In this document: positions 1 to 64,000 of the stretch, piece after piece
How positions within the stretch are numbered: the first letter of the stretch is position 1
Layout: every line of letters begins with the position of its first letter
DNA from: a virus
Reading direction: 5' to 3' (one strand)
Virus record (IMG/VR): IMGVR_UViG_3300010354_000044
Location: 64,001-128,000 of that record
DNA: 64,000 nucleotides
The notes under the pieces: model-generated
Seen by the model: the letters and a program-made list of their open reading frames with translations, nothing else
The model's database searches: none
What the model was told of the DNA's origin: nothing
Translations under genes and position numbers: made by a program

Positions 1-92
1 TGGGAGCTAGTCTCCCGGTTAGAGGTAACGTATTGCGGTAAACCCGCAATACGGGCGACCTATAGCAAGGTACGCCCTAAATAACCAGCCAC

Positions 93-118
93 CGACCTGA
101 CACCACGGTCGTTAAATA
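93..118 (+). promoter_or_regulatory. Class I element copy 1 (yGACy-N9-rGTCr-TTAAATA)
   Basis: CGACC-tgacaccac-GGTCG-TTAAATA; same architecture at 212, 658, 1325. Confidence 0.65.
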
Positions 119-211
119 AAAGGTGACGCCGAGCCCGAGGGATTGTTTATATCCATAGCGTGGTGCCTGTGCAATTCAGGCTTAAATTGGCGTGCCGGTT
201 TGAATCCGGCG

Positions 212-272
212 TGACTTTGCCAGGTAGTCATTAAATATGCCCGGACGGTTTGCCTAGTCCGCGAAAGCTAGG
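212..272 (+). promoter_or_regulatory. Class I element copy 2 plus CGGTTTG and leader hairpin
   Basis: TGACT-N9-AGTCA-TTAAATA-N8-CGGTTTG-CCTAG..CTAGG, then SD GAAGGAGG before ATG 299. Confidence 0.7.
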
Positions 273-298
273 TTAGTTTATCCCGAAGGAGGGAAATT

Positions 299-526
299 AT
301 GGGCCTCTTTTACGCCGCTGCTACCCGGTGTTCCTGTGGCGATTTTGTGCTTGTCTGGAACGAGGAGACGGGGGTTCAATACCCCGTCCACAGATCTGTG
401 CCCAAAGATGGGCACTGGTATAGATTAATCATCGTTGAATACAACGAGAGCCATCTGTACAGATGGCTTCGTCGGGATTATATCCCGGGGGTTCAGTTCC
501 AAGAATTCCAGGGTGTAGAAGAATAA
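299..526 (+). CDS. Hypothetical early protein, 75 aa
   Basis: Strong SD (GAAGGAGG) and shared leader element. Confidence 0.75.
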   Translation: MGLFYAAATRCSCGDFVLVWNEETGVQYPVHRSVPKDGHWYRLIIVEYNESHLYRWLRRDYIPGVQFQEFQGVEE

Positions 527-539
527 ACCCTGGAATTTA

Positions 540-752
540 AACTCTGTCTAAGCTGCGCCAATTAATCTAATTCTGCTTTGCAGCCTAGGCAGAGTTCTAT
601 TCGCTGCGCCTGTCGCCTGCCCCTGTAGGCTACTTGCGCAGCTATTTAGTCAATCCATGACCCAGACATAGGGTCATTAAATATATATGTCCGGTTTGTC
701 CAGCCCGTCCAAAGCTGGATTACTCACCTATTCCCAAGGAGGGAACATCATG
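540..752 (+). repeat. Intergenic module, diverged duplicate of 1181-1419 (hairpin, GCTGCGCC boxes, class I element copy 3 at 658-719, SD)
   Basis: Shared TAAGCTGCGCC, GCTGCGCCTrTC.CCTGCCCCTGT.GGCTAC, TGACCCAGA..GGGTC.TTAAATA, CGGTTTGTCCAGCCCG.CCAAAGCTGGATTA, TATTCCCAAGGAGGGAACATCATG. Confidence 0.85.
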
Positions 753-1175
753 AGTTTAGTAATTCGGAATATGCCAGCCCACACCGCGTGGGTTGAGTAT
801 CAACGGGCCATTAAGGCTCTGGAGACCCGGTTGGCCCAAGAAGGGCTCCGTAGGTATACCTACGGATGGGATACGAAGCTCACGGAAATAGCTCCCCCTA
901 CGGAGGGGGAGCTTTGGTCTTGTAACGAGGACCTGGCTGCCTACCTCCACGAGATTGTGGAGCTATATATCCCGGAGGAAGGCCTCCGGGGGCCGGATAA
1001 GGCCAGATTAGTACTCAGACTTCAGGCGTTAAGGGCGCTTGGGGTTAAAGCCCCACCGGGCAATGTATATAGTATTTACAGGTTGCTAGGGGGCGAAGGT
1101 CCCCCTGCCCAGAACTTGAAGCTCCGCCTTACGGAGCTCATAAACTTCCTGGAACGCAACGAGGAAGTTTATTAA
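750..1175 (+). CDS. Hypothetical early protein; start moved to ATG 750
   Basis: AAGGAGG SD immediately upstream; the ORF-track N-terminal extension is just the translated leader repeat. Confidence 0.8.
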   Translation: MSLVIRNMPAHTAWVEYQRAIKALETRLAQEGLRRYTYGWDTKLTEIAPPTEGELWSCNEDLAAYLHEIVELYIPEEGLRGPDKARLVLRLQALRALGVKAPPGNVYSIYRLLGGEGPPAQNLKLRLTELINFLERNEEVY

Positions 1176-1180
1176 CTAGC

Positions 1181-1419
1181 AGCCGGAGTATAAGCTGCGC
1201 CTATTGGCTGTATACACGCAGTTTCTACTCCGGCTAAGTGGGTGTGTCTGCTGCGCCTATCCCCTGCCCCTGTCGGCTACCTGTAGGACTATTCCTACTT
1301 ATGGCTGACAGGGGCATTTTGCTTTGACCCAGATATGGGGTCGTTAAATATACGTATTCGGTTTGTCCAGCCCGCCCAAAGCTGGATTAGTAAATTATTC
1401 CCAAGGAGGGAACATCATG
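1181..1419 (+). repeat. Intergenic module copy 2 with class I element copy 4 (1325-1386)
   Basis: See 540-752. Confidence 0.85.
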
Positions 1420-4400
1420 GCTATTTTGACCATTCTTACCGTTACCGCTACTATCTCAGCCTCCGCCCCTGGGGCTAAGCCCAAAGCGCGTAAGCGCCCC
1501 AACCGTGCTGCACAAAAAGCACAGCAACGCAGGGCCGCATTCTTACGTCGTAAGCGGCAGTCCCGTAATGGGCGCCGCCCATTCCATGGGGTGCGGTATT
1601 GTAATATTGCTGATAGGCCCAAGGCCCGTCAGCAGAAGTTTTGGGCCCGTGCCCGTAAGCTGGGAGTTGCCAGGGAGGTAGCCCACCTCCTATGGATGGG
1701 CGACGACTTAGGCGCCAGGCGCGTCCTTAAGGAGGCCCGGCGGCGCTACCAAGTAAAGCGTAGCCTTGTGCTGCGCACCCCGGTTGATAGCCGGGGGGAC
1801 GAAGCTTTACAGGCCAGGCCCAGTCTAAAACCCTCCACCGGGAGGGTATTTGAGAGGGGCACTAAAGGGAAACCCCCACGTAACTGGGGGTTGACGAAAA
1901 AGTCCCAGCCAGAGCCTAGCTGGCGGGACTTCCTTGTTAAGGCTAGGGAGGTTCACCGGGACATCCTAGCTGACCTGGTTAGGGTCGTGGGTGGGGAGCC
2001 TACAGACACCGTTGTCTGTATGGCCCAAACCCCTCCTCCCCCTTCCCCCCAAGGGCGGCAGTCTACCCTCCAAAGGGTAAATGGGCTAGGGCTACCGTTT
2101 GAGCTGTCGGAGGACCAGCTCACCGCCCTAGACAAGATGCTGGCGTTCGCAGAGAGCCCGGCCCGTGGAGGTACCTTTACCTTAGAAGGGTACGCGGGTA
2201 CAGGTAAGACTACTTTGCTACCTATTTTCCTACGGTTACTGCCAAGGAATATCCGGGCGGCTACCGCAGTAACCGCGCTCAGTAACAAGGCGGCGCGTGT
2301 ACTGTCTGAGAAGCTACGGGGCCAAGGTTTACGTGTAGAGGCTTCTACCATTCACAAGCTTCTAGGTATTAAGGCTATCAAACAGAATGCAGAGATTCAG
2401 TTTGATAGGGGAGGGAGCTGCACTATCAGCGAAAACTTGCTCGTTATCGTAGACGAGGCGTCTATGCTGGGCGAGGTCTTATGGAACCATATGACTTCCT
2501 ACTTCAAGAGCATTAAGTTCTTATTTACAGGCGACCCAGCTCAGTTACCGCCTGTTAACGAAACTGGGGCTCCGTGTTTTAGCTTGGCTGATGACTATGC
2601 CAAGTTGACTAAGGTCCTTCGGCATGGCGGTCCAGTTCTACGTGAGTCAACGCTAGTCCGTGACCTGGGGCATGGTACTTACCACCCGGCTCAGTCGCTG
2701 AGTGAAGGTAATAACGTCTTCTGTTATCAGCACATTAACTGGTTTAAGGTCATTAGTGGGTTGGTAAGTGACCCTGAGAAGTGGGCCAAATTTACCGATG
2801 ATCCTAACTTCTTTAGGATTGTGGCCTGGCGTAACGCTAGGGTTGCTGAGCTAAATACCTATGTCCGCCAACTATTGCACGTAGGGAAAAAGCTGGAGCG
2901 TTTCATGGTGGGGGACCTTGTCATATTAGACGCCCCGTATGAAGACCTCTTTACAGGGGATGAGTTTTGGGTACGTGCTGTAAATAATGGCAAGGTTGAT
3001 GGCTGGAATTGCCTGGAGATTACCTTGGAACCGGTGCATGATGCAAAGGCTGAAACTATAGTACGAGTGCTTGCTGCGGAGGAAGCAAGCCGGTACAAGC
3101 AAGAGTCAGACCGGTTACGTGAACTGGCAACACAGCATGTTATTCCTTGGGCGGAGTACTGGGCGTTGCAAGAATTATTCGCAGGGCTCAGTTATGGCTA
3201 TGCTATGACAGTCCACAAGTCTCAAGGGTCTACGTTTCGTAACGTTCTGGTGGACTATAGCGACATCAAGTTATGTAGGGGTCTTGAGCTTAATAAGCTT
3301 ATCTACGTAGCTATAAGTCGTGCGTCTAAGAACGTCATTATGAACGTAGGCACGAGTCCCATTTATGAGCGGGTGAAACCTGCCGGGGAAATTGATACAG
3401 GACCGCCGGAAATACCAGAACCCCCGGTGGTGAATGCCCAGGAGCCTGTGGTAGAGGAGGCCCCGCCTACCTTGCCAGAGGAAGAGTCTGTTGCTGAGGT
3501 AGGCGCGAGCGTCTCTATTGCTGTTGCTCCACAAGAGCCGGCAGTAGAGGAAACTCAGGCTGCGCCTATTAACACAGGGCAGCCTGTGACGGAAACAACC
3601 ACGAAGGAGGAAACTATGTGGTTTGTAGAGATTGACGTAGCGGAACTCACGTTCTTTGCTACAAAGACCAATCATGCGGGTACATTCCCCGTCAACGGTC
3701 TAGAAGTCTTTAAGAAGGGCTTGCTAGGCAAGGGGTATAAGCTTGTGGAAACGCAAGTAGGCCCCGAAGGGGAGGAGCTTAAGCTCGTCTACGCTAAGCA
3801 GCCGCCTACGGCGCTTGGTGGAGAACGAGCCCCGGCTGACCCGCCTGACCAGCCGTTTGCTTCTGGCAACGTAGCCCAGTTCAAGCAGACGGTGCTGAAC
3901 TTTATTGCTCAGCGACTCGGGAAGCTGCACCAGCAGTATCCCGAGTCTGGTATGCGGGAGTTGATCGTCCGCATGACAGAGGCGATTAACTACAGCCCGC
4001 GGGATGCCTTCTTCGCCGCTCCGCTCAGTGACATGCTAAGTATGTGGGTATTTGAGGCGACCCACTCTAAGGAGCTTGGTAACCGGCCTATTCCGGTTAT
4101 TGAGAAGGAGGCTTACTACCTCTCTGGTAAGTGCCTCACTGGGCGCCCGTCGCTGATCGGAGACTTGGACCTTCTGTTGAGCCGCCAACGGCTTGACATT
4201 GAAGGCGATAGTTACCGCCTGCGGTATCCCATTGAGCAGGTAGAGGCGGCGATACTGGACGCTGAGGGCCGGGATCTCTATGAGGGTTACCGGGTTATCC
4301 TCAGCGAGGGTATCAAAAGCCACGCTGTCCTCAATGGTAACTTCCCCCACCTAGGGGTTGAAGTTGAGGATATGGCGGCAGCGCTGACTGTCCACCAGCT

Positions 4401-7400
4401 AGCGCCCAGTGCCTTTAGCTATGGCCTGCCTATCGTCAAGGCTGTGCTTGCAGAGCACCTGGCCGAGGTGCTTTGTCAACTTGGCTATAGCGAGGCTGTA
4501 GCAGGGATGGTAAGCATCCCTGCTGGGTGGAATCTGCCTTGCCCGCAGATGACTGTCGCTAAGCTCAAGAATATGCTTGAGTACATTAGCGACGTGTTCT
4601 CTTCTTTTGGTATCAAGGATTACGAGTATATCTCGTTGAGTCCTGATGCCACGGAGGAGAAGTTCACCGTGTACATCTGCGGCATTGAATTTGCCGTGGA
4701 TGCTCAAGGTGTAACCTTGGTTGACGCGCTGAATCAGAAGGCCATATACGCCACGTATATGGCCCTTCCTATTTGCCATAGAAGCATCCGGGAGGATGAA
4801 GGCGCTTTGATGAGCCCTCACGCGGTCTTCGCCTATATGCTAGCTGAGGTTGTCTTGCCTCTGCTAGTTCGGGTAGACCGTGATAGCTACCGGAATAGGC
4901 TGGTAGGTAGCAATGTCATGCAAACCTACTTCCGAGTAGCTGGGGCGGTAAACACGTATCTTCGTAATTACGTGTCTATTGACCTCCGTTCAGCTACCAT
5001 CGGTGAGCTAGACGACGCAGCAGAAGCCCGCAACCGGGGTGTCGTGGCAGTAGCCTTGAACTACCCCCGCTCCCTATACCGGGATGCTCTGCCTTCAGAG
5101 GTCAAGTCTGGCAATGGATTCTCCATGCTTAACGTAGGCCTTATGAAGGGAAACATCTACGTTGGGGGTGGCAAGGCTATGCCTTCTGAGCTCAGCGTAG
5201 AGGAACGGCAGAACCTAATCCTTGAGCGCGCTGCGCTTAAGACTTTGGGTTACGCTAACACTCAAGTAGTCCACAAGCGGATGCTTGAGCTCGGCTTCTG
5301 CCAAGAGCCGTTCGGGCGGATGACTGTGGTATCGCAGGACATCCATGGCATTAACTTCACAGGTCAGAAAGAAGCTGTGAAGGACTTCTGGGAAAGCCAG
5401 GGCGTCGTAGATGTCATGGAGGTGGCTGCAATCCTAGGCTGCAGAGCAGACTGGACGGAGATCGCGCGAGAAACTTTCGTCGCGTTGTCCAATAAGGGCG
5501 CTAAGCAGCTCAAGCGGACGGCCAACTTCTACCACAATGGCTGTATCTTCATTAGCCAGGCGGTGCAGGCGGCTCAGACCAACGGGGTCTTCAATGAAAT
5601 CAAGGCACTGGCTGTTAAGGCAATTATTGCCAACAGTGCTTTATTCGGTGGCCCTGGTATGGTTTGGGCTAACAAGCAGAAGATTCAGGACATGGGCATC
5701 CGGTACCGCACCGGTGGCCAGGTCTATGAATTCAGCTCCGAGAGTCAGCTGTACTGCGAAGGCTTCGCTTATGAAGCTCAGCATTATAACGAGCACTCCG
5801 GCTGGAACAGCGTGGAGCCTGTAGACCTCCATGTTGTAGAAGGCCGGCCCTTCGGCTTGCTCATCAAGCACGACGGGTACGAGGCAAACATCTCTGCAGA
5901 GCAGAGTGGCCAGGTCACTAAGATCATGTGGCGCTGGGTCACGAAGTTCAATGCCGAGGTGATGGAACTCCGGCTCATCTATGATAAGCGGGAGTATGGC
6001 GCCTTTAAGATCCGTAATGGCTACAAGGGCCTAGTTGCCTTCGTTGAGCCTGAACTGATCGGCAAGGGTGCTGACCTGGTTATCTTCGGGGATGCCAATA
6101 AAACCATGGACATTCTCTACTCCCGCCTACGGGAGGCCGCAGAGAGCTTCGTCCGGGTGCCCCGTGGAACTACCGTTACCCTTAACGGTAAGGACTATGA
6201 TCTCCGCGAGCTGCTGCGTTCATTGAACCAGCAGGCTGGTCCGGCCATGGGTATGGCTATTGAAGACTATGACAGGGATGATCGCCTGTTCATTGACTTC
6301 AAGCTGTTGGCTAAAGGCGCTTACGACATTGTAGGCGAGCTCTTTGAAGCTATCTTTGGCCAGTCCCACTGGTTCCGTTTTGATGGGCCCGACCTGGTCA
6401 AGTTCACGGCCCAGTATTACGGAGCCAAAGCGGAAGCCAACGAAGGCTGGCGTAAGCTGGTTCCTGCTGAGCTTAAGGGTCTAGGCTACCCGAACGCCGT
6501 CGGTTTTACCGATGGTAAAGTAAATGACCCGCATAGCAATGTGCTGGTTGTTGAAGAGGGTGTCGTGCACCACCGTTCCTGGGTCTATGCCGCTAAAGAC
6601 GGTATTGACCTGTATGTTCCGATTAAGCCGGAATATACCACCGTCAGCCAGAACGTGAACTATGCACCTTTGGCTCTCGGCCCTATTGTAGACCCCAGTA
6701 TCCCGACTGAGGTGGCCCGGGAGCTCATCCATGCTGGTGAGGCCAATCGGACCAAGTACACGCTTCTGCATATTTTGCGGAAGCATAGCCTGGGTCCTGT
6801 GGCGTTCACGATGGGTGGCGTTGAAGTGCAGACCGTAACTCTGGCTAGCACGGATACGTTTGCTGGCTTCTTTGGTGAGCATACCCAGATGCTTCAGCAC
6901 AAACGGGCCCTCAGCCGCACTAGTTTTGTACGCGCACTCTGCAACCTATTGCAGACTAAAGTGCTGTGCGTGGAAACTAGTAGATGGACCGAGAGTGGTA
7001 GGGTGATGGCTAACATTTACCTACCTCTGTTGTCCAGCTTTATCATCGGCTCGCTGGATGACCATGCCGATGAGAGCAGCCTCGCGGGTAATGCCTTCAT
7101 GTTCTTTGACATGTGGGCCGCGGGTGAATCGCTCAGTAGCCCAGCCATGGTCAAGATTGCAACTACCATAAGCAATCTGATCAGCAAGCTCTGCGACGGT
7201 AATCGTATGCAGAAGCAGCTGACCTATGGTCCTACCGCTGTAGGTGCGAAGTTGGGTGCATTGCCCATTATCCCCACTGGGGAGCTATGGGTGCTGCGTG
7301 GTGGCGAAGTGCATCGTCGCTTGAAAGTGCGCTTTGGCGATGCCATTAACAATGGCTACGTCATGATGGTGCGTGCGCCTATGACCCGTTCTTGCATCTG

Positions 7401-9942
7401 CAAACTGCGGGTTGTAGACGCTGAGCAGCGTGGGTTTGTACTAAACGGAGTGATGATGTATACATCTCCCTTCGGTCAGTACTTTAATCTAGGTGACTTT
7501 GACGGCGATGGTGTCTTTACCTATGACATCACTAAGTACGTCAACGCTGGGCTCATCAAGCAAGACTCCTACGAGTCTATGCTGGAGTTCCAGAAGTCCC
7601 TGCTCGGGTATGACATGATGTCCCCTGAGTTCTGGGGTTCTGGCGCCCCTGCTCAGTATTATGCAGACCACTATGACATTCCTAGCTACGCTGCTCTGCA
7701 GAAGAAGCTGGGTATGAAGTGTCTGGATAGCGAAGGGCGTTTGATGAACCCTGAGAAGGCCCATGTCTTTAACCGAAAAGCGTTTGAGCTAAGGCAGACC
7801 GGGGCATATGAACAGCAGACCCGGTATGTCTCTTCTTCTTATGGAGTAGAGTACTTTGCTCAGGTCTTTGCTGAGATCTGCCGGGCTATGGGCTTTAAAG
7901 ACTTCATGTGGCTGGCTGACCTAGCGCCGCAGCTGCAGTCCTTGTATGAGGTCGCCCTGGGTGGATACGACAACAACATGTTGTATGTCGCCTTTGGCCT
8001 TATGGACCGAGCCTATAACGGTATGAAGCATACGCCGCACTGGCTGAAGATTGTAGATGAAGATATCTACGATCGCTTCGTTACCGGCAAGACTCATTAC
8101 TACCGGCCTACGGCGTTTCTGAAGGATACTGAGTATACAGCCTTCACCGGGCTGCCCTTTACTGAGGTTCTTCCTTACATGCAGACCCTAGGCTTCTGCT
8201 GGAAGGATGGTAAGCGGGATGATGAGGCTATCCATGGCTTCATCAATGCCGCTATGCTCGCAGGGCTTGCTAAGGTTGCCCGAAAGCTTCCTAAGCCTGA
8301 AGACAGCACTAGCCCGGCTGCGATCGTAGACCAGCTGTTTGAAGATATGGTCGCTGTCTACGGGCGTGACTTTGCTACGGCTGTTCATATGGCGCAGATT
8401 ATCTGCGACACAAGCCGTAATAAAGATAATCAGCGGGGTGGTCAACTGTGCCGGCTTGTTCATGAGCACATGATTGAGCGTTCAGCCGTTGCGCTATTGT
8501 TCAAGCTCATCATGGATGCAAAGCAGCGTATTAACGCGCCCACGCCCGAGCTTAATATTAACGATGTCATTGCTTTGACTCGTTATATTGAGCTTGCTGA
8601 TGTCCTCTCTGAACAGGATGAGGAGTTCCTTGATGTACCTAGTACATCTGGGGAAGCTGCGGCAGAGCCTGAAGATGATAATCAAGGTGATGATGATGAA
8701 GGGGGCATTGCTGTGCCGGAGCCTACTCCGGATAAGCCCGGCCCTGCACCAGGAGCTGCTGAGCCCATTGAGGAGAGCCCTGCTGGTATTGTTCAAGAAG
8801 ATGCAGGATCTTGTATCGTACAAGATCCAGCTACTGTGGAGGTAAAATCCATGTACGTGCAGAACTGGTTCTCAAATATGCTCCCATTAGAAGTCCCAAT
8901 TAAGACTGACTTTGGGACCTTTCAAACGGTAGAGAACTACTACCAGGCTATGAAAACCCTAGACTTGGAGCAAAGGAAAATTATAGCTGAGCTATCTCCC
9001 CACGCTAGTAAGCGTTATGGTCGGCGTAAAATTCAATTACGCTCTGACTGGGAGCAGATCAAGCTAGCTGTTATGGAGGAAGCTCTTCGCAAGAAATTCG
9101 CTCCTGGGACTAAAGCCCTTGAGAGATTACTTGCAGAAAAAGGTGAGATAGTTGAATGGAATAACTGGGGTGATACTTACTGGGGGGCTCTTGCTACTTT
9201 AAGTAATGACGGAACAGTTATTCCTGTTGAGCCTCGTAAAGGCTGTAACCATCTTGGGCGTTTGCTCATGGCCGTTAGAGACGAACATTTAGCGGAGAAT
9301 AAAGTGACCGGAATATTTGACGTGCCCGCGCAGGTGCTGGTTAATCCAGTTAACTGCGGCGGTACCTGGGGCGGAGCTCTTTCCAAAGGGTTCATAGACC
9401 GATACCCAGAAAATACAGCCGCCCTCAAAGTGGCCTCTGAAGCCGGGTCCGTTAAGATAGGGCAGGTGTTAGTGACTGAGGAAGGGGGTAAGTTCATTGT
9501 GAACTTACCTACTAAGCTGGATGCTAACATCCCCAGCCGGCTCGTTGACATAGAAGCTGGTTTATACGCCTTACTAGCCTGGGCTCTGGTTAATAAGCCC
9601 AAATCCATTGCCATACCCGCCCTAGGGTGTGGCCTCGGTGGGCTTAAGTGGGAGGATGTGCTCCCAGTGATTAAACAGGTAGCCACGCTTATGGGTAACC
9701 ATGGTATTGTGGTTTACCTGTTTAACGACCGTGCCGAGCTAGTCACGGTTGACGGAGTTCCTGTCCAGTACGAGGAAGAAATCGTAGAGGAAGAGGTAGT
9801 AGAGCCCCAGCGTCCTACTCTTCCTAAGCTACCTACCCTCAAGCCTCCACAGGCTAACGATGAGGACGAGTATGTGGAGTATGTGGAGCAGGACCCCAAC
9901 ATGCCTGAAGCTGAAGTAGGGGGTCTCTTCAATAATCAATAA
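1417..9942 (+). CDS. Giant polyprotein: SF1B (Dda/RecD-like) helicase + single-chain two-barrel RNA polymerase + NADAR + macrodomain
   Basis: Helicase motifs GYAGTGKTT, VDEASM, GDPAQLPPV, TVHKSQGSTF, YVAISRA; RNAP motifs FKIRNGYKG (~6004-6030), VRAP (~7369-7380), NLGDFDGD (DFDGD 7495-7509); NADAR FSN..TVENYYQAMK..DTYWG..NHLGRLLMAVR; macro VNPVNC..NLPTK..SIAIPALGCGLGGLKW; SD-supported ATG at 1417. Confidence 0.85.
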   Translation: MAILTILTVTATISASAPGAKPKARKRPNRAAQKAQQRRAAFLRRKRQSRNGRRPFHGVRYCNIADRPKARQQKFWARARKLGVAREVAHLLWMGDDLGARRVLKEARRRYQVKRSLVLRTPVDSRGDEALQARPSLKPSTGRVFERGTKGKPPRNWGLTKKSQPEPSWRDFLVKAREVHRDILADLVRVVGGEPTDTVVCMAQTPPPPSPQGRQSTLQRVNGLGLPFELSEDQLTALDKMLAFAESPARGGTFTLEGYAGTGKTTLLPIFLRLLPRNIRAATAVTALSNKAARVLSEKLRGQGLRVEASTIHKLLGIKAIKQNAEIQFDRGGSCTISENLLVIVDEASMLGEVLWNHMTSYFKSIKFLFTGDPAQLPPVNETGAPCFSLADDYAKLTKVLRHGGPVLRESTLVRDLGHGTYHPAQSLSEGNNVFCYQHINWFKVISGLVSDPEKWAKFTDDPNFFRIVAWRNARVAELNTYVRQLLHVGKKLERFMVGDLVILDAPYEDLFTGDEFWVRAVNNGKVDGWNCLEITLEPVHDAKAETIVRVLAAEEASRYKQESDRLRELATQHVIPWAEYWALQELFAGLSYGYAMTVHKSQGSTFRNVLVDYSDIKLCRGLELNKLIYVAISRASKNVIMNVGTSPIYERVKPAGEIDTGPPEIPEPPVVNAQEPVVEEAPPTLPEEESVAEVGASVSIAVAPQEPAVEETQAAPINTGQPVTETTTKEETMWFVEIDVAELTFFATKTNHAGTFPVNGLEVFKKGLLGKGYKLVETQVGPEGEELKLVYAKQPPTALGGERAPADPPDQPFASGNVAQFKQTVLNFIAQRLGKLHQQYPESGMRELIVRMTEAINYSPRDAFFAAPLSDMLSMWVFEATHSKELGNRPIPVIEKEAYYLSGKCLTGRPSLIGDLDLLLSRQRLDIEGDSYRLRYPIEQVEAAILDAEGRDLYEGYRVILSEGIKSHAVLNGNFPHLGVEVEDMAAALTVHQLAPSAFSYGLPIVKAVLAEHLAEVLCQLGYSEAVAGMVSIPAGWNLPCPQMTVAKLKNMLEYISDVFSSFGIKDYEYISLSPDATEEKFTVYICGIEFAVDAQGVTLVDALNQKAIYATYMALPICHRSIREDEGALMSPHAVFAYMLAEVVLPLLVRVDRDSYRNRLVGSNVMQTYFRVAGAVNTYLRNYVSIDLRSATIGELDDAAEARNRGVVAVALNYPRSLYRDALPSEVKSGNGFSMLNVGLMKGNIYVGGGKAMPSELSVEERQNLILERAALKTLGYANTQVVHKRMLELGFCQEPFGRMTVVSQDIHGINFTGQKEAVKDFWESQGVVDVMEVAAILGCRADWTEIARETFVALSNKGAKQLKRTANFYHNGCIFISQAVQAAQTNGVFNEIKALAVKAIIANSALFGGPGMVWANKQKIQDMGIRYRTGGQVYEFSSESQLYCEGFAYEAQHYNEHSGWNSVEPVDLHVVEGRPFGLLIKHDGYEANISAEQSGQVTKIMWRWVTKFNAEVMELRLIYDKREYGAFKIRNGYKGLVAFVEPELIGKGADLVIFGDANKTMDILYSRLREAAESFVRVPRGTTVTLNGKDYDLRELLRSLNQQAGPAMGMAIEDYDRDDRLFIDFKLLAKGAYDIVGELFEAIFGQSHWFRFDGPDLVKFTAQYYGAKAEANEGWRKLVPAELKGLGYPNAVGFTDGKVNDPHSNVLVVEEGVVHHRSWVYAAKDGIDLYVPIKPEYTTVSQNVNYAPLALGPIVDPSIPTEVARELIHAGEANRTKYTLLHILRKHSLGPVAFTMGGVEVQTVTLASTDTFAGFFGEHTQMLQHKRALSRTSFVRALCNLLQTKVLCVETSRWTESGRVMANIYLPLLSSFIIGSLDDHADESSLAGNAFMFFDMWAAGESLSSPAMVKIATTISNLISKLCDGNRMQKQLTYGPTAVGAKLGALPIIPTGELWVLRGGEVHRRLKVRFGDAINNGYVMMVRAPMTRSCICKLRVVDAEQRGFVLNGVMMYTSPFGQYFNLGDFDGDGVFTYDITKYVNAGLIKQDSYESMLEFQKSLLGYDMMSPEFWGSGAPAQYYADHYDIPSYAALQKKLGMKCLDSEGRLMNPEKAHVFNRKAFELRQTGAYEQQTRYVSSSYGVEYFAQVFAEICRAMGFKDFMWLADLAPQLQSLYEVALGGYDNNMLYVAFGLMDRAYNGMKHTPHWLKIVDEDIYDRFVTGKTHYYRPTAFLKDTEYTAFTGLPFTEVLPYMQTLGFCWKDGKRDDEAIHGFINAAMLAGLAKVARKLPKPEDSTSPAAIVDQLFEDMVAVYGRDFATAVHMAQIICDTSRNKDNQRGGQLCRLVHEHMIERSAVALLFKLIMDAKQRINAPTPELNINDVIALTRYIELADVLSEQDEEFLDVPSTSGEAAAEPEDDNQGDDDEGGIAVPEPTPDKPGPAPGAAEPIEESPAGIVQEDAGSCIVQDPATVEVKSMYVQNWFSNMLPLEVPIKTDFGTFQTVENYYQAMKTLDLEQRKIIAELSPHASKRYGRRKIQLRSDWEQIKLAVMEEALRKKFAPGTKALERLLAEKGEIVEWNNWGDTYWGALATLSNDGTVIPVEPRKGCNHLGRLLMAVRDEHLAENKVTGIFDVPAQVLVNPVNCGGTWGGALSKGFIDRYPENTAALKVASEAGSVKIGQVLVTEEGGKFIVNLPTKLDANIPSRLVDIEAGLYALLAWALVNKPKSIAIPALGCGLGGLKWEDVLPVIKQVATLMGNHGIVVYLFNDRAELVTVDGVPVQYEEEIVEEEVVEPQRPTLPKLPTLKPPQANDEDEYVEYVEQDPNMPEAEVGGLFNNQ

Positions 9943-9987
9943 TAACTTAGCGCCCTGATCTACCTTTAGACCTAGGGCGCTAAGTTA
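9942..9987 (+). terminator. Hairpin after polyprotein gene
   Basis: TAACTTAGCGCCCT...AGGGCGCTAAGTTA inverted repeat. Confidence 0.6.
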
Positions 9988-10097
9988 TTAAGCTAACAAA
10001 TCCCCCTGGGTGTGTTTATTGCTGCGCTCTACCCTGTATAGGGTCCAGGTGCGGTTCCGGTCTTTGGTTTGTCGGTGGTGTCCGTAGGGTGTCGGGC

Positions 10098-10226
10098 TGG
10101 CCTGCTTCGGTTCGGGTTGGCGGCAGTCTGCAGAGCCTGTCGGTCTGTGCCCGCATTGTTGGGGCTGTCCACTTCCACCGCGTTGTTGGATTGGCCTGCT
10201 TCGGTTCGGGTTGGCGGCAGTCTGCA
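10098..10226 (+). repeat. 35-bp direct repeat TGGCCTGCTTCGGTTCGGGTTGGCGGCAGTCTGCA (2 copies)
   Basis: Copies start near 10098 and 10192. Confidence 0.85.
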
Positions 10227-10254
10227 TCGTTGTTGGAATACTAGGAGAAAGAAA

Positions 10255-10872
10255 ATGGAACTGAAAGTAACCCCTAAGATCCTTGAGAACGGACGCGTAT
10301 GGAATACCTTCTGGGGTAGTGCCACCTCAGAGAATGGCGTCAGGGTATTGCAGGAGGACCTAGGTAACAGCATATACGCAATTGACATAAGTTGCGTATC
10401 TGTGATTTGGTATAAGAATGGGGACCTCTCCGTAGAGATATCGTCTCCGCTCCTTACCCCAGTGGGAGAGGTAAAATACTTAACCGTGGGTAAATCCACG
10501 GTTGAGAGGTCGCGTTTTATTCAATTATTCGGGCGTGAGGTCTACGAGACTTTGCTCACCCTAGAAGTGAGTAAGCGCCATTCCCTGGAGGGGCGTGGCC
10601 GAATTGCCTGGAAATGGGCGCCCCGTAAAGAGGAGGGAGAATTGTATTTCTCTGAACTTGATACTGACTGTCCGAACATCAGGATCAGGTTGTTCGCCGG
10701 TGTGGGTGGCCTGCTGCCAAATAGCGCAGTTCGTGCTTGGGAGCCCGCGCCTGCTGCTCCCAAGGCTCCTGCGCCCCTGGCTCCCCTACCCACTCTGGTC
10801 CCGCTTACACCCCAGCCCCCCAAGCTGGGGGTGCCCGAGGCCCCCGCACCCGCCGCCCTAGATAACGTCTAG
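10255..10872 (+). CDS. Hypothetical protein with Pro/Ala-rich C-terminus; start moved to ATG 10255
   Basis: AGGAG SD upstream; upstream part of the ORF is repeat DNA. Confidence 0.7.
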   Translation: MELKVTPKILENGRVWNTFWGSATSENGVRVLQEDLGNSIYAIDISCVSVIWYKNGDLSVEISSPLLTPVGEVKYLTVGKSTVERSRFIQLFGREVYETLLTLEVSKRHSLEGRGRIAWKWAPRKEEGELYFSELDTDCPNIRIRLFAGVGGLLPNSAVRAWEPAPAAPKAPAPLAPLPTLVPLTPQPPKLGVPEAPAPAALDNV

Positions 10873-11281
10873 GCCCCCCATTCTGCCGTCCTCCCAAGGG
10901 CGGCAGTTTGGTTTGGATGTTACGTAACGGCGAAGTCTTGACCTCCTTCCCCTTACCGACACATCCCACCTCGGCCCTACCCGGTGGGCTAGAAAACTAC
11001 CGGGCGGTGTCGGCTAAGGCGACGTTAAAGACACGCGCGGGGGGAGGACCTAAGCTCCAAAACCCCGCCATGAGGTGTACCAGGACTGTACACCAAATAA
11101 GCCCAGTCCCCTCTAGGGGTTCAAAAAGCCTGGGTCAATGTGCAAAGGGGGCTTGGCCAGCCCCCGGATGGGCTCGCTTTGCCCTCATGCCCAGGGCGCC
11201 CTGGGCAAAAACCAAACCGCCGTTGTGTTAGCTATGATAAGCTAATATAGCGGCGGTTTGGTTTAGGAAAGGTGTAAAAGA

Positions 11282-11668
11282 ATGTTCGTATCACAAATTG
11301 AAGAAGTCTTGTACCGCCCCTATACAACGGGGATGATACGGGAGGAGCTGCCGCAGTCCACAATAAAAGCGGTGGTCGTCTCCCTAGCGGGGACAGACTA
11401 CACGCAACTCCCGGAGGAGGGAGATCTAGATACAGGAAATCTAGGCCTATGCCTGGAATTCCCTGCTTTTGGCTGCCCTCAATGGGTAGTGGCAAAAGTG
11501 GCAAAGAGGACCTCCCACTACCCGTGGGTAGGGGTCTTTGACCACGGTAAAAGGGAGTTCGTGGTAATACACACGATTGCCGATTACTGGGTACCTCAGT
11601 ACCCGGTAATGGGGGAACTCCTTAGCCGCACTCCAGAGGGGGTGGAGCTAGTGCTTCCCCCGGTGTAG
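11282..11668 (+). CDS. Hypothetical protein
   Basis: ORF behind class II hairpin and purine-rich SD. Confidence 0.75.
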   Translation: MFVSQIEEVLYRPYTTGMIREELPQSTIKAVVVSLAGTDYTQLPEEGDLDTGNLGLCLEFPAFGCPQWVVAKVAKRTSHYPWVGVFDHGKREFVVIHTIADYWVPQYPVMGELLSRTPEGVELVLPPV

Positions 11669-11744
11669 GCTAATCCTACAAACCGCCGTGTATTAGCTTA
11701 TTATAGTTAATACACGGCGGTTTGATTTTGACGGAGTAGAGACT

Positions 11745-12131
11745 ATGGAAATTATGATCAAGTACCCCGCAGGGGGTACCGCTATTGTTTGCGAGCTCCC
11801 CCCTGCAGGGAGTCTCCCTACCGCGTTTGCGTTAGAAGATGTCTCTAGACCTAGACAAGTAATCCGCATTGAGCGGAGAGAGGAGGGCGACCTCCTGGTT
11901 GAACGGGGAATCGTAGGTAGACACTGGCACGTATATAAGGTAGCTACTATTAAGGTAGCTGGTATTTGGGGGGAAGTCCGCGGGGACTTCTGCTCCATTA
12001 AGGAAGGGGATGGGACAATAATTGAATACAGAAAAGGCCCAGGGGATTATTGTATCTCCTGCGGGACTTTTCAAGGCCCTCGCGGGGAGTACCGCGAGGG
12101 CCATAACTGCTACATGTGCGGGATGAATTAG
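11745..12131 (+). CDS. Hypothetical protein with C-terminal CxxC..CxxC zinc ribbon
   Basis: CISC...CYMC; behind class II hairpin. Confidence 0.75.
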   Translation: MEIMIKYPAGGTAIVCELPPAGSLPTAFALEDVSRPRQVIRIERREEGDLLVERGIVGRHWHVYKVATIKVAGIWGEVRGDFCSIKEGDGTIIEYRKGPGDYCISCGTFQGPRGEYREGHNCYMCGMN

Positions 12132-12371
12132 CATGTATATGTCTCCGTTAAAACAGCTAGGCTTGTGGGTATCAGGAGTGGCGATTGGCTTTGCGATCGC
12201 CACTGGTATCCAATTGGTAGAGTGCCCGCCACCGCTACCATCTACAGAGCAACAGCCTTGAAACCAAACCGCCGTTACTAAGCTACTATAAGCAAAGTAA
12301 CGGCGGTTTGATTTATTCCACGGATTCACTACAATAATTACCCCCGACCGTGGCGGGGGAGGAGGAAAATT

Positions 12372-13298
12372 ATGAGCCTGTTGTTTGTATTAAACCCCGC
12401 GCCCAAGGCGCAGGAGGAAATGATCAAATTGATTAAGGCCCAGCCCGGGCCTTACATCGGGTTGGAAATGACGGTCCCAGAGCTAGCAGCTCTGATGGAC
12501 GTCAATATAGACCCTCAACATACAGGCTTTGACGCAGCGACGAGCTGCGTCAAAGCCTGCCTAGAAGGGTCCTTCCTGGTGAAGGGAGGGGCCTACTTCA
12601 CCGTCCGCGCTGACCTGGACGCATTCGCGTCCTACCTGATCCTCGCGGGTCTAGTAGATATTAATAATGAAGATGTCTTCGTCAGACTCATGATGATTCA
12701 TGTAGCGGATACGTTCGCCCATGGCCCTTGGTCACTTGGAGCTAGCGGTACTGGCTATGAAAAGCCTTCGTTGGCGGGTATTAACCGCTGCGTGGCGGAC
12801 TACAAGCTGCCGGTAGAGGAACGGCTCGCTGCTCTCCAGCATTGGCTGGAAACCGGGGAGCATCCAGAGAAACACCTGGCTGAGGTAGAAGCCGAGGCCG
12901 AGGAAATCGCCACCGCCTTAGAAAGCGGGCAGACTGTAGTAACCATTTTAAGTGGTTACACCATAGTACAGTCTGAGTTGCGCGGAGCACCCAGCATTGG
13001 CTACCGGAGTAATCCGGTGGTTCTTGCGTGGAACCCGGCCTTCCCCATTTACGGGGAAATTGATGGAAATCAGGTTGTCGTTGGGCAAGGGCTTAAGTAC
13101 TCCGTCTGCCAGTGGGCAGAGGGGTACATTGACCTGAATGGTTTCCTTGCGGAAATCCGTAAGGAAGAGCCCGGGTGGGGAGGAAGCCCCACGTTCGTAA
13201 GCTCGCCCCAGAACGTGGCTAGTGAGGTCCCACTACAGCGTGTGCAAGAACTGTTTTACCAGTTCTTGCACCCTACTGCACAACTTGCTAGTTGCTAA
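12372..13298 (+). CDS. Putative DHH-like phosphoesterase
   Basis: IDPQH, RADLDAFAS and C-terminal GWGGS motifs; strong SD GGAGGAGG. Confidence 0.45.
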   Translation: MSLLFVLNPAPKAQEEMIKLIKAQPGPYIGLEMTVPELAALMDVNIDPQHTGFDAATSCVKACLEGSFLVKGGAYFTVRADLDAFASYLILAGLVDINNEDVFVRLMMIHVADTFAHGPWSLGASGTGYEKPSLAGINRCVADYKLPVEERLAALQHWLETGEHPEKHLAEVEAEAEEIATALESGQTVVTILSGYTIVQSELRGAPSIGYRSNPVVLAWNPAFPIYGEIDGNQVVVGQGLKYSVCQWAEGYIDLNGFLAEIRKEEPGWGGSPTFVSSPQNVASEVPLQRVQELFYQFLHPTAQLASC

Positions 13299-13386
13299 TG
13301 TTTCGTAAATCAAACCGCCGTTACTAAGCTATTATGCAAGGTAACGGCGGTTTGATTTACATAGCTATAGCTAAGGGAGAAACTAA

Positions 13387-13773
13387 ATGGATTGGGTCAG
13401 AACGATCCAGGAGCAGGTAGCTCCTGTTATGCTGAGTGAGTTTGAGGACCGAAAAAGACGCCTAACGGTTTTCCTGGAATTATGGAAACGTCAAGAGCCC
13501 CAAGCATATGCTAAATGGGCCCAAGAGGAGGAAGAGGCCACACTTGCCGACTGGCAGTGGGCTAACGGCACGGGAAATGGGACGTTTGGCCCTCTGTCGG
13601 TCTATCATATAGATCCGACAGAATATATAAAGATAGGTGTCCCCACTAAACAAGCCTACGCGGGCTTGTTCAACAAGGATACCCGAACATGGACCGGCGT
13701 GTACCTAAATAAAATACAAACCCTATGCTTGAGTAGTAAACTACCCAAGCATTGCGAGATAAGGGTCATATAG
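13387..13773 (+). CDS. Hypothetical protein
   Basis: Behind class II hairpin, SD. Confidence 0.75.
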   Translation: MDWVRTIQEQVAPVMLSEFEDRKRRLTVFLELWKRQEPQAYAKWAQEEEEATLADWQWANGTGNGTFGPLSVYHIDPTEYIKIGVPTKQAYAGLFNKDTRTWTGVYLNKIQTLCLSSKLPKHCEIRVI

Positions 13774-13840
13774 GTTGCTGCCGTGGTGTTGACTCCCTAG
13801 GTCAACACCACGGCGGTTAGATTTGCAGTAGGAAATAACC

Positions 13841-14029
13841 ATGCTTACAGAACACCAAAAAAATCACGCAGCGAAGACCCTCAGGCTATTTGAAGTTCTT
13901 CCTCCATACAGCGAGGAAGAGCTTACTAAGATCGTAAATGCGCATGCGCAAATCAGCGCATCGCTGAAGGATATAATAGTAAAGCGGGATGGAAGCGGCC
14001 ACGTTGATTGGGGAGATTTATTCTTCTAG
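13841..14029 (+). CDS. Hypothetical protein, 62 aa
   Basis: Behind class II hairpin. Confidence 0.7.
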   Translation: MLTEHQKNHAAKTLRLFEVLPPYSEEELTKIVNAHAQISASLKDIIVKRDGSGHVDWGDLFF

Positions 14030-14206
14030 GCCGCCGAAACTGCCGCAAGAGGCCGGGTAAACGGGTGTCTACTGATGGAGGAAACGTGCAATGAAATAAA
14101 AGCCGCACGTTCTAGCCTCCGGTAGGTGTACGAACTGCCGGTAATAAAGCCTATTACAGCTTATTACCGGCAGTTTGATATAGTTACCCCAGGAGGGGAG
14201 GAATAT

Positions 14207-14542
14207 ATGAACGTAGTATTTAAGGAGTTCATGGTTGCGCTAGTAGAGAATAATATCAGTTTCTCCTTTCATCAGACGCAGCGTGGAGCATCAAAGGGGA
14301 TTACCATACACTTCGGTACCGCTGAGGGGAGCTATTTCTTCACTCCAACGGAAAAAGAAATCGCGCTATACGCCCCGAACAGGACGTTCACCGGGGGTTA
14401 CATTTACTCCTTTGAGGATGTAGCCCAACTGGCGTTCAAGTATTGGACATCCTCTGAGGACAGTTATGTCCTAGAGGAGTGGGAGGATATTTTCCGGGAA
14501 CGGGGATGGGTTGAAGAGGTTACCGTCCTCAAGCCTAAATAA
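14207..14542 (+). CDS. Hypothetical protein; start moved to ATG 14207
   Basis: GGAGG SD; hairpin 14133-14180 lies in the leader. Confidence 0.7.
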   Translation: MNVVFKEFMVALVENNISFSFHQTQRGASKGITIHFGTAEGSYFFTPTEKEIALYAPNRTFTGGYIYSFEDVAQLAFKYWTSSEDSYVLEEWEDIFRERGWVEEVTVLKPK

Positions 14543-14610
14543 AAACTACCGGGGTATTGATCCTAAAAATCAATACCCCGGCTGTTTGATTTACTCATAG
14601 GGGAGGCGAA

Positions 14611-15321
14611 ATGTACTTAGTAGGGGGGTCCGTTAGGGACCTTTTGTTAGAGCTCACTGTTGACGACTACGACTTTGTATTCGTAGCCTACAGCTGGGAG
14701 CATTTGGTAGAACTAGCCCAAGGGGAGTTTGGGCCAGTTCCTAAGGCCGGGACGGAATCTGGATTTGTTGAATTTCCAGACACCTTCACCTTAAAGGGGA
14801 TGAAGGTGATTGATAGGAAGCGGCAGATCTGTGACATTGCCGCTGCCCGGCGGGAATACCACAGTGGCCCCGGGCATAAGCCCTCGGCTATTTCTTTGGC
14901 GCCTACGCTAGAGGAAGACCTAAAGCGCCGGGACTTCACAGTTAACGCGATGGCACGTGACTGGAAGACCGGTGAGTTAATTGACCTATATGGCGGGCAG
15001 GCCGACCTGTCCGCCAGGGTGCTTCGCTGTGTCGGCGATACGGAAAAACGCCTATTAGAGAACCCAGACCGGGTAATCCGGGCGTTTTATTTCCAGTGTA
15101 AACTAGTAGGCTTCACATTCTGTGAAGAGCTGGAAGCAGTTCTTCGTGAGTCTGTGGTGGTTCAAAAAGCAGTCGCCGACGACTGCCCTGACCGAAAAGC
15201 TCAGCAGCTGACTAAGCTCCTTAAAAGGGCTTCAACGGCTGAGCTGATGGGAACGATCTCCGAATACCCCCAAACATGGGCGGCGATCACAAAGGGGCTT
15301 AAGCTAAAGTTCACAACTTAA
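14611..15321 (+). CDS. tRNA nucleotidyltransferase (CCA-adding/poly(A) polymerase class II), short form
   Basis: VGGSVRD, DYDF, RRDFTVNAMA, ENPDRVIRA motifs. Confidence 0.85.
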   Translation: MYLVGGSVRDLLLELTVDDYDFVFVAYSWEHLVELAQGEFGPVPKAGTESGFVEFPDTFTLKGMKVIDRKRQICDIAAARREYHSGPGHKPSAISLAPTLEEDLKRRDFTVNAMARDWKTGELIDLYGGQADLSARVLRCVGDTEKRLLENPDRVIRAFYFQCKLVGFTFCEELEAVLRESVVVQKAVADDCPDRKAQQLTKLLKRASTAELMGTISEYPQTWAAITKGLKLKFTT

Positions 15322-15387
15322 GCACACCAGGCTGCCGCTATTACCCCCAATAGCGGCGGTTTGATTTGTAAATCTAAGGAGGGCTTT

Positions 15388-15756
15388 ATGACCAAGATAC
15401 ATCGGGACAGTCGGGGGGTGCTTTACCGCCTTCCCGACCTGGAAGACGCGCACCTAGAGAATATAATCAGGCGCCTAGAGCGGGCAGCCTGTCTAGGGGT
15501 ACGTGTTAAGGTAAAGTATGGGTACACAACCGTCTATGGCGTTGAGGCTGAGCAGTATTTAGAACTCTCAAAGTACCGCGAAGAGCAGGAAAGACGGGCT
15601 AAGATAGCAAGCTTGCGTAAAAGCGTGAGCGAACTTAAGGCTGTTTTAGCAGAGAGGCCTATTCCTAATATACAGGACATCATAAGAGCCCAAGAGGAGT
15701 GGTTTACACAATACCACTTCTACTGTAACGAACCCAAGCGTGGTGCTTACCGCTAA
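15388..15756 (+). CDS. Hypothetical protein; N-terminus resembles that of 60876..61520
   Basis: SD AAGGAGG before ATG 15388; LPDLEDAHLENII vs LSNLTDNHVKNVI. Confidence 0.7.
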   Translation: MTKIHRDSRGVLYRLPDLEDAHLENIIRRLERAACLGVRVKVKYGYTTVYGVEAEQYLELSKYREEQERRAKIASLRKSVSELKAVLAERPIPNIQDIIRAQEEWFTQYHFYCNEPKRGAYR

Positions 15757-15832
15757 GGGTAACTAAAAATGACAAGGCCGCCTGTGTATCCTATACACCG
15801 GCGGTTTGATTTGTAAGCTTTAAGGAGGGTTC

Positions 15833-16108
15833 ATGGCTAAAGTATTTACGAAGGTAGTGGGGCATTGTAGCGAATGCCCTAATTACCGAAAGGCCCCCTG
15901 GGGCGGGCAGTGTCTGTCACTTGAGGTAGATATCTATCTTAAGGCAGACACAGAAATCCTAGCTGATTGCCCACTAGAAGGAGACGGGGTACAGGTACAG
16001 GTACAGGAACCCGAGACTAAAGTGCGCTCAAGGGTTGACTGGAGTAAGGTACCTAAAGTAATTGAGCCGGAAGAGTTAGACTTCCGGCAAGCCTGCGAGG
16101 ATGCGTAG
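15833..16108 (+). CDS. Small Cys-rich protein
   Basis: CSECP..C..CPL; SD AAGGAGG. Confidence 0.7.
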   Translation: MAKVFTKVVGHCSECPNYRKAPWGGQCLSLEVDIYLKADTEILADCPLEGDGVQVQVQEPETKVRSRVDWSKVPKVIEPEELDFRQACEDA

Positions 16109-17184
16109 TGATAGGCTTCATCCTGGCCCTACTAGGGAGTAGAATCCCGAACGGGCCTTTAATAGCGTTGTTCATATGCCCCTCGGCATATGACGCTATC
16201 ACCTGCTTCTTTGCAGGCCTTTACCTGAACACTCCCCGGGAGCTGATGCGCCCGGAGGAGTCCGGCAATCTGGAGCAGATGCTTGCCACAGGCGGGCGGA
16301 GGCTCCGGTTTGACGATAGGACGCTTGGCATCGCCATTGAAGTAATGGTGCATGTCAAGCTGATGATGTTCATTTTCGGTCTAGCCTTCGGAGTTTTCTT
16401 CGGCTACGTAGGCGCAGACCGGATCTATGGAATGGCGCCCTTCACCGGGGCGCTCGTTATTCTTTGGGTCATCCTGAAGAGTGACGATACGGTAAAAACC
16501 ATTATTAGCCTGGCGTTTTCAGGCGTAATGGTTTTCGCCTTAATTAAGTTGGGGTTACCTAACGCCCTGCCGGTGCTATTGCTGACTCTAAGCACGTCGC
16601 CGGCAAAAGAAGAGGAGAGCGTTGAGGTGGATGGCCTTACCGAGGTCCTCCGCTGCAAAGAGCATGCCCCGATGGATTGGCTGCTCGGCGGGATGGTTGG
16701 GCTCGTCCCTGGCCTGAACGCCAGCAACTGGGTCTGTAATTTCGGGAATTCCGATAACCGGGATAACCGATTAACGGCCCTTGCCATAGGCATATTCGCC
16801 GAGGGTATTGCCCTTGGCGTCATCATGGCCTCCCGATTTACCGGGAAGACTGCGCTTAGCCAAATGCTAAGTGATTGGCAGTTCATTCCCGGCACCACCG
16901 CGCTGCTACTCGGGCTAATCGCCTGGATGGCAGCTGCGATGCTATATCGCCGGTGGCCGCGGCTGGCGATGGCCCAGGTCCCTGGGTTAGGCCTTATTGG
17001 ACAGGTAGGGCCTCTGGCCCTGGCGGTAGTTTACGCTACTGCCAACCAATGGGCGCTCCTATTTCCAGGCAGCGGCCTAGCTGCTGCGCTGGTTATAGTA
17101 GGAGGGCTGAAGATGTTGTCAGTCTCAGTACCTGACAACATCAAACCCGTCATCGCCACCCTACCCGTCTTGGGAGGTGGGTGA
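16108..17184 (+). CDS. Polytopic membrane protein (weak TctA-like GLVPG motif)
   Basis: Many hydrophobic segments; translationally coupled to neighbours. Confidence 0.65.
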   Translation: MIGFILALLGSRIPNGPLIALFICPSAYDAITCFFAGLYLNTPRELMRPEESGNLEQMLATGGRRLRFDDRTLGIAIEVMVHVKLMMFIFGLAFGVFFGYVGADRIYGMAPFTGALVILWVILKSDDTVKTIISLAFSGVMVFALIKLGLPNALPVLLLTLSTSPAKEEESVEVDGLTEVLRCKEHAPMDWLLGGMVGLVPGLNASNWVCNFGNSDNRDNRLTALAIGIFAEGIALGVIMASRFTGKTALSQMLSDWQFIPGTTALLLGLIAWMAAAMLYRRWPRLAMAQVPGLGLIGQVGPLALAVVYATANQWALLFPGSGLAAALVIVGGLKMLSVSVPDNIKPVIATLPVLGGG

Positions 17185-17561
17185 TGAAATTAAACTTAGC
17201 TCTAGCGCTGGGGGTGCTTGTTTTTGTTGGCCGTTGCGCCGACAATCGCACCCCGATGGAGTGGGAGGTGCATAACCTAGTCGAGTGCGACCAGGATGGG
17301 TGCTTCACAGAAGGCGGCGGTCGTGTTTCTGGCCACCACCTTCAAGAAGGCCTGCAGGAGGTGCTGATACAGAAGGGGAATAACCCAACCATCCTACGCA
17401 GCTCCCCTGTCCTAGGGAAGGAACCCCTAGGTAAAGTTACCGACATAGCCCCGGCGGGGGCGGAGTACGTAGTGACTGCTAACGGTGAGCAATACATCGT
17501 GGCAGACTGCGAAAAGGGTGCACAGCTATTCAAGAAGGGGTTAACCCTCTCCTGCGAATAG
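17181..17561 (+). CDS. Putative lipoprotein/secreted protein
   Basis: Hydrophobic N-terminus ending VGRC. Confidence 0.55.
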   Translation: MMKLNLALALGVLVFVGRCADNRTPMEWEVHNLVECDQDGCFTEGGGRVSGHHLQEGLQEVLIQKGNNPTILRSSPVLGKEPLGKVTDIAPAGAEYVVTANGEQYIVADCEKGAQLFKKGLTLSCE

Positions 17562-17794
17562 TTTGTACCCGTACAAAGGGCCCCCTCCCCTACTCCCCCT
17601 AAAAGCGGCGGGTTGGGAGAGGGTACGCTCCGCCCCCACCCCTCTCCCTCCTCCTCCTAAGCCCCCCAAGGGCGGCAGGATGGTCATGATGTTTCTTTAA
17701 ACAAATCGCTGTGTCCCCCAAGGATGCGGCGGTTTGCTTTAGGGGTTTAAACCCCTAAAGCATTATCCACTTAACCAAAACGAGTCAAATCAAA

Positions 17795-18868
17795 ATGTCT
17801 AACCAAACAATCCAAACACTCAACGAACCTGAAAGCCCCGCTGTTATCGAGTTCCGGGAGTCCATGAACCGAGCCATCGGGGAATACAACAAGACCGGAA
17901 ATATCACCGAAAAATTTGAACTATTCGGCCTGCAGTGGGAATGGTATGTGCGCATTGGTAGCAACAACCAGTACTCTTTGGAATGCCAAGTAACCTATGA
18001 TCACCCCACCTTAACGGGAGAAGATGGGAAACCCCTCTCTCAATGGATCGGGGACGATACTGATAATGTCCGGGGCTCTATGATTATCGTCCCTAGAAAG
18101 CAGGGCTCTACGTTTACTGGGGAGTTTTACTATGGAGTAAACTTCTTCTACCGCAATGGTGACTTCTTTAACGGCGTTCGCGATGCTCTATATGGTTATA
18201 AGAGCCTGCACGCTGTTAATAAGCTAGCCGTGCGCCATCCCTTTAAGGCACTGGGGAATTCTGCTGTACAGGGTGAAATGCGTGAGGCTGCTCGGAAAAT
18301 GGTGGCCGCTAAAAACGAAGAACAGCAGCATAAAACCGTCACGACAGTGACTGGGGCCGATGGCTCTGAAATAGTGATCAGCTACACCCAGGTTTCCATC
18401 GGGAAGTTTGGGTTGTACATAAATGTCAGCAATAAGGGGGCTGTCGTAGTGCACTCTGCCAATGGCGGAGAGAACTACACGGTGCTTAACCTTATTGGGG
18501 GGCGCCCTGACCACTTGGACACCGTTCTCCGTAATGACGCCACTACCCTGGTACTGGAGTTGAGTGCCTACATTGCCGTAGGCAATGAACTGCTGACTGT
18601 CCGAGAGCTATTCAAAGGCAAGGAATTCGCCAACGACGCCTGTCGGGACTGGTTCTACCAGAATATGGCCGAGCTTATCTCCAAGGCGTTGCGACATGGT
18701 CCCATGCGCGCAGCGGTGACTCCTGCTATGCTCCATCCACAATACATTCGGTGTGAGTACACCGAACCTCGCATCGGCGGTAACAGCACCGAGCAGTTGC
18801 AGCCGCTTGATACTTTGCAAGTCGCTAACGCGATTCCTCAGGTCAGCGATGCGCTGAGCAACGCCTAA
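17795..18868 (+). CDS. Hypothetical protein, 357 aa
   Basis: Long ORF behind the last class II hairpin. Confidence 0.8.
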   Translation: MSNQTIQTLNEPESPAVIEFRESMNRAIGEYNKTGNITEKFELFGLQWEWYVRIGSNNQYSLECQVTYDHPTLTGEDGKPLSQWIGDDTDNVRGSMIIVPRKQGSTFTGEFYYGVNFFYRNGDFFNGVRDALYGYKSLHAVNKLAVRHPFKALGNSAVQGEMREAARKMVAAKNEEQQHKTVTTVTGADGSEIVISYTQVSIGKFGLYINVSNKGAVVVHSANGGENYTVLNLIGGRPDHLDTVLRNDATTLVLELSAYIAVGNELLTVRELFKGKEFANDACRDWFYQNMAELISKALRHGPMRAAVTPAMLHPQYIRCEYTEPRIGGNSTEQLQPLDTLQVANAIPQVSDALSNA

Positions 18869-18916
18869 TCCCATAGGGCCTGTGTCTTCATAGGCCCTAG
18901 CTCGTTTTCTCCTAGC

Positions 18917-18962
18917 GGAGCCGGTTACCGTACCCAGGTATAGTAACCGGCTCCTTTTTTTC
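18917..18962 (+). terminator. Intrinsic terminator closing the early block
   Basis: GGAGCCGGTTAC...GTAACCGGCTCC followed by a T run. Confidence 0.85.
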
Positions 18963-19011
18963 TATTAAAAATATCAGGTAATTTTTTATTAGAACGAGGC
19001 GTTATTAAAGT

Positions 19012-19985
19012 AACAGCCCCACATCCTCACCCATCTCCACATCCTCCACTAACAGCCCCACCCTCAACCCCATAGCTATAACCCCAACAGCCCCACCCTC
19101 CCCCACATCCGACTCCGACAGCCCCACCACATCTCAAATATCCCAAGGGGCTATCTTGCGGATTAAGCAATTTACCCCCTATAGGCGAAACGAGACTATC
19201 CGTAACGATATTGAAAAATCGCTACTGTATTAGCCATATCGGAGGTGCCCGGGTTGCGGTTTCTAAGTCTGTAAATGGAGGGTAGGAGGCTAGAGGAAGG
19301 AGTTATTCAGGGGGAAGAGGGTGGAGTAACTCTCTTTAGGGGAACATTCGGTGTAAAAACCGGAAAAAGTAGGGGCAAAAGAGGGTTAGAAGGGGTTTAG
19401 AAGAGGGGCGATGTTGCGGATTCCGCATTTTACCCCCTATACAGAAACGCGACTATCCGTAACGATATTGGAAAATCGCTACGGTATTGGTGATTTGGAG
19501 GATGTTCAGGTTGCGGATAACGGTGGGAGGAATCCCCCTCTCCCCCACTCCCCCTAAATCCGGCGGCCTGAAAGTCACTTCAAGTTGACCACATTTGTGA
19601 TATTTATGTGTGGTTTTATGAAGAGCATAAGGCCAACAGGCGGGTTAAAGCGGTCGGTGGTTCTCCGATAGGTAAGACTTTAAAGACCTAAGGGCACAAT
19701 TGAATAAATTGATACACCTGAATAGGGTGTATATAGGTGGAATTACGCAAAAATGGCATTTTTTTGCCATGGCAAATTCCCCCCTCTTATGTTGCACACT
19801 TTCCGCCCCTCCACCCACGAATCCTCGTTAATCGCTTCATACGGGAGTGGGTTCAATCGCTATCTTAGCAAAAGCATCGCTACGGGCTAGGTTCAATCGC
19901 TATCTGGATTGAATACATATTTTGGTGCGATCGCTGACTGTGTGCGGGTTTAATCGCTGTCGGCATGCGGCTACGATCGCTGGTT
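19012..19985. repeat. Non-coding repeat region: 4x ACAGCCCCAC, ~100-bp direct repeat (19156-19259 / 19414-19516), ATCGCT cluster (19830-19982)
   Basis: Read directly; no ORF of 60 aa or more between 18874 and 20111. Confidence 0.85.
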
Positions 19986-20155
19986 CAGAGTGATTGTTTT
20001 AGTATTAAGCTATAATCTAGGAGTGGAGAAAATTATCCGCGCCTCTGGTATCTAAGCTAAAAAATAGGGCTTTTTCACCTATATTAAGGGCAATATAGTA
20101 TTGCCAACCGATGGCCCCGGGTTGCCTGGGAGTCCCTGTATTAATCTCTTGTACT

Positions 20156-20755
20156 ATGAAAACACAAACTGCCACCGGGGGTAAGGATTACCCCCTTCTA
20201 AACTTTGAACAATTTGAACGCCTAATATGGGGTTTTTTCTCTGAGTATAATAGCCGCCAGTTCACCACTAACGACGGCCTGTTTTCGTGTGCGTTATTTA
20301 ACGCCTCAGAGGTAGGCACGTGCCCAGACAGCATTGTCACTTACTCGGCTATTACAGGTAAGTGGTACCTGCATATTCTTTCCGGCGAGTTCAAAGCCTC
20401 CGAGGGGGATTCTCTTACGGAAGCAATGACTACTGAAATGCTCAAAGGTCTTGGTATTTCTTTTCCAAGTAAGGAAAGGGATATTAGGCCCGCTGGGCGG
20501 GATTCTCAGGCGCATACCTTTGAGCAATTTGAGTTTTTGCTTGATTTCGTTCTGTCTTTTAATAAAGACAAGGACCACTGCGAGTTTGTTAATAAGCAGC
20601 AACTATTCTCATGTGCGGTGTCTCCAACTTATCCCTACTCAGGCACACCCCGGGAGGCTATTGTCACTTATTCTACGAGTACTCAAAAATGGTATCTGCA
20701 TACCTTTTTTGATGGGTTTAAGGCCTTTGAAGGAGATAATCTTGGTGAAATGTAA
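20156..20755 (+). CDS. Hypothetical protein with two tandem copies of a ~75-aa domain
   Basis: FEQFE..LFSCA..IVTYS..KWYLH..FKA.EGD.L occurs twice; start uncertain. Confidence 0.7.
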   Translation: MKTQTATGGKDYPLLNFEQFERLIWGFFSEYNSRQFTTNDGLFSCALFNASEVGTCPDSIVTYSAITGKWYLHILSGEFKASEGDSLTEAMTTEMLKGLGISFPSKERDIRPAGRDSQAHTFEQFEFLLDFVLSFNKDKDHCEFVNKQQLFSCAVSPTYPYSGTPREAIVTYSTSTQKWYLHTFFDGFKAFEGDNLGEM

Positions 20756-20823
20756 AGCCCCTGGGCTACCTCCGTAGGGGCCATTCAGTTGCTGAGGTGT
20801 TCTTAATCTTTTTTTTATAAGCT

Positions 20824-21141
20824 ATGGGAAACGAAGTTAAATCCAGTACCTACACGTTTAGGCAGTTTAAGGCCCTAGTAGACGCAAAGATAGGTCGCTA
20901 TTACGACGACTACCGCTTCACATCAGCGAATAGTGTGTTTGCTGCCCAATTATGGAATAGTCCCAGTGTATACATAAATGAGGATACGTGCATTATAGTA
21001 CCGGATATTACCATTACGTACTCCTTGAGTACGGGTAAATGGTACTTGCACAATACGTTTGACGGTTTTTCTGTTTCTGAAGGAAACTCTCTTGAAGAAG
21101 TGCTGCCTGGGCATTCTCATAAAACTAATGAGGAAAACTGA
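20824..21141 (+). CDS. Single-domain paralogue of the preceding gene
   Basis: ITYSLSTGKWYLHNTFDGFSVSEGNSLEE. Confidence 0.75.
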   Translation: MGNEVKSSTYTFRQFKALVDAKIGRYYDDYRFTSANSVFAAQLWNSPSVYINEDTCIIVPDITITYSLSTGKWYLHNTFDGFSVSEGNSLEEVLPGHSHKTNEEN

Positions 21142-21146
21142 GCGCT

Positions 21147-21926
21147 ATGGAAATAAAGATTCAGGGGTTTTACGGCTCCACGATGCTTTATATGCAATTC
21201 GTTCGTGGGGGGACCTTTCTCATGGGCTCTCCTTTAGCGGAGCCTGAGCGTGGAAGGGATGAAGGCCCGCAGCATGAGGTAAGCATACCGGCGTTCTCAA
21301 TAGGTAAATACGCGGTTACCAATGCTCAGTGGCGAGCTATGGCAAGTTTAACCCCCGTAAACTTTAAGTTAGACCCCGACCCTTCTTTCTTTAAGGCAGC
21401 CAATTGTCCGGTACAGAACATCTCTTGGTATGAAGCTATGGAGTTCTGCGCCCGGTTGTCTCGTCTTACCGATAAGTTGTACACATTACCCAGCGAAGCC
21501 CAATGGGAATATGCTTGCCGCGCCGGTACTACTACAGCATTTCATTTCGGCGGAAGTATACATACTGAGCAAGTTAACTGTGTAGGTAAGGCCCCGGAGT
21601 GGTGTAAAAACAAGGGGCAGATAAAATCAAGAGAGCGCCCCCTTATTGCAGGCTGTTTCCCTCCTAATGACTTTGGTCTTTACGATATGCACGGCAATGT
21701 ATGGGAGTGGTGCTTGGACTATTATCATGACAATTACGAGGGCGTGCCTACTGATGGCAGTGCGTGGGTTGATATCAACGCTGAGCAAGATAAGCCCCGA
21801 GTTCTTCGCGGCGGTTCCTGGCTAAACCTTAGTCAGTATTGCCGTTCGGCTTTTCGGGGTTGTAGTAAGCCTAGTACTAATAATTATTCGGGTGATATAG
21901 GCTTTCGTGTCGTAACAGAGGAGTGA
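21147..21926 (+). CDS. FGE-sulfatase (SUMF1, CLec-fold) domain protein 1
   Basis: FLMGS, LPSEAQWEYACRAG, FGLYDMHGNVWEWC, RGGSW, GFRVV. Confidence 0.92.
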   Translation: MEIKIQGFYGSTMLYMQFVRGGTFLMGSPLAEPERGRDEGPQHEVSIPAFSIGKYAVTNAQWRAMASLTPVNFKLDPDPSFFKAANCPVQNISWYEAMEFCARLSRLTDKLYTLPSEAQWEYACRAGTTTAFHFGGSIHTEQVNCVGKAPEWCKNKGQIKSRERPLIAGCFPPNDFGLYDMHGNVWEWCLDYYHDNYEGVPTDGSAWVDINAEQDKPRVLRGGSWLNLSQYCRSAFRGCSKPSTNNYSGDIGFRVVTEE

Positions 21927-22294
21927 AAACCATGGCTGCCAAAAGTTTAGACCTTAAGTCGTTTGCTACTGAGGTAAACCGGGCGTTGCAACACTTTGCG
22001 CCTGCGTGGTTAGAGGGTGAGTATGAAGGGAACGACTCATATTATTTTTATAAGAAGGGTGATCTACGCATTACTTACTTCGGCTGTTACTCCAGCTGTG
22101 CTCAAGTGAGGTGGAACGGGTGTGAATATAAAAAGCCTGCTATATGGAGCGCTATTGCCGAATGGTATTTCGAGAATAAAGATGTTGTAACGGCCAAAAC
22201 TGACGACAACAGCCAAGTTGGATTTAACGTGCACAGCCAAGATTTATGGGCTGAACTTTTCCGCGAGAGGCATGGGGAATATCCTCATCCCTAA
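21923..22294 (+). CDS. Hypothetical protein; paralogous to C-half of 54231..54746
   Basis: VNRALQHFAPAWLEGEY vs VNEALERFAPEFLRGTY. Confidence 0.7.
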   Translation: MKTMAAKSLDLKSFATEVNRALQHFAPAWLEGEYEGNDSYYFYKKGDLRITYFGCYSSCAQVRWNGCEYKKPAIWSAIAEWYFENKDVVTAKTDDNSQVGFNVHSQDLWAELFRERHGEYPHP

Positions 22295-22393
22295 ATGGCC
22301 GTGAATAAAGCAACGTCTGAGCGCATCGTCTATGATAAGGGCGAAGACGTTCTGAGTAGGTAGAGTTTTACCCTAGTAATTTTTAGGTAACCG

Positions 22394-22819
22394 ATGATGC
22401 ACATGACTTTTGAAAGCTTTCAAGATTTTGTTAAGGCTCGTTACCCTCAGGCTAAGAATTTTCATGAACTTGATGGCTACTCTTGCGTAGTCAAAGGTGA
22501 GCACAACACTGATTCTATAAATTACAGCAATTGTATTGGCTGGTATGTTGCTCGGGTAACCGCTGAGGAATCCTATAGAGGTACGGGCCCTACCTTAGAT
22601 TCAGCTATTAAAAACCTACAACTTACCTTTACAAGCCCTGTACCAACGCCAGGAGGTACCAGAGATATCCAGAAGATTCTTGAATGTCTGGATGCATTCA
22701 CGACAACTGTGGTAGAAGTATTAGACGCCGCTGGTTACGGTAACCAATACTTGAACGCTACATTAGCGGAATTAAATAAGGCAATTACCGACTATGACCG
22801 GCGTCAAAGCAAAGACTAA
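22394..22819 (+). CDS. Hypothetical protein; paralogue of 22879..23178
   Basis: FE.FQD.V...YP.A..F..YSCVVK..G.TL..A..NLQ shared. Confidence 0.75.
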   Translation: MMHMTFESFQDFVKARYPQAKNFHELDGYSCVVKGEHNTDSINYSNCIGWYVARVTAEESYRGTGPTLDSAIKNLQLTFTSPVPTPGGTRDIQKILECLDAFTTTVVEVLDAAGYGNQYLNATLAELNKAITDYDRRQSKD

Positions 22820-22878
22820 CTGCCACTACTAAAAGCTGCTAGGGTGCAGACCGCTGTAAATATCTAGAGGATTGAACG

Positions 22879-23178
22879 ATGAAAATAAGTTTTGAAACGT
22901 TTCAGGATACTGTCAGGCGAGTGTATCCACACGCTGAGGGTTTTACTAATAGCGATCGCTGGATTCCAGCCAATTATTCTTGTGTAGTTAAGAACCTGCA
23001 CAGTGCTGAATTTATTAGCTACAACCCTCCTTCTGGGTTGTGGTTCGTGCACCGGGAGACCTCTGGAGGTTCATATGATGGAAGTGGTCTCACCTTAGAG
23101 CTTGCCTTGAATAATTTACAGTGGCAAGACTCCACCATTACTATGGAGTTTCAGGACGGTCTGCTGGTAAATGATTAA
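22879..23178 (+). CDS. Hypothetical protein; paralogue of 22394..22819
   Basis: As above. Confidence 0.75.
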   Translation: MKISFETFQDTVRRVYPHAEGFTNSDRWIPANYSCVVKNLHSAEFISYNPPSGLWFVHRETSGGSYDGSGLTLELALNNLQWQDSTITMEFQDGLLVND

Positions 23179-23305
23179 TCCGGACAGAGTCTAATGCCGG
23201 GTTATGTGGCCTAAGCCTATTGTGTACCCTAGCGTCTTCATTGTCGCTGGGGTACCCTAGGAAAAGCTTAAAATATAATAAGAACACCACTCGCGGAGGT
23301 CGGTA

Positions 23306-23617
23306 ATGGACGGCGTTGATAAGAATGAATTTGCCACAGACTTAGAAAAATTGCAGCGAATTATGTGGAAGTCCCCTCTTGATTACATAGTCAGGAATAA
23401 CCACCTAGAGTTCCTAGAAGAACTGGCGGAGTGTGCTGCAGAGGTGGCTCAGAAGGCATCCGTGTTATCATCTGCGATCCGTAATGAGCCGGCCCAAGGC
23501 GCTTCTATCTCCTACCCTGTAGGGGATGGGAGCGGCGGTGGCACTTATTCCGTACCGATTTCCGCAGAATCTCAAGAGGAGATTGATCGTCTTAGAGATA
23601 ACTGGGATGTGCGCTAA
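23306..23617 (+). CDS. Hypothetical protein
   Basis: SD GGAGGT. Confidence 0.7.
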   Translation: MDGVDKNEFATDLEKLQRIMWKSPLDYIVRNNHLEFLEELAECAAEVAQKASVLSSAIRNEPAQGASISYPVGDGSGGGTYSVPISAESQEEIDRLRDNWDVR

Positions 23618-23940
23618 TGTCTGACTATTCGTTGGATCAGCTGACTGATATGATTTTTAAAAAAGAGGTTGAAATCGCCGCCCTTAAGGCCAACCTAGCA
23701 CAACTGCATCGGTCTGAGTTAGGACTTCGTATGATGGTTGAGGACGAGCTCCCGGAAATTAAAAACGAGAAACGGCGCCAGCTTGCAATCCATAACGAGC
23801 TTCTTGCTACACAGGACTATACTGATGTGCAAAACGCAATTGCAAAAAAAACTTTAGAGTTAGAGTTGGCACAAGCGCAGCTGAATTTTCTGAAAAATAC
23901 CTTTGAGGTAGAAAAGCTAAAGTTAAAAAATAATGAGTGA
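23617..23940 (+). CDS. Coiled-coil protein
   Basis: Heptad pattern; coupled start/stop overlap. Confidence 0.7.
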   Translation: MSDYSLDQLTDMIFKKEVEIAALKANLAQLHRSELGLRMMVEDELPEIKNEKRRQLAIHNELLATQDYTDVQNAIAKKTLELELAQAQLNFLKNTFEVEKLKLKNNE

Positions 23941-24640
23941 GTTTATAATGAAAAGATTTAGACTCCTACAGAAAACAGTCGCCGAGCATGCATTTGATGA
24001 TTGTTTTAATATGGGGATATACATTGGTTCAGTTCCATCACTCAAGCTAGAAGGCGAGGCATTTACTTGTCTTTGCTTGGCTGGTTTTTCTACAGCCTAT
24101 GCCTTAGGTGAGTCAGACCCCAGCTATTTACCTACGGCTGATAACTTAGTGGGTTATGGACTCTATGCAAAACTTGCCAAAGCTAGGGATGAATACTATG
24201 AGCTTCAGGGGCAAGTATGTAGGGAGTCGGATAATCCAATTACCGTAAACTTTTTCATACGCCACGCCTCAGAGTGGTTGGGAATTCCTTATCATAGCCA
24301 ACTATGGACTACTTTTGAGTGGCCTAAACCGTTTGGCTATCTGTATGACCACTTTGAAAAGGCAAGGCCCACAATTAAGAGTCTATACTTAGAGTCTCGG
24401 TCTCAATGCCTCTATGAGGTTTTTCAGCTTCCTGGTACTTACTTTAGAGCCCTTGCTGGGTGTCTAGCTCTCCAGATTTATATGGAGTGTACGCCTGCCG
24501 AAGACTGGTCTACAAAGGTAGCTGACGTTGGCTGTGCGGACGCTCTGGCTCAGGTCTTCACGGAGTACTCTGGGTTTATTGATAAGTTTGAATCAATGGC
24601 CGCTAACACGCCGGGGGCTAAGCCTTTTCTGGTAAAGTAA
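23933..24640 (+). CDS. Hypothetical protein
   Basis: Coupled ORF in operon. Confidence 0.7.
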   Translation: MSEFIMKRFRLLQKTVAEHAFDDCFNMGIYIGSVPSLKLEGEAFTCLCLAGFSTAYALGESDPSYLPTADNLVGYGLYAKLAKARDEYYELQGQVCRESDNPITVNFFIRHASEWLGIPYHSQLWTTFEWPKPFGYLYDHFEKARPTIKSLYLESRSQCLYEVFQLPGTYFRALAGCLALQIYMECTPAEDWSTKVADVGCADALAQVFTEYSGFIDKFESMAANTPGAKPFLVK

Positions 24641-24657
24641 AAGATTATAAAAGGATT

Positions 24658-25140
24658 ATGAAAAAGTATATTACCGGGCGCGAACTCAAAGAAATGTTTG
24701 AAAAGGGCCTGCCTCTTACTATTGAGATAGCACCCGAACGGGTGTTGACTCAACAAGATGAGTGGCAGGAAAACTACTTGTGTTACGACACAGACTTTTC
24801 CCCTAGGATGAGGGCTGACGTAATAAACGTTAAGAGTGATGATGAACTCTTAGAGTTAGTGTTAGACCTGTCTAATTGGGAATCTTATAACAACAGGTTT
24901 GACCTCCCTAACCATACAGAAGGGGAACACGTAGATTTGAAATGGTGTGAAACTAAACGTTACAAGAAATTCTATAATGGACATACTATTATTAGGACGA
25001 GCATTTATGCTGCCCTAGACACCACCCACGAATTTACCTTAGTCGGGAACGCCGCCCAAGAGCTGCATCAAAAGTTTTTGGAGTCCAGCCATCCAAATTA
25101 TGTCCAATGGTTGGAAAGTCAGATAGGTGAGTGTTCTTAA
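24658..25140 (+). CDS. Hypothetical protein
   Basis: C-terminal HPNYVQWLE motif recurs in small ORF 25200..25379 (HPDYVRWLE). Confidence 0.7.
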   Translation: MKKYITGRELKEMFEKGLPLTIEIAPERVLTQQDEWQENYLCYDTDFSPRMRADVINVKSDDELLELVLDLSNWESYNNRFDLPNHTEGEHVDLKWCETKRYKKFYNGHTIIRTSIYAALDTTHEFTLVGNAAQELHQKFLESSHPNYVQWLESQIGECS

Positions 25141-25390
25141 AGTCACTTGAACATTAAGTCTGCCCCTTAATTACCTAATCCACGTTTATAAAAGAATTCA
25201 TGGAAAATCCTATTACAGGGCATAAGCTAAGAATTGAGTTTGAAATATTGCGGCTTCATAGAAGGTTCTATAGGTCAGGCCACCCGGATTATGTCAGATG
25301 GCTAGAGGAGCAGGTACTTCAATTAGAAAAGCGAACAAGTGAGCTAGAGAAAGAAGCAGACCATCTAGCCGCGCAGTAGAACTCGTATAT

Positions 25391-25430
25391 ACAAAAGCCC
25401 GGTGCTTGTATTAACCACCGGGCTTTTGTG
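25391..25430 (+). terminator. Probable bidirectional intrinsic terminator
   Basis: ACAAAAGCCCGGTG...CACCGGGCTTTTGT. Confidence 0.7.
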
Positions 25431-25444
25431 TGCAAACTTTTAAC

Positions 25445-25503
25445 AATTTGTATGTCAAGTGCATGTCAATTGTATGTAATAGCATGCACTTGACATACAA
25501 ATT
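25445..25503. repeat. 21-bp perfect inverted repeat
   Basis: AATTTGTATGTCAAGTGCATG-N17-CATGCACTTGACATACAAATT. Confidence 0.9.
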
Positions 25504-25675
25504 AGCTCAAATTAGGAGCAAGAACAAGCAATGGATGACCACGAATTGTTGCATGATTTATTGCAGCGCCGGGGCTTAACTTGGGTCTTGGAAGACCTTT
25601 TCAAGCACCCTGAGATTTATTCACCGGGGTGTGTTTACAATACTTTAAGAAGAATATCTATAAACTGGTACGCTC

Positions 25676-26302
25676 ATGTCAAAAACAAACTCAGTCAACT
25701 TTAATACCCCCTTTAATCGCACGGTCGCGGAAAACCTAGACCAACTAGCTATAAAGCTGGTAAGCTATTTCCTTTGTAATAAGTATGGTTCAGCGGGGCT
25801 TTTTAGTTCCCCTCTAAATTCTTCCGTTTGGGAAAGTATCAATAGCCTTTTACTCTGCCCTTGGGAGAATGTTGATGAAATTAGGCAGTTCCTCGTGCCT
25901 AGCGTCATCACTGAGCATGGGGAGATTATCACTATTGAAGGGCTTGCAGCTAAACAAGAGGTAGACACATATTCTTTTGTCCAGCAGTTAAGGGAGGACC
26001 TAAACAAACCAAGTCAGCCCGTCGGTTTATTTGTCTTGTACCTAATGGAACCCTATATAAGATATAAGCGGGATAATATCAAAAGTTACCCTGCGGCTTT
26101 TGTTGAGGCCCGAGGTTATTGGCACTTTTTGGATAACATTCTCCAGTGCCTAGAATCTTTTCGGTCGAATCCGATTGAATTCTATACGCACACAGAATGC
26201 CGGGAGTTTTACATGGATAACCTAGTTAGGTTGATGAGCAACTTTACCCTAACTCATTTTTGTTTCCCGTCTCTGCAATCATACACTGTACGACTGGTTT
26301 AA
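25676..26302 (+). CDS. Hypothetical protein
   Basis: 208-aa ORF on the coding strand. Confidence 0.65.
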   Translation: MSKTNSVNFNTPFNRTVAENLDQLAIKLVSYFLCNKYGSAGLFSSPLNSSVWESINSLLLCPWENVDEIRQFLVPSVITEHGEIITIEGLAAKQEVDTYSFVQQLREDLNKPSQPVGLFVLYLMEPYIRYKRDNIKSYPAAFVEARGYWHFLDNILQCLESFRSNPIEFYTHTECREFYMDNLVRLMSNFTLTHFCFPSLQSYTVRLV

Positions 26303-26510
26303 TCTACAGCTTGCTGTAGAGCTATTAACCCTCAGCAGCAAAAGTCTAAGTATATTGGAAACTTCCGGCCTGTATGGCAGTGAATTCAATTCTATTGACA
26401 TCCTAAAGGAGGCTATGATCCGTGAGTACGCGACTGAGGACTTTTAATACCCACTCCCGTGCCCAGGAGTAGCCAGACTAGCACAATTACAATAAATATC
26501 TATTTTAACT

Positions 26511-26978
26511 ATGGGCATTAAACTACCAGGCAATATGACCGTGGGGCTAATCCTGCCACTGTCGCTAATTAGCCTAGACAACTCCGCAGAGGATTGGGGA
26601 GGCAACTGGCCACCGCTGGCCCATTTACTTGAAGAAGTAAACTGGGCTGAATTCTTCCGTCAAGTTAACTATCGGCCAAGAATAGACGGTGATAGGGAGA
26701 CTTTCTTGGAAGACCTAAGAAAGCATTACTTGGATTTCTCGGAGATTCTTGATGCCTTGCTTGATGAGGACGGGCTGAATCTCACCGGTATTATCGTCCG
26801 ACTTGACGTGGCAGGCTTTGACTTTGAAGCCTATGAGGGCTTCCCTTATTTCAAATGGAAGCACTTCTATGGCTACTGCGAAACTTTTGCGGAAGTCGAA
26901 TGGATGATTTTGGGATTGGTCTTAAAAGCCAGTCAGGGGGTAGGGGGTGACGGCATGAACCTACAGCCCGGTCTATAA
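26511..26978 (+). CDS. Hypothetical protein; paralogue of 52785..53213
   Basis: LP.NM..GLILPL.LISL, W.EFFRQ, LTG.IVRLDVA, FYGYCETFA shared. Confidence 0.8.
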   Translation: MGIKLPGNMTVGLILPLSLISLDNSAEDWGGNWPPLAHLLEEVNWAEFFRQVNYRPRIDGDRETFLEDLRKHYLDFSEILDALLDEDGLNLTGIIVRLDVAGFDFEAYEGFPYFKWKHFYGYCETFAEVEWMILGLVLKASQGVGGDGMNLQPGL

Positions 26979-27023
26979 ACACGCTATGATCTGTGAGTAC
27001 GCGACTGAGGACTTCTAGCATTA

Positions 27024-27443
27024 ATGTTGTACTACCATGGAAGTACTATCTACTTACCAGTAGGTACTTTACTGAGGCCCGGGATAGACTATGAAAAGCA
27101 CTGGGCGTCAACCGATTTTTATACTGCTCTAGAGCATTACAGACCAACTGGTAAGCTAGCGCATAAAGACGCTGTTTTTATGTGTGAGTCTGAAGATGAT
27201 GTTGATTTATGCGGCGGAGGTACTGAGTGGTTATTTAGTGTTAACCCTCTTGGCCCGGTGCATAAACACGATGTGAATTGGTCTAGTGAGATTAGTTGTT
27301 TAATCTCTAAGGGGTATTCTATAAATAGCCCTGAAGTAGAATCGGCGGCGTCTAGCTACTGGAATTCTATGCCTCATTACAATGAAAGCGTGTGGGAGTA
27401 CTTAACGCCCTCCGCTACGATCCTAAAAGTTGTACGGTACTAA
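27024..27443 (+). CDS. Putative Arr-like ADP-ribosyltransferase
   Basis: YYHGS...L.VG.LL.PG start and FSVNPLGPVHKHD segment resemble the rifampin ART (Arr) family. Confidence 0.55.
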   Translation: MLYYHGSTIYLPVGTLLRPGIDYEKHWASTDFYTALEHYRPTGKLAHKDAVFMCESEDDVDLCGGGTEWLFSVNPLGPVHKHDVNWSSEISCLISKGYSINSPEVESAASSYWNSMPHYNESVWEYLTPSATILKVVRY

Positions 27444-27446
27444 AAA

Positions 27447-28055
27447 ATGAAAAAAGTTTCCCTCATCAATGTGGCCCAATTAGGTATCTGTCTTGTATTC
27501 TTGTCTGTTTTGTTCTTAGCACTTCGCCCGTTGTGGGCTCCTAAGCCAGAAACTCCTATGATTGAAGAAGCTGAGGAGGAACTAGTCCAGGAGGACGTTC
27601 CTCAGTCTAATGTCAGTCCGCCTAGTGGAGGTTTCTACGGTAGTGGTTATTACCCTGGAGGGTACAACCAGTTTTATCGTCCTTGGGGGCCATCTCAGAC
27701 CGCTCCTCAACAGCCTTACAGTCCCTCTAACGGGTTCCGGTCTAATCGGAGACCTAGTCGCGATTCTGGCCCTGCAACCACCCCCTCCCCCTCCACCCAG
27801 CAGACCCCCAAGGCTCGGCAGTCTACGCCTGCTACTAGTGGTAGTGGTTCAGGTAATGGGCAACCTACAAGGTCCGTGAGCCCTGTAAAGCCTAATGAAA
27901 CTACAAGACCTTCTACGCCTGCGGCAAGGCCTGCGACAAAGCCTAGTACAGCTAATCCTAGTTCTACTAGACCGGCGGCGCCACGGCCTTCAAGTGTACG
28001 TCCGCCATCACCTAGAGTTAGCCCTAGCCGGCCTAGTAGCCCTACACGACGTTAA
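27447..28055 (+). CDS. Membrane-anchored Pro/Ser/Thr-rich disordered protein
   Basis: N-terminal TM segment, low-complexity tail. Confidence 0.7.
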   Translation: MKKVSLINVAQLGICLVFLSVLFLALRPLWAPKPETPMIEEAEEELVQEDVPQSNVSPPSGGFYGSGYYPGGYNQFYRPWGPSQTAPQQPYSPSNGFRSNRRPSRDSGPATTPSPSTQQTPKARQSTPATSGSGSGNGQPTRSVSPVKPNETTRPSTPAARPATKPSTANPSSTRPAAPRPSSVRPPSPRVSPSRPSSPTRR

Positions 28056-28077
28056 AATAAGCTAAAGAAGGTGCAGT

Positions 28078-29139
28078 ATGAGAATGATAAGATTCCCTGA
28101 CGTTGGACAATTTAGGAATGTGGTCCAGTCACTTCGTCTGCGTGCTCAATTTGCAGGCAAGGCAGAGGATGGGACTCCTATTTATGACGAGTCAAGAAAG
28201 GCGCAGCCTGTTACCTTTTCTGGAACTGTAAAGCTTGATGGAACCAATGCTGCTATCTGTTTTGATGGCGAGAATACCTGGTTCCAGTCCCGAGAGAGGA
28301 TTCTTACCCTTGAAAGTGATAACTATGGGTTTTGTCGGAGATTTCAACAGGATGAAGCAGTTACTTCTTTGATTTCAAGTGTCACTGCAGCAGTGGAGTT
28401 TTCTAACGGGGAAACTCTTTGCATCTTTGGAGAGTGGATTGGAAAAGGCATTGCCAAGGGTATGGCCGTCTGTCAGATTGAGAGAGAGTTTATTGTTTTT
28501 GGCGTTGCTGTTTGCTCAGCCTTTGAAGGTGAACAGGCGGATGACTCTGCCTCTCTTAAGTGGATTGATTTAGGTACGCTTGATCAGGCGATTAAGGGTA
28601 GTGGCTTTGACACTGTTCTATCTTGTCCTCAGTATTTGCTTGTCGTTGATCCAGAGAATGCGGAGGCAGCCTGGCATACTGCAAAATCGCTAACTGACCT
28701 TGTTGTTAGTGAATGTCCATTTGGAAAGCTTCGCGGGAAAGTTGGAGCCGGAGAGGGTATTGTTTGGTTTGGTACTGATGATACTGGGAAAACTTTCCTG
28801 TTTAAAACCAAAGGGCAGAAGCAGTCTGTTGTCTCCTCTCCTAAGGAACTCCCTAAGTTTGAGGCTCAGGGTGCAATTAACACCTTTGTCACTGATGTAC
28901 TTACTGAGGCCCGGTTGAATCAAGGGATTGAGCGGGTCTTTACTGCAAACGACATTGTTCCGTCTATTGAAAAGACTGGCTCCTTCCTTCAGTGGATCAG
29001 CCGCGACATTGAAAAGGAGGAGGGTTTCTCTTTTGAGGCTCTTGCTGCTCTTGGTATTACCAAGAAGAAAGCTATGGGTCCAGTCAATCGTGCCGCTCGC
29101 GATTGGTTTATGGACTATCTAAACTTGTTGTCCCTGTAG
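28078..29139 (+). CDS. RNA ligase, Rnl2-like
   Basis: KLDGTN, FQSR, FGEW, GEGIVW, FKTK nucleotidyltransferase motifs. Confidence 0.85.
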   Translation: MRMIRFPDVGQFRNVVQSLRLRAQFAGKAEDGTPIYDESRKAQPVTFSGTVKLDGTNAAICFDGENTWFQSRERILTLESDNYGFCRRFQQDEAVTSLISSVTAAVEFSNGETLCIFGEWIGKGIAKGMAVCQIEREFIVFGVAVCSAFEGEQADDSASLKWIDLGTLDQAIKGSGFDTVLSCPQYLLVVDPENAEAAWHTAKSLTDLVVSECPFGKLRGKVGAGEGIVWFGTDDTGKTFLFKTKGQKQSVVSSPKELPKFEAQGAINTFVTDVLTEARLNQGIERVFTANDIVPSIEKTGSFLQWISRDIEKEEGFSFEALAALGITKKKAMGPVNRAARDWFMDYLNLLSL

Positions 29140-29480
29140 ATTACCACGTCAAAACCCCGCCTGGAAGGTCTAAAGTCCCCAGGCGGGGTTAGGAACCCAT
29201 TTACTAGGTTAATTGCTATGTTACTACCTGCCGTTGATTTACCACCTGTCCATGCCCAGCTGCAGACCGTTGATACCACCGCCGACAGCTCCAGGGATGA
29301 ATTTCCCCGGCGCCGGTGTGCCCCGCACCCTAGAGGTCGTGGCCTGTCCTGTACCGAGATTGTACCGGGCAACCCCTACCAGGTCATCAAAACCTGGTTA
29401 GGGCGGTCCTAGACCGTTCTAGCTACCATTCCGGGGAGGTTACTACCCCGGTGTACCAGCCGTTTACCTAACTTCAAACC

Positions 29481-29669
29481 ATGACTAGATTTCTGTCTGT
29501 AGCCGCTACCTTTTCGCTTACGTCTTTTTTAGTAGGCTGCCCTCTGCAGCAAGACCAAGCAGATCGCCGATACCCTGACCCGGCTCAACCGGACTGCTAT
29601 ACAACAGTCGAGGTAGTAGCCGGGGAACCCACAGTAAAAGTTCATAACTGCAATCTGGACATTGATTAG
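29481..29669 (+). CDS. Small putative lipoprotein
   Basis: Lipobox LVGC. Confidence 0.55.
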   Translation: MTRFLSVAATFSLTSFLVGCPLQQDQADRRYPDPAQPDCYTTVEVVAGEPTVKVHNCNLDID

Positions 29670-29724
29670 ACCAGCGCACTAACCACCCCGGGGAGGGAAC
29701 TAACCCGGGTCCAATTCTAAGGAG

Positions 29725-29937
29725 ATGAGAAATACCATGCAACGGTTATCTGTTAGTTTGGCTGAGGATGTTTCTCAATTGCTTGAATCCTTGGCTAAGT
29801 CACAAGGGATTACCAAAAATGAAGCTATCCGCAAGGCTATCGCGACGGAAGCTTATCTTTTGCAAGAGAGGCTGGGAGGCAGCAAAATCCTTCTCCAAAA
29901 ACCTGACAAAGAAGTTCGGGAAGTGCTCTTTCGCTAA
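29725..29937 (+). CDS. Ribbon-helix-helix (CopG-like) DNA-binding protein
   Basis: RLSVSL..DV...LE.LA...GITK.EAIRKAI. Confidence 0.8.
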   Translation: MRNTMQRLSVSLAEDVSQLLESLAKSQGITKNEAIRKAIATEAYLLQERLGGSKILLQKPDKEVREVLFR

Positions 29938-30003
29938 TAGAGTACTTAGTTTGTTAACTGACAGGGCCTGGTTAACCAGGCCCTGTATAATAAAAAAAAA
30001 TAG

Positions 30004-30074
30004 GAGACATTAGCTTAATGGTAAAGCACGGGGCTTTTAACCTCTTGATGAAAGTTCGATTCTTTCATGTCTCA
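30004..30074 (+). tRNA. trnK: tRNA-Lys(UUU), no encoded CCA
   Basis: GAGACAT/ATGTCTC acceptor stem, loop CTTTTAA, T-loop GTTCGATTC. Confidence 0.88.
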
Positions 30075-30104
30075 TTTGCTGTTAGTTAACAACCTGGAAA
30101 CTGT

Positions 30105-30497
30105 ATGAAAGATAAACTTGCGTTACTAGCCTCTTATATACAAGTAGCGTTGGAGGCCTCAGAATCCGACGCTACGCACATCATAGACCTTAACTATATG
30201 CTAACTCTACTTTCTGAGGTAGAGCAGGTATCAAGGGAGCTAAGGGGAGCAATCCTGGAAAAGTCTCCATTTAAGATAGGGGACTACGTTAGGGTCGTAT
30301 CTAATGACTTTCTTGGGCATGACGCGACTTTGAATGAGGGTTATATCTCTCAGATCAATATCTCAGGCTACATGTGCGGGTTGTATTATGTAGTACGGGC
30401 TCCTACAACCAGGGGTAACTTTAATCCAAATGGTAGAATTATTAGGGCCGCCGCTTCATTACGGACACTTGTTAAATGTGACCCGCCTTCTGTGTAG
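30105..30497 (+). CDS. Hypothetical protein, possible SH3-like C-terminus
   Basis: PFKIGDYVRV motif. Confidence 0.65.
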   Translation: MKDKLALLASYIQVALEASESDATHIIDLNYMLTLLSEVEQVSRELRGAILEKSPFKIGDYVRVVSNDFLGHDATLNEGYISQINISGYMCGLYYVVRAPTTRGNFNPNGRIIRAAASLRTLVKCDPPSV

Positions 30498-30557
30498 AAT
30501 AATTTAATTTAACAACCTGTTAGTTTTAAAAGTTGCGACAAAAGGTGTCAGTTAACA

Positions 30558-31139
30558 ATGAATTTTAACGACTATAATTACCCGCTGAAAACCCTTTCAG
30601 ATAACAACTCAGCCTGGGAGGAGGCCTTTAAGGAGGTTTACAACAAATTCAAGGATGATGTCTTTAAGACCTTAACTGCAATCGGACAGCATCCAAACCG
30701 GGAGTTCTTATTCGCCGCAGCCTGGGCAAAATACCCTAGAAGCTGGGAGAAAATTTTCAAGGACCTTGAGGAGTTTTCCAAAATCCTTGACCGTCTATTC
30801 CAGGCGGTAGATAAGGATCAGATGCTGGCCTTGAGCGCCGAATTGGTTAACAAAGCCCAAGTGCAACAAGAGCTAAATTTAGATACCCGATCATTTGCGA
30901 ACGCTGTTAGAGAATTGAAAAACGAACAAGCACTAATTCAGCAGGCCAATCAATTGGTTATGGAAGCCGAATTAGATCAAGCCATGCTAGACATGGACGC
31001 ATGGGGGCATTCAGACAATTTAGACTCTTGGAGAGATTCGGAGGGTTATAATAATCCTTGGAGAGATTCAAAAATGGGATTACCGCACCCTTTAACGCGC
31101 ATTTATAGCCCGTGGAGAGATTCGGACGAGACCGAATAA
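30558..31139 (+). CDS. Hypothetical protein sharing a domain with 32148..32501; three WRDS repeats
   Basis: FKDDVFKTLTAIGQHPNRE vs FKEDVFRELPAIGNHENKE. Confidence 0.75.
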   Translation: MNFNDYNYPLKTLSDNNSAWEEAFKEVYNKFKDDVFKTLTAIGQHPNREFLFAAAWAKYPRSWEKIFKDLEEFSKILDRLFQAVDKDQMLALSAELVNKAQVQQELNLDTRSFANAVRELKNEQALIQQANQLVMEAELDQAMLDMDAWGHSDNLDSWRDSEGYNNPWRDSKMGLPHPLTRIYSPWRDSDETE

Positions 31140-31192
31140 ACGGCCTGGGATTTCTGCAGGGCTTCTACTAGGAAATTTTTTGAGGTATTTCA

Positions 31193-31645
31193 ATGGTATT
31201 AATACCTAAAACCGTTCTACAGGGCCGTATTCTTGATTTTGAAAATGCGGTGAAATGTGTATTAGATGGGGAGTTCTACGCGGTCGGAGGACTCTTTGGC
31301 AGTATTATGCGCGACTGGTTAAATACCTGCCCGGGTGAATCCGTAGATGTACAGGATATTGCCGAGGGCATTGACCGGCTCGCACAACAAGAATTCCTTG
31401 AAATTGTGATGAGGGAAGCTTCTAGAGACAGGCGCTCTGTTACTTTAAATTATAAACTTGGGTCTATTGTACTAGTGGCAAAAAACAGGCTGATTAAAAT
31501 TCCCGATGCCTGGGCAACTAGTAAAGAGGTCTACCTAGATATTTATGGAGTACTCCATGGTTATCTAAAAAGAGACGGGGTCTCAGATGAAGCTATAAAA
31601 GACGAGCTCGTGCAGTGCTACAAGTACCGTAATGGGGACAATTAA
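31193..31645 (+). CDS. Hypothetical protein; tandem paralogue of 31632..32129
   Basis: RI.DFE.AV, LFG.I.R.WL, VAKNRLI shared. Confidence 0.8.
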   Translation: MVLIPKTVLQGRILDFENAVKCVLDGEFYAVGGLFGSIMRDWLNTCPGESVDVQDIAEGIDRLAQQEFLEIVMREASRDRRSVTLNYKLGSIVLVAKNRLIKIPDAWATSKEVYLDIYGVLHGYLKRDGVSDEAIKDELVQCYKYRNGDN

Positions 31646-32129
31646 GAAGACTACTTTATACGAACGGATCGCTGATTTTGAGGATGCGGTGACTGCCGCA
31701 GGTACAGAGTTTTATGGCATCGGACCACTGTTTGGCGATATTGCCCGCCACTGGCTACAAAATCAAGTTGGAGAAAACATAGAGCTGTTGTCTATTGCTG
31801 TCGCGATTGAAACGTGGCTGCGCGATGACTTTGGTAAGCTGGTAGTGCAATACGCTAGTAGAGAAAAGTATGCGGGATCTTTGGAGGGTAAAGTCAACGC
31901 TATTGTACGTGTAGCCAAAAATCGGCTCATTACAGCCAAAGAAGCCTGGTCTGAGGGTAGAGAGTTCTATTCCACTATCTATGGTGATCATCATGAGCTT
32001 ATACGGAAACTCATGAAGGGATCCTCCGACGAAGAGATAATGGATAGTATTCATGAAACTGCTGCTGAATACACACTTAACCGAAGGCAAATAAGGGTAC
32101 GTGAAAACAGGACTAAAGGCGCACTTTGA
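31632..32129 (+). CDS. Hypothetical protein; tandem paralogue of 31193..31645
   Basis: As above. Confidence 0.8.
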   Translation: MGTIKKTTLYERIADFEDAVTAAGTEFYGIGPLFGDIARHWLQNQVGENIELLSIAVAIETWLRDDFGKLVVQYASREKYAGSLEGKVNAIVRVAKNRLITAKEAWSEGREFYSTIYGDHHELIRKLMKGSSDEEIMDSIHETAAEYTLNRRQIRVRENRTKGAL

Positions 32130-32147
32130 ATAACAGGACGGAAATTA

Positions 32148-32501
32148 ATGGATTTTGAAAAATATGAAGAGTTATTTAAAACTCTTTCAAATCAATACAC
32201 AGCGGCGTTGGAGAGGGACTTAGCCAGTCTGCATAATCAGAAAGTTAGGCTAAAGCAAGAACTGGAAGATATTGAGGCCGCGCTTAGAACATGCAAGTCT
32301 GCCCGCAACAAAGGTATAATTACGGCTTCTAATGAGGTTCTCCAGACATTTAAGGAAGACGTTTTTAGGGAGTTGCCTGCTATTGGGAATCATGAAAATA
32401 AAGAAGCCATATTTTTATCAGTTTGGGAGAAATGTGATAAAGATAAGGAGCGGACGTTTGAAGAATTAGAAGAGCTTTCCCGCCTGTTCTGTAGCACTTA
32501 A
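32148..32501 (+). CDS. Hypothetical coiled-coil protein
   Basis: Paralogous to 30558..31139. Confidence 0.75.
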   Translation: MDFEKYEELFKTLSNQYTAALERDLASLHNQKVRLKQELEDIEAALRTCKSARNKGIITASNEVLQTFKEDVFRELPAIGNHENKEAIFLSVWEKCDKDKERTFEELEELSRLFCST

Positions 32502-32575
32502 CTGTTTGGCAAATTTACGGGTCTTAATATTACAGAGAGGCCCGTAAATTCTTTAATAAGCCCAAGACTTGAAAA

Positions 32576-32899
32576 GTGAAAAGAATGAAATACAGGATAT
32601 TCTATAGCAATGCTCATGATGCCAAAGACAAAGGCTGGCAGAAGCAAGGCACCGTTGTAGAAATCAACAGCATGGGTGACTTAATAGCGCTGGCAGAAAG
32701 CTTTAACAAAGAGGTCATCATAGGCAAAAACAACTTACCAGATTTTATTTATAATTATTGTCTGTGGGGCAAAGATAAGACCGAGTGGAAGCCTCTGCTA
32801 GATGAAGACGATATTGAGTCTTATTATCTCTTAGAGATGCCAACAGAGGATTGGGTTAGTGATCAATGGATTGAAGTCTATAACGGTTATCGCGAATAG
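32576..32899 (+). CDS. Hypothetical protein
   Basis: ORF ending IEVYNGYRE. Confidence 0.65.
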   Translation: MKRMKYRIFYSNAHDAKDKGWQKQGTVVEINSMGDLIALAESFNKEVIIGKNNLPDFIYNYCLWGKDKTEWKPLLDEDDIESYYLLEMPTEDWVSDQWIEVYNGYRE

Positions 32900-32917
32900 C
32901 ATTAGGAATTTACCGAT

Positions 32918-33496
32918 ATGAAAGATAATTTAAGCCCGGACGTAATTACTGCTGAGAAGAGCTTATGGCAAGTATTTATAGTCAGTACTGATTTACCGCG
33001 CGATCGTTTTGCCTTTGGAGCTACTGTAGTATTCTTCTTAGTACTTACGGTCTGCACCTTATTTGGCTATAAGTCACCACTACAAATACAAGCCGACTTA
33101 CTACTATGGGCGGGCAACGGTTTCCTATTTGGAGTAGGAGGACTAATCTTTGTAGTTACGGGTATTCTACTCACTGCATCTAGCAGTGAAAGTCTGTTAA
33201 TAGCCTTTTCGCAGGTTAAGCATAAAAAAAGTGGCCATAGCTACCTAAAGTATAACCTTGTGACGCTAATGTATGCAGCTATTGTATATTTAACCTTAGC
33301 CGTCATGTCATTCTTTATTTACGTTTTTGGTGGTTTTACTGTAGTGATAAGTAAGCTTATATATTTAGGCTTGCTAACCTTAATTTTTTACAGTTTAATG
33401 GTGTTAAAAACGTATATTTTTAATATATACGCAGTAATAATGGCTCGTGTTAGATTCGCTGTTGAGCTTCAGTTAGATAGCTCGGAAAATAATTAG
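32918..33496 (+). CDS. Membrane protein, about 4 TM segments
   Basis: Hydrophobicity pattern; AT-rich. Confidence 0.7.
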   Translation: MKDNLSPDVITAEKSLWQVFIVSTDLPRDRFAFGATVVFFLVLTVCTLFGYKSPLQIQADLLLWAGNGFLFGVGGLIFVVTGILLTASSSESLLIAFSQVKHKKSGHSYLKYNLVTLMYAAIVYLTLAVMSFFIYVFGGFTVVISKLIYLGLLTLIFYSLMVLKTYIFNIYAVIMARVRFAVELQLDSSENN

Positions 33497-33505
33497 CTCA
33501 TTCGC

Positions 33506-33578
33506 CCAGGGTTGGCCGAGCGGATTAGGCAACGAACTCATAATTCGTTTTAGGCGGGTTCAACTCCTGCACCCTGGA
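33506..33578 (+). tRNA. tRNA with CAU anticodon (probably Ile2, possibly Met)
   Basis: CCAGGGT/ACCCTGG stem, loop CTCATAA; resembles cyanobacterial tRNA-Ile2 as recalled. Confidence 0.88.
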
Positions 33579-33582
33579 CTTC

Positions 33583-33658
33583 CCTCTGCTGGGCTAATTG
33601 GATAAGCCACCGCCCTTCTAAGGCGTTCACCATCCTGGTTCAAGTCCAGGGCAGAGGA
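33583..33658 (+). tRNA. trnR: tRNA-Arg(UCU)
   Basis: CCTCTGC/GCAGAGG stem, loop CTTCTAA, GGTTCAAGTCC. Confidence 0.88.
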
Positions 33659-33685
33659 CTAATACATTAACCATACTGAATTACC

Positions 33686-33943
33686 ATGAATCCATCTATT
33701 GTTGCAGAACTTGATACGAAAGGGTTTATCATTTACAACGCGGATACCTTCTTCAGAGAAGGACATCATAATCTGACCCAAATTAGAATCGTCCGTGTCC
33801 GTTATAAAGCCTCGCAGGAACTGGCCTTTGTAACAATAGATGAAAGCGATTGGGAACGGTCATATATCGTTGGTGTTTACGATACTCGCAGACTAGCTAT
33901 ATCTTGCGGCAAAAAGATCGCTGATAATAGTTGTCTCACCTGA
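33686..33943 (+). CDS. Hypothetical protein
   Basis: ORF on coding strand. Confidence 0.6.
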   Translation: MNPSIVAELDTKGFIIYNADTFFREGHHNLTQIRIVRVRYKASQELAFVTIDESDWERSYIVGVYDTRRLAISCGKKIADNSCLT

Positions 33944-33986
33944 TCTCATTACAAAAGAAAAAGATCGCAATTGAGAGGTGTTTTCC

Positions 33987-34280
33987 ATGTCTGAATCTTC
34001 AAAAGTTAACCCCTTGGAGCGGGGCCCTAAACCTCGCAAGACCACTGGTTTTGGGGCTGATTTTGTGCATCCGGTACTAGCCGCTTATGCGGCTGAAGGC
34101 AATCAAGAAGAGGGCTACGACATCAGCTTCTACATGCCTGAGGGTCCGCATATACACCCTGAATATAAGGAGGGTGGTCAGGAGAGTAAGAGCGCCGACA
34201 TAAGCGAGTATATGCCTGAGGGCCCGCACGTTTTCAAAGATCCTGGTGTCGTAGAGGATGAAGAGCACGTGGATTGCTAG
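33987..34280 (+). CDS. Hypothetical acidic protein with duplicated DIS.YMPEGPH motif
   Basis: Internal repeat; SD GAGGTG. Confidence 0.65.
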   Translation: MSESSKVNPLERGPKPRKTTGFGADFVHPVLAAYAAEGNQEEGYDISFYMPEGPHIHPEYKEGGQESKSADISEYMPEGPHVFKDPGVVEDEEHVDC

Positions 34281-34323
34281 CAGAAGTTAGACTCTCTGAA
34301 AACTGTTTAGAGTTGAGGTAATT

Positions 34324-34818
34324 ATGTCTTTACTAAAGTTTTATGTGGCTGGTCACGACCTGGACGCATGCCGTGTAATTGCGGCTAACTTACGGCTTAA
34401 AGGTTATGAAGTCGTATCTCGGTGGCTAGATGAGCCCATGCTTCCAACAAAGGAATACACCCCCGAAGAGAAAACACGCATTGCGACAATGGACATTGAA
34501 GATGTCCGTAGTTGCAACGTGCTTATAACTTTCTCCGCGGGCTTTAAGGTAGCTGGGGGTAAGTTCGTAGAAATAGGTGCAGCTATTATTCAAGGAAAGC
34601 CAGTCATTGCAATTGGTGGCGCGGATAGTATGTTGATGCACCACCCCTTAGTCCTCCATGTGGACACCTTCCAAGAAGCTATGGACTTAGTGGCTACTAA
34701 ATCGTTCTTGTCTAAAATAAATCAAGTGCCCGTAGAGCCTGAAGGGCCCATTTGCCAAGCTGATCTTACAAGTCCAGTCTACAAGGCCTATATGGAGGAG
34801 CGAGAGTATTTGATGTAA
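34324..34818 (+). CDS. Nucleoside 2-deoxyribosyltransferase family protein
   Basis: YVAG, D..DV..C, G..VEIGAA...GKPV. Confidence 0.8.
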   Translation: MSLLKFYVAGHDLDACRVIAANLRLKGYEVVSRWLDEPMLPTKEYTPEEKTRIATMDIEDVRSCNVLITFSAGFKVAGGKFVEIGAAIIQGKPVIAIGGADSMLMHHPLVLHVDTFQEAMDLVATKSFLSKINQVPVEPEGPICQADLTSPVYKAYMEEREYLM

Positions 34819-34869
34819 GCTGCTGATTGCCTTAAACCATTTCTATAAAACTACTGAGGAGGGTATACT

Positions 34870-35631
34870 ATGTCCATAAGAAAGAATGTTATTAAACTGC
34901 CGGAAGAAGCTGGATTGGCCATGATTCTTATTCCGGGCGGGACCTTTACTATGGGTTCGCCTAAGAGTGAGTTGGGGCATGAACGTGATGAAGAGCCTCA
35001 GCATATTGTTACCTTAGAGCCTTTCTTAATGGGAGAGCATTTAATTACGCAGCATCAATGGCGAGCTGTGGCCAGTCTACCCAAGGTAGAGCGAGAGTTG
35101 GATTCTAACCCCTCTAGATTTGAAAGGGGGAAGTTTGACGGTCATTACTGCCCTGTAGAGGGAGTGTCTTGGGATGATGCTGTAGAATTCTGTGCTCGTT
35201 TGTCCGCCCATAGCGGGCAACTTTATACCTTACCCAGCGAAGCTCAGTGGGAGTATGCTTGTCGGGCTGGTACTGAAAGCCCTTTCTATTTTGGCGATCT
35301 CCTGACTAATAAGGCTAACTACAATGAGTTCCATAAAGGGCCTACTGATGTTGGGAGCTTTCCCCCCAATGCTTTTGGCCTTTATGATATGCATGGTAAT
35401 GTCTGGGAGTGGTGCTTAGATACCGGGCACGACAACTATGAGGGAGCTCCGACTGATGGTAATGCTTGGTTGACTGGAGGGGATAGTTCCCGTCGTATAG
35501 TACGTGGTGGTTCTTGGACTGATGATCCTAGGGACTGTCGCTCTGCCTGTCGGCTCCGGGCCCGCCTTGATAAGCGTTCCGACGACTTTGGCTTTCGTAT
35601 TGTAAGTCCAGCGACTAGCACTCGGGGGTAA
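34870..35631 (+). CDS. FGE-sulfatase domain protein 2
   Basis: Same motif set as 21147. Confidence 0.92.
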   Translation: MSIRKNVIKLPEEAGLAMILIPGGTFTMGSPKSELGHERDEEPQHIVTLEPFLMGEHLITQHQWRAVASLPKVERELDSNPSRFERGKFDGHYCPVEGVSWDDAVEFCARLSAHSGQLYTLPSEAQWEYACRAGTESPFYFGDLLTNKANYNEFHKGPTDVGSFPPNAFGLYDMHGNVWEWCLDTGHDNYEGAPTDGNAWLTGGDSSRRIVRGGSWTDDPRDCRSACRLRARLDKRSDDFGFRIVSPATSTRG

Positions 35632-35700
35632 TATATGATTACCCCTCCCCCACCCCACTGCTCCTAAAACCGGCAGACTGACCTTTATTTATTGACTAAC

Positions 35701-35856
35701 ATGGCTAACCAACAAGAGAAACTAGCTCGCTTGAAAGAGATTCAAGCCCGTATTCAAGAGCTAGAGAATGCTAACAGCAACTCTACAGAACTGGTACAAT
35801 TACGGGCAGAGAAAAATAAGTTGACGATTTCCCTGTACGGTTATATTGTCATTTAA
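35701..35856 (+). CDS. Small coiled-coil peptide, 51 aa
   Basis: MANQQEKLARLKEIQARIQELEN...; follows a C-tract/CGGCAG motif. Confidence 0.5.
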   Translation: MANQQEKLARLKEIQARIQELENANSNSTELVQLRAEKNKLTISLYGYIVI

Positions 35857-35873
35857 CGCTCCAGAGGTAAATC

Positions 35874-36161
35874 TTGCATACCTATAGATTCCTCCAACAT
35901 ACTCTCGTCTTAATTACTTACACCTGGCGCTGCGACGGAGGATGTTGTAGTAATGAAGAGGTGGTTTCTGAATCTTTTGAGAAAGGTGATTTGCTCGCCC
36001 TATATCAGCATCAACAAGGTTACTACCATTACTTGTTAGTGGATCTTGATAGCCCTGAGCAAGCTAGTCGGTTTGAGTATATGGGAAAAGATGCTATTCC
36101 TCGTATACATGAAGAAGAGATACAGGAATTAATTTCGGATGGTATCTTATGCCTTGCCTAG
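35874..36161 (+). CDS. Hypothetical protein
   Basis: ORF, SD GAGGT. Confidence 0.55.
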   Translation: MHTYRFLQHTLVLITYTWRCDGGCCSNEEVVSESFEKGDLLALYQHQQGYYHYLLVDLDSPEQASRFEYMGKDAIPRIHEEEIQELISDGILCLA

Positions 36162-36229
36162 ATTGCGCTATCTTTTTTCAATTCCTGCCCGTACGTCACG
36201 GGCATAGTCCAATTACTTGATGCAAAATA

Positions 36230-36781
36230 ATGCTACGCCACAACGGAAATTTCTGGCTAGCGGCCCTTGAGTCGCTAGCCTTTGTTTTAAACGCCCTGGT
36301 ATTAGGGCTGTATATTCTCATAGCTGTGACTACCCTAGTAGTCATGTTTTTGACATCTGCGAAAGCGCAGCGTTTTTATAAAACGGTTTGGTTGGCCATT
36401 CAATGGTCCGCCGAGCTAGTCTATTGGGTGAGTCTTCTAGGCCTACTAACGATTTACACTCGCCTACCCAAGGAAACCCAAAAAAAGGCTCCGCAGCCGG
36501 AAGTAGCTCAGATTACCATCCCTGAGGCCGCTAGTACAGAGGGTTTACCTGAGCCTGAGGCTGAGAATGTAAAGCACAGTCCTCAGCAGGATTCTCCTAA
36601 GGAAGAAGAAGAGCTAAGCTCTATAAGTCTTAAGGAGTTAAAAGCTCGCGCCCGAGCACTGAATGTTCCTAGGTACTCAAAGTACACTGCCTCTAACCGA
36701 ACGGAATTAGAAGAGTTGGTCTTTACTGCCCAACAAGAGTCGGCTTTATCCAGACCCACTTGCGTTGGGCAGCGTCTCTAG
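36230..36781 (+). CDS. Membrane protein with C-terminal Rho-N/HeH-like domain
   Basis: Two TM segments; SLKELKARARALNVPRYSK..RTEL. Confidence 0.6.
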   Translation: MLRHNGNFWLAALESLAFVLNALVLGLYILIAVTTLVVMFLTSAKAQRFYKTVWLAIQWSAELVYWVSLLGLLTIYTRLPKETQKKAPQPEVAQITIPEAASTEGLPEPEAENVKHSPQQDSPKEEEELSSISLKELKARARALNVPRYSKYTASNRTELEELVFTAQQESALSRPTCVGQRL

Positions 36782-37673
36782 GGCCGACTACGGTTCTACG
36801 CCAGTGCCCGCGGCGCCAATGCGTCGTTGGGCTAGCATGGTGGCCTATACCTTTGACTGCTGTGCGCCGTTCTACTACTGATGGAGTACTTAGCCACCGG
36901 GGGGACAGTACCGTAGAAGCCTTTGCGGGTCTTCTATTAATGTGTGCCCGAGCTGTTCCTACAGGCTGCTCCATTAAATCAGGCCTGTAGGTTAGAGTTA
37001 GCATTACTTGGATGACAATGCTCCTAACCCGGTCCGTAAACAGCCGGTCGGCCTCATTCATAGCAGTTCTACCCAATGATCGCTTTGGCTGTAGGATAGC
37101 GCCGCTTTCGTCAATACCAGAGCCTCCAAACCAGGTTGTATCACTAGCGTCATACCCTCCCCAGTGGAGGTTAAATGGAGCGTTATCTTCGGCCTGCAGG
37201 TCAGGAAGCACATAGCCAAAGCCCTCTCCATGGCTCGCTTCCATATTATCTCGGGAGGTTAAATGGACCACAACCCAATCTAATGGGCTTTTATCTGGGC
37301 TGACCAGACTATTGCAAGGGAATAATAGTAAAAATGTAGGTATAGGTGGGTGTAGATCTGCAAGTAATCCCTTGTCTACTGAGACGTCTGTGTGGTCAAA
37401 TGCCTGGAACAATTCTGTTTTGAGTGCATAGATGGGGGCCGCCTGCAGGAACCATAAAGCCAGGCGGTTGTTCACAAGATAGGTCGCCTGGTCTATTGTC
37501 TGCCGAGCTGTTGATTCATCCCGGTACATGGCCAGGCCGCTCCCCACCGCTGCACTTAACCTATTCCATTGGGTATAGCCCCGTGGAATCTTATAGGGCC
37601 TATGTTCGCGCACAAGGGCAATCTCGTTGGGTGCGAACTCGTGTTCTAAAAAGTTTAACGTCTCTGATCTCAT
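36723..37673 (-). CDS. Phage protein with C-terminal HWRRGHWR motif
   Basis: 316-aa ORF; SPTTHWRRGHWRR..WIKP.LV; only convincing minus-strand gene. Confidence 0.8.
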   Translation of the reverse strand: MRSETLNFLEHEFAPNEIALVREHRPYKIPRGYTQWNRLSAAVGSGLAMYRDESTARQTIDQATYLVNNRLALWFLQAAPIYALKTELFQAFDHTDVSVDKGLLADLHPPIPTFLLLFPCNSLVSPDKSPLDWVVVHLTSRDNMEASHGEGFGYVLPDLQAEDNAPFNLHWGGYDASDTTWFGGSGIDESGAILQPKRSLGRTAMNEADRLFTDRVRSIVIQVMLTLTYRPDLMEQPVGTARAHINRRPAKASTVLSPRWLSTPSVVERRTAVKGIGHHASPTTHWRRGHWRRTVVGPRDAAQRKWVWIKPTLVGQ

Positions 37674-37688
37674 GATTAGGAGGATCTA

Positions 37689-37964
37689 ATGAGGGCAATT
37701 ATAGTCTATCGGCATGGAGAGCCTTGGGAAGTATTTAAGAACTTTGCCGATGCTGCTGTTTATGTTAACAGTCAACAGAGGACTGGATTTGAGGATGTAG
37801 AAGAGCGAGTGGAGCCTTCCGAGTATAGAACAGACATGGTATGCATAGAAGGTCACGAAACTTATGGTATGGCCTCGCATTACTTCGAGTACAGAGATTG
37901 GATGGACAAAGAAAACGCCAATAACCTGTCTGAAGGACAATCTCTTACCAACATCATAGACTAA
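37689..37964 (+). CDS. Hypothetical protein
   Basis: SD AGGAGG. Confidence 0.7.
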   Translation: MRAIIVYRHGEPWEVFKNFADAAVYVNSQQRTGFEDVEERVEPSEYRTDMVCIEGHETYGMASHYFEYRDWMDKENANNLSEGQSLTNIID

Positions 37965-38264
37965 TTGCCTGCAGCTTGCCTGTAATTAAGTAGCAGTTAT
38001 GCGACTATACCAGCCTAATTGTTACAACATTGCATGCAAGCTGCAGGCAAACCGTACTGTCAAATTTGAAAGGTTTTATATGCGCTGGATTTTAACTATT
38101 TTACTCAGCAGTAGTTTGATGCTACTCGCCGCTTGCGACGAACCGAACCGAGATGTTGCCCCTTCAGGCATGTGCTCCGTTAATGAAGAGCATACAAAGG
38201 GTTGCGCCGAATAGATTGCAAAGCAACCACTAATCTAAGCTATTATTAAATTAGTGGTTGTCGC

Positions 38265-38336
38265 GCCGCTGTAGCTCAACGGCAGAGCACCCGCCTTGTA
38301 AGCGGGGGGTTCTGGGTTCAAATCCCAGTAGCGGCT
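38265..38336 (+). tRNA. trnT: tRNA-Thr(UGU)
   Basis: GCCGCTG/TAGCGGC stem, loop CTTGTAA, GGTTCAAATCC. Confidence 0.9.
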
Positions 38337-38361
38337 TTGTCCACAAATTTAAGGTATTGAA

Positions 38362-38694
38362 ATGACTTACACAGATTTTGACCGTGCTGCTGAACTCAGC
38401 GGTGATTTATCGGACGAAATGGCTGCTAAAGCAATTGCGGAAGCTGAATTAGAGCCTTGCTCTTGTTGTAACTGCACTAATGCTACCGTTTTTAGCCTCT
38501 ATGACGTTGTGCGGTATCCAGAATATGGCAAGGACGAGGGCGAAATTCATGCTATTGATGGAAATAAATGCGAGGTCTTTTGGCCCCGCAGGGGACTTAA
38601 AGAGCCTCATATTGAGTGGGTCGCTTCCTCTAAATTACAGTTCATTAGGAAGCCTAGAGACCCATACGAATGGATTAATAAATACTGGTTTTAG
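38362..38694 (+). CDS. Hypothetical protein, SH3-like C-half
   Basis: ORF; DVVRY..G.I..I....V.W pattern. Confidence 0.6.
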   Translation: MTYTDFDRAAELSGDLSDEMAAKAIAEAELEPCSCCNCTNATVFSLYDVVRYPEYGKDEGEIHAIDGNKCEVFWPRRGLKEPHIEWVASSKLQFIRKPRDPYEWINKYWF

Positions 38695-39533
38695 GACTGA
38701 GTATCTCCGCTGGCTATAGTTTGTACCATCCAAAGTATGAGCTGTAGCCACCGTTCAAGCTATTAATAAAGGTATTTTCTTATGATTAAATGGGTTGGTT
38801 TGACTGCTTTTGTTGATAAGGAAGCAGTAGGCTGTGTTATGAACGTCAGCAATACATCATCTGCATCTTCTTGGGGTTACAGCTTCAAGCATAAAAATGC
38901 AGAGTTCTACGATAGCGGGTTTAGGTCAGAGGATAAAGCTAAGGAAGCATTTAAAGCAGCATTTAAGGCGGTCAGTCATGCGCCAGTTAAGTAAAGCATT
39001 TAAATCACGGTTGGCAAAGTTTATCTACCGTTTACTTCTAGAAGGTGCAGAAATATCGCTTCCAGATGGCGACTATATACTAAAGCATAATGCGGCCTGG
39101 TTTACTTTAGGTACTGGAAGCCCGTACCCTATCTCTGTCCGCATCAGACTAGACGAGGATGTTTTCCGCGTAGATGTCTACAAATACCTAGAAGAGGGTG
39201 AGGACCCTATTCTATCCTACGACGGGACGATTGAATATTAAACCGAGGTTTATTATGACTTTTGAAGAGTTCAAGACTACTATCCAGAACCATGGCTTCC
39301 CTGCAGATTCTGGTCACTATAATAAATTTATACGCTTCTACGTATTTACAATCTACCCTGAGAAAATGGAGGATTTTGAGTTATTCCGTATTTTCTTTGA
39401 AAAGAACGAGTGGCGCGTATCCTCAAAGAAGCATGGACAGGATAAAAAGGAAACCCGTGAGCAGGAACTGCATAAAGCTTTAGAGGGGCATTATTGTACA
39501 CTGTTCGGCCTAAATTAATTTGGTGTTGTAGCT

Positions 39534-39869
39534 ATGGTTAAAATTACGTTGCAGCAGAATTTAGAAATGATTAAGAAAATCAGAGAATTGATAACTGGGC
39601 GCAGCGCCCTTGAAAGAGTCGTAACAGCAATTGACAGATTAGTTAGTGACTCAATGCTTGCCGGTAATTATGATCGCATACAAACTGGCGTACCCGAGGT
39701 TGCCAAAGGGCTAGATGCTGAGGATTACTCGTTGCTGTTGCGTGTCCTTAAGTATAAAATCCAAAGAGATAAAGCTCCAGCAGCTGCGCCCTTTTATGAA
39801 GAAGCACTTAAGTGCGCTATTGCATCCCGCCTTGATTATTTTGTTCTAGAGGATAGAGCTAATGGTTGA
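39534..39869 (+). CDS. Hypothetical protein
   Basis: Coupled to next gene. Confidence 0.65.
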   Translation: MVKITLQQNLEMIKKIRELITGRSALERVVTAIDRLVSDSMLAGNYDRIQTGVPEVAKGLDAEDYSLLLRVLKYKIQRDKAPAAAPFYEEALKCAIASRLDYFVLEDRANG

Positions 39870-40887
39870 CTCCCAACAAAATGATAGTCGGTATCCGTAT
39901 ACCTACGCTTGGGACTACTTACGCGGTATCTGCGAAGGGAGTGTGTCAAGATCGGACGTCGCTAAAATAATGGAATTCTTAAGCGAGCTCTTGGGGAATG
40001 CCCTAAATCTCTCACCCAGCGAATTAGCTGAAGAGCTGGCAATTAAGATAGCTGACTATGCGCAGGCAAATCCTCATGACCCGCAAGTACTCGTAGACAA
40101 TGCTTCGCGGCGCCTCAATAAACCCACGATTACTGAAAAGGCCGATTCTATACAACCGGTGCCTGAAGTAATCACCATTAACCTACCAGGCGGGGTAGAG
40201 TTGGAAATGGTCGCTATTCCAGAAGGGAGTTTTCTCATGGGCTCCCCTGATGATGAACTAGGGCGTAGTAAAGACGAAGGTCCGCAGCATCAGGTGACTA
40301 TAGCTACCTTCCTAATGGGTAAATACCCTGTTACGCAGGCGCAGTGGCGTGCGGTAGCCGATCTGCCCCAGGTGGAATATTATCTGAATCCAGAGCCATC
40401 AAATTTTAAGGACGATAAATGCCCAGTTGAACAAATTACCTGGCATGAAGCTTTGGAATTTTGTGCTCGGTTATCCAAACTAACCGGTAAACCCTACACC
40501 CTCCCCAGTGAAGCCCAGTGGGAGTATGCTTGCCGGGCCGGTACCGCTACCCCATTTTACTTTGGCGAGACCCTTACCACTGACCTAGCTAATTACGATG
40601 GTGATTACATCTATGAACTCACCGAGGTGGGTAGTTTTCCTCCCAATGCCTTTGGCCTTTACGATATGCACGGCAATGTGTTTGAGTGGTGTTTAGATGT
40701 ATGGCATGAAACTTATGACGGTGCCCCGGTTGACGGAACTGCTTGGGTGACAGACGGGGACAGTTCCATTCGTGTACATCGTGGCGGTTCTTGGGACGAC
40801 GAACCTGGGAACTGTCGCTCCGCCTATCGGAGCAACGACTGGTCCTACAGCCGTGAGGCTTTTACCGGCTTTCGTATTGTGGTGTAA
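39862..40887 (+). CDS. FGE-sulfatase domain protein 3 with extra ~100-aa N-terminal domain
   Basis: FGE motifs in the C-terminal 240 aa. Confidence 0.92.
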   Translation: MVDSQQNDSRYPYTYAWDYLRGICEGSVSRSDVAKIMEFLSELLGNALNLSPSELAEELAIKIADYAQANPHDPQVLVDNASRRLNKPTITEKADSIQPVPEVITINLPGGVELEMVAIPEGSFLMGSPDDELGRSKDEGPQHQVTIATFLMGKYPVTQAQWRAVADLPQVEYYLNPEPSNFKDDKCPVEQITWHEALEFCARLSKLTGKPYTLPSEAQWEYACRAGTATPFYFGETLTTDLANYDGDYIYELTEVGSFPPNAFGLYDMHGNVFEWCLDVWHETYDGAPVDGTAWVTDGDSSIRVHRGGSWDDEPGNCRSAYRSNDWSYSREAFTGFRIVV

Positions 40888-41219
40888 TGCCCAGGGTGTT
40901 ATTTAGACCAAGCAAAATATTGCGTCTTTGTTTTACCTCAACCCTTAGGAGGATTAAATAGTGAATCTAGAGTTACCCCATCTGGCGCTATACCGTGCGA
41001 TCAAGGGTAATTTGACGTACTGGTTAGCGCCGGGGGCTAACTTACCAACAGTAGGAGTACTGATGGAGGTTAGGCAGCGGTGGGAAATGCTTAAGCCCTA
41101 CGTCATTAACAAAAACCATAGAGCAATAGATAATGGCTTGGCTTTGGTGGAGCGTCAATTAAAATAGCGGCTCTTGGCATAAGCGAAGAGACATAACACT
41201 ACACAGAATAGGAATAATT

Positions 41220-41993
41220 ATGGCTGAGGTAACTACAATTACCCTGCCTGGAAGGGTAGAGTTAAAAATGGTAGCTATTCCAGAAGGGAGCTTTCCCATG
41301 GGCTCCCCTGCAGATAACATTGGGTTTTACTATAACGAGGGGCCACAGCATCAAGTAACACTGAATTCTTTCCTCATGGGTAAATACCCAATTACCCAGG
41401 CTCAATGGCGGGCTGTAGCGACCTTACCAGAGATTGAGATTAGTCTAGACCCCGATCCTTCAGCCTTCAAGGGGGATAACCGCCCCGTAGAGCAGGTGAA
41501 CTGGCATGAAGCCTTAGAGTTCTGCTACAGACTGTCTACCTATACTGGTACTGTTTATACTTTACCTAGCGAGGCTCAGTGGGAGTATGCCTGCCGTGCT
41601 GGTACTACTACGGCGTTTCATTTCGGCGAGACAATTTCTACCAACCAAGCTAACTACAACGGTAGTTATATTTACGCTAATGGCCACAAAGGAGTCTGGC
41701 GGGAGGAGACGACTGAGGTGGGCATGTTTCCTGCAAACGCCTTTGGTCTCCATGACATGCACGGTAATGTGTACGAGTGGTGTTTAGATAACTATGAGAT
41801 CAGCTACCGAGGCGCTCCAACCGATGGAAGCGCCTGGAAGCGTAAGAAGAGCCCATGGGAGATTCGCCATATACTCCGTGGAGGCTCTTGGGTTGATGGC
41901 CCTTGGTATTGCCGTAGTGCCCAGCGAGGATTCCTTAAAGAGTTTGTTTCAGATAGTTATATTGGCTTTCGTGTTGTATGTCTGCTGAAGTAG
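41220..41993 (+). CDS. FGE-sulfatase domain protein 4
   Basis: FGE motifs. Confidence 0.92.
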   Translation: MAEVTTITLPGRVELKMVAIPEGSFPMGSPADNIGFYYNEGPQHQVTLNSFLMGKYPITQAQWRAVATLPEIEISLDPDPSAFKGDNRPVEQVNWHEALEFCYRLSTYTGTVYTLPSEAQWEYACRAGTTTAFHFGETISTNQANYNGSYIYANGHKGVWREETTEVGMFPANAFGLHDMHGNVYEWCLDNYEISYRGAPTDGSAWKRKKSPWEIRHILRGGSWVDGPWYCRSAQRGFLKEFVSDSYIGFRVVCLLK

Positions 41994-42007
41994 CCCGGCT
42001 AGCCTGC

Positions 42008-42230
42008 CACCCTAGCGGCCCCGCGGCTGCTGGGGTGCTCTTGTAAATTATTTTGGAGTTATAAAAATGTCTCAGCAACAAAAGACTGTTCAAGACTATG
42101 ACAAACAGTTAAAAGAGGCTCGTAAGAAAATCGAGCAAAACGCTACCTGGAGAAAAGCACAGGGTAAGTCTTAGTTCTATCACGTGCACCCTAGCGGTCC
42201 CGTGGCTGCTGGGGTGCTACCGTTGTAAAT
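42008..42230 (+). repeat. CACCCTAGCGG..GGCTGCTGGGGTG hairpin, 2 copies (related copy at 23224, half copy at 22835)
   Basis: Read directly; three of the four copies are followed by TGTAAAT. Confidence 0.75.
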
Positions 42231-42252
42231 ACTTCTGTTTAATAAAGAGTCA

Positions 42253-42678
42253 ATGAAAATCACAACTGATGGGCAATATCTGAATGTAACCTGGGGAAAA
42301 CAAATCAACACTAGGCATATTAGCAGGATTGAGCTCAAGGCATCTAATGGCGCGACCGGCGTATTAATTTGGGATCACCCAAAAAGTAGGCCTACATTTC
42401 TGGGCGATAACATGACCCAAGAACAATCGGCTGCGGGGGAGAAAGCTAAACATGAGATCCTGCAAGCAAAGCATAATATCATTAAAAGTACACTTGATTT
42501 CTTGCAACTTTTTCAAGACGGTGGCTGGCATACTATCTACCCTGTACCTTACTGTCCTACTAACACTAATTCTAGTGGTAGTGCTAAAGATGCTAAAGGC
42601 CGCGACCCCGTGGAGGCTTTTCAAGAACTGCAGGACTTGCTTGAGGGTTCGGTTATTGACGAAAGTGAAATTGACTAG
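42253..42678 (+). CDS. Hypothetical protein
   Basis: ORF behind hairpin. Confidence 0.65.
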   Translation: MKITTDGQYLNVTWGKQINTRHISRIELKASNGATGVLIWDHPKSRPTFLGDNMTQEQSAAGEKAKHEILQAKHNIIKSTLDFLQLFQDGGWHTIYPVPYCPTNTNSSGSAKDAKGRDPVEAFQELQDLLEGSVIDESEID

Positions 42679-43088
42679 CCTGCCTTTTATAGGCCTCTAC
42701 GTAGTCGAAGTGCTACCTATACAGCTTTGTAGTCCCGGTCCGTAACCTCGTAAAACCACTTCAGGTCGCTTTAGTAACGCCCTGAAATATGTACAAACTA
42801 ATTAGGTGTTAACTATGCTACTACCTATCACCCTTGATTTACCCCCACAGGCTGCGCCCACCGAGATTGTTCAGGCTGCTAGTTTGAGCTCTATCCCTGA
42901 TTGGGCCCTTACCTCTGAAGGCGAACTGGATAAGTCAGGCGGGGACCCCCGGGCTGAGTTCCCAGACAACCGCCAAGGGACCGGAGGTCCTGTTCCTCGG
43001 GCTCCCCGGAAGTAACTGCGGGTGCTAAGCTAATCCTAGGCCCTGTTATATAACAAGGCCTAGGTACTTTAACCTTTGGAGGTATACT

Positions 43089-43295
43089 ATGGCAGCAACA
43101 TGGCGGCAGATCCATGAAATAACGTCCCAAATGTCTGAGGACCAATTAGATCAACCTGTTTTACTTGAGGGTGATTGTTGGGAAGGTGTACACCTTGGTG
43201 TTATGTCCGAAGAGGATGTAAAACAGTATGGGAGTGAGCATGGGCCAGATCCTAACGTAAAGGTAGGAACACCTTACCTAAGTACTTGGGAGTGA
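43089..43295 (+). CDS. Hypothetical protein
   Basis: SD GGAGGT. Confidence 0.7.
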   Translation: MAATWRQIHEITSQMSEDQLDQPVLLEGDCWEGVHLGVMSEEDVKQYGSEHGPDPNVKVGTPYLSTWE

Positions 43296-43359
43296 TATAT
43301 TTGCGCCAGAGGCCATTTTCTGTGTGTAGCAGAGCTACAGAATCATAATAAGTAGTATT

Positions 43360-43641
43360 TTGGAGAATTTTAACGTGGCTGAAAAGATTGCGCAAATGAA
43401 TGGCAAAGATTTTGCCTGCGTCCTCGGACTTGTAGCAACAAGAGCTTTTCTTGCATTGCTAAATCGGGACCTAAAAGATCTAGAAGATGGAACTACCTCT
43501 AGGGAGAAGCTAAAAGAGTCGCTGCCGCGGCGCGAAGCCTTATTAGCTAAATTCGCTGAATCTGAGGTCCCGGAAGATATTCTGGCTGCTCACCAAGTAA
43601 CGGATAAGTTTAGCGCCTACAAAAAATTCTTGGAAAACTAA
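43360..43641 (+). CDS. Hypothetical protein
   Basis: Coupled to next ORF. Confidence 0.55.
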   Translation: MENFNVAEKIAQMNGKDFACVLGLVATRAFLALLNRDLKDLEDGTTSREKLKESLPRREALLAKFAESEVPEDILAAHQVTDKFSAYKKFLEN

Positions 43642-43868
43642 TGCGTAAATTGATACTCAACCTAAGAAAAAAGATTGTAGACATAGTCGCGGGTTTATGC
43701 CTCGGGTGTTTACAACTTTTTATCATTGTTGTAGCCGTTCTTATAGGACTGGCTCCGTTTGTCGGTCTTGTATTCGCGATTGATTGGATATTAACTTACC
43801 TTGGACTCAATGTGCCTTTGTGGGTTACAGCGTTCATAATCTTCTTTATATGGCCTAAGAGGCAGTAA
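43641..43868 (+). CDS. Small membrane protein, first of a cluster of hydrophobic mini-ORFs to ~44272
   Basis: Hydrophobic; further short hydrophobic ORFs start near 43873 and 44106. Confidence 0.6.
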   Translation: MRKLILNLRKKIVDIVAGLCLGCLQLFIIVVAVLIGLAPFVGLVFAIDWILTYLGLNVPLWVTAFIIFFIWPKRQ

Positions 43869-44289
43869 AAACATGGCTAAACTCCCCGTAGCAGCTATTA
43901 TAGCTGCTATAGTTTTCCTGCTATTAACGGCTGCTTTCGCGTACCTTGCATCAATGATCCCGCCGCATCTTCTTCCTCCTTTGTTACTTCTGTGGCTGAT
44001 AGGAGTCTTAACAGCAAAGGCTTTCGGTCTTTGATCTGACCAGTTTCTAAACACTCCAGCTCTTAGGCAGCTCGCGCCCGTGGTTCCTTAATTTAACAAA
44101 AAGTCATGCTAAAAGGAGCTATCATCGCTTTTGGTGTCCTGCTTCTATTGGCAGCTCTCACAGGCCTCGCACTAATGATCATCCATCTGTTTGGTTTAGT
44201 AGGAATTCAGGTTCCTTTTTTATTTGGCCTGTGGCTAGCCGTTATTTTCCTAATATGCCTAGCCTCCATTTAACTTACGGAGACAAATT

Positions 44290-44631
44290 ATGACACTACA
44301 CGAACTCGACATTAAATCACAGGTAAGTCGGCAGGTCGTTAAACAGGAACTTGCCGAATCATTTACCCGTAAACCACCCTTTCCAGTATTGCAAATAGAG
44401 AATGATGTGGCCAAGTTTATACAACTAGTAAATCACTGCCTTTATGTAGGCGATAAGGACTTGCTGCTGACCTGGGGAATTAACCCTATCAAAGAAAATC
44501 CGGGGTTACTTGGCTCTAACGATTTTGGGCTGTATAAAGAGACGTTTGAAAATCTTTATGAAAAAGCCCAGATAGAGCTAGAAAAGCAATGCTTCCTTGA
44601 GCTTGTGCAGCTGTTCTCTTCCTTTACTTAA
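44290..44631 (+). CDS. Phycobiliprotein-like (phycoerythrin alpha-like) truncated globin-fold protein
   Basis: NDVAKFIQLVNHCLYVGDKDLLLTWGI matches the recalled CpeA pattern RDI.[22 protein letters not shown]. Confidence 0.55.
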   Translation: MTLHELDIKSQVSRQVVKQELAESFTRKPPFPVLQIENDVAKFIQLVNHCLYVGDKDLLLTWGINPIKENPGLLGSNDFGLYKETFENLYEKAQIELEKQCFLELVQLFSSFT

Positions 44632-44639
44632 TAAATCAA

Positions 44640-45296
44640 ATGAAAATATTTGAATCCTTAGTTAAACTCAGCAACTCCTGGGATGCCGATTTGGCTCAGA
44701 AGTTAGCTCTGCTTTACCTAGAAAGCCCCTGCCGCGCCGCTGAGCTGCATGAGATCGGGGTCAGCGATAGTTTGACCATATGGCTTCATTCTCAGGTTAC
44801 CTACGACCGCGGCGCGTGGGTAGACAAAAAGACTGGGTGTCGGTGCGCTGCTGTAAAAGATAATCATGATTATGATCTTTCCCTGCTAACTCAGCAGGCT
44901 GAAAATGGTTTACTGCATATAGCCAGTAGTGATATCGCAGGGGGCAGTCCTCTATGGTCATTGTCAACAAACGACATATCTCGTTTCATTTGTGTGCTCG
45001 GGCATATTAGGTATGGCATAGGGTTCAGCACCTCTGAAAAGTGCCTCCTATCTATCCTTATGGCGTCCGATTATCGGCAATGGGTTGCTGAAGACCGAAC
45101 ATGGGGTGGACACTGGGAACCCAAGCAAAGAAACTATGGCGCCCAGGCCCTATTGTCTGAGATTGGGCTGCAGGCTGTTACTTTAGATTGGCTAGGGAGG
45201 CCTGAGAAGAGCCGGGAGCATCCGAGGACCAAAGAAATGATGGTCTACTCCCACAAAGTTGTCCTTCCCGAAGCACTACCAACAGGACTCCTCTAA
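44640..45296 (+). CDS. Hypothetical protein
   Basis: 218-aa ORF. Confidence 0.7.
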   Translation: MKIFESLVKLSNSWDADLAQKLALLYLESPCRAAELHEIGVSDSLTIWLHSQVTYDRGAWVDKKTGCRCAAVKDNHDYDLSLLTQQAENGLLHIASSDIAGGSPLWSLSTNDISRFICVLGHIRYGIGFSTSEKCLLSILMASDYRQWVAEDRTWGGHWEPKQRNYGAQALLSEIGLQAVTLDWLGRPEKSREHPRTKEMMVYSHKVVLPEALPTGLL

Positions 45297-45371
45297 TACT
45301 TTAAGACATCATGTTCAAAAAGCTAATCATACTTATTCTCCTGTTCATCGCCCTTTTAACAGACACTTCCA

Positions 45372-45710
45372 ATGGAAAATAATGAAAGCGTGGTAGAGCT
45401 AATGGAAATATACGGGGGCTTGTCCAAGCTGCGACCGATTCTTAAAGACGTTCCGCCTGAAAAGTGGGAAGGTCTGATAGAAGCAGCCCGGTATACAATA
45501 GAACTTCGCAAAGAGCTAGAAGAAAGTTCCATTCCTCATGAGGAATGGGGAGGCGCTATAGAGGCTTGCAAGATCCTTCTAGATCTAAAACGTTCTTACA
45601 AGGGCGGAAGTCTAGTTGAGGCCCTTAGCCGTAATCGCAGCCGGATAGCTAACTTAGATACACAATACCAAGCTTGGCTTCTAAGAAACGTTACTATGCT
45701 GATTGATTGA
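45372..45710 (+). CDS. Hypothetical protein with internal W.G.IEA repeat
   Basis: PPEKWEGLIEA / PHEEWGGAIEA. Confidence 0.65.
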   Translation: MENNESVVELMEIYGGLSKLRPILKDVPPEKWEGLIEAARYTIELRKELEESSIPHEEWGGAIEACKILLDLKRSYKGGSLVEALSRNRSRIANLDTQYQAWLLRNVTMLID

Positions 45711-45823
45711 GCTCAATCGTTTTCAGAAGTTAATTGTAGGAGAATCAATTTAAAAGTTTTAAAGAATAGTTGTCTTTTTTAACTTACGTGTGTTAAGGTA
45801 GAAAGACCTTACTCTAGATAGCC

Positions 45824-46956
45824 GTGTACAAACAAAAACGTAAGCCCAAGAAGAGAGAAGTTGGTCGGCACAGCCCCGGCGCTCAGTCTCGGCTGGATAA
45901 GTTTGTACAGACCCATAGAGCAGAGAAGGAAGCTAATCCTCTGCCCTTGGATTTCTACCGCCCTATTTATCTCCCCAATAACTTCTGGGAGACTCTACGC
46001 AGCTACGGCAATCTGTACGTGTACGCACGTATGCTAGATAAAAAGGGCGCAGGGGTTGTTACCTTTAATACGGACTTTGCAGCGGGCGAGCTCTACATGA
46101 TGCCCCGGACGTGCAAAGATTATATCCGCACCTGCCTGCGGAAAGGTTTGTTTAGGCATATAGAGTGGTTAGACAAAACGACCGTCAAGGTCTATTACAA
46201 CTCTATGCCTAAGCTAATGTTGGGCTTAGAAGCAGAGTCCAACACTGAGATTCTCTTGGAGAGTCCGGAGGACATCCTGAGAAAAAAGTCCTGATTCCTG
46301 AGGATAGTGTCCTCAGGAAGCAGGAACAGAGTCAGTTTCGCGCTCAGCAGGAGCTGCGCACTAAGCTGCAGCAAAAGCTGAAAGACGAACTAAACGTAAG
46401 AAAGTTAGGTGCTGAAGGAGAAGAGCATGTAGAAAAAGAGTTTAAGGACCAAATGCTCACGCTTGCCGACTTCTTTAGAAAACCCTCTGTTAATGCCGGG
46501 GGCACTGTTTTGAAGAGGAAAAGTAAACGCCGAAAACGGCGGAATAAAGCTCTTATTTATCGCGGCAAGCGGTTCACGTTGGCGCATCCAGACGCCCCTC
46601 TGTTTGGAGCTACCCAGAAGGCGATCGGCTTAGAGATAGGCCGGGCCCGCAAGACTGTATCCCGACGGCTATCTAATAGCTATCGGGAGAAAGTGGCAAA
46701 GAAATATAAGATCACTATCAAACCCCTTCAGCGCACCCAGGTGTTAATCCATTTGGGTGATGCCGCTGCTGCAGAACAGGCCCAGCGAGAGTCGCTTGAG
46801 CGCCTCCCGATTGCGGTCTACAACGATAAATCTTATATTTGCCGGCCTAACGTCTACAAGGGGACAGCAGAGACACCAAGAAGCCAACGGCGGGTGCGTC
46901 AGCACCTTCGCCAACTTGAAGCTAAGCTACAAAAGCGTAGCTCCGATGATGCTTGA
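45824..46956 (+). CDS. Basic HTH DNA-binding (possibly replication-initiator) protein made by programmed -1 frameshift; ~377-aa fusion and 156-aa short form
   Basis: A AAA AAG at 46282-46288; -1 frame open 46249-46956; HTH ATQKAIGLEIGRARKTVSRRL. Confidence 0.75.
46267..46319 (+). promoter_or_regulatory. dnaX-type -1 ribosomal frameshift signal
   Basis: GGAGG - 10 nt - AAAAAAG - 6 nt - TTCCTGAGGA/TCCTCAGGAA 10-bp stem. Confidence 0.85.
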
Positions 46957-47014
46957 TTTTATCAAGCGTTGCTTCTTGGGTTTGGTTGCTTCAACACTAG
47001 CGCCCCTCCGCTAG

Positions 47015-47340
47015 GTTGTAGCAGCGAAGCGAAAAATTTATTGAAATAATATTTTCTTCGCTTCGCTGCTGGATTTTCAGCTCCGCCAGTTTTTTTTGGT
47101 GAGCTGCCCCGTGAAAAATTTTTTTATTATTTTTTTTTTGCGGGGCATGAAAGGGGGGTTATTCTTACACAAGGAAAAAGCTAGGGTATCCTTAGCTTGA
47201 TTTTTAGTGTAAAGTTATTTTTTATATTAATTTCGGGAATTAAGGGATTAAAGTTAAACCTATAGTTTTTGATAGGGGCTGCGCCCCTATCTTTTTTTTT
47301 GATTAACTTTCTAAATGTCCTTTAGAAGTTTGTATGGGTA
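47015..47340. other. AT-rich non-coding region with three GC-clamped inverted repeats; candidate replication origin
   Basis: Inverted repeats at 47020-47070, 47105-47147, 47271-47291; long T/A runs. Confidence 0.45.
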
Positions 47341-47354
47341 CAAACTGAATCAAC

Positions 47355-47753
47355 ATGTTCTATTCCTTTGAGTTATTCGGACCGCGCTTGCGCGCGTACG
47401 AGCAGAAATTAGCTGAGCTATCGCTGTATGACCCCCCAAGCCCCCCTTCCCCCCAAACCTCGGCAGAAGGACTTAGCGATACATCGCCCTTCCAGGAGGC
47501 TATTGATGCAGGATTAGCTATGCTAGACTGTATAAAACCAGCATCTACCGAAACCTACGGCCAACACTTTCTAAGCGTTGTCAAGCTAATAGTAAGAGCG
47601 CAGCAATACCCGCTGGCTTTACAACTCATTACAGATTACCGTTGCCCCGCTAAGTACATCTCGGGCGAACTAAAGACTTTAAAGGAAGCTATCAACACAT
47701 GTCTTACTTCACCGGCTACAGACAACGACTGCAGCTCAACCATCAGAACTTAG
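47355..47753 (+). CDS. Hypothetical protein
   Basis: ORF. Confidence 0.6.
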   Translation: MFYSFELFGPRLRAYEQKLAELSLYDPPSPPSPQTSAEGLSDTSPFQEAIDAGLAMLDCIKPASTETYGQHFLSVVKLIVRAQQYPLALQLITDYRCPAKYISGELKTLKEAINTCLTSPATDNDCSSTIRT

Positions 47754-48220
47754 TAGAGCTCGCGTTGCAGTTAACCCAGGAAGGCCTTCGGGTGCAGTAT
47801 TATCTCCCTTCTGGTAGGACTCTCTTAAGCTCTCTGCGCGTCATTGACGGCGAGGAGTATCAACATCGGGTATCCAAAGAAGGACATTACTACTGGTATA
47901 AGATCTTCGTCAATGCCGTGCGTATTCAATTCAACACAGTCCCATACCGGTGGACATTTGAATACGATACGATCCCAGACTACCAGCACGGCTCTAGCAC
48001 TACCGGGAAAGAATTTATCGTAAATCCTTTATGTGGGGGCCGTCCTGGGTATGCCGACTGGAATAGGTTACCCTTTAGCGTGCAAGACGTTAAGGACAAT
48101 CTCCGGCCCTTCTACCTGCGTAATATCGGTGATCGCCAGCCTGGAATCCTTGATTATGTAGACCTTGTTCCACAAATGCCCGTAAACTTTAATGAAATCA
48201 AAGGAAGCTATGATGTGTAG
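47699..48220 (+). CDS. Hypothetical protein
   Basis: ORF. Confidence 0.65.
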   Translation: MSYFTGYRQRLQLNHQNLVELALQLTQEGLRVQYYLPSGRTLLSSLRVIDGEEYQHRVSKEGHYYWYKIFVNAVRIQFNTVPYRWTFEYDTIPDYQHGSSTTGKEFIVNPLCGGRPGYADWNRLPFSVQDVKDNLRPFYLRNIGDRQPGILDYVDLVPQMPVNFNEIKGSYDV

Positions 48221-48838
48221 AATGACTAAAAGGCAACTACGAAAGATCAACCTATATTACTGTGTTTCTGCATCTCTTGTAATCTTACTTGCATTACTCT
48301 TGCAGTCTCCAATATCTAACCCGCTGACTCCCTTCCTAATTTCAGCAGTCTTTGTAGTTGGCATTTGGCTCTGGTTCATGAACCTGTTTGTCCGCTAACT
48401 TTCTAAACCCTACCCCGAGGAAAATAACAATATACAATGCCTAAAAAACAAGTACGCGCATTCAATAACTATTACCTCGCTTTTGCAACTCCCGTGCTTT
48501 TACTCGGGCTGCTTCTGCAGTCCGCAATAGGATTTAATGCCGTAACCGTTATCGTAACCATGGCAGTCGCCATAATAGGCGTTTGGCTATTGCTCAAAAA
48601 TTTGTAGAGTCAGCGTCGGAAGGATGTCACTAATTTAGAAGCGCTTAAAGGTAACAAAGTGAATAGAAAACAACTACGGACAATCACACAATATTACATC
48701 TTCTTTGCAGGGCCTGTAATTAGCTTCTCAGCACTGCGGTACGTACTAGCAGGCCCTGATTTAAGCTTTATCGTCATACCCTTGTTAGTGATTCTAATAG
48801 GCCTTTGGGTCTTGTTTCTAAACCTAAAAGCTCGCTAA
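48192..48838 (+). CDS. Three tandem paralogous 2-TM mini-proteins (48192..48398, 48437..48607, 48659..48838)
   Basis: N-termini KRQLRKINLYY / KKQVRAFNNYY / RKQLRTITQYY; C-terminal IG.W. Confidence 0.7.
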
Positions 48839-48865
48839 TTGTCTAAACCCTACCCCAAGGAAAAT

Positions 48866-51061
48866 ATGGCTACCATCAACCTGCTACCTAATTACCTTTA
48901 CCTCGCGTCAGGGCCCTCGGCGTCGGGTAAGAGCACAGCACTTAAGGGCCTGCCTGCAGGGGTAGTGGTGTCCTCAGACAGCTTGAGAACCCAAATATTC
49001 GGTCTTGAAGCTGATACTGTAGAGGGTAACCTACTAGCCCCTCCTAGCCTAAGACCCCGCCCTGTCAACGATAGCTTTATCTTTGACACCATGAGACAGA
49101 TCGTGGAGGCCCGTCTTAAAGCAGGACTGACAACAGTCGTAGACGCAACTTTGTTAACCGACCGTGACCGCAAGCAGTTCGTGGATATAGCTGCTAGCTA
49201 CAACGTCCCTGTTCAGATTTTGATCTGGGATGTTCCCGCCGAGCAGCTGACTACTAGAGATGCAGATCGTCAGTTCCGGGTAGGGGCTGAGGTTATCCAG
49301 CGACAACTGGAGCGCTTTGAGCGTACATCCCAGTACTCCTATATTGTAGACGACTACTTTGAGCTTGAAATAGCTCACCTAACAGTAGCTAGTAGCGTAG
49401 AACTGGATTTCGTGGGTGACATCCACGGCTGCTACGACCAGTTAATAGAACTGATTGAAAAGCTAGGCTATGTTATTGGCGAGGACGGTATTGCTAGGTA
49501 TGCTGGTAATGAGCCCCGGCGTCTGTGCTTTTTGGGCGACTATGTAGACCGAGGGCCCAAGTCCTTAGAGGTACTCAAATTCATTTACCGGAATACGCCT
49601 ACGCATTGGGCGTTGCTGGGGAACCATGATAGTAACCTTCTCAAGGGGTTGCTAGGAAAACCCGTAACCTCCAAGGCCACACAGGAGACCCTCCATGAAG
49701 TGATGGTCGCCAAGGCGGAGAAGTGGGTTACAGAGCTACTGACCTCACTGCCTCGTTATCTAACCTGGCGGAATGTCGTTATTTGCCATGCCGACATCCA
49801 GAGGCTTAACTTACCTCAGGAGACAACTCAGTGCGTTTACGGTTGTAGTAAACTGAACAGGCCTATAAACGCCGATGAAATCTGGAGTAAGACTGAGAAG
49901 CGCCTGCTTATCCGCGGTCACTTTACTCCTGACCACGAGTACGATAACGTCATTACCCTGGACGGTAATCCGGGCTATGGCGGTACTATTAAAGCAGGGC
50001 GTTTTGCTGTTGCTCAAGTTGCGGGTCGGAAGCATGATAACTTCTTAATCCAGCAATGGATTGAATTCTCATTAGGGCCTACGGAAGATTATGAAGAACG
50101 CAAGAAGACTGTAATAGGTTTTCGCCTTGCCGCTATGCCAAAAGAGTTGGTTAGCACGGCTACATCGCCTTGCGGCCACCTCAAGCTGTTTAAATACACG
50201 CCTAATGCCTTTAGACAGTCCTTTAAATCTGAAGGGCCTTGGCTGGAGTACCCTGACCTTAAGTACGCCCGAGGCCTTGTCGTAGGCCTTAACCACCAAC
50301 CGGTGAACACGGTCTTTCCTAAAATTCCTAGTTACACCGAAGGAATTGATCCGAGCAAGCAGGTGATTGCCGCGACAAAGTTGAACGGCTTTCTCCTAGC
50401 TACATTCAGACATCCTTACAAAGAGGATGTGGTCTTCACTACTACCGGGTCGTTTGACTCTGAGTACGTAAAGATGGGCCGTGCATTGTTCTACAAGCAC
50501 GCAAAACAGTCTCGGCAGCAGCTCCTAAACAGCCCGGGATTGACATTCTTGTGGGAGGTTATAGACCCTAATAAAGACCAAAATGTCCACCCTATTGCCT
50601 CGTCCGCAGGCATCTACCTAATTGCTGTAGGGCAAAATGGGGTAATCCTCCCCGAGGAGGAGATGCAAAGCTACGCCGGCAACTTGAATGTCAACTGTGC
50701 CAGTCATGTACAGACTGACTTCGGGTCAGTCCTAGAAATGGCCCGCACCAGCGACGGCGAGGGCTATATGATTAGGGACTTGGAAGGTAACTACCTTGCA
50801 AAGCTCAAATCACCGTTTTACCTGACTGTCAAGAAGTTTATGCGTCTATCGCCAAAGGCGGGCGCACAGCTCTTTAACGACCCTATTAATTTCAACTTTG
50901 AGTATATTTGGCAGCAGTGCATGGACAACCCTTATGCCAACGACCTTTATACCCGGCAGACAGCTATCGCCGAAGCTATCCGAACACACTTTTCCTGTGA
51001 AACTTGGCAACAAGCAGATAGTTTAACCCGTAGAGAATTTCTCTATCGCATGTTAAGCTAA
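48866..51061 (+). CDS. Polynucleotide kinase-phosphatase-ligase (Pnkp-like RNA repair enzyme)
   Basis: GPSASGKST..VSSD..VDAT kinase; GDIHG, GDYVDRG, LGNHD metallophosphoesterase; KLNG, WEVI, EGY, KLK ligase motifs. Confidence 0.88.
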   Translation: MATINLLPNYLYLASGPSASGKSTALKGLPAGVVVSSDSLRTQIFGLEADTVEGNLLAPPSLRPRPVNDSFIFDTMRQIVEARLKAGLTTVVDATLLTDRDRKQFVDIAASYNVPVQILIWDVPAEQLTTRDADRQFRVGAEVIQRQLERFERTSQYSYIVDDYFELEIAHLTVASSVELDFVGDIHGCYDQLIELIEKLGYVIGEDGIARYAGNEPRRLCFLGDYVDRGPKSLEVLKFIYRNTPTHWALLGNHDSNLLKGLLGKPVTSKATQETLHEVMVAKAEKWVTELLTSLPRYLTWRNVVICHADIQRLNLPQETTQCVYGCSKLNRPINADEIWSKTEKRLLIRGHFTPDHEYDNVITLDGNPGYGGTIKAGRFAVAQVAGRKHDNFLIQQWIEFSLGPTEDYEERKKTVIGFRLAAMPKELVSTATSPCGHLKLFKYTPNAFRQSFKSEGPWLEYPDLKYARGLVVGLNHQPVNTVFPKIPSYTEGIDPSKQVIAATKLNGFLLATFRHPYKEDVVFTTTGSFDSEYVKMGRALFYKHAKQSRQQLLNSPGLTFLWEVIDPNKDQNVHPIASSAGIYLIAVGQNGVILPEEEMQSYAGNLNVNCASHVQTDFGSVLEMARTSDGEGYMIRDLEGNYLAKLKSPFYLTVKKFMRLSPKAGAQLFNDPINFNFEYIWQQCMDNPYANDLYTRQTAIAEAIRTHFSCETWQQADSLTRREFLYRMLS

Positions 51062-51065
51062 TAGT

Positions 51066-51899
51066 GTGGAGTTGTGGACAGATCCAAGGGGTGGGGCAAC
51101 TCACCCTTTTTCTTATTATTTTTTAGCAGCCATGACATTTCTAGATTATGTCGTCCCCACAACCGACTCTTTATGGGTTGTAGTTGACTGGGACCGTTAT
51201 GGTGTCCCCCATGTCTATGGGGTACAAAATTACTTCGTAGCCCAAGAGTTAAGGGGTCTCCTTTATAGCAGTAACTTGGCTGCGGCTGCCCAGTATCAAA
51301 CGCTGACAAGAAGCCAAACACCAGGCCCAGTATACGAACCCGAGACTTATATATTGCCTACCTTAAGTCTCGGGTTATTGAAAGCTACTAGTGACTATTC
51401 TGATCAGATAGATACTATTATCTGTGAGTCCCGAATACAGCCCCGGGTTACCGCAGCCTTCACGCAAGATCTAAATCGCCAGTGCGTAACGTTTCAGCGT
51501 AGTTTTGCACCTTTACAGGCTGCAATTGAAGAAGCAAGGTCTGGTTTAACTTACACGCTACACCAGGAAGGGACTGGAGTGGATAGGCATTTCCAAGTCT
51601 TGGATATGAGTAGGAGGAATGCTTATATGCTAGAAGCTCTAGTGAACCATAATGTTTCTTTTTTACAGAAACAGGAATTAGAGGAGCTTAGTTGCCTGCC
51701 TGAATTATTAGTCTTAGCCTGCGCGTCTAAATTCCAGGAAGCTAAAACCCTTTTGGGCTTTATCTATGGACCCAACGTCCGCTGGCCTGATGGCGAGACA
51801 GACATAGTTAAAGCATACCCAGTAGGTACCCACTTTTCTGTAGTGACAAAACCCGGGCTGCAGATTTACACCTCGCCGGGGGATCTTCTTCAACTTTAG
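51066..51899 (+). CDS. Hypothetical protein
   Basis: Long ORF; start uncertain. Confidence 0.65.
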   Translation: MELWTDPRGGATHPFSYYFLAAMTFLDYVVPTTDSLWVVVDWDRYGVPHVYGVQNYFVAQELRGLLYSSNLAAAAQYQTLTRSQTPGPVYEPETYILPTLSLGLLKATSDYSDQIDTIICESRIQPRVTAAFTQDLNRQCVTFQRSFAPLQAAIEEARSGLTYTLHQEGTGVDRHFQVLDMSRRNAYMLEALVNHNVSFLQKQELEELSCLPELLVLACASKFQEAKTLLGFIYGPNVRWPDGETDIVKAYPVGTHFSVVTKPGLQIYTSPGDLLQL

Positions 51900-52149
51900 T
51901 ATCGTACAAGGTTTGAGTATGACCTATGTATTTCGCCTGAAAGGCTCTTCGTACTTGTGTCACCCCGACACTGGGGAGTTATGTCAATTCCGGTCTGAGC
52001 TAGAGGCCTATGCCTACGCTGAGAGCCGCGGCATAGAGGGGGAAGCTATAAGGCTGAGTCAGAGTAGCTATAAGCACCAAAAGCCCTGCGTCAACATGAC
52101 GTACATGGAAGCTATCCCAGTTCATATCGTCAATAGGGTAATTTAGCCT

Positions 52150-52332
52150 ATGAATAAAAATACAACCCCGATGGGAGAAGGGGGAGACCCTGAAGATAAA
52201 AGGGTAGAGCTTGATGTTTTCTTTACTCCGGAACAAAAGAGAAAGCTAGAAGAGATAGCTAAAGCTACCGGGCTTGAGACATGGGAAGTCGCCCATAAAA
52301 TGCTTGAGTTAAATATGAACGATAGAAATTAG
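52150..52332 (+). CDS. Small RHH-like protein
   Basis: VELDVFFTPEQKRKLEEIAKATG. Confidence 0.5.
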   Translation: MNKNTTPMGEGGDPEDKRVELDVFFTPEQKRKLEEIAKATGLETWEVAHKMLELNMNDRN

Positions 52333-52341
52333 GAGGTAACG

Positions 52342-52788
52342 ATGAAGCTTGACTTAATTCAACGAGGACAATTTAGAGTACAAGAATGGAAGAAGGGGGT
52401 AGATAACGTAGTTTGCTTTGACTACATGGGTAGTTCAGAGTTTGAGGGTGAAGCATTAGGCGCTAGCCTCAAAACTATCAGGGATAATATAGAAGCTTAC
52501 AATCTTACAATCCAACAAGTTTCTGCTTATGGAAAGCAGATTAGTTACTTCCTATTCGCTCCAAAAGCGAATGAAGGAGAAATTGTTGAGGGTATCAAGC
52601 AAATAGCTTTGGATAAAGTGCATTTGAAAGAAGTAGCCTATTTTGATGCAGCCTGTGGGAATATTACTTGGCTTACTCCAAGAAACCTACCGAACTTGTG
52701 GTGGGATATTAAGAACCATTTTATATGGTGGTTACCCCATGAGCTGCAGGATGAATTTATGGCCGCGCTAAGGAACGGTGGGGCATGA
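52342..52788 (+). CDS. Phage hypothetical protein (FDYMGSSEFE motif)
   Basis: SD AGGAGGT. Confidence 0.75.
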   Translation: MKLDLIQRGQFRVQEWKKGVDNVVCFDYMGSSEFEGEALGASLKTIRDNIEAYNLTIQQVSAYGKQISYFLFAPKANEGEIVEGIKQIALDKVHLKEVAYFDAACGNITWLTPRNLPNLWWDIKNHFIWWLPHELQDEFMAALRNGGA

Positions 52789-53213
52789 ATGCTGGACTAC
52801 CTAGCAATATGGTAATAGGTTTAATTCTACCTCTGCGGCTAATCAGCCTAGGCTATCCAGCAGGGAATTGGTTTATTGATTTTAGCCCTCAAGCATGCTT
52901 ACTAGCTAAGGTAGACTGGCCTGAGTTCTTCCGTCAGACAGGTATTCAGTTAATCCCGGAAACTTTCGGGGAAAGATTCCTCTTCCGTGATTTGCAGAGA
53001 GGTACCTTAGAGCTTAATGAAATCCTGGACGCTTTGGCCACACCAGTACACGGCCTTACTGGGGTTATTGTGCGGCTTGATGTAGCGAAACTCCCAGACG
53101 ACAAAGCCTGTTATAAATACCAATGGACTTATTTCTATGGGTATTGCGAGACTTTTGCGGGGCTTGACGGCGTGCTCCAATCGCTGGTTGAAAAGGCCAG
53201 TCAAGGGCAGTAA
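52785..53213 (+). CDS. Paralogue of 26511..26978
   Basis: Shared motifs over full length. Confidence 0.8.
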   Translation: MNAGLPSNMVIGLILPLRLISLGYPAGNWFIDFSPQACLLAKVDWPEFFRQTGIQLIPETFGERFLFRDLQRGTLELNEILDALATPVHGLTGVIVRLDVAKLPDDKACYKYQWTYFYGYCETFAGLDGVLQSLVEKASQGQ

Positions 53214-53227
53214 AATCTTTAGAACCC

Positions 53228-53566
53228 ATGGAATATATCTTCGGGACGTTTATAACAGGCGAAACGAGAATGGTTAATTACAAGATACTAACAGGGCCCC
53301 TTGCAGGGGAGGTTGCTGAAGAGGGGCAAATCCTAGATTTGGATTATAAGGACTTGCCCTTTGACTGGAAGCTTATGATTGTTGAATGGGCGGACGAGAA
53401 CCCTAAATACAAACGTATAGCCCCCCTTTCCTACCAGCAGTCACAAAGCGGACATCTAGTGCTTTTGGATGACATTAAGTCCGACTACGAGACTAGCTGG
53501 CAGACTAAAGAGACGGATAGTCCTCCTACTATACAGCCCGCTTCTAAGTGGGTGACTCAAGATTGA
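53228..53566 (+). CDS. Hypothetical protein
   Basis: ORF. Confidence 0.6.
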   Translation: MEYIFGTFITGETRMVNYKILTGPLAGEVAEEGQILDLDYKDLPFDWKLMIVEWADENPKYKRIAPLSYQQSQSGHLVLLDDIKSDYETSWQTKETDSPPTIQPASKWVTQD

Positions 53567-53872
53567 TAACCCTTTAACATTTTTACACCATGCTTGCACC
53601 AGCTATTTTACTTTTTGAAATCTACCCCAAGACCTACGTTAATCTCCGCGAGATTGCATCTATTGAGCGTGATCTTAATGACGCGACTATTTACTTATCA
53701 AACGGGAGGACTTATTGCGTTAGCCTTGGAATTCTTGAACTTATCATAAAAGAGATGACTGTAATTTCTCCTCGTGAGCCTGGCAAACGCCCGTCGGCAA
53801 TAGGGTAGCAGCTAAATCAAGACGGAAAGGTAGAATATTGATCTGCCCCTAACAAACAAAGGTTCTTATGAT

Positions 53873-54172
53873 ATGGAACAAGGTAACCCAGCCAACTACG
53901 ATCCAAATCGAGTAAGGCCGCATATGTGCGCTGTATGCCCCCACCGTGAAGGGTCGCCACTAGCTTCTCTGGTACCAAAATTAATAGAGGTGGCGCTTAC
54001 GGAAGCAAACCACTTCTGTCATCTTGAACAAACCCAAGGGCTTGATCCCACTATCCTGTGCCGCGGAACCCGGAAGTTGCAAATAGAGTTTTTCACTACC
54101 TTGGGTGTTCTAGACGAACCTACGGATGAGTGCTGGGAGCGTACATTAAAGGCCCTACAAGATTCCGAATAG
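53873..54172 (+). CDS. Cys/His zinc-binding protein
   Basis: CAVCP..FCH..LCRG. Confidence 0.65.
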   Translation: MEQGNPANYDPNRVRPHMCAVCPHREGSPLASLVPKLIEVALTEANHFCHLEQTQGLDPTILCRGTRKLQIEFFTTLGVLDEPTDECWERTLKALQDSE

Positions 54173-54230
54173 TTTGCTTATCAGAAAAACAACAGAACAG
54201 GATTAACTCACTATTTACGGGACGTTACCT

Positions 54231-54746
54231 ATGAACAATGAAGAAATTTATAATACTTTAAACGCCTGGCTCTATAAAGAGATGTCCCTTACCAAACAGG
54301 AAATTGTTAAAATCCTTCATAGTTCTTTAAATGCCTGGGAGTATAAAGGGATGGATCTTACCAAAGAGGACATTGTTGCTATGCGGAAGCAGTGGGAGGC
54401 AATTAAGTTTGATACTCCCGAGTTCTTGCAAAATAGGATTGATAAAAAATTTGCTCACATCGCTCACATCCAAGCCCCCAAAAGCTTTGCGAGTCACGAT
54501 AATCTTGAATGCTTTGTTCACGATGTAAACGAGGCGCTAGAACGCTTTGCACCTGAATTCCTACGTGGCACCTATAAAAAGGTGAAATCACAGTATGTTT
54601 ACGAAAAGGATGATCTTAAGATATCTGCGAAACACATCTACGAGGGTATTTACGTTCTTGTAATATGGAAAGAAGGCGAATATATAAGTTCTGATATACA
54701 GGGTGCCGTTTCTAAATGGGCAGAGGATTACCATTATCATGAATAA
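54231..54746 (+). CDS. Hypothetical protein with internal LNAW.YK.M.LTK repeat
   Basis: Internal repeat; C-half paralogous to 21923. Confidence 0.7.
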   Translation: MNNEEIYNTLNAWLYKEMSLTKQEIVKILHSSLNAWEYKGMDLTKEDIVAMRKQWEAIKFDTPEFLQNRIDKKFAHIAHIQAPKSFASHDNLECFVHDVNEALERFAPEFLRGTYKKVKSQYVYEKDDLKISAKHIYEGIYVLVIWKEGEYISSDIQGAVSKWAEDYHYHE

Positions 54747-54986
54747 GGAGGCGTTCACAAGCGCTGTCCACGAAAAGATCGGCTACCATGCCGGTGATGA
54801 AATTATGCCCGATGGTGGGGGTTTTTATTATTTCCGATGGAACCGAAGACAAACGGACAACAACCTAATTGTTGGCTATAAACCCAACAAACCAGAGGTT
54901 AGGTGGCTTGTTTACGAAAGTACCAAACCCATCAAGCTTGGATGGGGTCCGACCATAGATGCCGCTTTTACAAAAGCAGGATTATC

Positions 54987-55601
54987 ATGAACTATGACCA
55001 ACTTACAGCAACACAGCTACGACTGTTTAACTTAATATCCCACGTCCATTCTTGGCAGCATCTCGCTCAGCTACCCGACCAAATTGCGGAAGCTCTTATT
55101 CATTTAGCATTTGCGAATAGGGGTTCTGGCTACCCAGCTATTGCCGCTAGGTATAAGCTCGAGCGACTAGCCTCTATGTCTCATTCCGAAATTATTCAAG
55201 CCTGGGACAAGTTAAACGATACACATTCTTCCTCTAGGATTACTGCCAAAAAGATCAAATTCTATGTAGAGGATGTTTATAGTGATAATGGGGTTCAGTA
55301 TATTCAGGAAGCCTATGAGTTCCCTAATGGGCTGATTATGTCTTTATTACCACCAAACTTCACTTATTTCTATCCTGACAGGATTAGGTTACGTGCAGAG
55401 CGCGTAATTGAGACTGAAGATACTATCACTTTCACTCCTCACAAACTCCACCAGGCTTTAACCGACAGCATCAGTACATTTGATCAGGACCACATAACAG
55501 AAGAACTAGCGTTTTTAGTCAACCAATTGATCAACGACTACTTCGCAGCCAAATCCCGCCCCATTACCCCTAAACCTAAAACCGGCAGCCTGCAATCTTA
55601 A
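54987..55601 (+). CDS. Hypothetical protein
   Basis: ATGA overlap with the previous ORF. Confidence 0.65.
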   Translation: MNYDQLTATQLRLFNLISHVHSWQHLAQLPDQIAEALIHLAFANRGSGYPAIAARYKLERLASMSHSEIIQAWDKLNDTHSSSRITAKKIKFYVEDVYSDNGVQYIQEAYEFPNGLIMSLLPPNFTYFYPDRIRLRAERVIETEDTITFTPHKLHQALTDSISTFDQDHITEELAFLVNQLINDYFAAKSRPITPKPKTGSLQS

Positions 55602-55658
55602 CAAAGTTAAAAACCTGTAACCGCAGCGATATGTATTCCTGTCTCGGCCATTCTATTC

Positions 55659-56075
55659 GTGTCCGCCATGAGTAATGTCAATCCTTCCCCTAAAGCCCTC
55701 TTTATCTCTCCTGATGGCAAAGTCTACCCCGACACCCTGATTTGTTCTGGAAGCTTACCCCCAGAACTGCAAGGTAAACCCTGTCCCTACTCTCAAAATG
55801 GGCGATTACCCGATCCGGTGCCTCTAAATCCAGATGACCCTGGCTATACTCCTGACAAAGGTAAACCTGGGGACTTATGCCCGCCTTGTGCTAAACAACA
55901 ACTAGCCCACTTGGGGCATTGGCAGGGCCATGGCGGGCAATCCTTCCCTGAAGACCTATTACCGCTACGCCTATTCAAATGCCGAATGTGGTTTTGGCTA
56001 GTGGTGCCTGGTTTAGAAGATAACACCCCAACAGAACTGCTTTCTACGCCCCCCCCCTCTCCCCAGTACCCCTAA
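55659..56075 (+). CDS. Cys-containing hypothetical protein, host-like
   Basis: LICSG, PCPY, LCPPCAKQQL, LFKCRMW. Confidence 0.65.
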   Translation: MSAMSNVNPSPKALFISPDGKVYPDTLICSGSLPPELQGKPCPYSQNGRLPDPVPLNPDDPGYTPDKGKPGDLCPPCAKQQLAHLGHWQGHGGQSFPEDLLPLRLFKCRMWFWLVVPGLEDNTPTELLSTPPPSPQYP

Positions 56076-56141
56076 AACCGGCAGTTTGCATCATTAACTT
56101 TTAACTTGCAATTTTGCAAGTTATGTAGTAGTATGCTAAAT

Positions 56142-56409
56142 GGGCATAGCAACTTCCTTAACTTTGAAATTTGGCCATACCTAGTTGCCGCCCTTTAAAC
56201 ATTTAACCCGCATAAAGCATTCCTTTAAAACTATTTGGGATAACTATGCTTCGCGGGTGGCTACTACCCGACTAGACGGGGCATAGCGCAGTTTGGTAGC
56301 GCGCCTGCTTTGGGAGCAGGATGCCGCAGGTTCAAATCCTGCTGTCCCGATTAAGTCGCATAGCAACTTCCTTTTCCGTAATTCCTACCTACCCTTAGTT
56401 GCCGCGACT
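56142..56409 (+). ncRNA. Three related ~52-56 nt stem-loops (56142-56193, 56207-56257, 56354-56409) flanking tRNA-Pro
   Basis: GC-ATA-GCAAC-TTCCTT...GTTGC-C-GC architecture with compensatory outer stems. Confidence 0.6.
56277..56350 (+). tRNA. trnP: tRNA-Pro(UGG)
   Basis: CGGGGCA/TGTCCCG stem, loop TTTGGGA, GGTTCAAATCC. Confidence 0.92.
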
Positions 56410-56432
56410 ACCATTATTAAGGAGGCCCGATT

Positions 56433-58265
56433 ATGACTAAGCTAGATACCCGTTTAATCAGGTGCGCCTTGGACTACTTCAAGTGCGTTCCGTTGTCAGA
56501 TGACAATGAAGTCGCTGAAGAGCCCGTACTTATTAAGAACCGCGGTATTGTGCTGCACCCTACTGCGGTGTACGCGGAAAAGGTAGTAGAAAATTGGCTG
56601 AGCAACTCCCCTAACGGGGAACAGATGAATAAGACCTTCTATACCTCCTGGCGGGAGTGCCTGGCGGTCTCAACCAAGCAGCATATGCTCAACCAATTTG
56701 TACACTACATTACCGCGTATCTTAACGACCGGGGGCTTAGTGATGAGATTATTGTTCCCCGCAATGAACAAGACATTGCTGCAGATCTGCGTCTGCAGGT
56801 TATTAGAGGGGTATCACTTGACGAATTGGTAATTAGGGCCCACAAGACCCTCTGTCAGAACATCGCCCATCCTCAAGAGGTTATAGAAGACCTGTTATAT
56901 ATTCTTGAGTGCGGCGAATTTGCCTGGAATGAGGAGGAATTGGCCAAGGTCACTAACCGAGAAGCTCGGTATCAAATCTTTAAGCTGCTGGGTCTATACC
57001 CTAGTGAAGCAGAGGAGCTAACCAAGTACCTCTTTTTCCTAGCCACCAGCGATTCCTTAATTATCGGCAACAAGCAGTATATCCAAAGCCTAAGGACATC
57101 TAATTACGTCTTGAAGCTAACCCAAGAGCAGATTGACTTAGTAGCCGAGTGCTTCCATCGGTTCAAGAACCTATGGCTGGCGCTTAAGAAAGCTTCCAGC
57201 GCAAATCCCAAAGTGGTTAATACCATATCGCGGAGAGCTAAAGAGCTGCATATACCTAAAAAGCTGCCGGCTATCAAAACTGTGACTTCGGGCACGTTCT
57301 CTAGTAGTGAATTGGAGGACCTAGGTCGTCGGTCTTCTATCAAAGACCTTGTTACAGCTATTAATGCACTGAAGCTGTACCAGGATACAGACAGACGGTT
57401 CTTCCGTGTCCGAAATGGTAGAGGTTGGGCTACTAAGGCTATGGAAGGGGTGTTAGGTATGCCAGTTAACGACCGGAAGGCTCAATGGTGTGCCTATGAG
57501 AAGACACTGCTTGCAATTCTTAAGGAGAAAGTTGCTGCAAAGGGTTTGCGGGTGTACTGTCCTGATTACGTGGACTATAGCTTCCCGACCAGTCGGAAGC
57601 AGATGGTTGGTAACATCCCTGTAGGAACTAAGGTGAATGTGCCCAAAGATTCTAGAAATTCCATTGTAGGTATCTATTGGGAAAATCAAGAAGATGCCCG
57701 AGTGGACCTAGACCTTACCGCTCATCATATGAGTGGTGAAGTAGTAGGGTGGTATACCCGTCATAGAAGTGCGCAAGTGCCCCTAGTTTATTCTGGAGAC
57801 ATTACCAGCGGGCCTGCGGCGGAGTATGTTTACCGCAGCCCTTCTTGTACCGATCCTTTCCTATTAGCAGTAACCCACTTTGAAGGACCTTTGGAAAACC
57901 TGCGGTTCCATTTGATCATTGGGCATGAGCTAGAGGAAGCTAAACATAGCATTAATCCAAATAATGTTTTATTTAGCCTGCCGCTGACTATGGCAAGTAA
58001 ACAAAGCTGCTTAGGGCTACTAACTCAGTCAGCAGAAGGTCTAACCTTCTTTGTCAACAACGTAGGGATTGGAAACCAGCGGGTAACCCGAGCGTGCGAA
58101 AAGATAGAAACTATTTTGATGCATGCATTAGCTAGTTCTAATACTGGCCTTAAGTTGCGTGACTTAAAGGATGTAATTGAGTTTGTAGACGAACCAGATT
58201 CAAACAGTATAAACCTATCCCCGAGCGAATTGATGGTTGACTCCTTCAACTGCTTTGTGGATTAA
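56433..58265 (+). CDS. Large helical protein with C-terminal TerD-like domain
   Basis: GIYWEN..RVDLDLT..VYSGDITSGP.AEY; SD AAGGAGG. Confidence 0.6.
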   Translation: MTKLDTRLIRCALDYFKCVPLSDDNEVAEEPVLIKNRGIVLHPTAVYAEKVVENWLSNSPNGEQMNKTFYTSWRECLAVSTKQHMLNQFVHYITAYLNDRGLSDEIIVPRNEQDIAADLRLQVIRGVSLDELVIRAHKTLCQNIAHPQEVIEDLLYILECGEFAWNEEELAKVTNREARYQIFKLLGLYPSEAEELTKYLFFLATSDSLIIGNKQYIQSLRTSNYVLKLTQEQIDLVAECFHRFKNLWLALKKASSANPKVVNTISRRAKELHIPKKLPAIKTVTSGTFSSSELEDLGRRSSIKDLVTAINALKLYQDTDRRFFRVRNGRGWATKAMEGVLGMPVNDRKAQWCAYEKTLLAILKEKVAAKGLRVYCPDYVDYSFPTSRKQMVGNIPVGTKVNVPKDSRNSIVGIYWENQEDARVDLDLTAHHMSGEVVGWYTRHRSAQVPLVYSGDITSGPAAEYVYRSPSCTDPFLLAVTHFEGPLENLRFHLIIGHELEEAKHSINPNNVLFSLPLTMASKQSCLGLLTQSAEGLTFFVNNVGIGNQRVTRACEKIETILMHALASSNTGLKLRDLKDVIEFVDEPDSNSINLSPSELMVDSFNCFVD

Positions 58266-58298
58266 GGCTTAGCGCGGTCGCTACACGGACAAGCGCTA

Positions 58299-58336
58299 AG
58301 AAGGCGGGGGTTTCCCTCCTTACCCCGCCTTTTTTA
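58299..58336 (+). terminator. Intrinsic terminator
   Basis: AAGGCGGGG...CCCCGCCTT followed by a T run. Confidence 0.8.
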
Positions 58337-58439
58337 ATACGAAACATGAGCCGAGGCCTCCTCGGCTTGTGTCTTTTTATCGCCATTTCCTAACTAATAT
58401 GTTATATTAAAAAATACAGCAGTCTAAGCTGCCCTCGAC

Positions 58440-59075
58440 ATGAAAAGAGCCAAGAATTGGGATTTCAATTCATCCTCAAATCCCCAACACATTCCTACTC
58501 CAGCGGCGCCTGCTACTGAAAGTAGAGAAAGGTTGACTACTAAAGCTGAGAGTGTACCTAAGAGAATAACACAAGGGCCCCTTACCTTATATCCGGAAAG
58601 AATTACTAATACTAATGTGAAACCACGCCTAGCCATAGAACTAACTCGTAGGCAGCAAGTGCATGTCGTTGCTGCAGTTGTTGGTGTATTGGCATTAGTG
58701 GCTGCCGGCTCAAGCTTAGTAACCCGCAGCATCCAGAGTACGTCACCTACGGGCGATGCTATGGCTGAGTTTAACTGTGTATCTACTAACAATGTAGACC
58801 CCACAGGGATTCAAACATTGTATAACGTACAATCTCAGGTCTTGGCAGCTAGAACCCCCAGGGATGTCCTTGGAGACCCCGGGTGTACATTAGCTAAAGA
58901 GGTCGCGTCACCTACCTTAGCTTCTCAGGTCCTTTTGTATGAAACCGATAGACTTGACGTAGTGCTGGCGGTTGTTGTAACCGAAAGTGCTGGTAAGTTC
59001 TTTGTACAAGATACGTTCTTTACAGACGGCTTTACAAGAATTGAAGTACAGCAAAGCCAGGGAGAATCACTGTGA
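58440..59075 (+). CDS. Single-TM membrane protein
   Basis: VVAAVVGVLALVAAG segment. Confidence 0.65.
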   Translation: MKRAKNWDFNSSSNPQHIPTPAAPATESRERLTTKAESVPKRITQGPLTLYPERITNTNVKPRLAIELTRRQQVHVVAAVVGVLALVAAGSSLVTRSIQSTSPTGDAMAEFNCVSTNNVDPTGIQTLYNVQSQVLAARTPRDVLGDPGCTLAKEVASPTLASQVLLYETDRLDVVLAVVVTESAGKFFVQDTFFTDGFTRIEVQQSQGESL

Positions 59076-59644
59076 TTATAGCTATAGCAGGGCCCCATAG
59101 CAGTGGTAAGGATACTATTGCCGCTTTCTTAAAACCTTACGGCTTCAAAAGAATATCGTATGCGGATGAGGTTTGCCGGTGCGTATCCCATAAATACAAG
59201 CTCCCCTACGCCCGTCTTTTAGGCTTAAATCAAGAAGATAGACTTTGGCGCAGAACACCCCATACTAGCCTGGCTGTCCGTAACGGCGCACATTTAACCC
59301 CCTTGGATGTTCTAAATATAGAAGGGGATGGCAGCCGAGAAGTACAGCCAGATGTTTGGGTAAAGCACCTGCTGGATGTTATTGACAAAGATCCCCAAAG
59401 TAACTGGGTGATTCCAGGTCTAAGGCGCTTGAATGAAGCACAAGCTGTTCTAGCAAGGGGAGGGCTACTTTGGTATGTTCATAAACAGGGCCTTCCTTTA
59501 GGCCCTGAAGAGAAGGAACTCCCTTTTGTTAGGAATCTTGCTTCAGAGATTATTTATAACCAAGCAACCCTCTCTGACTTAGAGCAGACTGTAATGGGTC
59601 TAATATTAAAATTCAACATCCAGGGCGCAAATGCTACTTATTAG
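59072..59644 (+). CDS. Deoxynucleoside monophosphate kinase
   Basis: IIAIAGPHSSGKDT, SYAD, PDVWV, VIPGLR..NEA. Confidence 0.8.
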   Translation: MIIAIAGPHSSGKDTIAAFLKPYGFKRISYADEVCRCVSHKYKLPYARLLGLNQEDRLWRRTPHTSLAVRNGAHLTPLDVLNIEGDGSREVQPDVWVKHLLDVIDKDPQSNWVIPGLRRLNEAQAVLARGGLLWYVHKQGLPLGPEEKELPFVRNLASEIIYNQATLSDLEQTVMGLILKFNIQGANATY

Positions 59645-59743
59645 TAGAGGCTTAAAAACGCCTCAAAAGCTGAGTGCTTTTGAGATAGTCTGGTTTAAGC
59701 ACACCAGAGATTACTTAGCTGTTAGTTATCGGCTGAAAAAGAA

Positions 59744-59944
59744 ATGTCAGAAGTAACCGTTCGTTATGTAGAGCGTGATCCAGAAGTAACCGTTCGTTAT
59801 GTTGACCCTGCTACGTATGACGCTATGTGCCAGCTAGCCGCGCAGGGGTACAACGGCGATCAGATTGATGCAACCCTTGGCCTCCCTCCCATCCCCTCCC
59901 CCCAACCTCGGCAGACTACGCATGAGCAGCCCAATTATAACTAG
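59744..59944 (+). CDS. Small protein with duplicated EVTVRYV
   Basis: CAGAAGTAACCGTTCGTTATGT occurs twice. Confidence 0.5.
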   Translation: MSEVTVRYVERDPEVTVRYVDPATYDAMCQLAAQGYNGDQIDATLGLPPIPSPQPRQTTHEQPNYN

Positions 59945-60296
59945 AGTCGCTTACCAAGCCTACCAACTTAGGTGGCCGGCAGGACAGGGAAACACGGTCC
60001 TAGATATCTCGTTCTATAGATTTAACGAGCATTATAAATTAGATACCCTGCCTGCTCCTTATGTCCTGCAGCACTGGCAGGGTAAGCCAATTGGCTACCG
60101 ACGGTTTGGGTATTACTGTTCATCGGCAGATACGTATTACTCTAACTACACAGAGATAATACACGAAACCATTTGCCAACCCCTAGAGCTGCCGGATTCT
60201 ACAGTTTATAGGCCGGTAGCCGTTAACATTTTTTACGGGTCAAAGATTGAATATGATTCAGGAACAATTAAAGTGGTTGCCGCGCCCGAGCGTTAG
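59922..60296 (+). CDS. Hypothetical protein
   Basis: ORF; ATG 59922. Confidence 0.55.
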   Translation: MSSPIITRVAYQAYQLRWPAGQGNTVLDISFYRFNEHYKLDTLPAPYVLQHWQGKPIGYRRFGYYCSSADTYYSNYTEIIHETICQPLELPDSTVYRPVAVNIFYGSKIEYDSGTIKVVAAPER

Positions 60297-60792
60297 AAAC
60301 TCAGTTCTTATAACAGGTGCTGGCCTACTCGGATTTGTATTAATGACTCTAGTAACTTCCTCCGAAGGTACGCTGCAGGAATCCACGTTAACAGAGCAGA
60401 CCTTAAGCGCCTTAGGATATGTTAGAGGAGATATTACCCCTACAGTAAGCGTAGACGTACTTCCGGGTAGCATGCTTTTAAACTACAAAGAGCCTGCTAC
60501 TATCCATGCCTTAAGCAATGGGGTCATTACATTAGTACCAGGCTCCCCTAAATCTTATCGGCTGGAACTTATCAGCCCCTATGTAGTTCAGTTTCAACCC
60601 GAGGGCGGAAGTATAAAACTGATAAAAGACCGCTTTAAAGAAGGCGAACCTGTTTTGAAAGTAGAAGGAAGGATCGCAGTCACAATTTATTATCGGCAAG
60701 CATCTAATGAGATTAAGCCGGTTATTACATCAGTTATTAACAACCCGCAAGAACATAAAGCTGTTATAGACTCGATTATTCCGAAACCGTAG
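60253..60792 (+). CDS. Membrane-anchored hypothetical protein
   Basis: N-terminal TM segment. Confidence 0.6.
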   Translation: MIQEQLKWLPRPSVRNSVLITGAGLLGFVLMTLVTSSEGTLQESTLTEQTLSALGYVRGDITPTVSVDVLPGSMLLNYKEPATIHALSNGVITLVPGSPKSYRLELISPYVVQFQPEGGSIKLIKDRFKEGEPVLKVEGRIAVTIYYRQASNEIKPVITSVINNPQEHKAVIDSIIPKP

Positions 60793-60875
60793 CGCATAGC
60801 TACAGAAACAGCGGCACATAGCTACAACAACACCTAAAAACCCGCCCCCGGAGTGTACTGCCGGGGGTTTTTGTA

Positions 60876-61520
60876 TTGGAGAATCGCATGTACTGGATTA
60901 CTACAGAGAACAGAACCCGCATTGCCCTTTCTAATCTCACGGATAACCATGTCAAGAATGTCATTGAGTATATGCACAGAGAGTACTTAGGCCTGTATCG
61001 GCTTTGGGAGTTTCAACAGCAGTATCCCGAGGGTTCCTTATATCACTGTGGAGCTCTGTTTCCTGCTCGGGGGCGCATCGCTGGTTACTCAGAACTTGTT
61101 AAGGAAGCTGCACGGCGTGGGATAGCAGTAGAACATCCCCCAAACCCATTAACTCATGCTTATAATCCTAAGTTTGAGGGCTGGGGAAGGAGGTTGGATT
61201 ACAACAAAAATAAAGAACTCTTTGAACTTTATACTCGTTGTAGTAGCTGTAGCCGGGTATACTGGGTCGGAGAATGGTTAATCGGAAGCTCAAAGGTTAG
61301 GCTGTTACGCGTTTATAACCCAGTAAGTATCGTAGAAAATAGGCGTATTCTTGCAAGGTATACGCTTGACCTAGAAAGTCCCCACTTTTCTAGAAAATTG
61401 TCTAAGTTGATTAATTTAAGTTACAGTATAACAAATAATTATACTGTTCCTCCTAATGAAATTAACTATAAACGACAACGACGGGGACGTAAACCTAGAC
61501 ATTCAAGGACCACCCACTAA
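60876..61520 (+). CDS. Hypothetical protein
   Basis: ORF; N-terminal similarity to 15388. Confidence 0.65.
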   Translation: MENRMYWITTENRTRIALSNLTDNHVKNVIEYMHREYLGLYRLWEFQQQYPEGSLYHCGALFPARGRIAGYSELVKEAARRGIAVEHPPNPLTHAYNPKFEGWGRRLDYNKNKELFELYTRCSSCSRVYWVGEWLIGSSKVRLLRVYNPVSIVENRRILARYTLDLESPHFSRKLSKLINLSYSITNNYTVPPNEINYKRQRRGRKPRHSRTTH

Positions 61521-61947
61521 GGTCTATAGCTACTGGAAATTACTGTCGGAAAACAAGGAGCTTGAACTAGCAATGGCGGGATCGGCGGAGGAAATAACTT
61601 TATTCCTAGCAGCTAATCAGAAGGAGGAGGTTCACGCTGCCCCTCTTAAAAAAGCTGAAGAGCGCGTGCATCCACCTGCCCCGTCCGCCAATCCTGACAT
61701 TGATTTAGAGCATAATGGATCAATCCTTAACCTACTTAAGGGGAACGAGGTTGCCTTTATTGATCCGGAAGGGTCAACAGCTAAGCAAGTGCTGGAAAAT
61801 TTATTACAAAGGTACCCCTCTAATACCGATTTAGGGTTGGACAAAAAGCTACAATCTGTAGTTAGAAAATACTTAAATGACTGCCGGGGGATAGGCCAAA
61901 AAAGATCCCCTAATGGCCAAGTAAAGTATATTCTCGGAGGTGATTAA
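61456..61947 (+). CDS. Hypothetical protein
   Basis: Coupled to next gene. Confidence 0.65.
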   Translation: MKLTINDNDGDVNLDIQGPPTKVYSYWKLLSENKELELAMAGSAEEITLFLAANQKEEVHAAPLKKAEERVHPPAPSANPDIDLEHNGSILNLLKGNEVAFIDPEGSTAKQVLENLLQRYPSNTDLGLDKKLQSVVRKYLNDCRGIGQKRSPNGQVKYILGGD

Positions 61948-62921
61948 TGCTTTTAGACGTACTTCTTAGCTTTCAAGCTTTAAAGCCTGAAGTTCCTAAG
62001 CAACAACCTAACAACAGCGACAGGATTGAAGTCCCTGCCCAGCCGTTCATCCCTTCCTTCGGAGGAGCCGGGCGCCAGCGGTCTGTCTATAGCCCGGAAC
62101 TACAGCGAAAAATATTGGATGGCGAAGCTACGTTAGTGAGCTTTACACTTCCTGAGGGCGAGCAAGCCCCTACGCCAGCGCCAGTACCTGTGCTTCAAAC
62201 TCCTTCTCTAGCTGAGCAGGTTAGTACAGGCTTAGAGCTGCTGCAAAAACCTAAGAAGCCCGTCAGAAAGATAATTGAAGTGCCTAAGTCAGCAACTGAC
62301 TTCGGTTACTTATTTGAAGGCGGGTCTAACAGCCCGTTAGCTATTATGGTAGGTACTTCTGAAGGCACCAGAACCTACAATGGGGGTAAGACTCAACATT
62401 ACAAAAGCCACATAGACCCAGGCAATAAGGCTGTAAACCAAGGGTCTTTCTCCTATCAACACAGTGCTGCTGGGCCTGAAGATGCGGATGCTAAGCAACT
62501 AAAAAGGCTACAAGGACAAGCCGCGGCGCTTATGCAGCAAGCTAACGACCTAGGAATCTCGGCTTATATAACCGAGTTTGCCTTTGCAATGATGATGGAC
62601 CTATGTACACAAAGTCCTACTTCTTGCCTAGGCTCTACTCAAAGGCCTAGGAGCCGAGGTCTAATGGCCTACCTAGCGGATGAGATTATTACAGCAAAAG
62701 ACGAAGGGCGTGTAATTGACACAAATTACTTAGATACTTTGTCTATTGATAGCTGGGCAGAAATCAGGGCAGCAACCTACATAGATACGACCGCTAATAA
62801 CTGGACGTCAACTGGCTTAAAGCGCGCGGGCGTTCCGTTGTCTAACTCTACCTTTAATGATCAAAAGAGGCGGACCAAAAGGGTGCAAGAGGCTTATAGC
62901 CATTACCTAAAGACAAAATAG
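61947..62921 (+). CDS. Possible lysozyme-fold cell-wall hydrolase of a cyanobacterial family
   Basis: GTSEGTRT..HIDPGN..NQGSFSYQH..EDADAKQL..DL..QSP. Confidence 0.4.
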   Translation: MLLDVLLSFQALKPEVPKQQPNNSDRIEVPAQPFIPSFGGAGRQRSVYSPELQRKILDGEATLVSFTLPEGEQAPTPAPVPVLQTPSLAEQVSTGLELLQKPKKPVRKIIEVPKSATDFGYLFEGGSNSPLAIMVGTSEGTRTYNGGKTQHYKSHIDPGNKAVNQGSFSYQHSAAGPEDADAKQLKRLQGQAAALMQQANDLGISAYITEFAFAMMMDLCTQSPTSCLGSTQRPRSRGLMAYLADEIITAKDEGRVIDTNYLDTLSIDSWAEIRAATYIDTTANNWTSTGLKRAGVPLSNSTFNDQKRRTKRVQEAYSHYLKTK

Positions 62922-62961
62922 TCCGGCATTGAAATTTATTAATTAACCCTTGGAGGGTAAC

Positions 62962-63312
62962 ATGCAACTAGCAAACTTGGTTGAGAATCAGACTACTGAG
63001 ATTACTAACCTTATGGAGGACTGGAAGCAAGTAATTTACAGTAAGTACTTTGCAAGATATGCAGATATTAACGTGGAGGACCTTGTAGTTAAGCTAACAG
63101 GAAAACGTAGATCACACCGTATAGAACTTCAGTTTCCTGTAGGAAATCAAACCATTACGCTTTATAGCGGCACTATAAAGCCCATTAGTACATTAGATCA
63201 AGTGTTGACTGGTGCGGGTAATCAAGAACAGTCATACTATTTGGCTGGTTGTTTAAACAGCACCTTGAGAGTAAGCATAACAGGGACAGAATTCCTTTGC
63301 ACCGAGGAGTGA
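62962..63312 (+). CDS. Hypothetical protein; paralogue of 63585..63995
   Basis: M.LA.L.......L...WK......YF..Y shared. Confidence 0.7.
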   Translation: MQLANLVENQTTEITNLMEDWKQVIYSKYFARYADINVEDLVVKLTGKRRSHRIELQFPVGNQTITLYSGTIKPISTLDQVLTGAGNQEQSYYLAGCLNSTLRVSITGTEFLCTEE

Positions 63313-63584
63313 GGTGTTGACGCTTCTCTGCAAACCTCTCAGCATGTTCTTATCAATCCTAAGTCCATAGGAGCGTATTTGTATACGCTGCTAGGTGATG
63401 AAGAGTCCCTCACAATGCTGGATGAAGAGCCTGTACCGGCTGAAGACGAGCTTTAACTCTCACTTGCGTTACAAGTAGCACTGGAGGTTATATCTATAGG
63501 CCTGATAACTTTTAGGCTAATACTTATTAGGCCTGTAGATATAAGGACCGTCTGCAACACTTCAACCTATAGACGGAGACTAAC

Positions 63585-63995
63585 ATGAACTTAGCTACGC
63601 TAATTAACGAACATAAGATCACCCTAGATTCCCTTATACAGAATTGGAAGGCCTTAACTCATGCTACATACTTTAAACAGTATGAGGAAGTAAGTCCTGA
63701 CAGATTGACAACAAAACTCGTTATCTCCAATAATCGGTACCGAATTCGCCTTGATATTTCTTTTGATTTAGGGCAGGGACCTTCTAGAGTTACGTTCTAC
63801 AGCAATCTGATAGAACCTCTGCCCGCAGCATCAGATTTGGAACAATGCCCAAATCTATATAATTATGTACGCAATAACCATTGGATTGTAGCTACTGGGT
63901 TAATGACCGTGGATAACCAGCCCATTGCGCCTAATGAGTTGTTAATGCATCTTATCATGCATAACGAACGGTTACTACTGACCTTCCTCCCTTAA
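63585..63995 (+). CDS. Hypothetical protein; paralogue of 62962..63312
   Basis: As above; SD GGAG. Confidence 0.7.
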   Translation: MNLATLINEHKITLDSLIQNWKALTHATYFKQYEEVSPDRLTTKLVISNNRYRIRLDISFDLGQGPSRVTFYSNLIEPLPAASDLEQCPNLYNYVRNNHWIVATGLMTVDNQPIAPNELLMHLIMHNERLLLTFLP

Positions 63996-64000
63996 CCTAT

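Follow-up and report, generated by a model that had tools for sequence, protein, structure and literature searches.

In a 64,000-nt stretch of viral DNA (hereafter, the window), which comprises bases 64001-128000 of a 171,984-bp IMG/VR virus contig (CheckV completeness 87%, GC content 45.6%), we identified a gene for a 377-aa DNA-binding protein that is probably expressed through a programmed -1 ribosomal frameshift (PRF) of the dnaX/IS3 type, a reading to which we assign a probability of about 0.8. All features described below lie on the plus strand. The zero-frame product, ORF1 (45824..46294), is a 156-aa protein that consists of a basic N-terminal tail and a first winged-helix domain, starts with a GTG codon located two codons past an in-frame TAG, and terminates with the residues ...ILRKKS. 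The 3' end of this ORF reads AGA AAA AAG TCC TGA and contains the slippery heptamer A_AAA_AAG (46282-46288), phased as X_XXY_YYZ in the zero frame and located one codon ahead of the stop codon, which is TGA in the window (46292-46294). An internal Shine-Dalgarno (SD)-like GGAGG (46267-46271) is located 10 nt 5' of the heptamer, and a stem-loop (46289..46325), the putative 3' stimulator, follows it. The inner stem of this structure (46295-46304 paired with 46310-46319) is a perfect 10-bp helix closed by a 5-nt loop and begins 6 nt past the heptamer, and the outer stem (46289-46293 paired with 46321-46325) adds 5 bp that begin right after the heptamer. RNAfold assigns -16.1 kcal/mol to the inner stem and -24.7 kcal/mol to the structure with the outer 5-bp stem included; the z-score of the fold is approximately -5.5, and equally good folds were obtained in 0 of 200 shuffles.

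In the -1 frame, a TGA at 46246-46248 is followed by an uninterrupted reading frame from 46249 to 46956, which leaves 222 codons after the shift. The first 55 of these codons (46288..46452, hereafter the linker) include no canonical start, ATG, GTG and TTG all being absent from the -1 frame ahead of 46453, and are predicted to form a long helix from the junction on. The remainder is the 167-aa "ORF2" of gene callers (46453..46956), which would be the C-terminal part of the fusion and carries a basic disordered insertion and a second helix-turn-helix (HTH) domain. The predicted fusion, joined at ...ILRKK-VLIPEDSVLR, comprises 155 + 222 = 377 aa and would contain the junction-spanning peptide ...ILRKKVLIPEDSVLR. 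An earlier note on this DNA had claimed an in-frame heptamer one codon ahead of the TGA, a GGAGG 10 nt upstream, a hairpin of 10 perfect base pairs that follows after 6 nt, a -1 frame open from 46249 into the 46453..46956 ORF, and products of 156 and ~377 aa; our re-examination recovered each of these elements in the position, phase and frame described, and the computed product lengths agree. Stimulation of -1 shifts by an SD is effective at spacings of 9-14 nt (PMC5009743), and a 3' structure is expected about 5-9 nt past the heptamer; in the phase of its heptamer and in both spacings (10 nt for the SD, 6 nt for the stem), the site agrees with the known rules of -1 PRF.

The 172-kb genome contains 33 AAAAAAG heptamers on both strands combined, ~16 distinct perfect 10-bp hairpins and 375 GGAGG motifs. 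Only six of the 33 heptamers keep the phase of an ORF of >=60 aa, and among these six, the one at 46282-46288 alone is followed by a perfect hairpin of >=6 bp within 0-11 nt downstream. From these counts, we estimate that the cassette would co-occur by chance at most ~1e-4 times per genome, a figure to which the frame requirement has not yet been added. The use of SD motifs across the genome is modest (24% of ORF starts versus a background of 10%).

The evidence that we consider decisive for the predicted joined product comes from colinear homologues encoded by single ORFs. A phmmer search with ORF1 against 1.84 billion cluster representatives retrieved nine proteins, six of which (P0005-P0009 and P0012; 282-334 aa) are single ORFs with 29-47% identity over the matched stretch. 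Residues ~50-138 of ORF1 align with the N-termini of these homologues (E 1e-10 to 3e-16), and past the junction, the same proteins align with the -1 frame product through to the C-terminus (BLASTP with the C-terminal part: P0006, E 7e-19; P0007, E 1e-23). The transition can be followed in P0007, where residues 1-85 align with ORF1 residues 70-155, and the -1 product, from its first Lys, aligns with Lys85 onward (E 1e-23). ORF1 and the -1 product meet at P0007 Lys85, and therefore the junction sits on the slippery Lys-Lys, where ILRKK-VLIPEDSVLRKQEQS in the window corresponds to HLKFKKAIIPEAIVKAKQQQS in the homologue. More broadly, the trans-frame peptide of the window, DILRKK-VLIPEDSVLRKQEQSQ, can be compared with the homologue sequences around the junction, DLKHKKVAIALAGAQHKQDQS, DLKFKKAIIVEAAIASKQAQS, HLKFKKAIIPEAIVKAKQQQS and SLRQKKTVIPEAFLAHRQKQAQ. 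The linker is aligned with the long helix of the homologues, and the ATG at 46453 corresponds to an internal Met/Val in these proteins. A tblastn search with the homologue P0008 against plasmids and phages yielded no match, and synteny between the window and the contig of an unshifted homologue (L008) was not supported.

The split itself is shared by a clade of close relatives that form a single 90%-identity cluster, with a synonymous divergence of ~0.1-0.5 and, hence, a shallow depth of conservation. DNA was compared from four contigs: L002 (Logan contig, SRR22077879; ~10% different from the window), L003 (JGI 3300042380; 45 positions differing from the window), L014 (NCBI GCA_043536685.1; identical to L003) and L013 (a 151-kb ENA contig, ERZ27275033; without a difference from the window across the full 1133 nt). 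Together with the window, these contigs represent three haplotypes (window and L013; L002; L003 and L014) that are 4-10% apart. The GGAGG, AGAAAAAAG, the TCC codon followed by a stop, and an unchanged inner hairpin are kept in all four contigs, so that the A6G cassette is present in sequences from IMG/VR, ENA, Logan and JGI/NCBI, that is, in at least four separate assemblies. Additionally, a 20.6-kb JGI/NCBI contig, for which the gene calls alone were compared, again yields calls of 156 and 167 aa. In both L002 and L003, the outer stem is one pair shorter than in the window and the zero-frame stop is TAA instead of TGA; the -1 frame is also open in both. Between the window and L002, the segment 46263-46348 carries a single change in 86 nt, compared to ~6% divergence in ORF1. 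This sole change, G>A at 46293, converts TGA to TAA in frame 0 and CTG to CTA (both Leu) in the -1 frame, and thus appears to be the type of substitution that is permitted under dual-frame constraint. Conservation of the signal in homologues, which the earlier note had put forward as a check, is borne out within this clade, where all elements are kept in the three haplotypes, but does not extend to the distant single-ORF homologues, from which the signal is absent. No relatives were found among viral and genome contigs with ORF1 or alignment A4, blastn of the region against phages gave no match, and a pattern scan for the cassette in metagenome and viral contigs returned 0 matches, with records near the window's own possibly falling outside the scan.

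Selection on the three haplotypes was assessed with dN/dS values calculated by the Nei-Gojobori method. For ORF1, dN/dS is 0.07-0.12, and for ORF2, it is 0.36. For the linker, the value is 0.24-0.29 (about 0.27) when read in the -1 frame, compared to 0.4-0.8 in frame 0 and 0.5-1.6 in frame +1, and the deficit of non-synonymous changes is significant in the -1 frame (binomial p = 0.006) but not in the other frames. The linker contains 0 indels and 0 stops in the -1 frame across the three haplotypes; openness by itself is weak evidence, given that 27% of simulations leave the linker open. At the nucleotide level, the segment 46350-46449 has nevertheless diverged as far as the flanking intergenic DNA (24% versus 26-35%). 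Taken together, these substitution patterns indicate that ORF1, the linker and ORF2 are all under purifying selection, the linker in the -1 frame only. Because the linker lacks a canonical start, its translation would be best explained by ribosomes coming from ORF1.

The unshifted homologues also allow the origin of the cassette to be traced. We examined the DNA of five distinct homologue genes at six loci (L004-L009), each gene being contained in one frame. The codons at the junction are CAG AAG AAG, TTC AAG AAG, CAT AAA AAG, CAC AAG AAA and TTC AAA AAG, and neither the A_AAA_AAG heptamer nor a strong hairpin past the Lys-Lys was found at any of the six loci. Similarly, no SD is present in the homologues at the Pro-Glu-(Asp/His) codons (CCA GAG CAT, CCT GAA GAC), and in the window, the GGAGG arises from the codons CCG GAG GAC for the ancestral Pro-Glu-Asp. 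Given that the homologues are devoid of the heptamer, the SD and the hairpin, the cassette is derived in the clade of the window, where all three elements were built through synonymous or conservative codon changes over an ancestral PED-L-K-x-K-K-(V/A)-I-I-P-E. Removal of one G from ...AAA AAG GTC CTG ATT... produces the present ...AAA AAG TCC TGA TT..., and we infer that the split arose through the loss of one G, in which case the -1 product would equal the presumed ancestral protein. The assembly of a full cassette around an apparent single-base deletion is traceable here because the unshifted ancestral state survives in relatives, so that the locus could serve as a clean natural example of the origin of recoding and as a ready-made reporter system.

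Several other explanations of the two ORFs have to be weighed against a programmed shift. The gene might simply be split by a 1-nt deletion, with negligible frameshifting, such that ORF1 and ORF2 (from the ATG at 46453) work separately or the downstream half is dying, and the cassette is fortuitous. In every assembly, gene callers report two ORFs. Conservation of the ATG at 46453 makes an independent start of the 167-aa product conceivable, and a weak AAGGA is located 4 nt upstream of this ATG in the window and in L003. Furthermore, a family member on the 88-kb phage contig L010 is likewise split in the linker, without a recognizable shift site, and a split at the domain boundary may accordingly be tolerated. 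Nevertheless, a plain split appears unlikely: it does not account for the purifying selection that acts in the -1 frame on 55 start-less codons, or for the alignment of these codons with the homologues; the ATG corresponds to an internal Met/Val in the homologues, and L002 lacks the AAGGA. It would also leave to coincidence (~1e-4) three stimulators at canonical spacings that were made by clade-specific synonymous choices. Very unlikely, in our assessment, is transcriptional slippage, whereby RNA polymerase would add one A in the A6 run and the resulting A7 transcripts would encode the fusion. The product, ...RKKVLIPE..., would be identical to that of -1 PRF, but the run consists of only 6 A, shorter than the runs of about 9 or more on which bacterial polymerases are known to slip productively, and slippage leaves the conserved, ribosome-specific SD at 10 nt and hairpin at 6 nt unexplained.

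Homopolymer indels are a common artefact, and the homologues are single ORFs, as the window gene would be if the true sequence contained A7 or an extra G. However, the same A6G was recovered in at least four assemblies that come from different data sets and assemblers and represent three haplotypes, across which the zero-frame stop stays a stop (TGA or TAA). The recurrence of A6 in independent assemblies excludes a homopolymer error, and we regard a sequencing or assembly error of any kind as extremely improbable. We also considered, and rejected, the possibility that TGA is read as sense in an alternative code, because the relatives have TAA and no suppressor tRNA is present; the exchange between TGA and TAA argues against a recoded stop. 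A function of the hairpin as a terminator was likewise rejected given that no T-run follows the stem.

Under the programmed frameshift, which we favor, ribosomes translating ORF1 would arrive at A_AAA_AAG with the anti-SD of the 16S rRNA paired with the GGAGG 10 nt behind, and the 10-11-bp hairpin 6 nt ahead would block the mRNA entrance. A fraction of the ribosomes would then slip tRNA-Lys one base back (from AAA-AAG to AAA-AAA) and go on in the -1 frame to 46956, producing the full-length 377-aa protein. The unshifted ribosomes would read TCC and stop at the TGA, releasing the 156-aa protein that consists of the basic tail and the first winged helix. We infer that the shift is ribosomal and efficient and that both products are used; by analogy with OrfA/OrfAB of insertion sequences (IS), the short form may modulate the long form.

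The phage encodes a tRNA-Lys(UUU) (30004-30074), as claimed in the earlier note, which reads both lysine codons (AAA and AAG) of the heptamer. Of the heptamers tested in E. coli, A_AAA_AAG is the most prone to shifting, and about half of the known bacteria possess a single tRNA-Lys (PMC5009743). The phage genome carries five tRNA genes, and the set is explicable through codon supply alone because all five tRNAs read A-ending codons; a role of the phage tRNA-Lys(UUU) in the shift is a speculation. It is conceivable, if quite unlikely, that this tRNA acts as a timer by raising slippage during infection and thus switching expression from the short form to a full-length initiator. If so, the balance between the UUU and CUU lysine tRNAs would shift in a host having both, the short winged-helix form would be a repressor or competitor and the full-length form an origin-binding initiator, and phage replication would be gated by a recoding event under the control of a phage tRNA gene. 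The independent split in L010 could then be another way to meet the same need, namely, an N-terminal domain made separately.

The structural models are consistent with a break between domains. The AlphaFold2 model of the homologue P0008, obtained with a 16-sequence alignment (pLDDT 88.1, pTM 0.84), consists of a winged helix (residues 7-93), a short strand, a long helix (105-139) and a second domain containing an HTH (167-290), and the Lys-Lys is located at the start of the long helix. The frameshift junction is thus predicted to coincide with a domain boundary, where the first winged helix has ended and the long helix begins. In the model of the -1 product of the window (pLDDT 79), a helix extends from the junction and is followed by a clade-specific helical insertion and then by the HTH domain, ahead of which lies a disordered basic insertion (KRKSKRRKRRNK); the HTH helices occupy residues 111-141 of this model.

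Pfam searches with the family members matched HTH_23 in 12 of 16 proteins, HTH_24 and HTH_29 in 10 of 16 each, and HTH_36 (PF13730) in 9 of 16 (best E 3e-6), and in most members, HTH families were matched by both halves. For the two halves of the window protein, Pfam matches were sub-threshold (HTH_Crp_2, E 0.02-0.04), and nothing significant was found in Pfam, PHROGs or NCBIfam; a sequence profile search against the PDB also returned nothing. The description of the fusion as a two-HTH protein in the earlier note is supported by the homologue model (pLDDT 88) and by the Pfam HTH matches in both halves. The claim that the gene resembles neither a tail chaperone nor a transposase stands as well: no such domains were found, a DDE/RNase H or other transposase domain above the cut-off being absent from every family member, and the setting is non-structural.

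Comparison of the folds places the N-terminal domain among generic winged helices (Z 8-9.5). The top Foldseek rows were the iteron-binding initiators RepE54, Rep and Pi, all of them weak (E 0.02-0.15), and Pi was the only full-length VIA match to the model, also a weak one (Z 6.9, 174 residues, rmsd 5.1). In the ESM-Atlas, a cyanobacterial cluster of Prim-Pol proteins was the best shape match (TM 0.68 across 250 residues), followed by clusters of HTH_36 and of DUF7833 with DnaA_N. For the C-terminal part, fold searches with the model gave no credible match, and a feature search of the ESM Atlas returned nothing. As for gene neighborhoods, the family members are located at operon heads; the neighbors of the member on L011 include a RecD2-like helicase and a PD-(D/E)XK nuclease, and those of the member on L005 include Xis/Cro-like HTH genes and IS elements. 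Based on the fold comparisons and the gene settings of the family, our best guess is a role as a replication initiator or origin-binding protein. A signature of a Rep family was detected in none of Pfam, NCBIfam and the PDB profile search, and no convincing family of iteron-like repeats was found within 45300-47400. Without a Rep signature, iterons or relatives in plasmid and phage databases, we did not file the protein in a named family. The two-HTH family, which is represented in metagenomes only, may initiate replication in large phages and mobile elements, which are possibly cyanobacterial.

Among initiators, RepE, Pi and RepA, as well as those linked to Prim-Pol, share with the predicted window protein the presence of two DNA-binding domains. 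RepE, Pi and RepA consist of two winged helices and bind iterons, whereas the window gene has neither a Rep_3 Pfam match nor nearby iterons. A precedent for two initiator forms is plasmid pIGRK, which is reported to make two Rep isoforms with antagonistic roles (PMC6854812); these isoforms originate from in-frame starts, in contrast to the isoforms of the window gene, which are predicted to result from a frameshift.

The frameshift signal most closely resembles that of E. coli dnaX, which also combines A_AAA_AAG with an SD-like motif ~10 nt 5' and a stem-loop ~6 nt 3', and where the N-terminus is likewise common to both products. The outcome differs in that the shift in E. coli dnaX yields the short product of the tau/gamma system, whereas the shift in the window would yield the long one. 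In this respect, the window is similar to the "reversed" dnaX arrangement of some bacteria, in which the long product results from the shift and the stop lies directly past the site (PMC5009743). SD stimulators feature prominently in dnaX and in an estimated 56% of IS elements (PMC5009743). The dnaX gene and protein are unrelated to the window gene, and an Rfam search gave no match to a DnaX or IS frameshift element; because there is no match to the Rfam DnaX element, the window signal appears to be analogous, rather than homologous, to that of dnaX.

The best functional analogy for the window gene appears to be provided by OrfA/OrfAB of IS3/IS911 and InsA/InsAB' of IS1, which are expressed by -1 PRF, often at A_AAA_AAG and with an SD and a 3' structure, as in the window. 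OrfA by itself amounts to an HTH DNA-binding domain, and the full protein results from the fusion, an arrangement that the two window products would parallel; in IS911 and IS1, the long form is regulated by the short one. Unlike IS OrfAB, which contains a DDE domain, the window fusion carries a second HTH domain in its C-terminal part, and unlike an IS, the window gene lacks terminal inverted repeats and is located in a phage operon. The phage tail chaperones G/GT share with our reading of the window a conserved -1 PRF that sets the ratio of the short to the long product. However, the G/GT shift, which serves structural assembly, takes place between the tail tube gene and the tape-measure gene, whereas the window gene encodes a predicted DNA-binding protein in a non-structural setting.

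To our knowledge, few gene classes in prokaryotes combine -1 PRF with the full set of three dnaX-type stimulators. The annotated phage PRFs are nearly all of the tail type (PMC10885494). At the level of annotation, the "156-aa" and "167-aa" hypothetical proteins of several metagenome assemblies would be corrected to one gene. Thus, the mechanism proposed here is a known one, and what appears to be new is its occurrence in an undescribed family of two-HTH proteins of large uncultured phages.

The protein encoded by the two-HTH gene (window 45824..46956, + strand), in which ORF1 is proposed to be joined to ORF2 by a -1 frameshift, carries two clade-specific insertions relative to all single-ORF homologues, the six distant relatives that encode the same family in one frame. 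Insertion 1 (window 46375-46440; ~22 aa) lies inside the helical linker, and insertion 2 (window 46495-46536; ~14 aa) is a basic segment, KRKSKRRKRRNK, with predicted disorder.

Another member of the two-HTH family, located at positions 3001-3886 of L010, an 88-kb phage-like contig (JGI 3300071355), is also split. This split likewise falls within the linker, but at another position and in the opposite direction compared to the window gene: the upstream ORF of 146 aa is terminated by TGA TAA, and it is the +1 frame, open from ~20 codons 5' of these stops, that goes on to encode the C-terminal HTH domain. No canonical start was found in the +1 frame ahead of the conserved KP...L...F motif, nor was a +1 shift site recognisable at the locus. 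Possible readings of the L010 split are a second recoding event, a break in the gene that is tolerated, and an error.

The two-HTH gene is followed by a highly structured 400-nt gap (window 46957-47354), which contains a 23-nt inverted repeat (47020-47070) and two terminator-like hairpins (47178 and 47271), each followed by T-runs. Among the haplotypes, close relatives sharing the split and the frameshift cassette, this gap diverges sharply.

Elsewhere in the window, two adjoining paralogues (39862-40887 and 41220-41993) contain an FGE-sulfatase (formylglycine-generating enzyme-like) domain and are labelled 'kinase' in PHROG. A 740-aa protein (48839-51061) combines an AAA_33 (polynucleotide-kinase-like) domain, a metallophosphatase domain and an RNA-ligase-like C-terminus, with the PHROG annotation RNA ligase / Pnkp-like, and looks like an RNA repair enzyme; the same phage has five tRNA genes. 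These tRNAs (Lys-UUU, Met-CAU, Arg-UCU, Thr-UGU and Pro-UGG; window 30004-56350) all read A-ending codons or ATG, which suggests that the set provides codon supplementation in a host whose codon bias is different.

What the first reader, a model, noticed from the sequence alone, without database searches (positions are those of the whole stretch)
56100..58265. Three structured RNAs + tRNA-Pro + TerD-like protein: candidate novel ribonucleoprotein operon
Seen: behind a TTGCAA-N17-TAGTAT promoter candidate lie three stem-loops with covarying outer stems (GGGC/GCCC, CCCGC/GCGGG, AGTCGC/GCGACT). Each has an asymmetric ATA(A)/(T)C internal loop, an inner stem and TTCCTT opening a pyrimidine-rich loop. 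A tRNA sits between copies 2 and 3, and copy 3 abuts the SD of a 610-aa helical + TerD-like gene. Established: Y RNAs are bulged-stem, pyrimidine-loop RNAs encoded beside Ro60. Inference: RNAs released by tRNA processing that bind the downstream protein, or autoregulatory sites (TTCCTT can pair with AAGGAG).
Basis: partly seen in the sequence, partly recalled or inferred. Interest (0 to 1): 0.7.

Follow-up and report, generated by a model that had tools for sequence, protein, structure and literature searches.

The report
Phage Y-like RNAs with TerD-domain partner
Three small folded RNAs with one conserved "handle" sit in front of an unannotated 610-residue phage gene, and the same RNA-gene pair recurs in nearly every related phage locus examined, so it is probably an undescribed RNA-protein particle built on the plan of the Ro60/Y-RNA particle but with a protein that shows no detectable relation to Ro60.

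Summary
Window 56142-56193, 56206-56258 and 56354-56409 are three hairpins with one architecture. Each has an outer stem, a 3-nt A-N-A bulge, a 6-bp inner stem ending in U, a loop that opens UCCU, a single bulged C, then the outer stem. tRNA-Pro lies between copies 2 and 3. The 610-aa gene follows copy 3 after 23 nt.

The protein is a helical N-domain with no clear match among solved structures, plus a TerD-fold C-domain. It has no Pfam, PHROG or PADLOC family, yet about 1,160 clusters of relatives exist, mostly viral.

The same hairpin stands on the gene's strand, in arrays of 1-8, next to the homologue in S-CRM01, S-CBWM1, Phass-1, three metagenomic lineages and 76 of 80 IMG/VR loci. It occurs nowhere else in this 172-kb genome. 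Covariation is strong.

In about 15% of loci one copy carries a tRNA-like domain that matches Rfam YrlA below threshold. No TROVE or Nop similarity was detected.

Best reading: a Ro60/Y-RNA-like particle with a different protein. Binding and expression are untested.

The scan has found this pair before in at least 31 other genomes. I found no description in Rfam, Pfam or the papers searched.

The parts
56106..56134 (+). Weak sigma-70-like promoter candidate TTGCAA-N17-TAGTAT, overlapping the palindrome CTTGCAATTTTGCAAG (56105-56120)
   Evidence: Read. It matches 8/12 of the consensus and was not listed by the scan, which needs 9/12. Unverified.
56142..56193 (+). Handle hairpin copy 1: GGGC | AUA | GCAACU | 28-nt loop opening UCCUUAAC | AGUUGC | C | GCCC
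   Evidence: CM R1 gives 47.2 bits, E 7e-10.
56206..56258 (+). Handle hairpin copy 2: ACCCGC | AUA | AAGCAU | 25-nt loop opening UCCUUUAA | AUGCUU | C | GCGGGU
   Evidence: CM R1 gives 44.0 bits.
56277..56350 (+). tRNA-Pro (anticodon UGG) between copies 2 and 3
   Evidence: ARAGORN. Rfam tRNA 69.6 bits.
56354..56409 (+). Handle hairpin copy 3: AGUCGC | AUA | GCAACU | 28-nt loop opening UCCUUUUC | AGUUGC | C | GCGACU
   Evidence: CM R1 gives 44.0 bits.
56419..56425 (+). Shine-Dalgarno AAGGAGG, 7 nt before the ATG and 10 nt after hairpin 3
   Evidence: Read. Across 69 related loci the last hairpin ends a median of 20 nt before the start codon.
56433..58265 (+). 610-aa partner protein: helical N-domain (about 1-372) with no clear match among solved structures, plus a TerD-fold C-domain (about 400-565) that keeps the conserved acidic motifs (DxD at 425/427; SGD..T..A..E at 454-464)
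   Evidence: ORF. No Pfam, PHROG or PADLOC family. 1,162 relatives. AF2 models and fold searches. Conserved columns.
58303..58372 (+). Two terminator-like hairpins after the gene (GGCGGGG..CCCCGCC + T6 at 58303-58335; 58344-58372 + T-rich tail)
   Evidence: Read. The second was listed by the scan.

Best explanation
The locus encodes a two-part module: a 610-aa protein and an array of small RNAs that share one conserved handle.

The handle consists of:
- a C-G closing pair;
- an A-N-A bulge opposite a single C;
- a 6-bp helix with a purine-rich 5' strand;
- a U/U juxtaposition;
- UCCU at the start of the loop.

Proposed mechanism (all steps inferred):
1. The array is transcribed together with the gene.
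2. It is cut into single hairpin RNAs. Here the tRNA-Pro between copies 2 and 3 would bring in RNase P and RNase Z.
3. Each RNA is bound through its handle by the protein.
4. The variable loop is displayed. In some relatives the loop is a full tRNA-like domain.
5. The loop tethers, gates or decoys other RNA-handling factors, as Y RNAs do for Ro60.
6. The TerD domain, which keeps the conserved acidic motifs I take (from memory) to be its Ca2+ site, stands where Ro60 has its vWA domain.
7. The last hairpin lies about 20 nt before the start codon, so binding there may also feed back on translation of the protein.

Shown here: the RNA structure, its covariation, its exclusive linkage to this gene family, the tRNA-like inserts and the protein folds.

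Not shown: transcription as small RNAs, processing, binding and function.
For: Structure:
- On 15 copies, 95.2% of cells are paired against 65.7% in shuffles, and 10 of 11 pairs show compensatory changes.
- On 138 distinct copies, 99.6% are paired against 77.9%, with 345 compensatory cells against 93.5.

Linkage to the gene:
- S-CRM01 has 5 copies upstream and 1 downstream of g174. S-CBWM1 has 2. Phass-1 has 6 in tandem.
- Three metagenomic lineages have 2 copies each, just downstream of the gene.
- A jumbo-phage locus not used for training has 3 copies directly upstream.
- Model R1 finds 207 hits in 79 IMG/VR loci, all on the gene strand.
- The descriptor finds a copy in 76 of 80 loci. Of the other four, three lack upstream DNA and one has a CM hit.
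- The only copies in the whole 172-kb genome are these three. In a 50-kb stretch of S-CRM01 that holds most of its tRNA genes, the only copies flank g174.
- No neighbouring protein gene is conserved.

tRNA-like inserts: they occur in 12 of 80 loci and in S-CRM01. They match Rfam YrlA at 35-49.5 bits, E down to 4e-8. That is as good as the YrlA match beside a genuine phage Ro gene (33.3 bits).

Position: arrays lie upstream, downstream or 1.3 kb away from the gene.
Against: - There is no direct evidence of transcription, processing or binding. The only RNA run holding any of the locus gives a 159-nt contig inside the gene and nothing on the hairpins.
- The N-domain has no known RNA-binding fold.
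- The handle lacks the Ro60-site motif GNCGAAN0-1G.
- The window's own three copies have no tRNA-like domain.
- The constant position of the last hairpin next to the RBS fits a cis-regulatory leader equally well.
Confidence: 0.62

Rival explanations
1. The hairpins are only cis-acting operators in the mRNA leader or trailer. The protein, or a host factor, binds them to control translation or stability of the gene's own mRNA, and no free small RNAs are made.
For: 172 of 211 copies end within 500 nt upstream of the gene. The last copy ends a median of 20 nt before the start codon, and 52 of 69 loci have an SD-like sequence. UCCUU is complementary to AAGGA of the SD.
Against: Arrays hold up to 8 copies. 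Some lie only downstream (L005-L007, L027, L080) or 1.3 kb away beside a tmRNA (Phass-1). Some copies carry a complete tRNA-like domain, which has no obvious role in an operator. A tRNA gene sits inside the array here. This reading can also hold alongside the main one.
Confidence: 0.17
2. This is a guide-RNA array in the manner of TIGR-Tas stem-loop arrays or CRISPR. The conserved handle anchors the protein, and the variable loop is a guide that pairs with a nucleic-acid target.
For: A tandem stem-loop array lies up- or downstream of a phage gene, with variable stems and loops and short invariant motifs. This is the general layout described for TIGR stem-loop arrays (PMC12045711).
Against: No Nop domain was found. 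There are no box C (CCA) / box D (UG) flanked 8-12-nt dual spacers. The two 6-nt segments pair with each other. The loops are A/U-rich and partly conserved (UCCUAUUAAA, UUGG). They have no match in the phage's own genome beyond 11 nt. No nuclease domain or fused longer form was found.
Confidence: 0.07
3. The hairpins are decoys that mimic tRNA anticodon loops. With the protein, they soak up host anticodon nucleases.
For: The loop of copy 2 contains UUUGGGA, the anticodon loop of the adjacent tRNA-Pro (earlier lead e1-5731885). A Pnkp-like kinase-phosphatase gene lies 5 kb upstream. The locus often sits among tRNA genes (21 of 80 loci).
Against: Same-locus 7-mer matches between loops and anticodon loops number 4, against 1.7 in permutations (p about 0.09), and two of the four are duplicates. 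UUGG is a semi-conserved loop motif across the family whatever tRNAs are nearby. Most loci have no tRNA nearby.
Confidence: 0.08
4. The elements act on DNA, as hairpin sites for a mobile element, recombinase or nuclease encoded by the gene.
For: The gene and its hairpins travel together through unrelated genome contexts, often near homing endonucleases and tRNA arrays.
Against: All copies are on the gene's strand. G-U pairs occur in the stems. Inserts are tRNA-like with T and D arms. No nuclease or recombinase fold was found.
Confidence: 0.03

Closest known systems
Ro60 (Rsr; TROVE + vWA) with bacterial and phage Y RNAs YrlA/YrlB (Rfam RF02553; Chen et al. 2014, PMC4201824)
   Same: One or several small RNAs are encoded beside the gene of a roughly 550-600-aa protein with a large helical domain and a second domain. 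The RNAs have a protein-site stem with an internal loop. Some carry a tRNA-like domain in the same permuted order (V, T arm, closed acceptor stem, D arm) that the YrlA model recognises at 35-49.5 bits. The system occurs in phages that carry tRNA arrays and RNA-repair genes.
   Different: No TROVE signal by Pfam, by six-frame HMM or by hhalign against six phage Ro60 proteins (prob 0.4%). No Ro60 chain appears in three fold searches. The C-domain is TerD, not vWA. The handle (C-A-N-A ... UUCCU ... U-A ... C-G) lacks GNCGAAN0-1G. The handle model finds nothing beside genuine phage Ro genes. Arrays have up to 8 copies, most without a tRNA-like domain. All YrlA scores are below Rfam's gathering score of 69.
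TIGR-Tas stem-loop arrays (Faure et al. 2025, PMC12045711)
   Same: A phage-borne single protein with an adjacent tandem array of stem-loops. [quoted passage not shown]
   Different: No Nop domain. No box C/D motifs. No dual 8-12-nt spacers. Here the variable 6-nt segments pair with each other and the loops are partly conserved. No nuclease domain.
TerD-family proteins of the tellurite-resistance (Ter) system (for example PDB 2kxt, 2qz7, 3ibz)
   Different: Pfam TerD does not hit. The domain is fused to a 370-aa helical domain. There is no Ter operon context. No RNA partner is known to me for TerD proteins.
MXAN_6230/SCO0854-family RING-domain proteins (NCBIfam NF041916)
   Same: Weak local similarity (17-29 bits) over the end of the helical part and the start of the TerD part. 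ESM Atlas lists Prok-RING_4 clusters as its nearest named neighbours (0.82-0.87).
   Different: Far below the family cut-off (600 bits). No RING domain here. The relation was not tested further.

Membership tests
Ro60/Y-RNA (YrlA) particle | Partner protein has a TROVE domain detectable by sequence | tested here: not met
   Pfam gives no family at E<=1 and none in 9 further members at E<=0.1. PF05731 six-frame over the 172-kb genome gives no match, while the control in D. radiodurans is positive. hhalign of the family profile against Bxz1 Ro gives prob 0.09%, and against 6 phage Ro60 proteins prob 0.4%.
Ro60/Y-RNA (YrlA) particle | Partner protein has the Ro60 helical ring fold | tested here: inconclusive
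Ro60/Y-RNA (YrlA) particle | C-terminal vWA domain | tested here: not met
Ro60/Y-RNA (YrlA) particle | RNA genes adjacent to the protein gene | tested here: met
Ro60/Y-RNA (YrlA) particle | GNCGAAN0-1G motif near the 5' end (PMC4201824) | tested here: not met
   The consensus of 138 copies is (G)GC-A-N-A-R. The closest variant, GGCAAAG, differs at one position.
Ro60/Y-RNA (YrlA) particle | tRNA-like domain (T arm, D arm, closed acceptor stem) | tested here: not met
   The window's three copies have 25-28-nt loops without it. It is present in one or two copies of the array in 12 of 80 related loci and in S-CRM01.
Ro60/Y-RNA (YrlA) particle | Reaches the Rfam RF02553 gathering score (69 bits) | tested here: not met
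   No hit in the window. Relatives score 35-49.5 bits.
TIGR-Tas | Nop-domain protein | tested here: not met
   No Pfam Nop hit. PF01798 six-frame over the genome gives none, with positive controls. The fold searches list no Nop protein, which by itself is inconclusive.
TIGR-Tas | Dual 8-12-nt spacers flanked by box C (CCA) and box D (UG) | tested here: not met
   The sequence shows 6-nt segments that pair with each other in 98.9-99.8% of cells. The invariant motifs are C-A-N-A, UUCCU, U-A and C-G.
TerD domain (PF02342) | TerD beta-sandwich fold | tested here: met
TerD domain (PF02342) | Match to the Pfam TerD profile | tested here: not met
   No Pfam hit. Atlas neighbours carry TerD in only 22% of members.

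The most novel reading that the evidence does not exclude
A widespread phage ribonucleoprotein that arose independently of Ro60. A TerD-fused helical protein holds a family of 'handle' RNAs whose exchangeable loops range from 22-nt A/U-rich loops to full tRNA mimics. The loops act as a modular display system that captures, protects or misdirects host or phage RNA-processing and tRNA-targeting factors during infection.
Probability: 0.35. Interest if true: 0.9.

Novelty: new variant of a known kind. Interest (0 to 1): 0.8.

Why it matters
Ro60 with Y RNAs is, as far as I know, the only described particle of its kind in bacteria and phages: a protein with adjacent small RNAs that mimic tRNA.

This locus belongs to a second pairing, also large. 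About 1,160 protein clusters at 50% identity were found. They occur in cyanophages, a gut phage, jumbo phages and many uncultured phages. The RNA plan is the same, but the protein shows no detectable relation to Ro60.

Neither the RNA nor the protein has a family in Rfam or Pfam. I found no description of the pair in the papers searched.

If the RNAs bind the protein, three things follow:
- tRNA-mimic RNPs would have been adopted at least twice, or Ro60 has a relative diverged beyond recognition.
- The TerD fold would gain a first link to RNA.
- Phage biology would gain a new, compact and easily testable RNA-protein module that sits among tRNA and RNA-repair genes.

Two isolates with culturable hosts (S-CRM01, S-CBWM1) make it directly testable.

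Tried and rejected
- **Rfam on the window locus at E<=10:** only the tRNA and chance-level hits.
- **Sequence searches of the protein:** PHROGs, PDB sequence search, PADLOC and the PDB profile search gave nothing.
- **The search for homologous proteins (word index):** it found only the query itself and no longer fused form (weak evidence).
- **The search for related loci:** it failed with A2. With A3 or P0001 on viral contigs, and with A3 on genome contigs, it found nothing. It worked only with the sub-family alignment A6 and on metagenomes.
- **Fold searches of the N-domain:** no Ro60, Nop or other convincing match. This does not show that the fold is new.
- **Reads:** only Logan contigs were available. 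The one RNA run holds a 159-nt piece of the gene and a tRNA-like contig and says nothing about the hairpins. The lack of cover there is no evidence.
- **Anticodon-loop mimicry of the loops:** not significant.
- **Loop complementarity to the phage's own genome:** none beyond 11 nt.
- **K-turn reading of the A-N-A/C internal loop:** rejected by eye. The pairs after the bulge are Watson-Crick, not tandem G-A.
- **Papers:** two on Ro60 binding sites (PMC1369656, PMC10870794) are not held.
Full report
**1. What is in the window**

Behind a weak promoter-like site lie three hairpins, at 56142-56193, 56206-56258 and 56354-56409. The promoter site, TTGCAA at 56106, N17, TAGTAT at 56129, matches 8 of 12 consensus positions and was not listed by the scan.

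tRNA-Pro(UGG) lies at 56277-56350, between copies 2 and 3. Copy 3 ends 10 nt before the SD AAGGAGG. The ATG of a 610-aa ORF (56433-58265) follows, then two terminator-like hairpins.

Copy 2 can be re-parsed as ATA / AAGCAU..AUGCUU / C. All three then share one plan:
- an outer stem;
- a 3-nt A-N-A bulge;
- a 6-bp inner stem ending in U;
- a loop that opens UCCU;
- the inner stem;
- a single bulged C;
- the outer stem.

Rfam has no family for them.

**2. The protein**

It has no Pfam, PHROG, PADLOC or PDB-sequence match. An exhaustive HMMER search still finds 1,162 representative clusters at E<=0.001. All of the 150 listed are about 600 aa long. The ESM Atlas calls the nearest clusters viral hypothetical proteins.

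An AlphaFold2 model built on 109 relatives is confident (pLDDT 92.8, pTM 0.90).

The C-terminal 160 residues are a TerD beta-sandwich:
- Foldseek matches 2qng, 2kxt and 3ibz at prob 1.0;

Invariant residues there are G413, W416, D425, D427, G455 and D456. S454, T458, A460, A462 and E464 are nearly invariant. I take these to be the acidic Ca2+-site motifs of TerD, from my own knowledge of that family.

The N-terminal 372 residues were modelled alone (pLDDT 88.9). They have no convincing match:
- Foldseek best E is 0.02;
- the second look also lists nothing relevant.

**3. The RNA goes with the gene**

tblastn finds homologues at about 31% identity in Synechococcus phages S-CRM01 and S-CBWM1, and at 28% in the gut phage Phass-1. 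All three lie in or beside tRNA genes.

A strict descriptor of the hairpin gives these counts:

| Locus | Copies found | Expected by simulation |
|---|---|---|
| S-CRM01 locus | 6 (5 directly upstream of g174, 1 directly downstream) | 0.06 |
| S-CBWM1 locus | 2 | 0.13 |
| Phass-1 locus | 6 in tandem, 1.3 kb downstream, just before a tmRNA | 0.03 |

- In the whole 172-kb genome of the window, only the three copies here are found, plus one chance-level hit on the other strand.
- In a 50-kb stretch of S-CRM01 that holds most of its tRNA genes, only the six copies around g174 are found.
- Three metagenomic lineages have two copies just downstream of the gene and no tRNA within 3 kb.

**4. Structure and model**

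On an alignment of 15 short-loop copies:
- 95.2% of cells are paired, against 65.7% after shuffling and 34-51% when the partners are slid;
- 10 of 11 pairs show compensatory changes.

A covariance model built from these copies (R1) recovers most copies it was not trained on. It misses the S-CRM01 copy with the 94-nt tRNA-like loop. It finds nothing else in the 64-kb window or in 50 kb of S-CRM01 at E<=1.

A jumbo-phage locus fetched afterwards has three copies directly upstream of the gene.

With a sub-family alignment, 80 IMG/VR loci were fetched. R1 gives 207 hits at E<=0.01 in 79 of them, every one on the gene's strand. The descriptor adds these figures:
- 76 of 80 loci have a copy. Three of the others lack upstream DNA and one has a CM hit.
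- The usual copy number is 2-3, with a maximum of 8.
- 172 of 211 copies end within the 500 nt before the gene.

On 138 distinct copies, 99.6% of cells pair and 345 cells are compensatory, against 93.5 in shuffles. This alignment is fitted to the model.

Invariant positions are the closing C-G pair, A1 and A3 of the bulge, the U-A pair at the top of the inner stem, UCCU, and a U just before the 3' strand. The bulged C is nearly invariant (134 of 138). A UUGG in mid-loop is present in about half of the copies.

The last hairpin ends a median of 20 nt before the start codon. No neighbouring protein gene is conserved. The gene and its array are therefore a self-contained module.

**5. Link to Y RNAs**

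In S-CRM01 the second copy has a 94-nt loop. By eye it holds a T arm, a closed acceptor-like stem and a D arm in permuted order. Rfam's YrlA model matches it end to end at 35.9 bits.

Twelve of the 80 IMG/VR loci have such copies, usually the last or second-last of the array. YrlA matches them at 35-49.5 bits, with E down to 4e-8. All are below the gathering score of 69. Beside a genuine phage Ro60 gene the same model scored 33.3 bits. Sub-threshold scores are therefore normal for phage YrlA.

YrlA is defined by three things: its place next to a TROVE protein, a GNCGAAN0-1G motif and the tRNA-like domain (PMC4201824).

**6. The protein shows no detectable relation to Ro60**

- TROVE is absent by Pfam.
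- It is absent by six-frame HMM over the genome, with a positive control.
- hhalign of the family profile gives prob 0.09% against Bxz1 Ro and 0.4% against six phage Ro60 proteins.
- The handle model finds nothing in 64 kb around genuine phage Ro genes.
- The fold searches do not list Ro60. This is inconclusive rather than negative.
- The C-domain is TerD, not vWA.

**7. Other comparisons**

TIGR-Tas stem-loop arrays share the layout: a phage protein with a tandem stem-loop array on either side of the gene (PMC12045711). Their defining features are not met here. No Nop domain was found. There are no box C/D-flanked dual spacers. The variable 6-nt segments pair with each other.

The earlier lead that the loops mimic anticodon loops is not supported statistically. 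There are 4 same-locus matches against 1.7 in permutations, p about 0.09, and two of the four are duplicates.

A weak local hit to NF041916 (bacterial RING/SCO0854 family; 17-29 bits against a cut-off of 600) and the Atlas's Prok-RING_4 neighbours hint at bacterial relatives of the C-terminal part.

**8. Expression**

Only assembled contigs could be laid. One metatranscriptome holds an identical 159-nt piece of the gene. Nothing bears on the hairpins. Lake metagenomes hold relatives of the gene at mostly 85-95% identity. In one of them the changes in copy 3 fall in its loop only.

**9. Verdict**

This is one member of a large family of RNA-gene pairs in phages that I could not find described.

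The best explanation is an RNA-protein particle that works like Ro60/Y RNA (confidence about 0.6). The RNAs share YrlA's tRNA-mimic module, but the handle and the protein differ.

A purely cis-regulatory role, a guide-RNA role and a decoy role remain possible. The first can hold alongside the main reading.

Earlier notes of this scan report the same pair in at least 31 other genomes, and the follow-ups shown read it the same way. I found no description in Rfam, Pfam or the papers searched.

Noticed in passing
window 48866-51058 (+): A 731-aa ORF with a polynucleotide-kinase-like P-loop (AAA_33, 83.8 bits) and a calcineurin-like phosphoesterase (Metallophos, 46.1 bits). This is the Pnkp-type RNA end-healing layout. 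The C-terminal roughly 370 aa have no Pfam hit. It lies 5 kb upstream of the RNA array.
   Followed up: partly
window 56105-56120: A perfect palindrome, CTTGCAATTTTGCAAG, overlaps the candidate -35 region of the array's promoter. It looks like an operator.
   Followed up: no
L003 6632-7070 (Phage Phass-1, OQ749652.1): A tmRNA (Rfam 77.9 bits) directly follows the six tandem handle hairpins. No tmRNA feature appears in the record's feature table for this stretch.
   Followed up: partly
L001 5212-5284 and 2370-2438 (S-CRM01): Unannotated tRNA-like matches (Rfam tRNA 36.2 and 26 bits) lie within the tRNA region. A 660-nt stretch without features (L001 1456-2115) lies between tRNA-Trp and tRNA-Asn.
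   Followed up: no
L088 2632-2749: One handle hairpin encloses what looks like a tRNA in normal, not permuted, order: D arm, anticodon-like arm, T arm, acceptor 3' strand and ACCA.
   Followed up: no
L050 2556-2717, L053 2809-2975, L071 2807-2963: These tRNA-like copies have a conserved insertion of about 45 nt inside the closed acceptor-like stem (…AGCUGUACGCGGUGCCCACCCCCUCGUGCAGC…). This is a further conserved module.
   Followed up: no
protein P0028 (713 aa): A family member is listed from a eukaryote proteome set (Abeoforma whisleri, eukprot). It may be phage or bacterial contamination of that assembly.
   Followed up: no
window 59072-59641 (+): A deoxynucleoside monophosphate kinase (phrog_139, E 2e-25) lies downstream of the locus.
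   Followed up: no
P0001 residues 394-465; P0080 419-499: Weak local similarity to NCBIfam NF041916 (MXAN_6230/SCO0854 RING-domain family). ESM Atlas lists Prok-RING_4 clusters of Actinomycetota as its nearest named neighbours. These may be bacterial relatives of the TerD part.
   Followed up: partly
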